From Klebsormidium nitens (taxonomy: Eukaryota; Plantae; Klebsormidiophyceae), in assembly GCA_000708835.1 (NCBI GenBank), contig DF237003.1, positions 169,275 through 233,274 on the forward strand: 64,000 bases of DNA, written 5' to 3'. The position numbers and the translations under genes were made by a program. Position 1 is the first letter of the stretch; the number at the start of each line of letters is the position of its first letter. Under the pieces are notes generated by a model. It was not told the origin of the DNA. It saw only the letters and a program-made list of their open reading frames with translations, and ran no database searches. Below are positions 1 through 64,000 of this stretch, piece after piece.

Positions 1-3000
1 AGCGAAGCTACGCCTCTAGGGCAGAGCGGGCAGCGGACTGGCAAAGAGTAGAGCGTTCAGATTTGTCGAAAATTCGGATGGAAGAAATAGAGATACACGA
101 CAGCGACGGATCCAACAGCACCACAAATTGGGCCAAGCGCCGCGGTTTCTTACTTTTTTGCTCCGGGGCCCCGTCTTCGGTCGGCCTCGTCGCACGCCTG
201 CAACAAAGGAAGGCAGATCTGAGTTCCATTTACCCTCTATATGCCAAGTCTAATCTGCTTCAAAGATTGCTGGGCCTCACGAAAGGATCATCTTCAACGA
301 GGAGCCACGATCACTGACAAGGAGCTGTGAACAACACGATACGACCGCGAGGCAGACGTTTGGGCAACACAGAGGAGGGACGATTGAGAGCACCGCGCGA
401 TGCAGTGAGAAGCAGTAACGTTTACCTCATCGTACGACCGGTAATAGTTCCCCTTGCCGTCCATGAACGGGTAGTTATGATACTTGGTGCGTGAACCTGC
501 ATTGGGAAGATGAAGAAGAAGTAAGATGGATTCGAAGTGGCTCTAAGATCCGAAGACTTACAATCAACTGCGCGTGAATCTCGGAGAGGATTGCGGGGAA
601 GAGGACATATAAGGTGGTTTGCTGCAAATCAGCTCAGACGTCTTGGTATAGAACCTACAGCTAATTATTAGGAGCGACTTACCTGGTGGACAATACTTGA
701 AGCCGTAACCTTCCATGTCCTTGCGCCAACATTCCCGCTCCGTCTCGGTCAATTCTGGAGAAGAGACACATGACGGTAAGCACTCGTGAAGAGCAATTCG
801 ATGCACTCAGAAAGGACAGACTTCTTTCGGCTCCAGCAACGCAACTGAAGCCGTTCTGACGATGAACAAGCATCGAAGACATAGATACGACCAGCTCATA
901 TAAGCACCGTCTCAAAGCAGGACAGAGTAGCTCATGCGCGGTCAAAGTGCTTTCTTCTATGTGGCTCCTGCTTCACAGCCTTTCAACCACAAAGCGACAA
1001 GACCGCAACTCTACGTGACTTCTGCTAATAAGTGCAGACTACAAGCAGTCCTATTGAGAAAAGGGCACTCCATCATTGAGATCCACATTTGCATGTTTCG
1101 AGTAATTTACGTTCACTGATCCCTGTCCCCGCGTCAAGCCCTCAGATGCGCCAGAAAGGGGCGATGGCAACTGAACGAAGCAAGTGCAATTGCGTGCAAA
1201 GTGCTTGACATTAGCGAGTGTGGGGACGAAAATCGCCGTATAGAAAAGGAGTTCAATAACAGATCCTAAAAGGCCATTGCCCGGGGGACGGCTGGGACTG
1301 GCTTGGTGATTAGGATGGGTGCTGGTACGAAGCGATTCGTTATATCTGCTGAGCTTCTAGTCAGATCTGTTGTACCGGGTACTTCCTTTCAAGTAATAGA
1401 TCCTCAAAAGCAGTAAAACTCACGGGATGCCTTTGTGACCAACATGTCGCTGCTGCGTATGCTTCCGATTGTGCGGACGGATTTGTCGCCAGAGTCGTCG
1501 CCAGTGTCCGATCCCTTCGGTTTCGTCGATTCCTTCGGTTTCGTCGGATCCAGGCGGGGAGGAGTGCCGGCCCCACTCTCGAGCTGCCGGATGATGTCGT
1601 CAAGGTCCTGACGATCGGAAGGCCCTCGGAGGCTTAGAATTACGAGTGAACCCTGAGGGTCGACCTCCAAACCGACAGATTCTGTCTACATTTCCCCAAT
1701 TTGTTTTTCATACTAACATACGTTGTCGAACATTTTTTCTCCCTTATCTTTTTCTGATTGATTACATCGCAATGATGGAGGGCTTGCGGGACAAATTACA
1801 GAACGACCGCTCGTAGAGTGCACTCAAGCCGCCCTTCGATTTCAAATCCAGATACCTCTGCAATACGGAAGCTCTAACGTTGAGCAATGTGCAAATGACT
1901 TTTTCGGAAAGGCATGTTGCGGAAAGTGGACAACCGTCGGAGCACAACCGGCGACGTCAGATGTCCTCACCTCAAGCAAGTCCCACTCGTCCTCAGTCTC
2001 CGTCTCTGACGTCTCCCCTTCGTCCGCGCTGACGTCAGCAGCTGACGAACCGGGCGCTGCCACTGCCGTCTCCCCTTCATCCGCGCTGACGTCGGCAGCT
2101 GACGTTTCAGGCCCTCCCAGTGACGTCTCCCCTTCGTCCGCGCTGACGTCGGCAGCTGACGTTTCGGACCCTCCCACTGACGTCTCCCCATCGTCCGCGC
2201 TGACGTCAGCAGCTGCTGTTTCGGGCCATGCCACCGCAGCCAGGTTGTTCCCCACCCCTTCTTCCAGGGGCGCACCGATTGCGCACCCCTCTCCCTCCTC
2301 CCTAGTTGCTCCCGTCTCAGAAGGGCCGTCTCCCTCTACGTCGCCAGCCGAGCTGCTAACGCTTTGCAGACTTTTGCGTCCAGCCTCGTTGTGTTTGGAA
2401 GAGCCGCCCTGCGCACCGCCTGCCGACACGCGTCTCCCGGAAAGGTTTGCGCCAGGCGGTGCGTATTGCTGGGGCGCAGTGTTACTGCCACCCGCTTGGT
2501 CCCCGGCTGAAGGCGAACCGTCCGTCAAGTATTCTTGACCGTCGGATCCACCCCCTGCGCTGTCTCCGCCTGCGGACGAGTTGTCCGGCAGCAAGGGGTC
2601 CGGTGCTGACTCGGAATTGAGGAGCTCGCGAAGGGCATCCACGACTCCCAGCACCCGTAGGCAGAGCGGCCAGCCGATGGCTTGATCGGCTTCGCCCCGC
2701 TGAAGTAGAAGAGTCAACATCTCGTCGACGGCTTTCTCAAGAAAACTCAAGCGAGCGGCTTCTTCGTCTGGGTCCGCCCGTCGATCGAGCAGGATCCTGC
2801 CGAAGTCCCGGCTGTACCAGAGTGGCCCGTTGCCGAGACTGACCTGCAGGGGAACCATCTTTAGCCCAGGGAGATGGGGTTGCTGCCAGGAAGGTCAATC
2901 AACGTCATGGTAACCCGACTTTCCAGCTTAGCTAGCTTTGCCTGAGCAAGGTTGCCACATAGCAGGCGACCTGATGCCAGCCAGAAGAGCGGAAGGGAAG

Positions 3001-5261
3001 GTGCCACGCAATACCGGTAACTCTCGTGTGACCTAACGGGCGTATGACCTAAGATACGAGCTCACCGGGCACCTCAAACTAAAAACCTAACCCAGATAAT
3101 CACCCGCTCCGCACCCCAACCCACCCTAACCACCATACCAACCCCACCCGTCCCCCGGGTGCCTTTCTTAAATCACACGGCTCTTAGCTCACACGACAGA
3201 TATCGGAGTTGGCACGCATCGTGTGGCATCAGGTAAATCAGAGAAAAAGTCTCTTTCGGTGCTTAGATTTCTCTCAGAGCTGGTGGCCAACCTACTTCAG
3301 AACTCATTTTTGGACCAAACACGACGACTGATGGAGATTGGACAATGAATGACAAAAAGAACTCCAACGTTCGCTGCCTCAGTCTTCTGAATCATTTTGA
3401 ACCTTTCGAACGAGTTGCCTTTTCCGTACCTGACAGGCGGTGAGCTCCCACAGGAGGTTTCGAAGCTCAAGCTTGATGGAGTTATCTTCGACCAGGAGGA
3501 ACAAAGAGGCGACAACCTGGACGAGGCCCCCGAGTTGGCGAGTGGCTCCACAGCGGTCACATCTTCCCTCGACCCCCATGTGACGTCCTAGAGACCGTTT
3601 CGTAACGGCCCTGCAATACGGTCTCGGCTCTTCATCCTTCGGAACGGGCCGCCGAATAAGAGCAATATCAGCACATGTACCGGCTCCTGTGTTGTCTGCC
3701 TGTACGCTGATCTCAGCAGGATCTTCGGTGGAGACGGCAGGCTCTTGACCGTGCATGCTTTGGGGACCCGCAAACTGGTCACCGTTCCCAAGGAAAGATT
3801 CGATGCTGTTTTCCTCCAAAGTCGCTGGCGGGAACAGGGTCGCAAATGGTGGAGCACCATCAAAGCACTCATGATCTGCAAGGCAAAAAGGGTGCACAAA
3901 TGCGGAAGCCAGTCGCCTTCAATTTGCTAGACTGAAAGGGAAGACGTGCTAGCCACCATACAGCCAGAGTAAGTGGAGGGGCTCTAAGAGGATCACTCAC
4001 TCAACCACAGAGGACAACAGGAATCGGCCTTTCTAGTGCAGAACTGGAGCAGTCTTTCCAAAAATGGAGCGCGCGGCAATCACTAGCTAATCTGTTGGCG
4101 ATCTGCAACTGAGGGGATGCACAACAGGAGGTGAGGACCTCCTAACAAGTCACTGCTGTCAAGTGAAGGATATTGTGGGTTACATTCCTTACTTGTAGAA
4201 AAGGATGGACGTGAAAAAGAAGACAATGATATGAATGAAAGGGTTTGCAGCCATTAGCGTGTGCTGATCTTCTCTGCAGTCATCCTGCACTCATTTTGCA
4301 TCTGGACAGGGAAACTTCTGGGATAGTTTACCTGTGTAGGCCGTGGTCAAGGGGTAGACTGGGGTCAAGGGGTTTAAGTTGTTGTAGACAAGTCGACGAT
4401 TGATAGTCCTGTCACGGGACATGGACGCCTCTTCTGACTGCTTTTGCAGCAATATTGACTCGCCTACATACACGATGACGAAGGTTATGAAAAGCTGTAT
4501 ACGGCAGAAGTTGAAAGGAGGAAAGTGCTCAAGAAACGTGCTGAACAGAGCCGCAAGCGCTGGACATTAGATAGGAGGTGAGGCTAGAGGCTGAACAGCG
4601 TCGCTCGAAATGCTCGAAATGTTAGTCAATTCAAGTTTCAGCTTGCCAGCAGGTGATTCGATGCTCTCTTTGATGATTCACAGTCCGGAAATGGTTGCCA
4701 GGGCTACTTGATTCCAAGCGCAGGCCTCAACTTGAAGCCTGCTCACCGGGGTACATGGATGGTAACAATAACGAGACGATTCGACGTTATCAAATATGAA
4801 CCTGCTGGAATGGACATGCACGGGAATGCATGTGGTGCTTGAGTACCGAAATATTTCCGGAAAACCTCACCAAACTGTGAATCTCAGAACGAACAAGAAA
4901 GAAAAAATTCTCTAAGCATCAGCTACAACCTGCATAAGATTCGAGATCATCACCTTTTGCAACTTTCGAAATTTTGGACTGGAGCTCCTTCGTAAAGTAT
5001 GACACAAGCTGAACTGTCGGCAACAGCAGAGGCTGCACGCCCGCATGACATGCATCAAAGAAGCCTGCTTACCAGTGACAGGGCCGTGAATGCCTCCGCC
5101 CACACCGCTGACGTTCCAGCCGTTGACGAAGGAATCATGCTTTTGGGATGCTTGCAACGAGCTGCCTGGTACATTTACTGTTGTAGCAAATGGGCTTTCA
5201 GGACTTGAATGGGTCAAGATGGACCCTCCCTCTGAATTATCTGGAAGCTGGTCCAGCGTAC
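1..5261 (-). CDS. Large multi-exon hypothetical protein, 3' end runs off the window; Cys-containing segments and an acidic repeat
   Basis: Phase-consistent GT-AG exons: 3875-3430 (DHECFDG...RCDRCG...WELTACQ) joins 2843-1971 (VSLGNGPLWY...EDEWDLLE); 754-683, 621-562 and ~496-426 join as ELTETERECWRKDMEGYGFKYCPPANHLICPLPRNPLRDSRAVDCSRTKYHNYPFMDGKG. Further candidate exons near 5261-5070, 4790-4735 and 4485-4330. No family recognised; the 5' extent is uncertain and may reach the BED exon. Confidence 0.55.
2005..2216 (-). repeat. 57-bp coding minisatellite, 4 copies (19-aa unit ETSAADVSADEGETSxGGx)
   Basis: Unit anchors at 2008, 2065, 2122 and 2179 (period 57), in frame within exon 2843-1971. 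Confidence 0.9.
3061..3165 (-). other. Intronic G-rich element, copy 1 (homologous to 52921-53022)
   Basis: Near-ungapped match to 52921-53022 with shared core CGCTCCGCACCC..ACCCACCCTAA...ACCCCACCCG. Lies in intron 3429-2844; the G-rich strand is the sense strand. Confidence 0.8.
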
Positions 5262-6799
5262 CTGTGGAGTAAAATGACATAGCTGATGCAAGGGCATTTT
5301 GAAGCCAATCAAGTTCCGAAATTGGTTACAGAAAACAGGCAGATGCCCTCAGATGTTGCTCTGTTCAAAGCTCTCAGAGATAGAGGCTGGTCGACTTAAG
5401 ATAGGAAGTCTTCCAATCCAGCAAGCTCTAACTGCGCTTCACAACTGTTGTAGCCTCAGCTGATACATGTTGATCTAGCGTAATAGAGTAGGTGTTGCTA
5501 GGGTTTGCTTGGCAGCAGATAAGGTTCAAAGCAGGGGAGCTGCATGTGCTTGAGAGCCAAGACTGGAACAAAGTCCAGTCTCCAGGTTCTACAGGGAGTG
5601 CACACTGCGTCCAGAGGACTGCTCCCCACCTTCTCTAAGCTGAATGTTGCTATAATTTCTTCTCAAGAGAAGAAGGAGACAAGCGGTTGCAGACACACAT
5701 GGCAGTGAGCCAAGAAACTCTTGCTGAAGTCTGAAGTCTGAAGTCTGAAGCTTGGCCCCTGAAAATATTCGGCATGTCGGAGTTGCCCTCGTGCAACATC
5801 AACAGTCAGTAGGATACACGTCAAGCGTTGTCAAATTGTCACCTTCTTGGCTTGTCCCTACTGCAGTCCTCTCATTCCAGGGGCGGTCAGATTGGATATT
5901 GGGCTGAGTATATGTTCCTGCAAACACAATTTGAAAGTGAGTGAACATCTGAAAGTTTTCGAAAGAATCTCATTTGTTGGCATAGATGGAAGTTTAAAGC
6001 GTGCACTCAAAAAGCCCCCTTCCAACAGGCCACGAACAGCGGTCAAACTAGCGCCCTCGAAAACAGGACTCTCTTCTCTGCCCTATTCACAAGGGTATCA
6101 GGTACTGATCCATAATAAGGGTCCAGAAAGGAGTTGATGGCGCAAGAGTAGGGCAGTTAGGTAACGGGTGTGCCAAGGGGGTGTATAGCAGAGTCCTTGC
6201 TAGGCCATAAAAGTATGCGTATCAGGACATATAAGGTGGTCTTGATAAGCCACAGAGCTCATCTAGCACTTGGTCCAGAGTCTCAGCACCTTGAAGGTAC
6301 TCTCCCACGGCTCTCCCACTTGTGTCCTGGGTCAGCGACCCAGAACCCTCCCCTACCTCCATTTCATCAGCTGGTTCATGCCCCTGCACAGAAGGTTCAC
6401 ACAAAGGCAGTGCATTATGATTGCTTGATTGCGCAACTACGCTGCGTCTTCAAGCTGAGATTGACCCTACATGAGGATCAGGGATGAGCACAAGAGATAG
6501 GTACACACAGCACCCGCTATTACGCAAGCCTTCGAGGGTGAAACTGTTAACTCTTTGCCAACACGGAAAAGGTGGTGTGCTCATCAAGCTCCTGTAAACC
6601 AATGCTGTGTTGGCTTTGGGCCCTACCCATAGAGATGGGGCCAGGATTGCACAACCAGAAGCAAGCATGTTAACTGCTTGTCAAGATGCCCTCCTACTCA
6701 GAGGCTCAGACCTGCAAATTCATCTTCTATCATGTATCCTGGAGCCACCAGCTCCCAAGTAGTCACCGTACATTGTTTCATTCTGGCGGCACAATTCAG

Positions 6800-7126
6800 C
6801 TATTGTGCTAGTGTGGTGATGCGCTTTTCTTCAAAGCGCACACTTACTTCAGCCAAAAGTGCGCCAAACCGTGCGCCTAGCCAAAGCTCGGTCGCCGTAG
6901 CAGCACACCCTTGAGGCACGGAGAGGAATGTCTCGACCTTTGCCTGCTCCTCCGGAGTAATCGTGTTGCATATGAGGATGCCCTGGTCGGGATCCTTCTT
7001 TAAGTGGGCCTTCATTCGCTGAGCACCCGTAGACTTAGCATTCCAAGAAACCCCACAGAAAATACACATGACATTCGCCCCATCACGGCGGAATAGCCGA
7101 CGTACTGGATCCGCTGGCATCCCCAT
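6800..7126 (-). CDS. BED-type zinc finger (hAT/DUF659-transposase-like N-terminus), probably a first exon
   Basis: DPVRRLFRRDGANVMCIFCGVSWNAKSTGAQRMKAHLKKDPDQGILIC fits the C-x2-C...RxKxHL...C pattern of plant hAT BED fingers. GTAAGT donor after LLAE. No downstream DUF659/DDE core recognised. Confidence 0.7.
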   Translation of the reverse strand: MGMPADPVRRLFRRDGANVMCIFCGVSWNAKSTGAQRMKAHLKKDPDQGILICNTITPEEQAKVETFLSVPQGCAATATELWLGARFGALLAEVSVRFEEKRITTLAQ

Positions 7127-8131
7127 GCTTCAAAACAAAGAAGAAAGGCCCAGATACTATGTTCTCTCAACGCTTGAGGGCTGCTTTCAAGGTTGATGAA
7201 GCTTTTGATCACGGACCACTTTGAGGGATTGAATCTGGGTACTACGTATGTGTAAATATCACTTCCTCGTACTCCCCCAGCCAAATGTCCACCAGACAAA
7301 TCCTCCAGGCTCCAGCTAACCAGTATGGAATGGACACTTGCAATGTAGGTCCGTACCAGTAGGTATATGAAATGCGCCCCAGCGGCCCCATGCACTGCAT
7401 GTGCATTTTCGGAAGTGGCCCCAGGACAGCCAGGCTACAGGACCCCACCGGTGACCCCGAAGGGGGGGGGGGCTTCGCCGAGCTGGCATGGCGACATACT
7501 TTCGCCGGTAGGTGCGTGACCATGTTGGTTACTGTTTCAATCATTGAACGCCGAAAGTTTGCCGAAGTTTTGACTGCAACCGTTGATTTGGTTCCGAGAC
7601 AGGCACGAGCCGTCCGATCTACTCCGACTCAATCCAAGGCGCCGGCGCGGCGAGAAGATGATACACTGAGTCCAGCTGAGCCCCGCGGTCTTCACGATGT
7701 TTTCATGCAACACTGCAATTGCATGCCCAAGCAATTTTGACCGTGCATGAGGCTGCGGCGCGGTGCACTGACTGCAACTGAGCTAGCAACATTGACTTGC
7801 TTGGCATCCGAGGGCTCAACACTCTGCTCGGGACCACGAGTGGTACGACCAGTAATTGCTGTAGTACAATGGCTAGAATGCAGCTTGAATCTATTTTTGA
7901 GTCCAAATGGCAATCTTATAAGTCCTCTGATCTTCCCATTTCTCATCCTCTCATCCTTCAATCCTCTGCCGCGCACACACCAACCCTGAACCAAATCCTA
8001 GAACCAGCACCAGCCCTCTCAGAGGTCCTTTCTGCTGCGCTACCAAAGCCAACATTCTCAGTGCGTCACTGTCTGCTGCCATCAACTTGTCTCAGCCTCG
8101 CTTGCAAACGCAAGTCCATCCAACAACAACG

Positions 8132-9510
8132 ATGGCGCGCACGAGCTTCCACGACCCCTCTTCCAGCGATGCGACCAGTGAGCCCAACCACGCTGAGATG
8201 CTCGACCTCCTAACGCGGAGGATCGAAGCAGTGGAACGTCAGCAGGCTGACGCTTCCGAAGCAGCTACCCCGCCTCCGGCGCCCGCGACCAGGCCTGCCG
8301 CGCGCACTGTGGAAGCAGAAGAGCTGCCGGGAGAGCAGCCTGCTGCTGCGCCGGGGCGCCCGATCACCAACAGGCTGCGGAAGCAACAGGACAAGCTGAA
8401 GGGAAGGGTGAGTGTCCAGGCCATGTCCCCTCTTGCTTTGCTCAATTCAGGATGAGAGAGCCCCTTGGTTTGTGATCATGCATAAGTTGGATGACTAGCG
8501 AAGGCATGCCAGCTGATGTAGAACTCTTCACAGCGCTGTGTCAAACACTGTCAGAGGAGCAGAGTCTGCTTCCAAAAGTGCACCAAATGGGTCTCCTGAG
8601 ATGTAAGTTAGAAAAGCAGCAAGACTACGAAGAGTATCTCCTTCCGTGATCTTCTGCTTCCGAGTATCTGAGGCTCTGTTCTGCTTGTGCATCAACATCA
8701 AGTGCCTGAGAACTCTGCCAGTATGTCAAGAGTCAAAAACGCTGCTCTATCTTCAAGAAGCTTCTCAGAATAGCAGCCCTGTATCTTGTCAGTGATTTGG
8801 AAGGTTGACGTTCTTTGTTGGCCTAGTGGAAGCCTCAGCATTCGACCTCAAGAACGAAGGTCCGTTGCAGCCACAACTGGGAATACGCATATTCGCCCAA
8901 GCCTAACAGTTCTCCCCATTTCTGTAGGGTGGCCACAAGCTCACCGACGCGGCGCAACGCGGCCAGGCCGACGCAGTTCATGCGCTTGTGAAGCATTACG
9001 TCAAGCTGTTCATTGCCTGCCAGGACTCCGTCCCGCAGACTCCTCGCTATGTTAAGGTGAGGATGTGAGCTTATCATCCACGTGTGATTTGTCCCATTTG
9101 AATTTCCCAACGTATTCCATGGTACTGACTGGGTTTGAAAAACGAGACCTGCGCGTGTGCTCCTGGAAGAATGACGCTTGAAGTCTTTTGGACAAGACCT
9201 TTGGATGATGTGAACGGAAAGAAATCCCTGTTTTAGCGTTCACATCGTTGGGAATGAGCCTATTTTTCGTTCTGGTCAGCATCTGTGCACCAGTGCAGAT
9301 AGCCCTGAATTGAATTGAGCGCCTCATTGAAATCATCCCTTTCTTCAGGCAGGTGACCAAATCTTTTGCTAGCTCCTGATATCCAAACAGCTCTTTCTTC
9401 GTGTTCCATCGTAGACCCCCAAGAGTATAGGTCCTTCATACGCGGCTTGCTCCCTTCGTGGTTTCTTCGTCCTGCTGGAATATGCTGTTCGATTGGACAA
9501 GCATCTTTAG
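8132..9510 (+). CDS. Multi-exon hypothetical protein
   Basis: First exon MARTSFHDP...KQQDKLKGR ends at a GTGAGT donor (~8409). Exon GGHKLTDAAQRGQADAVHALVKHYVKLFIACQDSVPQTPRYVK is flanked by TAG and GTGAGG (~8928-9056). Joins not fully resolved. Confidence 0.4.
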
Positions 9511-11379
9511 AATCATCTTCTTTTTTGATTCTTTCCAGTTCTGTTTCAGAAACGCGCGCCCTACCTTACAAATAGTCAGCTCAGCGTCAGTCTGGGCCTT
9601 TCCAGAGACAGTGTCCTTTGCCACGTATTCAAATGGACCGTCTGTATGCCCTTTCGGGGTCCACTTTCTCGAATTGATGTTGCTGAAGGCTTCCTTCGAA
9701 ACCCCACAGCTTTGCCTTTTTAAAAGGAGGGCATCTCTTGTTCTCTTTGTCATTGACTCCCGATCGTCAGTTGGGCGCGCATTGCGACGTGGTTGAATCT
9801 GGCTCGTCCCGTTATGAATCTTGCAGCTTTTAACTAACAAATCCGTTAAGTTACGAGCACGGCGCTCGATACTTGCGGGGCCGTTTTGCTCGCCGTCAAT
9901 CCCATGCAGCCAGACGAGGCCTCTCTCTAGTGCTTAACATGCCTTGCTGTCGCCATCAAAGCGCTCGCTGACTATAAAAAGGTCTTTCTCCTCTTGCTAG
10001 GCCCGCGGCATCACCATGCGGCATGAGCGACCTGTGCAAGAAGACTGGCTTAATTGATCAACGGCTAGAGGTCAACAGAAGTTGGTTTTGACGTTGGGTA
10101 GGAAGCGTAGTCTGTTGTCAGGCGTCCGCGGTGTATAAAACTTGTGGAATTGTGTGGTAGTTCTTGAATAAACGGTTCAGGGTGAGGGCAGCTTGCTCAA
10201 CATCGTGATCGTGATCCTTTGGAACCGTCAATTCTCTTGTTGGTCGTTTTTCGTTTGATCCGTATAGTCGTCACACTCGCATACACGTCATCTCAATGAC
10301 ACGATCATACATTATAGTTCACATGTCCGTTGCAATGAGAATAAATGATTGGGTGATCTGCGCAGATCTGAAAATCGTGCATTCTATAAAAACTGCCAAT
10401 GATTCGTGTATGCCTCATGTAGTTCCGAAGTTCGTCGAAGGCCAACCGCATGAACAGGTATCGGTGCCATACGCCTCGTGCCGCATGACCTTTCATGTTC
10501 ATGTTCTTCCTAAAATGTGCATGATGGCATCAGCGAGTCAGATGACCTTCGAGTCGCATTGCCAACACTGTCAGATCTGCAAAGCTGCTGATGAGATCGT
10601 CTGTGACTCATAGCCGCTGAGCTCGCGAAGGACTGTCGTTTGAATGGATTCCATGCACTGCAATGTGAAAGTTTGGCTCCGGCGACCAGCGTAAATTTGC
10701 GCGGCTGGTGTCTGGTCGCAGAGACGTTACGGATCACAGGGAGCTGCAGTGACTGAAGAATTGCACGCTGCACCAAATGCTTCCGATCTTCGCCTACGTG
10801 AAAAATACTAGGGCTTTACTCTTAAAAAAGATGATCGCCAGAGCTCAGAGCAATCGACAACACCCGGCCCAAGAGCGGGCGCAACCAAGCTCGTTTGTGC
10901 ATATCAGAAACCGGCCCAGATTACATGCATATATCAGATTTACTATGTGTATGAGTTACTCGGAGACCTGCCGTCTGCTTTGCGTGGTCGGAATCATCAG
11001 TGTGTTGCTGACACAAGATACCCTCGGATTGGAGCTCTTCAAGCGGCAGCTGGAAAATACTCAGACGCAAGGATATCGGCCCGTTGCATGAATGGTGTCG
11101 ACTCAGCCTGAAGGAGGCCAGAGACCTAGAACAGAGCCCCATAGACAATTACGGATTGCCCTCACAATTTCTGACACCTGTCCCAGCCTGCGCTCTAACA
11201 GAGGTATTTTTGTTCTGACAAGCTAGTGACATTGAGTTTTCAGTGCTTATCGATTCATTGATCCGCTTCATGGTTCTACGCGCAAAGCTTCAACAGTGAC
11301 GAGGGCCTAACGAGCACTCGTTAGGCGCTAACTAACACCCAATCGTCGCATACGTCAGGATATTCTGGATTACGCTCTG

Positions 11380-14300
11380 CTACTTCTTTTTATCTTTTTT
11401 GCTCTTCTTTGCTTTCTTCTTCGCGTCCTCTTCTGCCTGTTTCCGTGCCCTCTCAGCTTCTTGCGCGGCTTCTTCCGCTAGCCTCGCGTCTTCTTCCTGG
11501 AAAAGAAATTCGAAGCGAGCGTACTGATATCTGAACCAGCTGAATGTTGACTGTGCTCTAAAAAATTTCGAAGCGGTCGCAGGGAATTTCCGGACCCTTC
11601 CTTGTTGAAAACGGAGTTTCGAGACCAAAGAGGTGCTGCTTTTGCACGTTTCACATTAGCTCGAGACATTCTTCAGCGTCTCTTTTACAATCCCAGTTCC
11701 ATTTACTTCAGAAAGGGCCGTTGAAATACAGAAGCGCTTTGTTTTGGAACCATGCCACAGTACTTGACGCAGCTAGCACAATATCGCGCTTAAAGAGAGC
11801 TTTTCGGATGATATCTGTGCCACTGCAATCCCGATGAAACTCACAAGCATAGAAGGGAATCCACACAAAGCTGAACTCAAAAAACAGTCGGTGTACGTTT
11901 ACCGGGACTTGAGACCCCTCAAAGTCCGGTTGCTTGCCATCCGTGTATGTCATGCCGGTCAAGACTCCGTTACGAAACTCGAACAGAGCAACGGGTCGTA
12001 ACAGAATCGTCAGGTCCCGCCCGAGCTTTGCAGTTGCTTACCGCTTTCCGGAGGGCCTCTTCCGCTTTCCGAATGCGCGCGAGCGCCGCTTCTTCCACCC
12101 GGTTCTGCGAGGGATAGGTTTGTGTTGTTCGAGGCACATTAGGAGTGCTCGAAACCAAACGCTGAACTGCTTACATGCAAGCATCCAGGTTCAAATCCAG
12201 GTACTTGTAGAGAGGTTTCTTTCGGGATACACTCACACACCGCTCGTAAGAAATTGCCGTTGAGTTTCCTTGCGGTACAGAAATCTGCTGTAATAGGCAA
12301 GCTGTCCCGAAATGAGGTCAACAGAAGATAATTCTTTGCAATTTGAACAGCGATGCTTCTTGGACTGAAAACCTTATATGCTTCTCTTCTAGAGGGAATT
12401 AGACAAACACCTTTTGAATCTTTCCGCGCCTTTACATCTCCGTTTTCAATGGCAGGGACCAACCTTCAGCCATGGTCACTGAATGACAGGCTTGAGGTTG
12501 GTGCAATGCGAACCAACGAAGAAAATTTCTAAGATTCAAGGCAAGCTCTAGGTTGAATGATTGGTCAGAATAGCGTGTGCCTACGAGAACGCTGTCTGTC
12601 ACCTCTTGCGGTCTACAAAAAGATCTCGATCACCGAAATTGGTGGCATCGCTTAAGCGTGACCGTTACGAGGAATCAAAGGAAGCTTCTCGCAGCTGAAC
12701 AAAAGTGCGGTTGAAGCATAACGAGCATCCTTCGTCCACGCTGGAATGCCTACAAAGCGCCTCACCTCTTCAGCCGCCACCTCTTGCCGCCGTTGCTCGT
12801 CCTTGGCTTCCGCTTCCCGTCGGGTCCGTTCCTTTTCCGCCCGCTTCCGGTCCTCCTCCTCCTCCTTTGCCAGCTTCCGCCGCTCCTCCTCGGCGGCCTC
12901 TTCCTGCAGCCGCTCCCGTTCGCTGTCGCCGTTCGTCTGCACCGCCTTCACCTGTGAGGGGTACGATGGCAGAAGACATGAGGGTTTAGGAGGATCAGGG
13001 CTTTTGGGGTTGAAAGCTTTTGGATTGAAGGGTTCAAAAAGTTGGGCCTTTGAGTGTGGATATCATACGTCAAGCGACTCGTCGTACAGCTATTAAGGAT
13101 CTGATTTTCAGAGCAGGCTCTAAGTCTTAATTCTGAGATTCAGGACTTCTGACGTTTCTAACCGTTCACAGATAGGGCTCCCAAGGTTGGGTGCGAGAAT
13201 GGGGGTTTCTCTTGTCTCGCGTGTCAATTGAGCGTATGATGTCCTCGTGAGAGTCAGGGCTTTTGAGGCAGGCGGCTTTCTTCCTCACAGAACTTGTGAG
13301 GCTCAGAGTTTTTGATTTTAGGGCTCCCAGTTGAAAAGCACAGTTGTGGGCTTGACCAATGAGATCGCTTTTACATGTTGGTGTAAGCGGCTGGAGAGCT
13401 ACGAGCTGGATTTATGACCGCTTGCTCAAAGGAGGTTTCGTCCGCGGTCGAAACACAGTACGTACTTGCTTTGTGTCTGGTTTCAGACCTGCTCATTCAT
13501 GCGATGACGAGTGAGATGGTCTTGACGGCAGCTGAATCCAAAACACCTTCAAACAAATACTAATGCCCCCTTACACAGAACAAGGTTTGACACCAATTCT
13601 ATACCAGTTGTATTCAGTTAGAGGAAGCAAACTCAGAGAAGATGAATTTCCCGGAGTAACAAGTTCCGTCACGGGCTTACCATTCTCCTGATGTTCGAGT
13701 TCGTGGCCATGTCCAGGGGAGAGTTCCCAAAGCTGTTCTTGGCTGTCACGCTAGCCCCCTGCTGCAGCAATTTGCTGACGACTTTTAGGTGCCCCGCACT
13801 GCACGCTAGATGCAACGGCCGGTTCTCGTACTCCCCTGCGGTATCGATGCGCGCTCCGTGGTCCAGGAGCAACGAGACGCACGCCTCGTCGCCTTTGAAG
13901 GCCTGGGAAGGAAGGGAGCGAGTTTGTTGGAATTTTTCCTTTGAACTTTCTGTGACGAAGTTTTGTTTTCTGGACAGGTCATTGCAGGTTAGGAGTAGAT
14001 CTCGTCTTGCTGCTCTGCTTTCGTTTGCCTGTGGAGGGCCACGGGCCTTTGGGTATTGCTGGAGAGACTGATGGAGTCGGAGATACAGCGATTCGTTTAC
14101 TCCCGGAGAATGGAGTTTGTGTCAACAAAACAGCACGTGACAGAGTAAATCAGGTCTGGCATTGACGCGTGTCGTTCTGACCATGGTGAAGTGATGCAAT
14201 CTAATACTCCAATAATGATTTGAATAAGTTCCAATGATGCTACCTGCAGTTCCGACATCTGTCAGATATCCGTCGAGACATCACTCAGTCAGCAATCGCT

Positions 14301-15650
14301 TCTCAGAGTCAGTCGAAGTCGATCCTCTAATCCACCTTCGCAGTATACATCACGTTGGAGAGAGCATCTGTATGAAGCAAGCTGACTACTTCTGGAACTT
14401 CTGGAGAGATATCAAACATTCTTGGGGCGCAGGGCCGGAACAGACGCTTGGTTGGCGAGCGCTGTTTTTGCAGGTTTGCCCTTCTTCTGTTGCTCCTTGG
14501 CTTCAGTAGGCCTCCAATGCAATTACAGACGCTTTGGCAAGCCAACAGCTGTGCGTCCCCACCTTTTTTGAGCTTTCTGTTTTAAAATATGGCCTTGATT
14601 CAATAAGAAAACAGATTCAGGCTCACCATCCAGTGTAGAGCCGTGTCTCCCAGCTTGTTGATTGCATTGACATCAGCGCCCGCTTGGATGAGGATCTTGA
14701 CATAGACAGAGCGACCGTACTTTGCAGCAAGGATCCTGCACGTACAGCAGCGGGCAGTTGAGAGCAGGTACGACAGAACAAGGTGAAGCTGATAAGAAAG
14801 TGTTTCTGGGGGGCTTTCAAAAGCTATTTAGACCTGACCTTGCAATTGAAGGAGCTTGGCATAAGCTCAGACATAAGCTGCTGTCCTTCAAGACCTCAGA
14901 CGTTCTATTTGTCAGGTGGTCAAGGTTTCCAGGAGGCTGTTCATTAGTCAATCCGAATCCGAACAGAAGGACTAATCAGAACTCGCTAGCGAGGCAGATC
15001 GGAGGATTGCCTCATTGACTTTCTTATTGACCTTGGAGGGATGGAAGAAGGAAGAGCTTGAGATGGTCACACCATCAGGTCCTCAGTAGCATTGTCTCAA
15101 GCTAGGACGAAAGGACCCAAGCTCATCAAGCTAGAAGCAAAGAGAGTCGGGTCAGACAAGGCTTTGCGATTCTTAGGGTAGTACAGCCAGGATCCATGTA
15201 GTGGACCTTTTTCTTCTGACCACTGCCCTGTCTGATTGTGCTGAAAAACTCAACACCGAGAGCTTCTCACAGTGGGGTGTCTCCAAAGGTCTCCGAGCTT
15301 TCCTCCAGGTCGGCCCTCCTCTCAATGCCCGCCCTAAGGTGCTCCAAGCTTCCGTTCTCCACAGCTTCCAAGATCGTCACCAACACTTCCTTTTCTGCCT
15401 CCTCTAGTTCAGCATCCTCTCCTTCCTCTGACAGTGTATCTGCATTCCATTCTGCATCCCCAGCTTTGGACTTGGACCGAGCAAGTTCTGGTTCGCTTGG
15501 AGTTTCATTTGGTGCCTTGGAGGACGAGGTTGCTTCTTTTGTTGGGACTGGGGACATAGAGTCTGCTGGCTCTGGTGGAACTGCTTCTGATTCTGGACTA
15601 GGAAGCCATGCCTGTTCTGCTCCACTTGGTCCAGGCCCCTCTTCCTCCAT
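11380..15650 (-). CDS. Ankyrin-repeat protein with acidic N-terminus and long E/R/K-rich helical C-terminus (6 exons, 358 aa)
   Basis: Exons 15650-15271, 14735-14627, 13902-13681, 12951-12766, 12104-12042 and 11496-11380 are GT-AG and in phase (1077 nt). Ankyrin motifs GDTPLILAAKYG, GDTALHW, NRPLHLACSAGH, GNSPLD. Confidence 0.88.
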
Positions 15651-16139
15651 TGTGGGAAATTGTGCAGTTGGACTAGGACGCGAATGATTGTCTATGACCA
15701 GATTGTAATGCTGTAGTCCGACAATCGATCAGTCCGCTTCGATTTGTTTGAGTGTCATGAAACCTTTGTTACTAAAGAGGCTGTACAAGAGATTTGTGCG
15801 CTTGTGACTTTCCCTGGAACATTACAGCGCAACCACTCTGTCAACCGAGTGGTCCCAGGACTAATAGTGAAGGGGTCCGGTTTGCCTGATTCCTCGCTGA
15901 ATCCACAATTGTCGTAAGGCTTGCAATGTTCCTTGAAGCCCCGTCTCCAACAACATGGTTCGCACGAGAGCCGTAGTATGAGGCGCAAGCAAACCCTGTT
16001 AAAGATCGCAGGATTGCAAGGCCTTTATTCTCCTTACTACTGCCGGCCCATTTTGCAGACTGATCAAGGTTTTCAACGAGAGAGACAAGTGGCAAAAGTG
16101 AACCCTAAAAGATTCTGATGCCCGCGCCGAGGAGGCCAT

Positions 16140-17781
16140 CATGATCATGGGGCGCGTTACCGGGTTTAAGTCAGCTTCCGTGGAACTGGTGAAAAAATTT
16201 CGGCCGCTCGATCATCACACGTACGGATGAGATGCCTTTTCAGGTGTTGGCAATGGCGCTGGTAAGGAGACCAGTCTGGGGCCTTATTCAAGTTATGTCA
16301 ATAGTAGAACGATCTATGGTTTCCACTGCCAGCTTCAAGTTCCACTGTCCAGACCTCCCATACCGGTACTAGGTAGTTCCCACGACGCTTTCAGATCACT
16401 TCAAGAGAAGCCTGAAGGCTGGAGTGGATTCATCCTTCAAAAGTTCGAGGTCGCAGCTTAGTTTTTCGATGTTCATTTGCGTATGTCAAAGTGATGCATT
16501 TCCGCTTCTGCACAAAGCTGCATTGTAATGCTGAAAATGAAGCGGATTAAAACCTGTTTGCTAGAGGGTTTCAAGCTGGAACAAGGCAAGGAACCGTGTA
16601 TTAACGTGCATTGAATGCACATGCTTCATTCACGGTTGTAAGCGGTTGTTAGTTTGGAGTAAGGATGGAGGTATCTGTAAAGCCTTCACACTCAACGCTG
16701 AGCTTACGGAGCTGTCAAGGACAGCAGTCTGGTACCAAGTGTGCATTTGGTCAGGGAAATCTCAATTTGGCACCGTGCGGATCGCACCATTCTAGGCGCA
16801 TTTGGAAGAGATGTGGGCATGCTGCAGAATCATCACAATGGATTTCCGATGCCGTAAGCATTCAGGTAAGACGTCGGGGGAGAAGCATTCCGCGGACCCA
16901 CGAGCTCGCTGGTGGTAGAACAGAGAAAAGATGGCGTCGGCGGAACATTGTTGCAGCTGTTTCTCCTCAGCAAACCCAACGCAGCGCTCCAAGGAAACTG
17001 ACTGTGGCTGTGACCACCGTCCCGGCCCAGGTAAGAGACTCTCACCACTATACAAACATTCATGCTTTATGAAGGACCTGCCGTCGGTTGGTGCATTCTG
17101 CCCAAAAAAATGTTTCATCTGAGTGACTGACTTTGCAATCGACCTTGCCCAGGACAAATCAAGGGGCCGCGTCCAACATATTGAGATCAAGACAGTCTTT
17201 GGAGATGACTTCAATAAGCCGCTTGCTAGCCCCCAGAAATCAAGGATTCTGCATTTGAAGATTGGTGTTTGTGATCAACCTAGAACTTCATCTTTACCTT
17301 CAGAAGGTCGCTGTTGGCTAATCTAGCAAGACCTGGCTTCGTGGCCCTCGACTTCATTCCTCTGCTTTTCTGCTGCCTCATCAACAAGGAGAACATTTCT
17401 ATTTGTATGCTCGGACAGGACTTCGCATTTAGTCAATGATCTTTTCAAGTGATTTCTGCAAAGTCTATGCAGTGTTTCATGCAGTTACTCGGCTTCCATG
17501 TCCTCTGGTTACCCAGATACACTTAACTTAGCACCAGCAAATGTCCTGCATCAGATGTTTGACAGGTCAGTATAGGCTCTCCCAGAAGGCAGAGACCTTC
17601 GAAGACCCTAAGCTCGGTTGATGTCTTGCAGGAAGTGTCTGTTCAAGCAAACAGCAAGAAAGGCTGGTTTTTCCTGGCGGGGTTTGTGCTCACCGGCGTC
17701 GTGGCCTTCTTCCTTGTCCAGCGATGGAAAGAGAGCCAAAACCGTTTGATTAGAAAAGGGGAGGCCCCGATAGAAGGGTGA
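16140..17781 (+). CDS. Multi-exon hypothetical protein with a C-terminal transmembrane helix (tail-anchored-like)
   Basis: Last exon 17632-17781 reads EVSVQANSKKGWFFLAGFVLTGVVAFFLVQRWKESQNRLIRKGEAPIEG*. Several upstream splice-flanked segments; start and joins uncertain. Confidence 0.45.
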
Positions 17782-17792
17782 GACCAGTCAGA

Positions 17793-17863
17793 CTTCATGT
17801 ATAGCTATCTTCTGATCCCTTTGCCTCTTCATGTATAGCTATCTTCTGATCCCTTTGCCTCTT
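17793..17863. repeat. Perfect 34-bp tandem duplication just after a stop codon
   Basis: CTTCATGTATAGCTATCTTCTGATCCCTTTGCCT at 17793-17826 and 17827-17860. Confidence 0.95.
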
Positions 17864-18220
17864 GGTGAAAGCTACCGGTATGCTACAAGTAATGAAGCAG
17901 CTTAAATGATCACGAAGCTGCGATTTTGTTGTTCACTTTCCGCATGCCCACAAACCGCCTCAGGATCTGCTGGCCTTCAAAGGGAGTCGTATCTCCTTCA
18001 TCCTAGCCTGATGTCTTAAACATGAGGGCTCCATCTGTGAATGCGCCAGACGACTCCGTATTCAAGCGGCCAAAGTCAAATGTCAAAAAGAGCATGCAAA
18101 TGCTTCGATCAACTTTGGCTCGAATTAGGACTTTCTGATTGACCTACTCGTCCATTGCCCCCAGGCCCTGGCTCTGGACGAACTCCGCCACTTCTTCCCC
18201 TCGGCAGCCCTCTCCGGCAG

Positions 18221-19836
18221 AGATTGAGCGCGCCCGCCAAAAAAGAGCTGACCAGAGGGGGGGGCGGCAGCTACGGCCGGTTTTTGTTGCGGAGGGGCAA
18301 TTGCCCCCGGAAGGCACCGATCCCGAGGCGGTGATTGAGATTCCGAAAAACCATCCGTGGGCGACTGCAGATTTGGACGAGGTTCCGATTGACGTGCTGC
18401 AACGGCGTTTAGATCAACGGTGAGGTGACCAAAGCCCTACCAATTAAATGACAGTATGTTGTGGTTGGGTGTCGAACGTATGCTTACTTGGGAGAGGGCT
18501 GTCGTTCCAAGTGCCGCTGTCTTCCGGTTTGCTTGATGTTAAGNNNNNNNNNNNNNNNNNNNNNNNNNNNNNNNNNNNNNNNNNNNNNNNNNNNNNNNNN
18601 NNNNNNNNNNNNNNNNNNNNNNNNNNNNNNNNNNNNNNNNNNNNNNNNNNNNNNNNNNNNNNNNNNNNNNNNNNNNNNNNNNNNNNNNNNNNNNNNNNNN
18701 NNNNNNNNNNNNNNNNNNNNNNNNNNNNNNNNNNNNNNNNNNNNNNNNNNNNNNNNNNNNNNNNNNNNNNNNNNNNNNNNNNNNNNNNNNNNNNNNNNNN
18801 NNNNNNNNNNNNNNNNNNNNNNNNNNNNNNNNNNNNNNNNNNNNNNNNNNNNNNNNNNNNNNNNNNNNNNNNNNNNNNNNNNNNNNNNNNNNNNNNNNNN
18901 NNNNNNNNNNNNNNNNNNNNNNNNNNNNNNNNNNNNNNNNNNNNNNNNNNNNNNNNNNNNNNNNNNNNNNNNNNNNNNNNNNNNNNNNNNNNNNNNNNNN
19001 NNNNNNNNNNNNNNNNNNNNNNNNNNNNNNNNNNNNNNNNNNNNNNNNNNNNNNNNNNNNNNNNNNNNNNNNNNNNNNNNNNNNNNNNNNNNNNNNNNNN
19101 NNNNNNNNNNNNNNNNNNNNNNNNNNNNNNNNNNNNNNNNNNNNNNNNNNNNNNNNNNNNNNNNNNNNNNNNNNNNNNNNNNNNNNNNNNNNNNNNNNNN
19201 NNNNNNTCCGGTTTGCTTGATGTTAAGAGCACCTTCGAACGTGCTTGAAGGGCTTCTTGATCCGTGTCAGACGGATGCTTCATTGACGGCGTGTTGTCAG
19301 GACGATCTCTCCGCTTCATACCACGAAGTTCTTCAAAAGGCAGCTTCGCAGGAGGTCAGACTCGCCTGCATTCCTCTGAAAGGAAGGACCTGACGGCTGC
19401 GAAAGAAGCGAGCTCGTCGAGCCTGATTCCGCCTTTAATCTGGACTGATTGAGCTTGGCGAGGGCTGCAACATATGATCGTTGATCGGAGTGCACTTTTC
19501 AGAACGATGTCTATGATTCCGTGAATGGCGTCCAAGTGTCTGAGACGTTTATCCAGACTTGTCCTTCCTACTTCCACCTTTATCCTCCCCGTTCTTGGCT
19601 TGTTCCCTAGCCGTTCGTATCAACAACAAAATCGAGGCAACGCCTCCATGGTCCGTCGATCGCAAGTGACGTCGCTTGACGTCACCCAGTGATCTGCCTG
19701 CAGGCGGGGCCCTCCAGACCAGGCGCACGAAACGTGGAAGCAGATTCGGCAAGATTCGGACAGGCTAGAGCAGAGCTTTGACGCCGAAGCCGATGCGGAC
19801 GCGAGCTGGGAACGACGAGAGCTACGACGACAACAA
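18221..19836 (+). CDS. Internal exons of a hypothetical protein spanning the assembly gap
   Basis: Exon 18221-18419 (EIERARQK...VLQRRLDQ, phase 2, GTGAGG) joins in phase to exon 19704-19836 (RGPPDQAHETWKQ...ELRRQQ, GTAAGG). Ends not found. Confidence 0.5.
18544..19206. other. Assembly gap (663 N) flanked by an identical 21-mer
   Basis: TCCGGTTTGCTTGATGTTAAG at 18523-18543 and 19207-19227. Confidence 0.97.
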
Positions 19837-21157
19837 GTAAGGCTGGGAGATTGTACTAAAGTTCCATTCAGAGTCCGATTTGTTTCTGGTAGACGTTGCA
19901 ATAGCGTTGCGCTCCGTTCTGCTGATTGCTTGCCGGTTCGTGTTGCATCCGTCTGTCTCTAAGGGTTTGTCCATCTTCGCTTTGTACCCTCGTCCTTAAA
20001 ATGCCTTGCTCGGACACTCTGCCCTGCTCGGATCTGACACTCATGCGGGCCTTCGGTTTATGAGGGAACTATTCTCATTTCAACGTGTAGGACTTTCTTG
20101 TGCTTCAGATAGCGCGGACAGAGCTTCTCCTTTAGCACAAAGGCTGCAAAGAAAATCAGTCCAAGGATCTCAAACAGTATTTACGGAAATGCTGTAAAGT
20201 TCGCGCTTTGGAGAGCTACCGTTCTGTTTCTCCTAAGAACGATGTTAGGCTAAAGGGTGCCGTCTTTTTCCTGTGTTGATGCGCCATATCAGCGTTCTTG
20301 CTTCGCGTCCACGATCCCAGGTTTTCCACGTATTTTCTTGGAGTTTAAGACTGTGCTCTGATTATTTGCAGGCAGGTTAGCGGCTCACCTCCTGTTGAGA
20401 AAAGCAATAGGCGGGACTGGGGCTTGGAGCTACGGCTTCCTGCGCTTTTGAGCTTCATAAAGTTTTGACACGAGATGTGCACATGTGGGCGAGAACTTCG
20501 CATTGGGTTGACTAGCCTTTCCATTGAAGGCCCAGTCTCTCTGAGGACGAGACATCGGTGAGGACGAGAGTGTTTTCCAATGGAGGGAAATCAATCATTA
20601 AGCGGAGTGTCTATATTTGCAAGCAACTTTGCGACTATCTCGAAGTTCTTCCCTTTTGGTTGCACTCAAGCCGAGTGTAGCCGCTTTGTACAGAACCATG
20701 TTGTATGGTGTGAAAACATACTCACTGATGCTTGCATGCTCGTGGGTCCAGTGACTATGGGTGCCAGAAGAATTGTGGGAACGTGTCATGCTGGCGGTGT
20801 GTAGCCGCCATGTATATCAAGCCATGCACGCGTGTAGACCGTATATCATATGCGGCCCGGTACCTTCAGTACTGACTGAGTGTGCTGCACTTATTATGTG
20901 CATGCATGAAAGATAAGGGCGGTACTTACAGTCTATTTCTTGTATATGACATGACTGCATCGATGTCCGATCCGATCGATTCTTGACTGAACTTGCTCGG
21001 TGCGCGTTCGGATGGGCAGGCCCTATGCATGACGGTAACGGCACCCGGCACTGTCGAGATTAGGGCAACGCGTTATAGCAGTATGTGAGTGACCGTGGTT
21101 AAGCATGTCAAACCGCCATGCCTACTACACATAACAAAACAGAGCGCCGTGAGCCGA

Positions 21158-21619
21158 GGGCTTTTTTAAGTGAAGCTCTCGGAACCTTGAAGTGACGCGT
21201 GGTGATCGGAGGTCCGTAGATTTTCAATCGGACGGCAGTCGCTTTGTACCGTCGCGCGCAACTCGGAATGTCAAATTTGACTCGGCATCGGCCGGAGTCT
21301 TGGCTAGTAGCCTAGTGGCGAGTCAGTGTCAGTGGAAGTCGCATCGATTTCCGAGTCAAATTTAAAATTCGCGACCCGGCAGCTCAGATTCGACACTGCA
21401 GTCAACAGTGAGCCTAGGCTAGTAGCCTAGTACTGAGTGAGTGTCAGCTCGGACTGCTCGGTTCTTGACTTCAGTTTAAAATTCCGCGACTCGGCAGCCC
21501 GAACACAACACTTGCGACCATCCGCGATGCCGAACTGCCGTGTACCCACGGTCCACGTGCGTACCACATGGCTGCCACGCGGCAATCACCGGAACCGAGA
21601 GCTTCATTTAAAAAAGCCC
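21158..21619. mobile_element. MITE-like element (462 bp) with terminal inverted repeats
   Basis: GGGCTTTTTTAAGTGAAGCTCTCGG (21158-21182) matches the reverse complement of 21595-21619 at 24/25; weaker similarity extends to ~45 bp. Internal ~115-bp degenerate direct repeat (GGCTAGTAGCCTAGT at 21302 and 21417). No TSD found. Confidence 0.7.
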
Positions 21620-21968
21620 AGTTTGGCAAATTAGTTACCTTATGACATGGTCAGACTGATGCCCAGTCACACGACTGCCAGCCATGAATGATGACGAACC
21701 GTGGAAGTGGGTCACTAAGCTGTGTGCTTAGTGACCCTTGCAAGACAATTGTCTGCATCCTCTTGACCACCGCCAATTGCAACTTATGTAAGCAAGTTGC
21801 CCATTCCCTGCAATCTGAATGCCAATATGTGCCAGTGGACGAGTGTCAATGTCACAACACTTTCAGAACAAGGCTTCTTCGCAGCCTGCATCACCCACCG
21901 AATGAAACCTGGAATCATACCAGACCTGATCGTCTATATCCATTTCCGAGTTGCGATACCCTCAACTT

Positions 21969-24763
21969 CTACTTCCTCTTGCCAGACTTCGTCTTAATCT
22001 TGACAGTCTTCTTCGTCATGCTCTGCCGCGACACGGGCGCTCTGTCACGAAGGCCGAGCGCCTGGATGAGGACACCATACCGGTCGGGCTTCGTGCGACG
22101 CAGGTACACCAACAACCTTCTCCGCTGGCCCAGCATCTTCTCCAGCCCCCTCCTTGACGAGAAGTCCTGAGCAAGAGTAAGAGCGAGGGCTTCAGCGCAA
22201 GGACGACGCGGAGGCAGCCTTCAAGACAGAGTCGAACCAATGAAGACTTCCGCAAGCAGAACCTGCAAGTACGTTACTGATGCAGACCCATAGTCTATTG
22301 CGACGCTGGTTGCTTAGGTGGTTGTTGGGCTGTGGGTAGCTTAGCTTGATCACTTAGCTTGATCAACGTTCACCCCGGCGGAATAGCCTCGAAACAAACG
22401 AAGCAGTTGAATAGCAATCTTGATTGATGCGAATCGGTCAAGAGCGCCCGGGCGACTGCAGCAGCTTGGTGGAAGCACTACGCTCTTCTAAGAAAACGAC
22501 AAGGCAACAATGGAAAAGCAGTCTGAGTTGGAAACAGCCTCGTAGGAAAAACGTACAGGATGGGAAGCAGCCAGCATCGAGGAAGATTACGAAAGCGAGC
22601 AGCTCACCTTCTTGTGCTCGAGCAGGTGCGTCGTCATATACTTGATCCTCTCGGTCAACAGAGCAACTGCAACAGAGCGGAAAGCGGATTCGTCATCTCC
22701 TAACCCTTTTTGCTCTTCTTTGAACGTTGCTGAGCCAAGCCCTTTACTCATGTCTACTGACCTCAACCTGCACGTTTCTCTCTGGCTTGTTTCCTCACGA
22801 AGCGCTCACCTCTGCAGTCGCATCAGAGAGTCATGCTCTTTCAACCTATAGCTTAGCGTCGCAAGAATAAGTAGTAAGATAGGCACTCATTTGGAACACG
22901 TATCGCGGGTCCAGAATTTTCAAGTCCGGGCAAGCGGCCATCTGAGCGCAACAAATGAAATAGGTGGAATAGGTACTCCATCAAGCACGTTTACCATCAA
23001 GGAACTCGTCACATGCTCTGTAAGAGCATAGAGAGGGTTGCGAGACAAGCGACTAGAAGATTCATAGATATCTGAATCACTCTAACACATGACCAAATTT
23101 GGAAGAGGCAGCAAGACTTTCCAAGAAAAGCATACGAAACCTCTTCGCGCCGCCTCGAGCTGCGCCGAGCGTCAGGTTCCAATGAAGTGACGAAGCTGTT
23201 GAGGCACTCAATGTAGTAGCACCAAACGACGGCGCTTTTGAAGCCTACCTTGCACCTCGGTGCATCCAGTATCCCCTTCGAATCGCTGGAATTCCGTGAC
23301 CAGCTCTGACTTCTTCAGCTTGTGCTTCTCGATTGAAGAGCCATGGCCAGCATCGAAGTACTGCAACAGGGAGGCCGATTGGCAGATCAGGTTATATATA
23401 TTCCTACACATTACGTCTGCACGACCAGCGACCGCCGTTCATATGAAGTCAAATGGACCCAAAAGTATGTCCTGTTGCGGGTCCATTCATCGACTTTATG
23501 TTGAGCCTGAAACCACATTGGCTACACTCCACAGAAGGCACAGAAGTGAGGGGTGCAATGCGCGACTTTGCAGATTTTCAAGAAAGGTGTACGGGGATCT
23601 TACTCTTCCCAAAAGAGCCTCGTTTGCAGCGTCCTGGCTAGCACCGAACACGTCATCGAAAGACAGCCTGGCACCTGCCGAAGAGTAGCAAAACTTGTGA
23701 GCAACAAAGTTTCTCTCACGCTCAGTACTCCGCACAGCATGACCTTATAAAGGGTTCGACGGAACGACAGCGGTGCAGCGGGGATTTGACCATCAGCCCT
23801 TGATCACCGACAAAACTCGGATGCCCTTGCTTGGTGCACCGCAAAAGTTGCAGCGTTCAACATCCAGCAGTTGTCCAGCACTTTGTGGTGCCAAGTGGTA
23901 CATAACAGGCACGGTATGGCAGTGCCCATTGCACAGGATTGGATGCAGTGCTTGCTGCCCTACTCAAGGAAGGCAATCCCCTTTTCAAACCCTTTCTTGA
24001 TTTTTTCTTCCCATTGTTCCTTCCTTTCTTTTCTGACTTGCAGAGAGCCAAATGTGACTAAGGGCTGATGCACAATAAGGGGGCCTCTTAGGGTTTCTAA
24101 GCCGACAGTGAGCAGAATGCAGGTGGAAAAACGGTCTAAAGGAAAAGGAGGGCCGGGGGAAGCGGGACCTGATGGTAATGGTGACAGGTACACTGCATTC
24201 TGCTTACTTGTCCAATCATCTAGAACTCAGGGATGGCCATTCTCAAGTTGACAAAGTGTTTAGAGTGGCTTCACCGATCTTCCAGATTGTCTGCTATTCC
24301 CACCACGAAGCTATATAAAACTCGACTGTGACAGCTTGAGATGCAACTGCTAGCTGAGTGACTGCACATGCCTTGTACCTAAGAAAGCATTTCAGGACTC
24401 CTGACAGAGAGCATCAGTTTTCTGTCCATCTGAAGATACCAGTACATCTCATATATGAGTGACACCAAACACTGATTGCGCTGCAAAAAGGGATGTGAGC
24501 AATCAATGTACCAGCAGATGCCACTGAGAGCGGCCCCATTACCAACTGCAGTACCAGTGCAACCGATGCTTACAACTCTCAAACCACTCACTTGCGTTCT
24601 GCCTGTCTCTGCTGAAGTCAGCAGGGGGCGCATTAATGGCCCGGATTGCCGGCGTAACTGCAGGTGCTACTCTGAGCGGGGACGCATTCAACCCCGTAGA
24701 GAAGCTGGCGCCCTTGAGGGCCACCTTTGTGAACGACGACCGAAGCAAAAGCGCCGCCGCCAT
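21969..24763 (-). CDS. rps15: Nucleus-encoded organellar (probably mitochondrial) ribosomal protein uS15
   Basis: Exons 23360-23249, 22666-22608 and 22166-21969 splice to [59 protein letters not shown] (S15 signature). Exon 23674-23604 lies upstream. First exon 24763-24592 ([23 protein letters not shown]) resembles a presequence. Exons in 23700-24590 unresolved. Confidence 0.9.
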
Positions 24764-24878
24764 GACGGACGGAGCCTCTTCCGCAGCACTGGAAAGGGCG
24801 CTGCCGGAAAGGGGCTGCAACACGCGTTTGAAAACCGTCCTCAGCAGGAATCCCATGCACCAAGGGAGGACATTCACC

Positions 24879-24887
24879 AAACCCTAA
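24879..24887 (+). promoter_or_regulatory. Telo-box AAACCCTAA in the rps15/ASD divergent promoter
   Basis: Exact motif ~115 bp upstream of the rps15 ATG. Telo-boxes are established in plant ribosomal-protein promoters; function here is inferred. Confidence 0.45.
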
Positions 24888-25508
24888 GCGCTGCTTCCTG
24901 CGTAACCCTCCCTTGCTGATTCCTGCACTTTCCAGGCGCCCTGGCAATTGTTCTCCGGCCCTGCTGCTTCTCTCTCTTCTGTGTCGCGGCTCGCCTTTGC
25001 AGAAAGAAAACCGGTTGACTTCTTGGTTAACTAATGTACAGTCTAACTTAACCCGTCGAAATTGTAGCAGTCCTTGTCGAACAAATATTCCCTTTTCAGG
25101 CCATACCGAGTCTTCGACACCCCGACTGGGTTGGCTGAGGGTTACCTTCAACTTCACGAAACCCCCTCATGGGTTTGCATTTCAACTTTAAGCAGACCCT
25201 GTTATTAGTATTACAGTAATATGTAAGTTGTCGTCCCTTTCGTCCTTTCTACCCAAATCCGTGGACAGCATTGTAGTTTGTGAGCTTTCGCCAACAGATT
25301 GATCAGTTTTGGAGGCGATTCTTCTTTGCACGGCATCATCAGCGGCCCGCAGAATTACTTTTACTGTACGAAGGAAGAGTGTTCATTGGCTGGGTCTGGC
25401 AAGCCCTCACCACCGTCGTTACCAGCGGCCAATCTACAAGAGAGAGTCCATCTTCCAACACAGTTTCATTGCAACACATCACGGTCTTTGGGCGTCGCTA
25501 GCTTTACA

Positions 25509-28500
25509 ATGGCGGTAGGATCGTTGGTGGCCCAAAGGTGTGCGGGCACCCTTTGCGCCCCCTCGCAGTCCTTGCACTCAGCAGGCCTTCGGAGTTCTGC
25601 TGAGTGCGTTGCCCCAGCTCTGCGGTTGGCGGCGCTGAGGTCAGAGCGATGTCGGGGCCGCAAGAGCGTTGTTTCGATGGGGTTGACGAAGGACGGCCCT
25701 TCGGTTGCCATTGCTGGTGTAACAGGAGCGGTGGGACAGGAGTTTTTGCAAGTTCTCACAGACAGGAACTTTCCATACAGCAGCCTGAAGCTGTTGGCGA
25801 GCAAGCGGTCTGCTGGGAAGGAACAGGAGTTCGAGGTATGCAAGACGAGTTTTGTATCAGTTGGAAACTGTTTGAGGATGTTGATTGATCACTGATGTCT
25901 TGCAGTGACAAATTAGTGTCACAGAGTGACTTTGCTTACATTGCACTGATGAGCTCCTCATTTGCGGTCACTATCTGGTGATTTTCAACCGGTCGGTTTG
26001 GCCACCAAAGAGTTGGTTCAGTAGGCACAGATGTATTGGGGTGGTTTGATCCTGGCACCAATTCTTCGTCTCTGGGGTAGTGGTATGGCAAAAATTCAAA
26101 CGGTGGCATGGCTATGAAAGATGTTTTGACAACAGACACAGTGGTGCTATTGACACCGAAAACTGAGCCCACACGTTTTCACAGGTTTGCTGCTATAATG
26201 TCACACATACTGCCACTCTCTAATAGTAGATTGTAGTCAATACCGTAAGTTCCCATATAGATGGGATCTTAGTGGAGGTCGAGCAATATGTTGTGTTGTA
26301 GAAGCCTCTCATAAAGTGTTCCTGTGGTGGCCTCGGAGCGTAAGAAATTCTCATGCTCCCCCCCTGTACTTGATTGTCATTCAGCATCCACTTACAAAGG
26401 TCAAGCATCATGCAATCTTAACATGTTGGAAGGATTTTTAAGGTTTTTTCCGCCCCCTGGCACCTGGTTCAGCTTCCTCATGTCTCTGCCTACAACTTGC
26501 GGTGGTGTATTGGTGACTGCAGGGTAAGAAGTACATCATCGAGGAGCTGACGGAAGAAAGCTTCAAGGGCATCGACATCGCGCTTTTCAGTGCTGGAGGC
26601 TCCATAAGGTAGGGTGATGGTACTTTCAACGATCGGAGGTATCAAAGTCTAGATCATGTGGACTCGGTGAATCTTTTAGACAGGAGGGAGAGGTTACGGA
26701 AACCTGATTACTGTCTCAATGTTCTGAACTGGACATGCGGAAGTTGTCCCTGATTTTACAAAGCTGCCGTCAGTCTTGCAATCTAGCAGGCAATTGCTTT
26801 ACACTCAAGGATTGCATGTAGTATTCACCCCATCTTCTCCGGTTGCACGTGGCAGGTGCCTCTTTCCAATTAAGACTGCCTACAGTGCACCACAATCTAC
26901 TACAGCGCTCATCCATGACGTTCGGAATCTCTCAAAAAGCTCTGACATTTCTCGAAGTTCCACCGCAGTATCTCAAGGAAAGTATTCTGCCTGCAGCAAG
27001 AAGTATGGCCCAGGGGCAGCTGACGGCGGCACTATCGTCGTCGACAACAGCTCAGCCTTCAGAATGGCTGAAGGTGTCCCTCTTGTGGTGCCCGAGGTTA
27101 GTTTCTATTTTTGGGTTAGGCGTCACCGAAACCAGTTTGTGCGGATCAGCGTTAGCTGCTGCCACTTCAGTTTCCAGCTTGCCTTGTATGGAAGCAGAAA
27201 GTTGCGAGCTGAGGGTGAAAAAGTACGATTCAGCTGAAGCATGTTCATTTGTTTTCAATCATCCTCTGAGTTCAGTCAAGTAGAGCACATCTCTGAATTC
27301 TGGTCAAACCTTTTGAAGACACAACGGGGAATGTTCAGAGGTTTGGGAAGTTACGGAAGAGTGGAAGCGTCAGTCGATTTTCGAGAGGGAGATATCGCTG
27401 CAAACCTCCCGCTGGAGTAATTGGGCCGGTTTTTCTCCGCAGACAGGCTGCAATCGGTCTGTCCGCACAGCACTCACTCTCAAGGCTCCGACGTCAAATG
27501 GAACCTCGTTGAATACAATCGGCGTGTGGCGATCTGCAGGTGAATGCTGACGCAGTCAAGGGCTGGAAGGCCGGGAGCGGGAAGGGAGGAATCATCGCAA
27601 ACCCGAACTGCTCCACAATCATTATGCTCGTCCCAGTGACGCCTCTGCACAAGGCCGGCAAGGTGGGCCAGTAGCGCTCTGAGCACTCGTTCTGCGTCAA
27701 GGGACAAATCACTGAATCTTGGTGCTTCGAACGTTTGAACCTCAGAGGTTTGAAGGTTTGGAGTCGTAAGGCGAGGCGCGCCAAAGAGGGCTTCATAGGA
27801 TGCATAAAGAATTTAGCGACGGCAAAGCTTGCCCCAAGGATTCTAGTCGTTAGAAAAGGATATACGTGTAGTTTTCGTGTCCGTTCGATTGCGAGAGGTG
27901 CTTCCCGTGGGCATAAGATGACGTCACGTGGCAGCCCTGTTCAAGCATTTCCTCCTCTCCGTCGACGGTACGAAGGTTTGAAGTATCCACGAACCAAGCA
28001 TCTTCTCATGTACGCAGGGTGAAGCGTATATGGTGATCATGTCACAGGCGGCATAAATGGATGGCTCTTCAAAAGTCTCCGGTTGTGAGATTCAAAATTG
28101 GTCAACGCAAGCAGGTGATCCTTTGCTCAAGTGAAGCGCGCCACAGTAATTTTGTATCAGGTTCGATGGCGCTGTCCAGCTTCGAGATATGGAAATTGAG
28201 TTTGATCTTTCTCGTCCTTCAGGTGAAGCCCGTTGTAGTAAGTGCGTATCAGGCGGCAGGGTTTGTCTCCGGAGAGCAAGATTCAAAAACTCGAATTTAT
28301 CTAAATCCTAAGCAGTGTGTGCTCCCCGCAGGTAAAGCACATACGCACCAAGCAAGGATTCAGAGCGTTTTTTCATTTGTGGTTCAGGAAGTGAAGCCGG
28401 GCATTGTTATGAAATGAATGTCAACCCAAGTTTACGTACGTGCTAATCAGATATCTCTTCTCACAGGTGAAGCGCATCGTAGTGAGCACGTATCAGGCGG

Positions 28501-31500
28501 CTAGCGGGGCGGGCGCGGCCGCGATGGCGGAGCTCGAGCTGCAGACGCGGGAGGTGCTGGATGGAAAGCCGCCCACAACCGAGATCTTCAGCCAACAGGT
28601 GCGTTTTTGAGAGTATTGTTTCACTCTCTCAAAGCCACAATCTGGTGTTGAGAGCCGAAGAGCCGAAAAACGCGCACCTTAATGTACCGTTGTTTCAATT
28701 AGTCCGAGCTCTAATTCGTTGTTCCAGGGCGAACAAGTTGTTATGCTGAAGATTGAAGCCCTGTGTTGGAAAGTGCAAGCTTGGAAGCGAGGTATTGAGG
28801 AACACACCTCTTGAAATTCTCCGAAACCTGCGTACTTGAAGGGGCCTTTGAAGCTCGACAGCTGTCCTCTCAAGCCCGCCCATCACCTAGAATGTTAGCT
28901 GGCGGCTGCGTTCCGAACAATCTGTGTATTCTGCACAGCAAGGGCTGCGTAAATTTGAAAGGCGTCGTTGCACGGTGCTTACGATTAACCATGGCGCAGT
29001 CTCGCCGGCAGAGATGTATTGCTGAATTATCGGCCGCAACGAGCCTCGATTCCGTTGATACATGTTAAGTGACCCAGGTCTTACCGGATTAGCAGAAAGC
29101 TCCTTAACCGCTGTAAAGCTGGAACGTCTACTTAAAAGTCAACCCGTCGATTCGCCACAAATGGAGTCCTCTAGCCGATCCGATCATGACGTACGAGTGA
29201 CGGAAATCGGGCGCGAGGGGTTATGCCTGTGTACCCGCAGTGTCGTGAGGAGTAGCCGAAATCTTTGTCTCAGGAGTGGCCGGGATTTGCGGGAAAATGA
29301 TGGAGACTCGACTTTCTGACGAGGTTATTTCGTGGTTTGCAGTACGCTTTTAACCTGTTTTCCCACAACGCCCCCATCACGGAGAACGGATACAACGAGG
29401 AGGAAATGAAGATGGTCAAGGAAACGCGCAAGATCTGGGTAAGCTCAGCCTTTGCTTGATCCGTCTCAGCCTGGGAATCGTACCGGGGAGGGTTGTCCTT
29501 GTGAGAGTACCTTTGCAGAGCTGTTCAGAACGAGGCTCATAACAGGGGTACGGGTCTTTCAGTCTCTCTGGGTGGTTTGGTAACCGTCAGTTCAGAAAAG
29601 TGTTTGTTGGTGTTGGTCAAAGGGAAGACGGGATGCGCCACTCCAGCCAAACAATGTCCGCTCATTCAAAGAAACTTCCTAAAGAATTGAAGTATCTTAA
29701 CGTTGCCGAAATGTTAAGCCTCAACTACTGTGCTGCTACGCCCACGTTTCCAGGCAAGGCAACCTGAAAGCGCCCTTCTCATAGCGTATGCACACGTTCT
29801 GCTCATCTCGTATGCAGGGCGACAAGGACGTACAGGTGACTGCCACGTGTATCCGGGTCCCGATCATGCGGGCTCATGCGGAGAGCATCAATATCGAATT
29901 CGAGTCGCCCGTTTCGGAGGTAGGTTTTCTGTTCGAATTCTAACCTGAGCTTTAGTCTTCCGCCCGCGAATGTTGCGACTCCGCAGTGATGAAGTGCGAC
30001 ATTTGCTTTGGCGACGCTTAGCATTTGTGCGGAGGAAAGGGTTTCTCAACTTGAGACGAGGAGCAACGATAGATAGACTCTTGCTCACACGGTTGGTGCA
30101 TATTTGCAGGAGCAAGCCAAGGAACTGTTGAGCAAGGCGCCGGGGGTCATGCTGATCGACGACCGGAGCGCAAACCGTTTCCCCACCCCTCTCGACGTGA
30201 GCTCAACTTTTACTAGCTACTCACCTCCACTTCCAAACTTGTACTTCTAAGTGACTATTCAAAGAGGGTGTCCTGTGCCCCGGAACGCCTTGGCGACCAG
30301 AAACCGTAGTTATGGGCAGACTGGTCGCTGAGGCGAAATGCCAAGATGCATTGTAGTCCGTTTGATCATGAAGTTTTCCCTCCGGACTCAAATGTCACTT
30401 GTGCGCTTCAAATCTGACGCCCTCTTTAGGCGGATTCGGGAAATGTGTCGGGATGTCTGCAATCGCGCCGCGGGAACTAGTATGCAGAGAATGGAAAAGT
30501 ACGACCACCTTTTCAAAATTCTCAAGTCGGTCTATTCGATCGGTTGGGTATTGGCCAGTTTTCTGCTGACAATATGGATCTGGAAGTGGCCGCGCTCTCG
30601 GTTTTCCTTGAATCGTCGGATGCTGTGTGATCCGGAACAGAGAGGTTAATGACATTCCGCTGCAAAGATGCTGGCTGTGAGGAGGGGCGCAGCCTTCCAT
30701 TCTGTTCATGGCAAAACAGCCTGCCGACGCAGCGCACGTACTTGGATAAGTCTGCCGACTTTAGAGCATGGGTTTTCGGCTTTTGCTAGCGCTTTCGAAC
30801 TGGCCCACCGACTTGGAAGAACGTGCGAGGGTACTGTACGAACGCACTCAGTGCGGTCGGACGTTTTGCCTCGCTTCAGAACGCTCCTAAGTCGGTTTGT
30901 CTTTCCGCAGGTGTCATTCAAGGATGACGTGGCAGTCGGGCGCATTCGGAGAGACATCTCGAGGAGCGACGATCGGGGGTGAGCTCCACGCTTGGTTCCC
31001 GTTTGAATCGCTTTCTGCCTGCACACTGCTGTGGGCCGGACGCCCGAAATTCGCAACAGATTGCGTTGGATCGTACAATGTTTGGAACCGCAAAACGTGC
31101 ACAAACTTGAGTGGATTGGCAGATTTTGAGCAGATTTCGATCAGACGACTGCATGAGCCCCTGTTAGAGCAGCTCTAATCTCTTCTGCTTCTTTCTCATC
31201 ATCATGATGCATCGTTAGCATTCTCATGCCGCTTGCAAGTCTAGTTGTGGTCGTTATTTGCATGCCCCTTGTTATCGTGAGTGTGACTTGGAAGCTAAAC
31301 AAACCGCTCGACGGATCGGATCTGCTTCTTGACTCCGTCCGGCAATGAGCGACAGAGCAGATGGTCCGCCATCACTGTTATCAAGCTTGAAGCACACCCA
31401 GTGACTTTTCTCTGAGAATATTGTGTTGCGACTCTGCAACAGGTTGGACCTCTTCGTATGTGGCGATCAGATTCGAAAAGGGGCTGCTCTTAACGCTGTC

Positions 31501-31524
31501 CAAATCGCCGAGCTGCTTTTGTAG
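25509..31524 (+). CDS. asd: Aspartate-semialdehyde dehydrogenase, plastid-targeted (10 exons, 400 aa)
   Basis: Exons 25509-25835, 26523-26608, 26997-27096, 27540-27662, 28467-28598, 29343-29438, 29818-29919, 30110-30196, 30911-30978 and 31443-31524 are in phase (1203 nt). Motifs: [15 protein letters not shown], catalytic [43 protein letters not shown]. Transit-peptide-like N-terminus. Confidence 0.97.
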
Positions 31525-32730
31525 AGGCCCTCTAGCGTTGCCGAAGTTTATCTGTTTCGCGACATGCAATGGGTAATCAAAGATTGGCCATGCTTGGGCC
31601 TGGTATGCGTATGGTTATTTGAGCTAGACTCGCTCTCGAGCTGTAGGGGAATTTGCACCGGTATGATAATCTGTTGAGAGGCCTCACCTTGACCTAGAGA
31701 TCGGACGCAATCCAAGCATTGAGTTCTGATGAGGAAGAACGAGGATCGAGTTAGGGAGCCGAAGCATGCTAGTATAATGCTGGCCGGCGAAAAAGCAGGT
31801 TCATGGACCATGCATAGGGTCCAGCAAGCTGGCACCCTTACTTGATCACCAGACTTATACCCGGCACGAAAGTCTGGTTGATCTTTTTTCATACCGGTCA
31901 TGCAGCTTGCCATGGCTCATGCAATATACATGCATGGGCTGTGGCATGGCATGAGACTACCTATATAACTTAGTATTAGTTGCGCGGCGGTGCTACTAGT
32001 GGCAACCGTCGAAGTTTCTAAAGATATAATGCGCCATGCGCACTGAGACTCGAAGTATGCAAGTGGGTCATGCATTACGTTGAAGCTAGCGCCCTCCTTA
32101 TATATTCATCATGCCAGCCTTGCATGTATGCAGCCGCACATGACTCTCGATGCAGACGCGCGGCATGCCATGCGCTCAGCACAGGCCGCACTGAAGCTTG
32201 CAATGCGCTCTACAGGGCCCTATAGTTAGCCCGGCGGCTACTACTCATGCATGTTCAGGCACAGTGCACTGGATTCAATTTGAGTGTCCCTTACCTTCCA
32301 GGAGCACTGCCTAGAAAAGATACACATTGCTCGACAACGATGCCAACTACCACCTCATCAAATATAGTTCCTGTGTACATTAGGCCAGTCCTTTGATCGG
32401 GCTGCGAGGAAGATACTTTGCAGATGGAAGACCTCAACATGCACGAAGCACCTGTCAAGACCAGCACGGTCGGCAGACTCGAAATTTGATAAAAAGGATT
32501 ACCAGAGGCTTGCTCCGGATTGATCCATCGAGTTTAACTCCATATTTTTAGGTAGTGTCTAAAGTATTGGATTAGCGGTTCCTGTCAGTGGCGGAAGTGC
32601 GACAACGTAGCAGTTGTGACCTACTCAGGTTGTCAAGCCAGCGTTTGAGCATGTTTCTACAGTCAGATCTACTTACATAAAATTCAGCACTGGAATGGAT
32701 TACTGGCCTACTTGGAGGTCGCGAATGAAA

Positions 32731-35700
32731 TCAAGCAGTTCTTCTCCAGCCCCCCGCTTTTGTCCGAACAAACACTCGAGGCTGATCGAATGGGAAGACG
32801 TCCCACCAATTGGGGTTTTCTACCAGAAATGCAAGCACCTTCCTTGTAGCGGGCAAGAATTCTGTACCCTCTGAAGTGGGCGACGTGGATGTTAGACACA
32901 GCAAGTCGCGATCATCCATTGCTTGCATTTGTCGGGCTATTGAGTCCATTCTCTCGTACTGACATGGACCCACGTGGAAAGAATCGGTTGCCGTTTGATA
33001 CGGCACGGTCAAAACGCCTTGCCATCGTGGATCGGGACCGCACGCCATCATGCAAACGCCCCTGAAAAGAAGGTCAAGAAAGAGTCAAAGCGAGGCGACT
33101 CCTTCAAGAGAGGGCGACCAACTTGTGACGACACATCTTTATCAACTTCGGCGGCCTCGCTGGAATAGGGGTGACAGCGCCACCTGGCCACTTCGCGATA
33201 TTCAAGTCAACCATTCTGCAGCTTACGGAGGACCTCAGTCGGATGAAGGACATGACTGGAGAAAGTGACCTTAGAGACACAACAAGATGACCAGAGGAAA
33301 CGATAAAACGACCCGGAGGACAGCAGCGGCTTCCTCGAACCGCCACTCACCGCACAACCCCGTCCGGCCCGCGCGCGTTCACCGAGAACGTCGCCGGGAA
33401 CGCGCGCCCGCTCTTCGGCTCGATCCCGAGCCCCCGCACGACCGGCATCGACAAATTGCCCACCTCCCGGTCCTTCCCCGTGTTGTGCCCCAGGATGCAC
33501 GCGGTCTTCACCTCCAGGCACACGTTCGACCGGTGCAGCATCCCGACCAACGCCGCGGCCAGCGGCCACGACTGGCCCCCCATCACTGGCCCCACGGCGT
33601 CATCATACCGTTCCTCTTCTTCTTCCATCCCCCGCGCCTCGAGCTCCGACGAGCCCTCCTCGACGAGCCGCTTCCCGGGCTCTTGCGCCGGCCGCTTGCC
33701 CTTGCCCCCCGACGGCCGCTGCGCCTTCGCGGAGCTGTCGGACTCGCCGCCCCCACCGCCGCTGCCCTTGTCCTCCTCTTCGCGCGACCGTTTCCCCAGG
33801 GAGGGGCTCCGCCCCTCGTCGTCCGACCGGTAGTCGAACCGCGCCAACCGGTGCGCCTCCTCGGAAACTTCTCCACGCGGGGGGGCAACACTCCGCACAC
33901 CGCCCTCACCCCCCCTGGACATCGTTGCAGGCCGCGGCTGCGCCTCACTCTCCGGCCCCTGAGGTTCTACCTCGCTTGCGCCCAACCCCCCCGGAACAGG
34001 CATTTCCGCCTTTCCCGTCCCTTGCGAGATCCCCGCCTCCCCTCCCCGCGTCAATGCGGCAGCTGCCGTCCCCGACGGTTCGCCCGGGGCACTCCCCCTG
34101 TCGGTCCAGTTCTCTTCCCCCGGGTTGTCTTGCAGGTCAAACGCCCCCCCGGTTGCGTCTTCATCGTCCCCCTCGTCGGAGTCGTCGTAACCCCCCACAA
34201 GGTGGAGTTCGAGCGGCCCGTTGACGGGTTCCATTGAAAGGAGCATGGCCGCTATGCCGGACTTGATGCAGTCCTCCCCATCGATGTGTGCAACAGAGGT
34301 CCTGCAGAGGGGTGGAATGTGAGAACGACGATCTGGAGGGGTTGGTGTTGGTGGTCTAATGGACGCCAATTGGGTCAGGCGTAACCGTGAGAGACGCACA
34401 ATTCGAGGACGCGCGTCCTGGATGCCGCAGCGTCACTAGTATAGGAACGGTAGTAGTCAACTGCCGAAGTCAAACAAGCACTATGATTGTGATTGCAGAA
34501 TGGTCTTTCTGCAATCACTGAAGCGCGCCAGCTGCAAGGACGGAAGCTCAATGGACGCAACGGTCTTTCCTCAAATAGCACGATAAGGACACCTGTCGGC
34601 AAGTTTTACGGCAAGAGTTTTGTCTCTGGCTTTTGCAAGCGTTCACGCGAGTCTGTTTACTCCAAATGTCTGATCAGCAGCAACACACAGCACGCTGCCA
34701 ATTTCCGTAGAGCCCCCCCCAACCTGGTTGCGGCATGATAACAAGACTTGCCTGCCAGTCTCGGGATCTCTCAGCGCCACAGCTATGCACGTCGTCATCT
34801 CATCGGTCCCGACGACATCCACGAACGCCGGCAGCACCGTCGCTCGCTCGCGCTGGAACACGTAGACGGTTCGCCTGCTGGCGGAGCCGTCGATGGTGCT
34901 ATGCATCTCGGAGGTGCTCTGATTCTCGCTCCCTGTAAAGTGGCCCACAATTTTGGTTGAAAAGAAGAGCTTTCTGGGCGTCTGCTTTGAAACCAGAAAT
35001 TCAGAAACGAGGAGGTGCTCTGGTTCTCGCTCCCTGTAGAGTGGCCAACAAGTTTTGGTTGAGAAGAACTTTCTGGGCGTCTGCTTTGAAACCAGAAATG
35101 CAGAAAGGAGCAACAACGTGATCCTCAATTGGTGCATAGGAGTGAGGTATATTACGGGGGCGAAACCAAGTCTGCCTTCAATGGGGTTCGCTTGCCTGCT
35201 TGTGCCTCAACATGGCAAGCTCAACAACCAAGTAACTTGACAAGTCTGACATGGCAAGAGCCAATTGCATCGCATACGCAGACCAAATTGGCTGCCAGTA
35301 AGACTCTATTGCCTAGGACATGCCAGCACTTTATAGCATTGCAATACAGGGCGGCCAAGAAAGAACCGAGACGCCATACTCAGCCCCCTCCTTTTCAATA
35401 TCCCCCTTCCACTTGGTAACGTCCGTTCTAAAATCGCCCCTTGAAAACTGAAATCACGAACGAACGCCATACCCGATCGAGGTTGGCCGGAGTCGCCCCG
35501 CGGCTCTTGTTGCTCGGACGCTCCTTTTCCCGATCCGCTCGGCTCTGCTGCCGCAGGCCCCGCATCGCTCCTTCGCTCCGCAGCTGACTGTTCAGAAGGA
35601 CCTCTTGTGCTTGGACCACTTTCAGGACCAGAGCCCTTTGACTGCAAAGGAACCAATCGAATGCATTGTAAGTTGTTCTCCTTCTGCTTTGGCTTTTTTT

Positions 35701-38161
35701 TGTACAGTCTTACCGAACCGGCGGTCCCGATCCTGAGTTGCTTGCCTCATTGTCAATCAGCTGAACCAAGTTGGACATACGTGCAGGACATGCTCCGTAA
35801 AAGCTCATGTCAAACTACCTGACTTCTGGTAGAGCATGCGATCAAAGCAGTCAGCATTCGCTGACTGACGCAACAGTCTGCAACGTGGCCAAGACACACC
35901 ACGGCGCATTGCCTGCGGATGGGGACTCTACGTCATTCACAGAATTGATGCTGCATTTTGCATATCGTTTGTATGGAAAGGTGCCTGACACCAGACTTTT
36001 GGGCCTGCCTGGAGCACCTTTAGCCACGAGCGCATTCAGTGATTACGCAATCATAATGAAGCCAACTCCCGCTATCACCAAACCTTGAGCAAACGGAATC
36101 TGCCGGTTAGGCTTGGAATCATAAGCATGCTTCTGTTTTGTAAGGTCCCACATAAGTCCCTCTAGTAGATTCCTAACGCACGTTGTAGAAGGTGTGGTGG
36201 CACCTCTGCAACCCGCTCGAGAATCGGGTCCACTTACCTGGTCACCTTCACTGGACTTTGGACCAGGTTCTGCAGGGATGGACCCTTCTGTCCACGTGCC
36301 AGCAGGCGTCGACGGTGTATGGCCCCCTTCTTTTTGGTGCACTGTTTGGTCGTGGACAGACCTTGGGCTGGGAGGAGTCCTCCGATCCTCTGGGGCGTCA
36401 ATCAACTCCGGCTTCTGCTGCCGGAAAGCCGCTGCGCTTGCAACTATCTTCGGATGGCGCAAGAGGGTCAGCAACAGGTCCCAGCCCTAGAGAAGCGACG
36501 TTCGAGTCAGCATTGAAGAAGGTGTCAAAGATATTACGGCATTTTTTTACTGGGGTCATTGCAACTTGCTGACTGGAGTGCTTTGCAAGGTTCAGCTCAC
36601 AAGAGTCCTCACAGCGTCAATGTTACTAAAAGCTGCAGCATGACCACTCAATTGATATGGCCACCTTTCATGTGCCGGGATTAACAATCTCATCCGTTCC
36701 ACCATGCCTCTAAGTTTGTGGAAGTGCTGGCGCGCAGTGCGGATGCTGCTAACTGTAACCATTGCTCCAGAATAAAGCTGCTCAAGGCTTCAATGGAAGT
36801 CAAAGGTACTCGACAAATTGGACGCGAGAATCTGCTCAAAATACACAACTTTAAAACACGGCAGCCTTTGATCACAACGTCCATATAGAAGAGCAATGCC
36901 CCAGAGAACTTCTGCAATGGAGGATGGATTCCCAGGCTAAAGATAGAAAGCAGCCTAAAGATAGAAAGGAAGGATTCGATCTCAATCAAAGGATGTCAGT
37001 TCCTGATGATGGAAGCTCCCTCTCAAAAGCAACTTGGGATTGATCGAGTGTGGTTACGTAGCGACCACGGCACTCGTCTGATGAGCTCAACTGTGGCCGA
37101 CCTCTCTAAATGGGAGAATACAACGTCATAGTCTGAAAGTATGGCAATGCCAATGCTAGATCCTCATAGGTTAGGGTTCTGCTTGCAGGGAGGATTGATG
37201 TACTTGGCACCACGCCAATGAGGAGGATCCAGGCCAGGTCACTACAATGTGCTTGCACTGCCAATCGGTGACCACTCAGCCCCAAGAGCAAGAACCATGA
37301 GCTGATATCTTCAATTTGAGATAAACGATCCTGATACCTTCTAGGAGCTCATTCTGCGTTGCAAGGAGTGCAGATGACCGAAACTGGGAAGACAATTGCC
37401 AACAGATTGACCACTGCTGCAGAAAAACAACCTGGAGTCCAAAAGGACTACTAGAAGTACGCAAGCCAAATTTGTCAAAGGCAGCAGCTCAATGTCAGCA
37501 GCTCACTGTCAGCCTGTGCTGACTTCACTACTCCAGAATGTTTCACTTTCATGTCTGCAACCTGCTGCTGATAACATACTAACATAAGAAACAGCGTGTA
37601 AGGTTGACGACCACATGCAATGCTGAAGAACTCATACCGGAAAAAGGTGAGAGAAGCAACTTGTCCTGCACAGAAGTGGGCTTTGGGAGATAGGACAAAT
37701 GAACATTCTTTCTAAACTCATCAAGGTCAATGCAGAGGTTTGGAAAAATGCATACTAAGCTCAAGTACACGACGCATCAAGCTGTGCCAAGCGTGCTCCC
37801 AATGAGTGTCCACTGCTGTTGCAATAGCAGGAACTGACTTAACCACTGCAACTTCTCAACTTGGGCATGATAATCTACGGTTTCACATTGTATCACCAGG
37901 ATTGAGAAGAAAGAGACCAAAGGCACTACTGGTAGCACACAAAAAAAAGCATGCTTCCGATATAACAAGTGCCGGCTACTTCCCAGGCCAACAATGACAA
38001 AACTTTGACAGAAAGCGGGAAAGCAAATACAAGTATTTATATCCAGAATCTGAGCGTTAAAGCATTGCCACGAGCAAGGTATGCATGCAACTGATGCTTA
38101 CCTCATTGCCATCCCGCGATGTCGCAATATCACCCAAAGGGATCCCATCAACCAGCAACAT
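32731..38161 (-). CDS. NTAN1: Protein N-terminal asparagine amidohydrolase, extended by low-complexity insertions (6 exons, ~646 aa)
   Basis: Exons 38161-38102, 36486-36238, 35641-35473, 34932-34752, 34301-33351 and 33061-32731 are in phase (1941 nt; intron 4 is GC-AG). Motifs MLLVDG, LLRHP, VYVFQRE, GTDEMTTC (catalytic Cys), VAHID, LHLVGGYDD, RGPD, STSP..E..F. Confidence 0.9.
34910..35108 (-). repeat. 101-bp tandem duplication covering the NTAN1 intron 3 acceptor and exon 4 start
   Basis: Copies start at 34910 and 35011; each contains ...CCACT(C/T)TACAG|GGAGCGAGAA(C/T)CAGAGCACCTCC on the minus strand. Confidence 0.92.
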
Positions 38162-39267
38162 GCTTTGTTGCTTTTTTAATCCAATGACCTCACACTCTTT
38201 TCTGAGCTCTTGCTTGATTACCACAGCCCTGTCCAGGAGAACAGTTGCTCTTCCTGAGCTCTGTGCTCCGCATGATCTAGAGGTTTCCAGGAACACCCGC
38301 CGTTAGTAAAGAAACATCCTTAGCCTCTTAGCGTCCTGTCCACTTTGACCATCAACCACGGCATGTGACATCTAGAAAAGCCTCCTTCAGTGGCCCTGCA
38401 AGCGCCATCTCGTTCATTGATCTGCACCGCCTCAACTACGAACTAGGACTACCTACCAATCCTACCAACTGCCCAGCACGGATTGCCAATGCAAGCAGGA
38501 AACAACGCCACAAATGTTCCTTGTTGTCTGCTTTTCCTTTGGTTTTCCTTCGGTTTCGCAACGAAGTCTTCGATTATGACGGTTCGCCCGTCTTTGAATT
38601 ACCGTGCTCTTGACCGTGGATCCAGATTAGTTGCATCGGACGGCACACCAGGCTTTTAACCTTTTGCACAAATCGACGTCTATCCAGAAGTGCAAAAAAA
38701 CGCTCCTGCATCGCAGATGCTGACACATGTCAGAGTCAGAAATGTTGCCGTACGTGTCAGAAGAACACAATGTTATTGCCTGTACTTCGTCCGATTGGAT
38801 CCCAAGCCACTGTAGCCGTCGATTCTGGGTAAGCACGGAAAACCACAATTGTGGAGACGAACTGCACGCAGAACGCCATTGTGGAGGGTGCGCTCGATGC
38901 AAGGGACTGCATGCAAGGGACTCGGCCGGCTGGAGCGGAGGAGTGGATAATGCGGAATTTGTCAATAACGTCGTATCGAAATCGAAGGGTTGGCTGTCTG
39001 CATTACAAATGCCGTGAGGCGTGTGTAGCCGGGCTGGGGTTGGTTGTTTGCTATGACGGGGTAAAACACTTTGGAGTTTGCCAGTCGACAACCAATCAGA
39101 TTCGTTAACGAGTTCCAAATGAGCATGCATTGGTCAAGAAATGCTCCCTTTTCCCGCTATACGGGTCGGTTCGTCAGACTGTTTACATGCTATGACAGTA
39201 ACACCAAAACCTCCCTTAAAATCTAGAAGACTTTTGTAAAATCTATCGGGTATTCTTCTATTATTTA

Positions 39268-39726
39268 GGGGCTCGTCGCATGCGACCGCTACATTTCTGT
39301 TTCCGCGAGAATGTGGCGGTTCCAAGACCAAACCATCGCCGCATGCCACCGCCACACGGACAAAATTTTAGAAAGTACAGTTCGATCGCGCGATCGGACC
39401 ATCAAAACCGCCACAATCTGGATCGCGTTTTCGTACCCCTGCCAGATTCTGGCGGTTCCGACACTCCGAACCGGGGACTTTTATGGTCTGAATCTGCAGA
39501 CTGCAATTGCCCGGTACTGAATCGGTAATTATCCATCTTTTCTTTGCAATTAAAATGTATTTTTTGGAATTGGATCCGGAGAGTGACCGCCAGACTATCG
39601 AACGCGCCGTCGAAAACTGTACCTTGTTAACAATTTGTCCGTACCGCATTCGTACATCCTGACCCGAAGTCAACCCGCCACATTCTGGCGGAAATGTAAT
39701 TGTAGCGGTCGCATGCGACGAGCCCC
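39268..39726. mobile_element. PIF/Harbinger (Tourist-like) MITE, 459 bp, TTA target-site duplication
   Basis: Perfect terminal inverted repeat GGGGCTCGTCGCATGCGACCGCTACA, with imperfect complementarity continuing beyond 100 bp. TTA at 39265-39267 and 39727-39729. Several internal CCGCCA/TGGCGG motifs. No transposase ORF. Confidence 0.9.
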
Positions 39727-42356
39727 TTAGGAATTTCAGAATGCTGAATCTGGATCCACCATGCACTGTGCAGGCTGAGGAACTCCCGATGAGTGTTCCG
39801 AACATCTCGGCGCCCTCAAAGCTTCTGCCTACCGGTCACATTGCTCATGCGAATGCGATGTGCGCCAGTCCATTCAAGGCATGGACGCGAGAGAAGAACT
39901 TTGATGAGGTTGCTACAGCTGCACAGCAGCAGATCAATGTGGCTTTTGAGCAAGTTGTGACTTGCTCTGTAGTGTAGCTGATCAATGTGGCTTGTGAATC
40001 GAGAGTCCTCCTGAGTTCTGCGCGCCTTTCCTGCCCGGGCTGCTCCCAACGAAGTCAAAACACTTCGTATCGATGTCCTCCATATGAGCTGGACCTCAGC
40101 AGTGTTTTCGAAGGGGGGGGTTGCAGAGCAGGTCCATCCGAGTGGCATACCTGAGTGTGTGACCACTCTAGAGCCGATTGCTTGTTGAAAACTTTTTGTA
40201 AAGGGATTGTATGGAGCTGGCACCGCAGGTATATGGCATTTGTAAAGTGGTGAGCTACGCATTGTCCTTCGGAATCTTGTGCAGAAGCTAAGTGCGACTC
40301 ATGGTAGAATCGTCACGTCACGAGGCTGCATAGTGATCTGCTTCCTACATCGACAGGCATCATCCTTACTGGCACTTCCATTCAAGACGTGCGCCCGAGA
40401 CATACACATTCATTGCCATTAGCAATCTCGTAACAAAGCTTTGCTCGCCAATCAACTGAATTTGTAGCTCATAGACCTGCATTGCATCTTGGCATCATTA
40501 GAGGTCCCCGCATCAATAGACATAGTCGAAGAGTTCACCCCTGGTTGCTGGCTCTGCAACCTGAAGGGGCGCATATTAAGGATATCGTGGAACTCACGAC
40601 CGCCTCAAGACTTGATAGAGTGGAGCATTGCAGCAGAGGCCTTACAAGTCTGGTAAGAACCAAAACTCCCTTGCCGTCTATTTCCCCCAAGTTCAGAGCA
40701 GTGGGCATCGGGTTGCAGGCATCGTTGTCGTCAGCGCCTGCGGGGACAGAATCTGCTTCCAGTAGCAGTTTCAGGAACTCTACAAATGCCAAGGAGATAC
40801 ATTGCACTCTTCAATGGCTGCTGCTTTTTCTGATAAGATTACCGCATTCATTGTCTGATCAAGTTGTGCTTTGATGGTATGCTGAATTTGAACCATTAGG
40901 TTATTATTCAAGATGTGTATTGATGGTATGCATAGCAATGAAAGAGCCTTCTATCTGCAAGCCAGACACGTGTGGAATCTGCATTGCTCCTTGGCCTTCC
41001 TAGGCGAACGTGTTTTTCGTTTTGAGGAGCGTTCTGGTTTGCAAAACAAACAATAATCTGGATTTTTACATCCAAAAGTAGCCAACTTTGGTATGCGGTG
41101 TCATGCTTGAACCATTTGGCGCACGGGTGTCACTGCAGTGGCTTTGTGTAGTTGATGGTCAACCTAATGCCTTGTACATGTGCTGTTCCCAAAACTTGCC
41201 CCACAGTGGATGCACTCTATTCCACATTGGTCTCAGTCATGGTTCTGCTCTCACTTGACAAGCCCTCAAGGCCCGCTCAAGTGTACAGCCGTCCTGAATG
41301 GTCACAACTAATTGCGAAATCATTCGGCACCTGGAATGTTTGATGAGTCAGTATTTGTAGTTCTGTATTCAAGTCTGGTACAAAATTACCAGAGAAAGGA
41401 TTGTCTGACTAGATTTACAATCACGGGAAGCCTTTGCACCTCTGCACCCTGCACTGAGCCACCCTACTTTGGGTACTCATGTGCCCTTCGTCGCTTTGAG
41501 TTCAGGGTGAAGCTGTGTGCTTCAATGCAACAATTGCATACTGGCGTAACCAGACATCTTTGCTGCCGTTCATAAGCTTTTGAAAGTGTACTCTGCATTG
41601 AGACAGGTCCACTAGTAACCAGGCTCCTTGGCGGTGGTTCTGAGGGCCTGCAATTCTCTGCAACTTCTACCTCAGGAGAAAGTTAGAGGCAGCTCCTGAA
41701 CAAGATAAATAGAGCAGCTGCTTTCACTTGACCTGCTATGGATGGAGTGCATCTTCACCACTTGCTTTGTGCTCTTATACTCCAAACCTCTAAAGCGATT
41801 GGTGATACTCTCTGCACTTGAGGTTTCTTGCATTTTGATCAGCAGAGTTGGTATGCCTAGCTTGGCATCTGGGTGACAGACACCAGGTCCAAAAACCCAT
41901 CTCTTGGCCAAGGGGAAACCTCTAGCAGTCTGTTTTCGTATGTGAGATTGTGCCAAGGGTCAGTTCCAGGGGGCATGCTTAATACTCTACTATCTGAGAC
42001 CCGGCAGAACTTCTCTGTTCTATTGTATCCATGACCCAAGGTCCCACAGCCCCTTCATGCCATTGTACATTGGTCATGCTGCCAACAGAAGTTCTTCCAC
42101 CTTTGCTCACCAATTCAACATGAGCAAGGGCGAAACAAACGTGTTGCTGAGTCCAAATTTCATGCAGCCAACAGGCCCCTCGCACTGCATTGCTATTCCT
42201 CTCTACTGGTTGCGGATAATTTCACGCCCTTTCGTTGCAGGTCAATTGCCCTGCAAGGCGGTATATCGTGAAATGCACACCAATCGCAGCAGACAATTGT
42301 CATTTGTTAATCCCACGAGTGTCAACCTGACGCGCATCTTCCTTGCAGGGTGGCAG

Positions 42357-45300
42357 ATGGCGGACATGCAGGAGGCCACACGCAATGTCTATCAGCGTGT
42401 GCGGAACTTGGATGCCGCAAATGCATCCAAGCTAGTGGGGTGGCTGCTGATGCAGGACCATGCGGACGAGGAGATGCACCGGCTAGCAATGGGCTCAGAT
42501 GCGGTCCTGATGTCGATTCTCTCGAAAGCTAGGTGGGGTTTGTGCTCTGGCTCCCGTTAGTTTTGGCTCATTGCATCCACTGGTATCTGGGAATGCTTCA
42601 CATTTTCAGATGTGACAAAGAGTGGAGATTGGGACACATGTTTGGATTACCTGCCTGGAGGTGACTGGACGTTACGTTCGTCAAGCCACTAATGTGTCCC
42701 TTTCATCAAATGTGTTTCTTTCATCTGTCAACATCAAGCTGGTGCTTGGCAAAGTCCAAAGAGGCCTGTGTGCCACACATCAGTGGCTCTTGTTTGCATT
42801 CCAACTGGTTCAAATGGTCACATAAGCAGAATTTTACAGTTGCTCATTGAATATTATGATGATTCCGTGGTTCCTGACTTCTAACCTTCACAAACAAGCT
42901 TCTCCTGGCACTGCCCCTTCCCAAAATGAGTCCGCCTGCTGTCATTTCAATGCCAACTCTAGTTGTTTTCTGACGTCCTTTCTTGGGGCTCCGATTGACG
43001 CTGACCTCGTGAAGATAGAGCCAACTTCTGTCCCCTTGTTCTTGAGCTCCTCTTGCCATTCAGATCCATCTGCTGTTATTTTTCCTCTTGTCCTCTCCCT
43101 CACTTCTTATTCCATTCATAAGCCTCCTTCCAATTCCTCATCCTGACCCAAGCACCTTTCCCACTGCAGAAAAGAGCTCGGCCTGACCCCCCAAATCAGC
43201 CCCCACCAGCTGCAATCCGGTCTTGACGCCTTCTTCTCCCAAGGTCTCAGCGGCCTCAGCCTGGACCCTTATTCCAACGGCCTCCGCAGTCCTGCCCAGT
43301 CCCCAAAGCCCTTTCAAAACGGCTACTTCCACAGCCAGAACAGCCTCCCCCCTGAGAGAAACTTCTTCCCGCACGACGAGCTGAACCACCGGCTGGCTGC
43401 CAGGCTCGGCAGCGGCAGCTTCCCCAAGGGGGGGGGGTCTTACGAGCTCAGCCGGAGCCTCGACACTGGGGGGTTGACCATCCCCAGTCTCGACATGACG
43501 TACTCGAACGGGGGCCATGGGTGGAAACCGTGCATGTATTATGCGCGAGGGTTCTGCAAGCACGGCGCGAGCTGCAAGTTTCTGCACTCCCCCGGATCCA
43601 GCCCCAGTCCACGAATGGGGGGGTTGGACCAGTATGACCAGGATGGGTTCTCTCTAGAAGATGGGACCCCCCTGGAGCATTTGGAACTCGAGTTGAGGGC
43701 GTTGTTGACGGGGAGACCCCCCGTCAGCATGGCGTTGCTGCCACAGTTATATGCGGAGCGGTTTGGGAAGGTGTTACGGGCGAAGGGGTACGGGAAGGCG
43801 GGGCTCTCGCTGACGCTGCTCCTGGAGAAGATTGGTGGGATCATCTTCCTAGAAAGGTAAGTCGACTTTCCTCTTTTGCGTTTTCGTTTGTCTGCCTCTA
43901 CTAAAACATGCCTGTTAGACCTCCTCCTGTTCTCCGAGTCTGCCTCTTTATCTTCTCTTATCTGATTATTCTCGTTTTCTCGACTCTCTGATCTCCGGCC
44001 TTTGTAAGTGAAGCAGGAAACGAAGATTGGTAACAGCGGGCCTGAAGGTCTGAAAGGACTCCGTAAGTCACAATAAGTGCCTAGAGCATGGCGTGAGTCG
44101 ATATCTGCCACACAGAAGCTCAAAAACCATTAGAAAAGCAGAGGTATAAGCGGACCAAGCGTGAGTGTCGAATCTGAAAGACGGTGCACCCAGATGCTTC
44201 GTCCAAGGGATACTGATATGTCAGCAATGAGCGGACCTCCGCTCAATTCCACCAGACCAACCCGTCCTCACTTCGAGCACACATCCTCTTCAGACAGATT
44301 CATCCTTATTTTGAGCACAGCCTTTAAGCAACCTGAATCCAACTTCCAACACATGCTTCACCGCTTGCAGGCCGGACGGATTCAAAGTGGTCTGCCTCGC
44401 AGAGGACGCCGGCCGGTACAGCATTAAGAACGGAATCGACCCGGAAGCCGAACGGAGCAACCGCCAGATTTACCTCACCTTTCCCGCCACCAGCGTGTTT
44501 GGAGAGCAGGACGTTCGGGACTACTTCAGGTGAACTTACTGACAAGCAAATGCTATTTTACTGCCTGATGACGTGAAAATCTGTGGATGGTTGTGGGCGC
44601 CATTCGAGAACTAGAACCAGATGTTTGTCCCAGGTTGAGACGCTTTAAGTCCCCTTTGAACTTGACATCCGCTTCGTATGTCGGGCTCTTCTTTTCCCAA
44701 TCCCGGAGAGGGTTCAGCCGTTGCTGATCCACTGAAAAGTCCACTGGAAAGGTCCCTTGTAGTCAGCAAAAATCAGAACAGCATGCTTTTTGTGCTATCT
44801 ACCACAAATCTTTCGCCTAACCCATGACTTTGATAAATCCAACGTCACGACTTACCTGGCCATCTTGACGTGCTTATCAACCTCGGCATCTACGTTGATA
44901 ATCATCAAAACCCCTGCAAAACGACTCTCCCAAACGGAGCACCAGAAACTCAAACCCCCCCCAAAGCAACATCTCCCCACCTTGCTGACGATTGCTATCT
45001 TTGTTGACGCAGCCGCTTCGGCAAAGTGGAGGACGTTCGGATCCCGTACCAGCAGCAGCGCATGTTTGGCTTCGTGACCTTCTCCGGCCCCGACGCTGCA
45101 CGGGCCGCCCTCGCCGCAGAGAACCCCCACCAGATTCTCGAAGCGTTCGTCCTCGTGAAGCCGTACAAGTTCAAGGGGAAGGCAGCGGAGCAGTGAGTTG
45201 CTGCTCTCGTTTGCTGACTCTAAAGTCACGGCGCTGATATCTGAAAAGAATGCCCTTCGAAACCGAAACTCCGTCTGTTCCTTCGGTATTAGTGCAAGTT

Positions 45301-48300
45301 CACTGAACCCAAAGCTGGCTGGTGCCCCTAAGCCGCAGAGTGCCACTGTATGCTGGCAATTCGTTGCTCCTTTGCATAATCAAGCTTTCGAGACTTCGTT
45401 AGTCTGAGCGCTTGTTCTTTGTTAAACCGCTTGTTCCGCTCTTCAAGACCTTTCGGATCCAGTCCCATCAGTGCTCGAACGCTCAACGTTTCAACTGCCT
45501 TCCTTCCACCTTAAACCTGAATCTTCTCCCCATCTCCGCATCTGCATGCTTCAATTATCTTCTCCCCATCTCCTCCAATCTGTTCCGTTGGTAATGGCGT
45601 TTCCCGGTTCCGTTCTCAACTCTACACCGTTCTCGTTGCCAGCCACCGGAAGATGCTCTCCCCCAAGGAAAACTACCACGTGCCGCCCAGAATCCAGCGG
45701 CAGCGCTTCCCCAACGGGCCGCAAGAGAACCTGATCAGCCCAGGTGAGGGGATTTAGCTCCTCCTCTCGCAAGCAAGGTTCTCGCATCGGGATTCGTTCA
45801 TCCTTCAACCAATGCTCGATTTGCGCGGACCTGAAAGGTTATCATCGAGCGCTCGGCCCCTCCTTCCAAAGGAGACCTCACATACACGTCTGAAACTTGC
45901 AATGACGAAACGTTCAGAGGACGCTTTTCGCATCTCCTTTCAACGACGAAACGTCCACCCCGTTGCTTCCGCGTAAAATCGCACCCATCGCATGATGCAA
46001 TTTTCCGGGCATTGTTTCACAGGCTCTGGTTCGGGCTCCGACTCGCCCTCCAGCCTGAACTACCACAGCTACGAGACGGACGAGGCCCTCAACCGGCGGC
46101 TACAGGAGGAAGAAGCGGAGCGCGAGAACGAGCGCCGCCGGGCTGCCGCGCTCGCGATCGGGGACGCGCAGCGGAGGCGGCTTGAGGCCGAGGCCAGCAT
46201 GCACCGGGCGGAGTCGCTGCAGAACCGGAGGCTAGGTAAGTATTGGGGTTACCCAATCTGGAAGTATCGTATTGCTCTAAGAGCTCGGCGAGATTTCCCA
46301 GTTCGCACTAGATTTCCCATTTCCTTGGCCTGACGTATACGACCATATACGTTGACAAGAAAGAATTCGATAGTACCTAGTAGCAAAGAGAGATATTCTG
46401 GTTAATCAGGAGTAAGGATTAAATGAGTTGCTCCGTACCCGAACCCACCTTGACCCCACCCGTGCTCGTGGAACTCCTCAGTACTACTAGGACTCAGTAC
46501 TAATAACCTTTTACTTTCAATACTGATTGTAGAAAAACCAGCGTATCTTAAATCTCCTATGAATTGACCCTGCAGAGGGCAGCGAATTTCAGCTGGAGCT
46601 GAACACGTTTCAGTCGGACAACCCGTTCGGATACCTGCTGAACGATAACGAGACCGAGTCGGAGGACAGCGACAAGCGGAGCCATGGCGAAAACCACCAG
46701 AGGTAAGAATGATTTGGGAAGTATCTCTTGTCTCTTTTCGCGTAATGCCCGGAGACCGGTCAATGTAAGCGAAGAACGAAGGGAGAAGGAAACGGAAAGG
46801 AAGCAGAATTAAAAGGAAGCTCCATTCTGGAATCTTGAATTGAGGAATCAGAGGATTTTGGCACACTTCTGCATCGAGCAGAGTTCCGAGCTTTGAAACG
46901 TGACTCTTGTACCCAACCTGTGGGTTTCTAATCTCTTCGACTGCCGTCTCTCGATGTTTGAGTACGTTTCAACGACAGTCCGGATTCGTTGAGTCTCAGC
47001 CGCAATGGCATCGACTCAAATTTTTATCTATCTCGTAACGGCTTAGCTAAGACTCCAAGCTCCGAGAATCTCAAACGGCGAACCCACAATCGAGCCGTTG
47101 ATTGTCAAAATCGATGGTTGCGCGTTAATCCCCCGAAAAGCGTACAACTAGGCAAAAGAGTCTGCATGACAAAAACAACGTGTTGGTTCTAGATGAAGTT
47201 TCCAGGGATCCCCTCTTTACCCGGCGCGCTTTTCTCGTGCAGCCACGGCCTGTGGCCCGAGCTCGAGGAGGGCCTCGGGGGATCCCCCGGGCACAAGTGG
47301 GACATCCCGCGGAAGAACGGCCTCAACGGAAGCCTCAACGGCGTCAACGTGGCGCGCTCGGGGTCGCCCCTCCAAAACGGGTCCTCCCTGTCCGGGATGA
47401 CGGACCATGACCTCACCTGCTGCATCTGCTTAGGTAAGCGAGCGGGCGGGAAGGTGGTTGTGTGTCATCGGCGCCTGGTTACGAATACTTCGTAGTTGGT
47501 CGCTAGGGTTCATTGAAAGCGCTTGTCAAGGAAAGCTACTGTTCGAGCGTGCATGATCAGCGCCTATGTCTGTCGGCTGGATTCGTTGCTTTGGCGAGCG
47601 TGTTTACTGCTTTGAAGGACCAGTGTTCATTGACTAATTCAGACATGGCGGGCCCCTTTGGAAGCGTCGCTGATCAGCCGTTTGACTTTTGAATTGTCGT
47701 ATATCCGCTCCAAAGTCTTGGTAACGTCGCCTAGACTGTCAATGTGGGCTATTACGAAAGGCTGCGATGAACCATTTCCTCGGATTTCTGACTGGCGGCG
47801 TCATGTTAAACTAGTTTGCGACATGCGAACAACGTGAGTCGGCTAATCAGCCGTCCTTTTACCTTGCCTGCAGAGTACTACGAGGAGCCCATCGGCCTGG
47901 ATTGCTCGCACACGTTCTGCGTGAAGTGCATTTCTCAGGTGAGTTTGGTTGCTGACGTTTCAGGAGGGAGCGCACAGTCGATGTCTAAGGCCCCCTCCCT
48001 GTTGTGGTCAGTCATGGTACGGGGGTTGCTTTCAATATTGTCAGTGCCCAGGTCTGTGTTCGCACGGAATATTGTTGAACCCTGCGCTGATGTGCACGGA
48101 GCAGCACGCAAGCTGTTTAGCTCCTATTAAGGAGCTGTTTAAGCGGGTTGATTTGACCCATCTGATCGAACATTTTGTTATTAACCTATCTAAACCAACC
48201 CTCCGCCCACGTACAATACTCCCAGCTTGTTAACTTTCACAAACGCCTACGCCCTACCTTTCTTTATGTTCCGGCCTTTGTTTCTCAGTAAGTGTCGGTG

Positions 48301-48686
48301 CCTTGAAGCCAAATGTTTAATCAAGCCCGAGTCTTTGCGGCAGGCAGAGCATAGAATGCCCTCTGACGCTGCTTGTTACTTAACTGTTAGTTAATTGTTA
48401 GCTGATTGTTACCTCGTAGTCCCTAAAACTTGCAAGGGGGCTCCTAAAGGTTAAGAATCAGCTGCTTCACTCAGAGGAGCAAGAAAAAATGTCTCCTTAA
48501 TTCTCCCTCCAGGTGATCAAAGCTACCCGCGATGAGTGCCCCATGTGCCGTCAAAAGCTGAGCCCGGCCATTCTCCGGTTCCTCGAGACGCGCGACCCTC
48601 ACTGGACTGCGCCCCACGCACACCTGAAGAGCATGTTCCGCTACCAGGGCCAGGTCGTGCAGCAACCGGGGCTACCAGTTTGGTGA
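42357..48686 (+). CDS. CCCH zinc finger + OST-HTH/LOTUS + RRM RNA-binding protein with C-terminal C3HC4 RING (10 exons, 690 aa)
   Basis: Exons 42357-42532, 43170-43856, 44371-44529, 45013-45192, 45643-45743, 46023-46235, 46576-46702, 47243-47433, 47874-47938 and 48513-48686 are in phase (2073 nt). N-terminus [30 protein letters not shown] resembles the Arabidopsis C3H46/53/55 group. CCCH: [24 protein letters not shown]: RQIYLTFP...[12 protein letters not shown]: [39 protein letters not shown]. Confidence 0.9.
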
Positions 48687-51100
48687 TTGCATAACACGAG
48701 GCAGTAATTACAATTGAAAGGTTGTTGTTTGGAGTTGAAAAGGGGGGCGGGTGATCGTGGGTTACAAGCCCACCGGTGGTATTGAAGGGGGTTTGTTGGG
48801 TTGGCGCAGTCCCACATTTGAGGTGCGATTTGTCTGTGGTGGTTTTTGTTGAGCCGCGACACTTATTTCTCAGGTGAAAGCCTCCAAAATAGGAATACAG
48901 GTGACAGTCGAAGTTGTGACATACGATTGTATTTAGCCAAGATACCAGACTCTGACGAGAAAGCGCTTAGATCTGACCGAAAACAACACGAACCGACTCG
49001 CGCGAAATTGGATTGCGAGGTCCCCTGTTTTCTGGGGAAGTAGGTGCAGTGGGACGTTTGGCACCTTGGCATTGACGTGGCGAACCGGATCTAAGCAGAA
49101 TACGGGTACAATGACTAGACAGAAACCATTAAAGAAAGGGCAGCTCTTGCGCTCGGGCTAGTCCCGAGCTCTGAGTGATGCTACCATTATTTCAATAGTA
49201 TTCAATAGGCACTAGGACGCTTAGGCTAGAACAGTCGAGTGGATCTTCGAATAATCCGTTCAAGTAGGAGAAACCAATTCGCTGTAGCAGCTACAAAGGT
49301 CGTGGCAAAGCAGCGGAGCGGTTGATTTGCGTGTTGTTAGCATATGCTTCTGCGAACATTTCTGTAGAAGCGAGATTTTGATGTCGACGGTTGGTGACAA
49401 GCTAAGGAGATCTAGTTACAGTGAGCAGCAAACTTAAGTACAGCGCAATGGCAGTGCAGAGTTATTTCAAACTTTGTTTGCAGCATATGATAATCTTGAG
49501 AAAGTTTTGTTGTCAACGTAGGCACCTCTAATCAAACACACCCCGACTTTGTCTTTTAGAGTGAACCTGTCTCCCCTCGTTTCTCGTATAACATGGCCGC
49601 CGATGTAGTCCTTGGCAGGTTTCAATCCAAGAGTGTGCCTTCAGAGCAGCGGGCGCAACTGCAGACCGCCATGCAAGCCAGCGCACTCAAGCGGCACCAT
49701 CTCGCACGACGTTGCTGCTACTAGCTAGAGGTGCGATTGGTGAGTCCTGATGTGAACCCGAATTTAAGACCTGCATGTATGTGACAGTGGTGGCGACTTA
49801 AACTGGTCACAATCTGAAGCAGTGTCAGCCGCCGCACCTTATGTCAACTAACTTGAAGTGGCTGACAACAGTCTGCACATGCGGTGTGGCAAATGATTTG
49901 GAATATGCATTTGTATGATAGTCGAAGGGAGCCCGAGACGCGGTCCGATCCAATCCAGCCCGAGGCTGTATGTACTATAATAACTTATACGACAGCAAGC
50001 ATTGCTCCGTTAATTAACGGTACAGTCTGCATGAGAAACTAATTGCAAGAATTGAATATATGATGAGTCACTTGAGCGCTAATGATGACGGGACGTCGGC
50101 CTCTATAGTCGAAACCTTGTTAATGCATGTGTATTAAACGTACTAATATAATGGTCGGCCCACATGTGCGATCATTTTCGGAGTCCGCTCGCGACTCTAC
50201 ACCGTCGTCTTCATTGCTACGCACCGTCGCCGGGTGCCACGTACAATGCCGGCCTCTACAGATGAGCCCGACTAACTGCGCGGCCGGCAGCGCTGCGTGA
50301 TGCATGTCGGATCACTTCAATGTTAATCATGATCTAATTATAAGTTTGCATGATTGCTTGAAGAGCTGCGCGGCATCGATCGTGTAAGCGCGACGTACAC
50401 GATTCTACGTCAATCAGAATGTTTTATTTATTCTGCAAACGTAAGCCTGCAGATAACTTAGCACATAATAGTTGACTGCGTCGAATCGTCCGGAAAGAAT
50501 TGTTGTTAGTAATCACATGGATCGTGCTTAAGTCGTACACGACCGTAACGGCGCAGCAGCCGCGCTTAAGCTATAGCCACCGCGTGACAGGACGTTCACA
50601 ACTTCCCGACACACGCGTACATGTTACTACGCTGACCCGACGGTACCCTCACTATAGCTATACCGTCCGACTGAGGGCACTCGCCAGGCATGCTGGCCGG
50701 GCCGCCGCGGTAGCGGGGCCCTCTACTTCTGTATGCGGGCCACTGCATGTACGATCTTTCAGAGTGGTGGTTCCACGAGCAATTCCAATGAGGCGCCATG
50801 TATCGCGCAGCGCCAAATGGGTGCAACATGCATGCAATCACCTTCACAAGCCGAGGGCCATCATGGCATAGGACCTCGGGCATGTCACTGACACACGTGC
50901 CAGAAAATCCGAACCAGAGCACAGTGCCAGACAAAACAACGGCAGAAGGCCGATCGAGCATATGCTCTGTCAATACTGCAAAGTGCGTTTGTTCCCAGCC
51001 TACCGCCACGTGTCTCCATTTACTTTGGTCAAATGATGGGCGATTTGGATTTCCACGTCAATACTGCTTCTGATCGAGTGACAAGATGGGCTCACCGCTT

Positions 51101-54100
51101 TCAAAGGCGTCGGATAGCAGCGGCGACCTTTTCAGGCCAATCTGCAGAGAGTGATGGGCCTAGCTGTATGAAACTGCATATGCGCGTGAATGGGGAACAC
51201 CAGTCCCCTGGTCCTCACAAAAGTTCGTAGTATCCTAGCTCGGAGCATGATAATTCAGGGGCACACAATATTTCGATGGTCTCGTGAATACTTCTGTGCT
51301 CAACAGGAGCTCCGCCACGAATCAAGTGGATCTAGAATCACATGCAGTGTACAGTAATCAGCAGTTTCCAAGACGCAATCATGAGCAAGACGGTGTCGAG
51401 CACCCCACATGCCCAGCACTGCTTCACTTATTATCTCAGCGGACGAACATCGGAAACAAGCCGACTACCATTCGCCCACTTTTGTGCAGGGTTAAGAGCA
51501 GATTTGGTAGGGCAAGACAAACTTGGTGGGACAAGACAAACTGACTTTGCGCTTCTTCTTGAAGGGCCAGGCAGATGCCGTGGCATCGCGTGTTTAACAC
51601 TTCATACCGTCCACAGGATTGTCGGTTTCCGCCTCTCTCAAACAGAAAAGATACTTTTGTTCAAGAGGGTTCTTCAAACCAGAAGGTTGGCATACCTTCT
51701 TGAGCGAAGTGGCCAGCACCGTCGAGAACGGTCGTCGAGAACCACGGCCGTCCGTTCAGGGTTGCGATCAGATCGGACGGCTGAGAAAGCCACTGCCGAG
51801 GAAACAGTGACAGCGGGTTAGACCTTCTCGTAGCGCATTCCTGAAGCCAAACGAAGCCAAGCGGCAGGAACAGGCGGAGCGCAGAAGTCTGGAACGGCTA
51901 GAGGTCATACAGTAACCATGTCGCTATGGTCGAACTTTCGACGTCAAAATAAAGACGCTTGAGATTCATCATGAATGAAAGGTTGTACCCTGTCTGGCGC
52001 AAACCCTTTGCGGAGCCTGTAAAGCGTTTCAGCAGCCTATGCTAAACCATTGGCCATCGCAAAAATCTGTAATCCGCTTGGGGAGAGTTAGTTTTATGGC
52101 GGGGTTTGAAGGCCGGCTGACTGAGACACAGCGTCTCTGCTGTCCCGTCCACATGGCAAGAGCCCAAGGCACCCGCACTGGGTTTTGGTGACGTCAGCAA
52201 TCCCTTCGTCAACGCTTTGAAAACAAGTGACTTACACATCGTCTTTTTCGAGGTAAGTTGGGAGGAACGGAAGCCTTTGTCTAGGTGCCGAGAAGAACGG
52301 CGGAGAGGTGAGAACCCGCTAACCTTGTCTTGACTGCAGAGGGTCAGGAGAGTTGGCGTCCGATAGGCGTCTGACGTCAGCAGCGCTCGGCAGCGTGCCA
52401 CGTCATTTTTCAAGTCTAGGTTCTTTACCGCTGCCTGCAGGCAAATCCTCGGAATCGAACAATTCGGTCAAACCTTGAAGACAGCTAACGAAATGACTTC
52501 TGATCAAAAAGCCAAGCCATGAACTAAACCAGAAACATTTTTCACACGCATAAATTAGGGCGATCCAAAAAGGCCATTGCACAAAGCAGTCTGCAACTCA
52601 AGCTAGTGGAAACGGTTAAGGTCTCACAAGCGCTGCGAAGCCCGCGTCCGAAGACTCCATGTACGGCTGCCGATACACCTGCATCGAGATCGTTTTCACT
52701 CTTAAGCAAAGCATCTAGCGCTTATTGTAGGTAGACGCAAACATGCGAAGTGCACCGAACAGACGAGGGCTTCTCGAGCCAAAAGCATTTTTACTGTAGA
52801 AATCTCGATTGCTTCGTATGAACACCGAAACCGCTCGCTTCACGATTGCCAACTTCCGCCCCGTCTCAATTCCTATCCAACATGTCTCTTCAATTCAGGT
52901 ACAGTAAGCTCCAGGTATAGTAAGCTCCTAGCCTAACACTAAAAAACCAACCCTCAAAGTCACGCGCTCCGCACCCATACCCACCCTAAACCCCCAAAGT
53001 AACCCCACCCGGGCCAGGCTGCTTGGCTTACTCTTTTAAAGCTTACTGTACCTAAATCGAACCCTTATCTATCCAACAGCAAAGCTCGCTAAATGGACAC
53101 AGCGTTACGGTCGAAAAGCAAAGCGAGTTCAGATTGTTTCTGAACAAGGGCGAAATAACACCATCGCCCCTTACCTGCAAGTCGTCTTCGGACATTTCGT
53201 ACGGTCCGGAAGAGTTGAAGCTCAGGTCCGCGAGACGCGTCGGATCTTGCGCAAAAGCGGCGCCAATGAATGGAAGCGTCATCTGCAGAGACAAAAAGCG
53301 GCATGCTCTCGAAGCGGCACTTAATGCACTTGCTCTCCATTCTTTGAGGAGCTTGACAACTTTCGTATCAAAACCTTTCGGCGTAAACTCGCTACACTTC
53401 GACGATGTACCAGAAAAACAATGTACTTCATTGCTTCAGATGTCAGCCAAAAGGAAATGCGCTCGAAGGCGCTTCCTTGATCGAACTCCACTTTACCGGT
53501 CTTCTCGGTTGCGCCCGACCGAAGTCCGCCAGGGTCTGCGTTCATCTAATAAAGTAGAAGCTTTTTTCTTTCTTGCCCGGACTACTGCTAATGAGTCCCT
53601 GACGTCAAAGTCTAGACGTCATCGTTACTGCCTCCCTGGAGCCCATACTTTAGGCAATGAAAGCTTGCCGAGAGACCTTTTTGACCTCTCAACGCTCACT
53701 TTACTTGAGTTGCGTGTCAACAGAACTTCCCTGCACTGGGTGCTCTTTTCTTGCGGTATGTCCGTTGAACTCTGTGCAGGTGTTCTGGCGTGAAAGCCTG
53801 GTCTTCTTTCCGGACGACTTGGTTTGCTCAACCACTAGGGTTTCCGTCATTTGGGTCTGGGACAGAACGATTACCTGCTGGAAGGGCTTCGGTAGTCTGC
53901 AGTCTTCTCGCAAAGGAGCGTTCATGATCACCAGCTTTGCCACGTGGTCTGCAGGAGACAAAGTTACGTCAGCCTCGCGCAATGGACACGTCATCGAGAA
54001 AATTTCAGAGATTCCTCCTCAGGCCGATAATAATATCCGAGTATCCTGGAGCAAGCAAAGGCAGGTCGTAAGATAGATCCAAGTGAGCAACGCCCATCAA

Positions 54101-57100
54101 CATATATATTACAAGTCAATTCTGAAGGACAGCGCGTTCTGCTCTTCGAATCGAAGGATGCTTACAAAGGCACAAACTCGACGCGAAAATGCCCCCGACA
54201 AGATCTGCCGTAGCAAGCAGAGGGTCAGAGGAAAGGCTGCTACACGCATCATTCTCCCGTGCAGCTGGCCAGTCAGCAAACCGATCAGTTCCGAACCAGC
54301 TTGCTTCTTTTTCCGTATTTCTTTCAAAGCAGCATGTGGCTGGGCACCGCGAAAGAAAGAATACCAAGAGGCCGACGTAACTCTTAAACGAGTAAGATTC
54401 GTACGTGCATGATAATGGCGGGTTCCCGCTAGGTTTGGGAATGAGTACCGGGATGAGCTGCCGCGTATTGGATCCCCGACGTTCCGCCCAAGAAGCCCTG
54501 CAGAGGATTGGCTGACGTTTGAGGGTTCGTGGATAAGAAACATTTAATCTTATCTAATACTTTATTTTTTGTAATATCAAAGACGAAGTAAAAATATTCC
54601 TCTCCCAAAGGGCATTGGGATGAAATCAGGTTCGAAATTTCCTTTTCTTTTTATATATTCTAGGGTTTTGAAACAACCTACGGATCTGTTAAGAGAGGGC
54701 GTCCACATACGTATCTGATTGACTATAAGAGACGACTGCACCGCGCGCCTCTCGTTCGTCGTGTCGCCAACAAAGGTTTCTGGTGAGTTTTCCCCCAAGC
54801 ATACTCACAGGAGACGAGCGCTGACGTTTTCGACCGACCAATCGACACGCTCTTTGTGGACCATCTCAAAGAACGCTGATGATGTCAAGTTCTCACCGTT
54901 TCAAAGGGCCATAAAGATGTAAAGCTTTTGATCGGCGGAAGCGAGAATTGCAAGTCTTTGAAAGGACAGCCGTCATAGATGATTTAGCTCACCCCCATAG
55001 CGACTTCCTTCACAGCTTCTACAGCCTAAAGGTTCCCAACAAAGGAACGTACACTTGAAGAAGGAGTTTCAAAACAGCAAGGACGCGAAGCATTTCATGA
55101 GGGCGTTTATCTCTGCTAACTGAATTTTCGGAGGTTTGATCACAAAACCCTCGCTAAAACTCACTTGTGCCACGAGCGTGACTTTCTCCAGTCCCAGCGC
55201 CACTACTAGCCCTTCCAAACCGTCCAAAATGTCAGTCGGGCGGTAGCCGAACGTCTTGGGGCTTGGTTTGTCGGACAGTCCGAAGCCGGGCCAGTCGAAG
55301 CCGATTGCCCGGTGACCTGTTTCCAAACAGGGTTACAAACATGGTCGTTGTAAGTCCTGCGTGTAACGACAGGCTTCCGAAGGTTGCAAGAGAAGACGCT
55401 GCCATCTGCCAAACTTTGTTGTTTTGCAGAGACTCAAAACCCAGCCTCCTCTTCAAAAAACCGGCCTTCGTAAGGTTGCCTTTCGACTTTGCTGATCATT
55501 CAAGGAAGATTTAACCGCTAGCAGAGAAGGCTCCTTGGAATCATGCTCTAGGTTGTCATCACTTAGCAGAGGTGTTGAAAAGCTCGGCAAGTTGTCCTGA
55601 TTTTTTTTCCTTTTCCTTTTCGTTGTTTTCTCGTAAGACCGCTTCAGCTTTCATCAGATTCTTATCCAGACCAGCCTTCCTTGACTTTGAAGACTTCAAA
55701 TCAGCATTTCGTCCACGACTACAGTCCCCATGACAAACTTACATCTTCATCATGTCGCTGCACAGATACAACAGTTACTTGAAGTGCACAATTACACGCA
55801 AGAATCACCAACTTGGATATCTGACAGCACCTCAATTCCTGAAGGGAACATACGCACCGTTTGTAAGTTCCATCAGAATGGATTACGAGTTCTTGCCGCG
55901 CAGGCTTACCCGCTTCGCAAAGCAGACGGATCACTTCCCGGAAGGAATACGAGTGCGCTGGAAGGCCAGGCAACAGGAGGATAGTGCTTTTCGGAGGTCC
56001 TGTTTCAGGACCTTCGTCAACAACAAACCTGCAAGTTGTGAAAAGGAAACGAAGTGGTTAGCCCTTCTCTGCCGTGATTGGTAGCCAAGAACGCTGCTCC
56101 GTCCGGGCAACCTTCACATTCTGTTCAACTTCATGAACAACGGACTGGGTAGACTTCTGGTGAACTTTGGTGATGACTCCTATGTTAATAGTGAACGATG
56201 ACAGCTTCAAAGCAGCGAGGAGTAGTGGCGGGACTCACGCCCTCCGCGCCCTTCCTCAAATTTCCTTCCTGTCTATCAGGCTTCTTGAGCGCGTCGAAGA
56301 TTGGGACCACTTTGCCAACATTCAGCATTGCAGAGAGCGCATAGAGCTCAGTATATCGAATTCAAAATGTCCTGTTCTCAGTGTCAGTAAATGAAACTTT
56401 GAGATACTCCTTTCCATCTTGCAAAGGGAAGCGATAATCTTGCGTCATGGGATCACTATTCTAGGTTCTCCTTCGTCTCAAGTTTTAGGCGACTCAGGCT
56501 TATGCGTTCGTACATGAGAGTATCAATCTAACATGAGATACACCCTCCGCCCTGCTGTTATGTTGTTCAGTCAATACCGTTGAAAGCTATAATTGACTTG
56601 CTGGACTGGTCCATTTCAATCAGTCCTTGACAGGAAGCGATGTGATCCTTACCACTCATATCCCGCAACAGTCACCAACTTCCCTCTCTTCTCCCAGGCC
56701 TCCGTCAATGGACTCTTCCGGATGCCCTTCCAACCTACAGATGAAAATGATGTTAAAGGGTCATTCTAAAATGGTCCATGGATTGGTACCTGCCTCCTGC
56801 TTCTTCTGTGCTCGAAAAGAAGGCGACTGATGCTTTGCAAGGGGGACTACTGGCAGATAGCTGCCTTTAACCTGTATTTGCAGATTTGCGAACCTCCTTT
56901 TCGAATTATGAGACATAGGGGGTAGTGTGAGACCAAAACATCTTGCGTTCTTCAATTTTGGTTGGGTATCTTGCATCGAGCGATTCAACCAGGCCAACTA
57001 TTCAGGAGTCTGGGAGAGGGACAAGAAGCGTAAGAGGAACATACTGTGTTGTGAACATCGACACTGCGGTCCACCCGAAACACGTGAATGTGGCCTGCAG

Positions 57101-57763
57101 ATCTTGAAGTCCCTGCTTTTAGAATGTCCTTGAGGTGTTTCACAAAAGGCACTTTGGGCAGTAGTGCTGGTCAGACAAAGTCTAGCTTCACATGGGGGGG
57201 CGATTTGGATAAACGGCGTAACATTCTGACTAACATTCTGACTAACATTTTGACCATTCAGATTCGGATGAACATGAAGCCATTCCCCCAGAGGTCAATA
57301 CTCAGCTAAACGAGAATGTCCAAAAACCTCTGCAAAGCAAGAGATTGACAGCGCTCTCTTTCAAAGGAAAATGCAACTTACCACCGTAAGCATCAGGTGC
57401 TTCATACAGATCTCCATCTTCGTACATTGGCTCTTCAACGTTCGTCCCAGCCCTGATTGCATGGCCTGGAGTTGAGCATCTCTTTCTTCCACAGCATTGC
57501 AAGTATTTCAACAAAACACCACCGCAAAAGTCTGCTGCAGCATTTGAGCAGCTTCCCGAGTGCAGAAACTGACTCACAGACTCTGATGTCACTTTTGAGC
57601 ACCTTGCATTGCTTTTTGCTGTCGTTGCAATGCTGTATGAGCAACGCTGAGCAGCCTTGCTGTCAGCAAAGGCAGAATGTGCAGATGTTTGGCGCCATAC
57701 AGCGTTTGCAAATGCAGCCGCCTGGGAATCAAAGGCCACAATTGCTTGCATAGTGGCCTTCAA
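51101..57763 (-). CDS. Alpha/beta hydrolase, plant haloalkane-dehalogenase-like family, with putative plastid transit peptide
   Basis: In-phase exons 56028-55910, 55316-55165, 54497-54449, 53948-53875, 53282-53175, 52678-52628, 52434-52324, 51792-51696 and 51141-51101 give LLLPGLPAHSYSFR, AIGFDWPGFGLSDKP, VAQGFLGG, VYRQPY, GAGHFAQEDWPEKVAAAIRRL*. First exon 57763-57382; the link to 56028 is unresolved. Confidence 0.88.
52921..53022 (-). other. Intronic G-rich element, copy 2 (homologous to 3061-3165)
   Basis: In intron 53174-52679 of the hydrolase gene. Sense strand reads GGGTGGGGTTACTTTGGGGGTTTAGGGTGGGTATGGG (six G-tracts). Confidence 0.8.
57219..57254. repeat. 12-bp intronic tandem repeat x3
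   Basis: TAACATTCTGAC, TAACATTCTGAC, TAACATTTTGAC. Confidence 0.9.
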
Positions 57764-58990
57764 TCAAAGAAACCACTTGCCTTGCTGACAAAGAAAGCAA
57801 GCTTGCGAGCTGCCCTTGCAAGCGCTACAGGCTCAGCCACTACGGTACAGCCTGCATTGGCTTGCATTGGCCCGAGGCTGCACAGGACAACTCGAGTCTC
57901 TGTGCCGCGCTACAGAGAAAGCGACGAAGCAAGGTTCGATTCGAAACGTTTTTCCTGCGGTACGGTGAGGTGTGGTTCGTTTATCCGTCGAACATTCAAG
58001 TTCCTCAGATGGCGCAGGTGAAGCGCTGATTAGGGTTAGGGTTCCGTCCAGACCACAATGTCCACAAGCCTTGTCTACAACTTCGAGTTCATGATCAAAT
58101 TATGGAGCTCTACTTTCAAATTTGACTTTGAAAGCCCAATGCCAATGCCAATGGTACCAATATCTCAACCCATTCTCATACCCCTATGCACAGAATACTC
58201 ACATAGGCATGCAGCGTCACATGTCTATTTAGCATACAGTCATGTGGAGCTGTGAACACATATCCTGCCAGCAGCTATGATTTGTCCACCGGGGATACAT
58301 TTGTAACAGTGCCGTATGTGCTTGGAGCGGACAAAGGTTGGAATCGAAGACACACAACTTGTAGGAATGCCGGGATCGCGGATTCAAGTAAGTAAGCTTA
58401 TGTTTACTCGGTTTGCCTTTTTGTTTGATATCCTGACATTATGCATGAGATATTTGTGACAGGGTCACACATTGAAAGCCTTGCAATATGTTTCTGCGAC
58501 GGACATATGAAGGCAAAACTATTTCGGCTGTTTATGTACCATTTTTGCCACATATCCATGGTAATGCAACGTTACCGACCAGCACAAATGGCCGGACAAC
58601 CAGACTGCGCGACTCGAGAAAGGCCACGAGAATGTCGCCAACCACTACAAACTACCGTGACTCTTGCTTTTCCAATGTACCCGGTACATACATATCAGCA
58701 AGCTCCATATGTTCTGCCTCTCTACATACGCCACTCTAGCTACTACTACTAGATCACGGTACCATGGATCTGGCGCGAAAATTGCAGGATCTACTTCCTG
58801 CCAAAGCGCGCCCTTCCGAGTCAGGCTCATGCAGACAAAGCAGATTTTGGATCAGCATCATCAGCATCGCTGCTCTGCCAGGGCAGTCAGATGTAGTAAG
58901 TAGGTCTGCCTCGGGCTGGTCAGCACAAACTTCTAGCTGAGATCTGCAGTCTGATCGTCGTCAAGAAGTGAAGGGCACGAAAGGCCAGCA

Positions 58991-61900
58991 ATGTCCAATG
59001 CAGGTTCCATCAACGCTGAGCTCAGCGATGCAGACAAGAAGCTAGTCGCCTCTCAGAGGGTCAAAAGGTTGCCTAAAACCGTCCACCAGCAAGTTAAGGA
59101 CTTAGAAGCGCGGTATACAACCTTCATTGCAGCTCCTCGCAATCAACGCTGGAGGGCAGCGCTACCTCCCAACTTCAAGTCCACTCCAATCACCTTCTCA
59201 GTAAATGAAGGCATCACTAGCACAGACAATATTTTGAAAGTGCAAAGCTTCAAGGTCCTGTTGGGACTGCAGTCAGCATTTCAACAGATACAAAAGTCGA
59301 CAGATCCTCCCATGCTGGTCTCAGATTTCGCAGAGGACCAGCTCCTAGAATTAGACCCTGCAGACCGGCAGCTCATGTTAGGATCAGTGCTGAGCCTGCA
59401 GATCGCTGACCTGGCAGCAGTGCGGTCCCTATGCCAGGTGCCAGAGGCTCAAGAAAGCCTCAAGGATTTCATAGAGACAGAGCAGTTTAGGGTCTTGGAG
59501 TTTCTGCAGCTAGAACTAGCAAGGGTGCAGACCTATGAGCCGGTTCTTCCTGCCAATTTCATGTCTGAGGACCAAAATACGGTCGCTGATGCCGGCCAAG
59601 GTGAGGGCGGAGATGAGGATGTGTTGGAGGCGGTCTTAGAGCAGGCTATGGAAGGCGAATCTCGGGCGCAGCGTGAGGTGAGATTGATCGGCTGGAGCAG
59701 TGGCAGTGTCTCTGAGTCTGATTGGTTGCATCAGTTGCACCACGTTTGTACTAATTGATTGCGTCCAAGTGACACTTTGTGAAGAGGGGACTGTCTTTTG
59801 TTGAGGGTAGGCACTCAGCACCACGGGTTTCGTCGAGATACTGGCACGCGATGGCTTCCGGAATAGTTGTATCATCTTAAACCTTTTTGTCCAAGGCTCC
59901 CTTTCTATCGACTCTTCATTGAGACTTTTCAGCAAATGACCAGAAATATAGTAGCTTTTGTGAACCTTGTATGTTACTTGAGAGCGTGACCATGGATTGC
60001 TGTAAGCTTATTCATTGCGCTTAGATCTTGGAGGAGCTTGAGAGCTGATCGACGCCAGCTCTCTGAACAGTCACACGTTTCCCCTATCCCAACTGCCAAA
60101 TAACATCTCGGCCCTACATCTAAGCTGTTTGCTGGACCTCACCTGCATGTCATTTTCCTGAGAGAAGACATCAAATTTGTCAGTGATCATCGCTCTTACT
60201 AGTAAGTCTGGCTTTTCAACATTTCACATCAATGAAAGCAACTGCAAATGTTGGCAGATGTTGGCACGCCTGCGCTAGGATTGAGACACTGCCCTGGTTA
60301 AAGAGAAGAGGAACCAAAGCTGCTCATGAGAAGTGCACTTGACGTGCCCATTTTCCTTGATGTCCACACAAGCTCAAAGTATGGGTGACATCAAGAAGGG
60401 TCGTTTGAGTCTGACCAGAAGCACCAACTCGTCAGAGCACACTCCAGAGAAGCTAAGGTGTCGCTCCAGCTTTAACTTGGAAATCACCCAGATGGGAAAA
60501 AACCTTCTCCATATTTTTCCTGCCAATCGGATGTATGAGTTTTTTGATCCCTTCTTGAAACCATGAATCACTTCCATCCTCCAGGAGATGCCAGTAGACG
60601 AGAGTTTGGGAGGCCTCCACGCGCGCGCGGATCTTTTGTCGACGCAGTCGGGCCTGAGATACCTTGCGGAGGGGCTTGCAGATAACCCATTGATGGACGA
60701 GGCTCTGCCTCCCTATTCAAGTGAAGACCTGGGGCCTCCAAGAGTGAGTGAACAGGCGCCTCGTGCGGTGCTATTTGATGTCTGGTTAGCTTGGCAGTTG
60801 GTTTAGTACTCGAATGTTTCCTTGAACTCAATTGGAAAGGTTTTCTGCACAATTTCTGCCCATTTTTTTCTGCACACGACACTTTGTTCTTTCGCAAGTT
60901 AACCATGCGCGTCAAATCCAAAAGTGAACAAGTATGGGGAGTGTTTTTCTGGAACTCGTTGGACTGATTTTTCGAATATACTCTCATTCAAGCGTCTTCT
61001 CGTTCGGACTGGAGCCCAAGTGAGGTCCAAGTCTTGATGAGTCACTGCCCAACAGTTATCGTTAATGCTGGAAGTTGGCTGCAACTAGTCAACTAAATGA
61101 TGTCCTCGAAGGTCCCAAATTTACACTAGCTTCAAAGTTCCTGTTGAGAGCTTTTGAGTTGCGTTGGCATGTCCGCGCATGCTTGGCCCGACTTGAAACC
61201 TCCTTTCTATCGTTTCAGAGGTCGAGCGGTGGTCATTTGGAAAATTTGATGCAGAAACTCTTACCTAAGAAATCAGTATCTCGTTTCCTTGCACAGCCCG
61301 TTAGCTCTGCAAGGCTCAACTGTCTGTTGGAACTTGACCCGAGCAACTTTCTGCTTTTCACAGGATTCTGCACGAAGCCAGGATCCAACAGATAGTACCT
61401 CGAAGGAGGTCGGCGGACTGAGTGGCGCTGGGGAGCAACAAGCAGGTGCGTTTCCTTTGACAGCTTTGTGAGTTTTCGAAATGCAGAAACTTAGGTTATT
61501 GTGTTGATGGCCCAAAGCTCACAACAGGCAGCAAATTAGTCACACTCGAAGTGGGAGCGAAGCGACGGTGACTGGAGATGATTATACACGTGTGCTCAAC
61601 CTGGATTCATCGCACTTGCATTTGCTGATGCTTTCAATCTTGCTGAACATTCAACGCTGTCTTCGATCATTCAAGCCGCGTACCCGTTTAAAAGTTCCTC
61701 TCTCTTGGAGAGCTGCTGGAAGTGAAGGCCTGATCTCAGTTGCGGATCAAGCACGAACATGCCAACGAGCATGCCTCCAATACACCAAAGCTTTGAGTTA
61801 TCAAGTCCGACATTAATAAGCTTGGGTCCATTGTCATTGTGCATTGTTAAAGAGCCGTATACAACCCTGTGTACATGCATAACAATCCTTGTCCTGGAGT

Positions 61901-63025
61901 CTTGCAGCTGACCCGTCAAGAGGGGCCTCTTCACCGGCAGACCCGCTTGCTACTACAAGGGAGGGGTCCGTCTTGCTGGGACCACAGCTGTCACACGAGC
62001 AGGAGCCGCAAGCACAGGCAAGAGAAGCACACATTGGCCAAGTGGGGCAGCCCGTTCCCTCGGTGGTCCCGCCCGGTGCTTCCTTCCTGCAGTTCCCTTG
62101 CCCCCAAGATGTGGTCGGAGGTGAAACGGGGCAGCCCAGTATGGAAGAAGTCTTGCCAACTAGGCATTCCGCTCACATCGGGGACGTGCGTGGTAATCAA
62201 TCGGGGGGGCAGCCCATTTCCCAAGGGGTTCCACAAACTGGGCAGCCCGATCGTCGGGGAGACGCGTGTGATAGGCGACCAGGGGAGAAGCCCCTTTCCT
62301 CAGGGGTCACGCTAACCGGGCAGTCCGCTCCCAAGAGAGACGCGCGTGGCAGTCCGCCGGGGGAGCAGCCCGTCGCACAAACCAGGCAGTTCTCTCCTGA
62401 GGAAGACGCACGTGGCAGCCGGCCGGAGGAGCAGCCCAGTTTCCCGGGGGTCACACAAACCGGGCAGTCCGCTCCTGAGGGCGACGTGAGTGGCAGCCGG
62501 CCTTGGGAGCAGTCCTTTTCCCCAGGGGTCACACAAACCGGGCAGTCCGCCGCTCAGAAAGACGACGCGCGTGTCAGCCAACCGGAAGAGCAGCCCCTTT
62601 GCCCAGGGGTACAACGAACCGGGCAGTCCGCTCGCAACGGAAATGCTTTTGCTGGTCAAAGTGGTGGGCCACCTTCTCCCCTTGGGGCCCCGTTCGACGA
62701 TGAAACCGGGCGGAGAGGCGCGTCTGAAGATGTGCCGGGCGGCCAGCCGGGGAGGCAGCAGATTGACGCAGACGCCCCGTTTGTTGTGGGGAGGGAGAAC
62801 GTCGGCTTGGGTGAAGGGCAAGGTGGAAATGAAAGGGCCCGTATCCCAAACCGGGGAAGAGCCTTCCAAGGAGAAACGGACCAGCACTTTCGGGGACCGA
62901 GTCCTCTTTTTGGGCCCCAAGGTGGCCCCACAACTGCCCCCCCAGTCACATTCGACGCGATGATGCAACCCGACTGGGATGCGTCTCGTGGTTTTCCCGG
63001 ATTTTGGAATGCTTCGGCTGACGAG
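58991..63025 (+). CDS. Multi-exon hypothetical protein (>=680 aa): helical N-terminal domain plus Pro/Gly/Gln repeat region; last exon(s) uncertain
   Basis: In-phase GT-AG exons 58991-59677, 60585-60743, 61364-61445 and 61908-63025. No family recognised. Confidence 0.62.
62233..62640 (+). repeat. ~78-bp coding tandem repeat, 6 copies (26-aa unit QTGQSAPExDARGSRPEEQPxSPGVT)
   Basis: Unit starts at 62233, 62311, 62377, 62455, 62533 and 62614 (78/66/78/78/81 bp, all multiples of 3). Confidence 0.88.
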
Positions 63026-63642
63026 GTGAGTTCAGGTTTCCTCGATTGTTGAGGACCAAGCACGTCAGACTCCTCCTTTTCTCAACCAAATTCCTTGCAA
63101 TTTCTTCAGAGCTCGACGAGGCCTCTTGGTTTTGGTTTGGGATGTCAGCGGCATGCAAGTGTGAATTGCATCGTTTTGCAGGTCAATCTGTCGCTCGCTT
63201 TCAATCATCAGCCCTTAAGCTTAAACGTAGGAAAATAAAAGTGGTCTCGAAGTCGAGCGGTGTCCCAGTAAAAGCCTGAGCTCATGGGCAACAACCTCTG
63301 ATACCTTTACAGGGTGAAGGATCATGGCCAAAGTGGCCCTTCCAGAGCAGATGCTTGCTCTCTTTTGTAGGTTGTCAATCAGGCACCTAGCAAGAATGTT
63401 GTCTGATTGCCTTTGTTGAATAACTCATCAGAACATTGTCTGCCAGTCGCTTTTAATCGACTCTATTGCCACACTTCAGGAGCTATATACGGAGGAAGGA
63501 ACTCCTCAAGAGCGGGTTGTTCCCAGGTCTGACGCTGGGCGTTCATCCGCTACATCTGATGTGCCAACGGAACCGCCGTCTTTCAGTGCGGACCCTCTCA
63601 GCAGCCAGGTAACAACAGCGTGCCCTGCCTTCAACCTATATG

Positions 63643-64000
63643 TCATATCGGGCTGATCCCAAAGTCTGCTCTATTGCGGTTTTCTTTTGCAAATGCCACT
63701 CGCTTCTTTGATTGCTCCTCCGTAAGGATGGGAACTGAGCTGACGTGACATGATCGCAACCCATCGCTTCCTGACCGGACCGCAGTCCGCACTGTATTCT
63801 TTGAAACCTCCCCGATACAAAGACCTTCTGTTACCAACTTCTTAGCAACCTTGCGCAATGTGGAATCAGGCTTACCAGCAGACAAAAGCGTTCTTGCTCT
63901 CTGTACAGCATGCTCAGAGAGTTTCCTTGGAGCTCCAGATCGCGGTCGATCTTGTATTCCCTCTCCGAGATTTTCCCGTTTTGTCCAACGGCTTACCAAC
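63643..64000 (-). mobile_element. Tc1/mariner (IS630-like) transposase fragment, DNA-binding region, cut by the window edge
   Basis: DRPRSGAPRKLS...TLRKVAKKL...VSKNTVR...PILTEEQSKKRVAFAKE matches the Tc1/Tc3 second HTH and linker. The frame stops before an intact DDE domain. Confidence 0.85.

What the first reader, a model, noticed from the sequence alone, without database searches (positions are those of the whole stretch)
42357..48686. CCCH-LOTUS-RRM RNA-binding protein fused to a RING: candidate RNA-guided E3 ligase
Seen: after the plant-type N-terminal domain, CCCH finger, LOTUS-like segment (LELELRALL...[13 protein letters not shown]...LTLLLEKI) and RRM, five more in-phase exons add a charged helix and a complete C3HC4 RING split over three exons. 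Established: the Arabidopsis C3H18/46/53/55 group has CCCH, LOTUS and/or RRM domains and, to my knowledge, no RING. RNA-binding RING ligases such as Roquin, MEX3 and Makorin couple mRNA binding to ubiquitination. Inference: an ancestral or lineage-specific streptophyte RNA-binding ubiquitin ligase, possibly acting in RNP granules. It faces away from NTAN1, another proteolysis-pathway gene, which may be coincidence.
Basis: partly seen in the sequence, partly recalled or inferred. Interest (0 to 1): 0.75.

Follow-up and report, generated by a model that had tools for sequence, protein, structure and literature searches.

The report
Algal RNA-binding protein with RING
This is a real, expressed and already annotated gene of the alga Klebsormidium nitens: an RNA-granule-type protein (family of Arabidopsis C3H18) that still carries a ubiquitin-ligase RING finger, a feature shared with other algae, a moss, a clubmoss, ferns and conifers and absent from every flowering-plant relative I sampled.

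Summary
Window 42357-48686 (+) is one 10-exon gene with canonical GT-AG introns. Transcript contigs from four studies carry every junction, and one contig per run joins the RNA-binding exons to the RING exons.

The product is 100% identical to the public 690-aa protein GAQ80459.1 / A0A0U9HKC2 of Klebsormidium nitens, so the gene model is not new. Its domains, in order:
- PABC_AtC3H46
- CCCH
- LOTUS (by predicted fold)
- RRM
- charged helix
- TRIM21-like C3HC4 RING

The same layout occurs in Closterium, Sphagnum, Diphasiastrum, several ferns, Welwitschia and Cryptomeria. All eight zinc ligands, the RING intron positions and a C-terminal Trp are conserved. None of 118 other hits, nearly all flowering-plant C3H18/46/53/55-like proteins, has a RING. 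The RING is therefore ancestral in streptophytes and was probably lost later; it is not specific to Klebsormidium.

Ligase activity and RNA targeting are untested. I found no paper on this architecture. A different CCCH-RRM-LOTUS-RING family was catalogued in 2010, and its moss member PpLDCP3 was knocked out in 2024.

Earlier scan notes list other RNA-binding-plus-RING fusions in this genome, none at this locus.

Verdict: real, moderately interesting, a new variant of a known kind.

The parts
42357..42532 (+). Exon 1: start codon and the N-terminal PABC_AtC3H46 domain (aa 3-66, which runs into exon 2)
   Evidence: Pfam hit at 2.4e-22 on the exon and 81.5 bits on the whole protein. The GT donor is at 42533. 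The last 30 letters of this exon are the loose end of the transcript contigs just before exon 2.
43170..43856 (+). Exon 2: low-complexity linker, one CCCH finger (C-x8-C-x5-C-x3-H, 43531-43587) and the first two thirds of the LOTUS domain (from about 43672)
   Evidence: zf-CCCH at 1.9e-7. The best PDB sequence hits are CPSF4 zinc fingers. Junction 43856/44371 is present in all four runs.
44371..44529 (+). Exon 3: end of the LOTUS domain (beta hairpin, [13 protein letters not shown]) and the first RRM strand (RNP2, IYLTF)
   Evidence: AF2 model of aa 218-304 has mean pLDDT 80.5. The 25 best Foldseek PDB hits are all LOTUS domains of Oskar, TDRD5, TDRD7 and MARF1.
45013..45192 (+). Exon 4: RRM core with RNP1 (RMFGFVTF)
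   Evidence: RRM_1 at 2e-6 on the exon and 36 bits on the whole protein.
45643..45743 (+). Exon 5: short linker, largely an insertion in Klebsormidium relative to its orthologues
   Evidence: Junctions 45192/45643 and 45743/46023 are present in all four runs. It appears as an insertion in alignment A1.
46023..46235 (+). Exon 6: Ser-rich stretch and the charged helix ([14 protein letters not shown]...)
   Evidence: The ELERRRLAEL-type segment is conserved across the family. Junctions.
46576..46702 (+). Exon 7: conserved FGYLL motif and an acidic stretch
   Evidence: F523 and L526 are invariant in A1. Junctions.
47243..47433 (+). Exon 8: linker and the first RING zinc-ligand pair (C607, C610). 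It ends in phase 1, two residues after C610.
   Evidence: Adiantum has an intron at the same position and phase.
47874..47938 (+). Exon 9: RING ligands C622, H624, C627, C630
   Evidence: zf-C3HC4_4 at 2.1e-7 on the ORF that holds this exon, window:47816-48127. The phase-0 intron after CISQ is conserved in Adiantum and Closterium.
48513..48686 (+). Exon 10: last RING pair (C642, C645), R646, a 44-residue tail ending in an invariant Trp, and the stop codon
   Evidence: all 8 ligands and the final W are invariant in 17 orthologues. Junction 47938/48513 is present in all four runs at high depth, but with only 23-30 letters on the shorter side.

Best explanation
This locus is the Klebsormidium nitens gene for the public protein GAQ80459.1 (690 aa). 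It is one spliced, expressed transcript.

The protein is the algal orthologue of the plant C3H18/46-type RNA-binding proteins, which in Arabidopsis are components of mRNP granules. It keeps a C-terminal TRIM21-like C3HC4 RING that flowering-plant members lack.

Most likely mechanism, all inferred:
- The CCCH finger and the RRM bind mRNA.
- The LOTUS domain binds structured RNA or a DEAD-box helicase.
- The N-terminal PABC-like domain docks partner peptides.
- Together these place the protein on mRNPs.
- There the RING recruits a ubiquitin-charged E2 and ubiquitinates neighbouring mRNP proteins, or the protein itself. This would tune mRNA fate or granule turnover.

Shown here: gene structure, transcription, domain content, orthology, and the age and conservation of the RING. 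Inferred: RNA binding, E2 recruitment, substrates and granule localisation in the alga.
For: - One contig per run (1912-2675 nt; four runs from four studies under two organism labels) joins exon 1 through exon 9 across canonical GT-AG joints. The last joint is present in all four runs.
- tblastn of P0151 (GAQ80459.1) against the window is 96.7-100% identical in the ten exon-spanning pieces; every value below 100% belongs to a piece that blast ran on into an intron.
- Pfam on P0151: PABC_AtC3H46 81.5 bits, RRM_1 36, zf-CCCH 29.6. Six RING models score above their cut-offs.
- The LOTUS fold is supported by AF2 plus Foldseek.
- The RING is 5.6e-13 to the TRIM21 RING over 48 ungapped residues. Its fold neighbours are active E3 RINGs solved with their E2s.
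- By inspection, the residues usually needed for E2 contact are present: Ile609, Ile631, Pro643 and Arg646 after the last Cys.
- All eight ligands are invariant in 17 orthologues from Klebsormidium to gymnosperms, which argues for selection on a working zinc-binding RING.
- RING intron positions and phases are shared with Adiantum and Closterium.
- AtC3H18 forms mRNA-dependent granules associated with P-bodies and stress granules (PMC9335048).
Against: - No experiment on this protein or on any RING-bearing orthologue turned up in my paper searches.
- The residue after the last Cys is Arg only in some orthologues; it is Gln, Ala or Ser in others.
- Pfam OST-HTH does not detect the LOTUS domain in the Klebsormidium protein.
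- The PABC-like domain has no sequence match among solved structures, and I did not fold it.
- Flowering plants do without the RING, so it is not essential to the family's core role.
- The runs are only guessed to be RNA by the tool, although contigs that lack the introns can hardly be anything else.
Confidence: 0.6

Rival explanations
1. The RING is structural rather than catalytic. It would act as a dimerisation or partner-binding module, like BARD1, BMI1 or MDMX, and the protein would be only an RNA-binding scaffold.
For: - The position after the last Cys is not conserved as Arg/Lys.
- Flowering-plant homologues work without a RING.
- Fold neighbours include RING1B-BMI1 heterodimers.
Against: - The closest sequence match is the active TRIM21 RING.
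- The E2-contact Ile and Pro positions are present.
- Inactive RINGs usually sit beside an active partner, and nothing here points to one.
Confidence: 0.2
2. The RING acts mainly on the protein itself. Self-ubiquitination would keep the level of a dose-sensitive granule scaffold low, rather than targeting other mRNP proteins.
For: AtC3H18 granule assembly and pollen toxicity depend strongly on dose (PMC9335048). A built-in degradation module would fit an ancestral solution that flowering plants later replaced with other controls.
Against: This is purely an inference. There are no half-life or ubiquitination data for any member.
Confidence: 0.12
3. The RING exons belong to a separate transcript, or the model is an annotation fusion of two genes.
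For: An ATG at 47193 opens an ORF that runs into the first RING exon. The transcript contigs break at exon 9, so no single contig runs from exon 1 to the stop.
Against: - Single contigs run from exon 1 into exon 9, which holds four of the eight RING ligands, in four runs.
- All phases are continuous.
- The acceptor in use is at 47243, downstream of that ATG.
- The same fused architecture is found in at least six other lineages.
Confidence: 0.02

Closest known systems
Arabidopsis AtC3H18 (At2g05160) and its Brassica and lily homologues (BcMF30a/c, LlC3H18)
   Same: Same family: N-terminal PABC_AtC3H46 domain, one CCCH finger, LOTUS, RRM, charged helix and FGYLL motif, all alignable. The published role is as an mRNP-granule component (PMC9335048).
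   Different: They have no RING and no C-terminal Trp. In the quick tree the flowering-plant C3H18-like clade sits next to RING-bearing gymnosperm proteins.
RING-bearing orthologues in public databases: Closterium sp. [quoted passage not shown]
   Same: Identical domain order, invariant RING ligands and an invariant final Trp. RING introns are shared where I could check them, in Adiantum and Closterium.
   Different: Only 34-40% identical overall. The Klebsormidium LOTUS domain lacks the LTESQRH loop and escapes Pfam. All are uncharacterised or named automatically.
[quoted passage not shown] 2010
   Same: The same four domain types in one plant protein, and the same idea of a LOTUS RNA-binding protein with a RING (PMC2848206 supplement; bioRxiv 10.1101/2024.09.17.613224).
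   Different: The domain order differs (RRM before LOTUS) and there is no PABC_AtC3H46 domain. The PpLDCP3 authors report no detectable sequence similarity to At2g05160. I did not compare the sequences myself.
TRIM21 RING, and animal RNA-binding RING ligases (Roquin, MEX3, Makorin)
   Same: The RING is TRIM21-like in sequence and fold. The concept is shared: RNA-binding modules coupled to a RING.
   Different: No B-box (so not a TRIM), no ROQ domain, no KH domain and no Makorin-type multi-CCCH array. The resemblance is in logic only, not in family membership.

Membership tests
Plant C3H18/46-type proteins (PABC_AtC3H46 family) | N-terminal PABC_AtC3H46 domain (PF23182) | tested here: met
   81.5 bits against a cut-off of 27, aa 3-66; 2.4e-22 on exon 1 alone.
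Plant C3H18/46-type proteins (PABC_AtC3H46 family) | A single C-x8-C-x5-C-x3-H finger followed by an RRM | tested here: met
   zf-CCCH 29.6 bits (cut-off 20.5) at aa 179-200. RRM_1 36 bits (cut-off 20.7) at aa 333-379.
Plant C3H18/46-type proteins (PABC_AtC3H46 family) | Full-length alignability and grouping with family members | tested here: met
   phmmer with exon 2 and a profile search recover the family. The alignment has 78 invariant columns. Tree.
LOTUS / OST-HTH domain | Match to the Pfam OST-HTH model (PF12872) | tested here: not met
   No hit at E <= 0.1 on P0151. In the aligned region, orthologues score 16.6-25.9 bits against a cut-off of 23.8.
LOTUS / OST-HTH domain | Winged-helix LOTUS fold | tested here: met
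   AF2 of aa 218-304 has mean pLDDT 80.5. The top 25 Foldseek PDB hits are all LOTUS domains of Oskar, TDRD5, TDRD7 and MARF1, with TM 0.58-0.76 and probability 1.00. Caveat: this is a predicted model built on a homologue alignment.
RING-HC (C3HC4) E3 ligase domain | Eight zinc ligands with RING spacing, and Pfam RING models above their cut-offs | tested here: met
   C607-x2-C610-x11-C622-x-H624-x2-C627-x2-C630-x11-C642-x2-C645. zf-C3HC4_4 scores 33.5 (cut-off 30), zf-RING_2 32 (27.3) and zf-C3HC4 31.2 (21). The ligands are invariant in 17 orthologues.
RING-HC (C3HC4) E3 ligase domain | E2-dependent ubiquitin transfer | not testable with these tools
   Only indirect evidence: TRIM21-like sequence, and Ile609, Pro643 and Arg646 present by inspection.
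TRIM (RBCC) proteins | RING followed by B-box and coiled coil | tested here: not met
   No B-box model hits. The RING is C-terminal and the charged helix lies upstream of it.
Roquin / MEX3 / Makorin RNA-binding RING ligases | ROQ domain, KH domains, or a Makorin-type array of CCCH fingers around the RING | tested here: not met
   None of these domains appears in the Pfam scan of P0151.
PpLDCP3-type CCCH-RRM-LOTUS-RING proteins | Domain order CCCH, RRM, LOTUS, RING | tested here: not met
   Here the order is PABC, CCCH, LOTUS, RRM, RING. I did not test sequence relatedness to PpLDCP3 because I held no sequence of it.

The most novel reading that the evidence does not exclude
The plant C3H18/46 mRNP-granule protein family began in streptophyte algae as a self-contained RNA-tethered ubiquitin ligase with a TRIM21-like RING and an invariant C-terminal Trp. 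Flowering plants lost the ligase module, apparently in both of their clades, and one clade lost LOTUS as well. The RING and the terminal Trp would then form an undescribed control module for RNP granules in algae, bryophytes, ferns and gymnosperms.
Probability: 0.45. Interest if true: 0.55.

Novelty: new variant of a known kind. Interest (0 to 1): 0.42.

Why it matters
Work on C3H18-type proteins has been done only in flowering plants, where they appear as pure RNA-binding granule components. The ancestral form carries a conserved RING with conserved intron positions, retained from Klebsormidium to conifers. This suggests that ubiquitination was originally built into this granule protein.

Three hypotheses become testable:
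- The family's ancestral job includes ubiquitin signalling on mRNPs.
- Flowering plants moved that job to another protein or dropped it.
- The invariant terminal Trp is a functional motif.

Ferns (Ceratopteris) and mosses (Sphagnum is the one moss seen here) are candidate systems for these tests. This is an evolutionary and mechanistic lead, not a new class of system.

Tried and rejected
- Joined protein: I built and searched no joined spliced protein. Exons were searched one by one by reference. For whole-protein work I used the public protein P0151, which listing of cluster members returned and which matches every exon.
- Word-index search with the Klebsormidium RING region: nothing found. 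This is a sensitivity limit, not absence. The same search from a fern-like orthologue found only ferns.
- Profile word search: capped at 8000 candidates, and it missed the RING-bearing proteins that the exhaustive phmmer had found. Its 118 RING-less hits are therefore a sample, not a census. Early-branching flowering plants, hornworts, Chara and Coleochaete were not specifically covered.
- Rfam over the whole window: no match.
- PDB sequence search of the last exon alone and of the PABC region: nothing useful.
- The look-up of encoding contigs for the Sphagnum and Diphasiastrum proteins: not on record, so I checked intron conservation only in Adiantum and Closterium.
- Separate RING gene starting at ATG 47193: rejected, because the transcripts use the acceptor at 47243 and continue from exon 7.
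- Functional link to the neighbouring NTAN1 gene: no evidence for one. It lies about 7 kb away on the other strand.
Full report
**What is in the sequence**

On the + strand, an ATG at 42357 opens a reading frame that continues through ten exons to a TGA ending at 48686. Every intron has GT-AG ends and the phases fit. The exons are:
- 42357-42532
- 43170-43856
- 44371-44529
- 45013-45192
- 45643-45743
- 46023-46235
- 46576-46702
- 47243-47433
- 47874-47938
- 48513-48686

They total 2073 nt, which is 690 codons plus the stop.

Pfam on single exons gave PABC_AtC3H46 (2.4e-22), zf-CCCH (1.9e-7), RRM_1 (2e-6) and zf-C3HC4_4 (2.1e-7).

Six exons, not five, follow the RRM. The LOTUS segment needed a fold test, described below. 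Rfam found nothing in the window.

**Is it one transcript?**

The look-up of sequencing runs listed 20 runs from 7 studies that hold 26-50% of the stretch's sampled words. That is about the exon share of the 6.3-kb span.

I laid contigs of four runs, from four studies and under two organism labels, on 43000-48999:
- All eight internal junctions appeared in every run with GT..AG ends. They sit exactly at the coordinates I had derived from the sequence.
- In each run one contig of 1912-2675 nt carries exon 1 (as a loose end that matches its last 30 letters), exons 2-8, and most or all of exon 9 (64-71 letters). That joins the RNA-binding exons to four of the eight RING ligands.
- The last junction, 47938/48513, lies on a second high-depth contig. 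Only 23-30 letters lie on its shorter side.
- The contigs break there because a low-depth contig (47913-48539) retains the last intron.

The tool only guesses that these runs are RNA, but contigs that lack the introns are spliced transcripts. The separate-transcript reading is therefore close to excluded.

**Identity**

An exhaustive phmmer of exon 2 against 1.84 billion cluster representatives gave 525 hits. The cluster of the top hit contains GAQ80459.1 / A0A0U9HKC2, 'zinc finger protein [Klebsormidium nitens]', 690 aa.

tblastn of that protein (P0151) on the window is 96.7-100% identical in the ten exon-spanning pieces, and every value below 100% belongs to a piece that blast ran on into an intron. 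So the window is K. nitens, and the full CCCH-to-RING model is already public. Earlier notes of this scan had named the organism. I confirmed it in this way.

**Domains of the whole protein**

Pfam on P0151:

| Domain | Residues | Score (cut-off) |
|---|---|---|
| PABC_AtC3H46 | 3-66 | 81.5 bits (27) |
| zf-CCCH | 179-200 | 29.6 bits (20.5) |
| RRM_1 | 333-379 | 36 bits (20.7) |
| RING | 607-645 | six models above their cut-offs |

OST-HTH/LOTUS was not detected at E <= 0.1. Orthologues score 16.6-25.9 bits in the aligned region, against a cut-off of 23.8. The Klebsormidium copy lacks a seven-residue loop.

I folded aa 218-304 with an alignment of 23 homologous segments and obtained mean pLDDT 80.5. 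Foldseek against the PDB returned LOTUS domains of Oskar, TDRD5, TDRD7 and MARF1 as the 25 best hits, with TM 0.58-0.76. The LOTUS call therefore stands by fold.

The RING matches the TRIM21 RING at 5.6e-13 over 48 ungapped residues. Its predicted fold (core pLDDT 81-88) is nearest to RNF125, TRIM21, RNF8, RNF168 and RNF4 RINGs solved with their E2s.

By inspection and general knowledge of RING-E2 contacts, the usual contact positions are present: Ile609, Ile631, Pro643 and Arg646 after the last Cys.

**Is the architecture found elsewhere?**

Among the best 150 representatives, six carry the same order PABC-CCCH-(LOTUS)-RRM-RING:
- Pteridium aquilinum
- Diphasiastrum complanatum
- Sphagnum magellanicum
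- Welwitschia mirabilis
- one unnamed transcript

A search from the fern-like RING added Adiantum and Ceratopteris proteins. UniRef names one of them 'RING-type E3 ubiquitin transferase'. Closterium sp. NIES-67, a zygnematophyte, has a 1312-aa member with a C-terminal RING.

In an alignment of 17 RING-plus-tail segments, all eight ligands are invariant. So is a Trp that is the very last residue in 15 of the 17.

The two introns inside the RING are shared. The phase-1 intron two residues after the second Cys, and the phase-0 intron after C-I-x-x, occur in Klebsormidium and in Adiantum. Closterium has the same middle-exon boundaries. This points to a single ancient origin of the RING module rather than repeated fusions.

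**Flowering plants**

Of the 120 best hits of a profile search, 118 have no RING, either by precomputed Pfam or by pattern. The named ones are C3H18/22/23/46/53/55-like proteins of flowering plants, plus one partial Taxus protein. The large ESM Atlas clusters of the family also show only PABC, RRM and CCCH.

I built a quick maximum-likelihood tree with the RING columns removed and Klebsormidium as outgroup. RING-bearing proteins form a grade: Closterium, ferns, clubmoss, moss and gymnosperms. The RING-less proteins fall into three groups:
- Riccia
- a flowering-plant C3H18-like clade, next to the gymnosperm RING proteins
- a flowering-plant C3H46/53/55 clade, which has also lost LOTUS

At least three changes are needed. 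With both algal lineages carrying the RING, an ancestral RING with later losses is the simplest reading.

This conclusion rests on a sample. The Riccia locus has no intact RING exons within 6 kb downstream, and only a weak possible remnant.

**Literature**

Five full-text searches found no paper that describes a RING in the C3H18/46 family.
- Anantharaman, Zhang and Aravind 2010 (PMC2848206) list CCCH+OST-HTH+RRM for At2g05160 without a RING. [quoted passage not shown]
- A moss member of that other family, PpLDCP3, has been knocked out. Its authors report no detectable similarity to At2g05160.
- AtC3H18 forms mRNA-dependent granules associated with P-bodies and stress granules, and it is dose-sensitive.
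- A lily C3H18 relocates to cytoplasmic foci (abstract shown).

**Most likely mechanism**

The steps below are inferred. The RNA-binding modules and the PABC-like domain place the protein on mRNPs. The RING then recruits a charged E2 and ubiquitinates mRNP proteins or the protein itself.

The rivals are a non-catalytic RING and a purely self-directed RING. None of these can be told apart without biochemistry.

**Verdict**

One gene, no RING in flowering plants, and an ancestral origin all hold. Ligase function is untested.
- The architecture already sits unremarked in public databases, and its domain set has a published analogue.

It is best classed as a new variant of a known kind, and it is of moderate interest.

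Noticed in passing
window 48681-48683 (last codon, Trp690): The final residue is a Trp that is invariant in all 17 RING-bearing orthologues aligned, and it is the very C-terminus in 15 of them. The roughly 40-residue tail before it is variable, and AF2 predicts the tail as disordered (pLDDT below 50). I have no explanation for it.
   Followed up: partly
window 47913-48539: All four runs hold a low-depth contig that retains the last intron (depth 4-10, against 117-350 for the spliced contig). Read through, it would end the protein before the last Cys pair of the RING. Cryptomeria isoform X2 also lacks that pair, and one Pteridium isoform lacks the final Trp. RING-dead isoforms may be a recurring feature.
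   Followed up: no
window 33350-35206 (- strand): Two ORF pieces match Pfam N_Asn_amidohyd (NTAN1) at 2.9e-19 and 9.5e-11. I saw no sign of a functional link.
   Followed up: partly
proteins P0201, P0205, P0197, P0234, P0216, P0272 and others: The flowering-plant C3H46/53/55/22/23 clade has a Gln/Ala-rich low-complexity stretch in place of the LOTUS domain. That clade has therefore lost both LOTUS and RING.
   Followed up: partly
L001:10537-10608 (Riccia sorocarpa locus): A different frame of the last annotated exon reads CPDQFMEPVPSWISDPFRIQCILR. It loosely resembles the RING core (C..F.DP...C.H.FC.QCILK) but most ligands are gone. It may be a decayed RING remnant, but the match is weak (tblastn E 6.9).
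   Followed up: partly
window 42348 and upstream: In one run (X5) the transcript contig extends 946 nt upstream of exon 2, far more than the 176 nt of coding exon 1. An acceptor-like site (ccttgcag) lies 9 nt before the ATG. The 5' UTR is probably long and may be spliced.
   Followed up: no
window 18001-20000: A 2-kb block with G+C 0.36, against about 0.50 elsewhere in the window. I did not examine it.
   Followed up: no
protein P0001 (Logan contig, 108 aa): A fragment 98% identical to aa 181-288, with two substitutions, comes from a 14.9-kb genomic contig of another sample. It is probably a second Klebsormidium strain or species carrying the same gene.
   Followed up: no
window 55072-55332 (- strand): An ORF piece matches the alpha/beta hydrolase fold (Abhydrolase_1, 1.5e-5, 25.2 bits, just under Pfam's 25.8 cut-off). 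It is probably an exon of a downstream gene.
   Followed up: no
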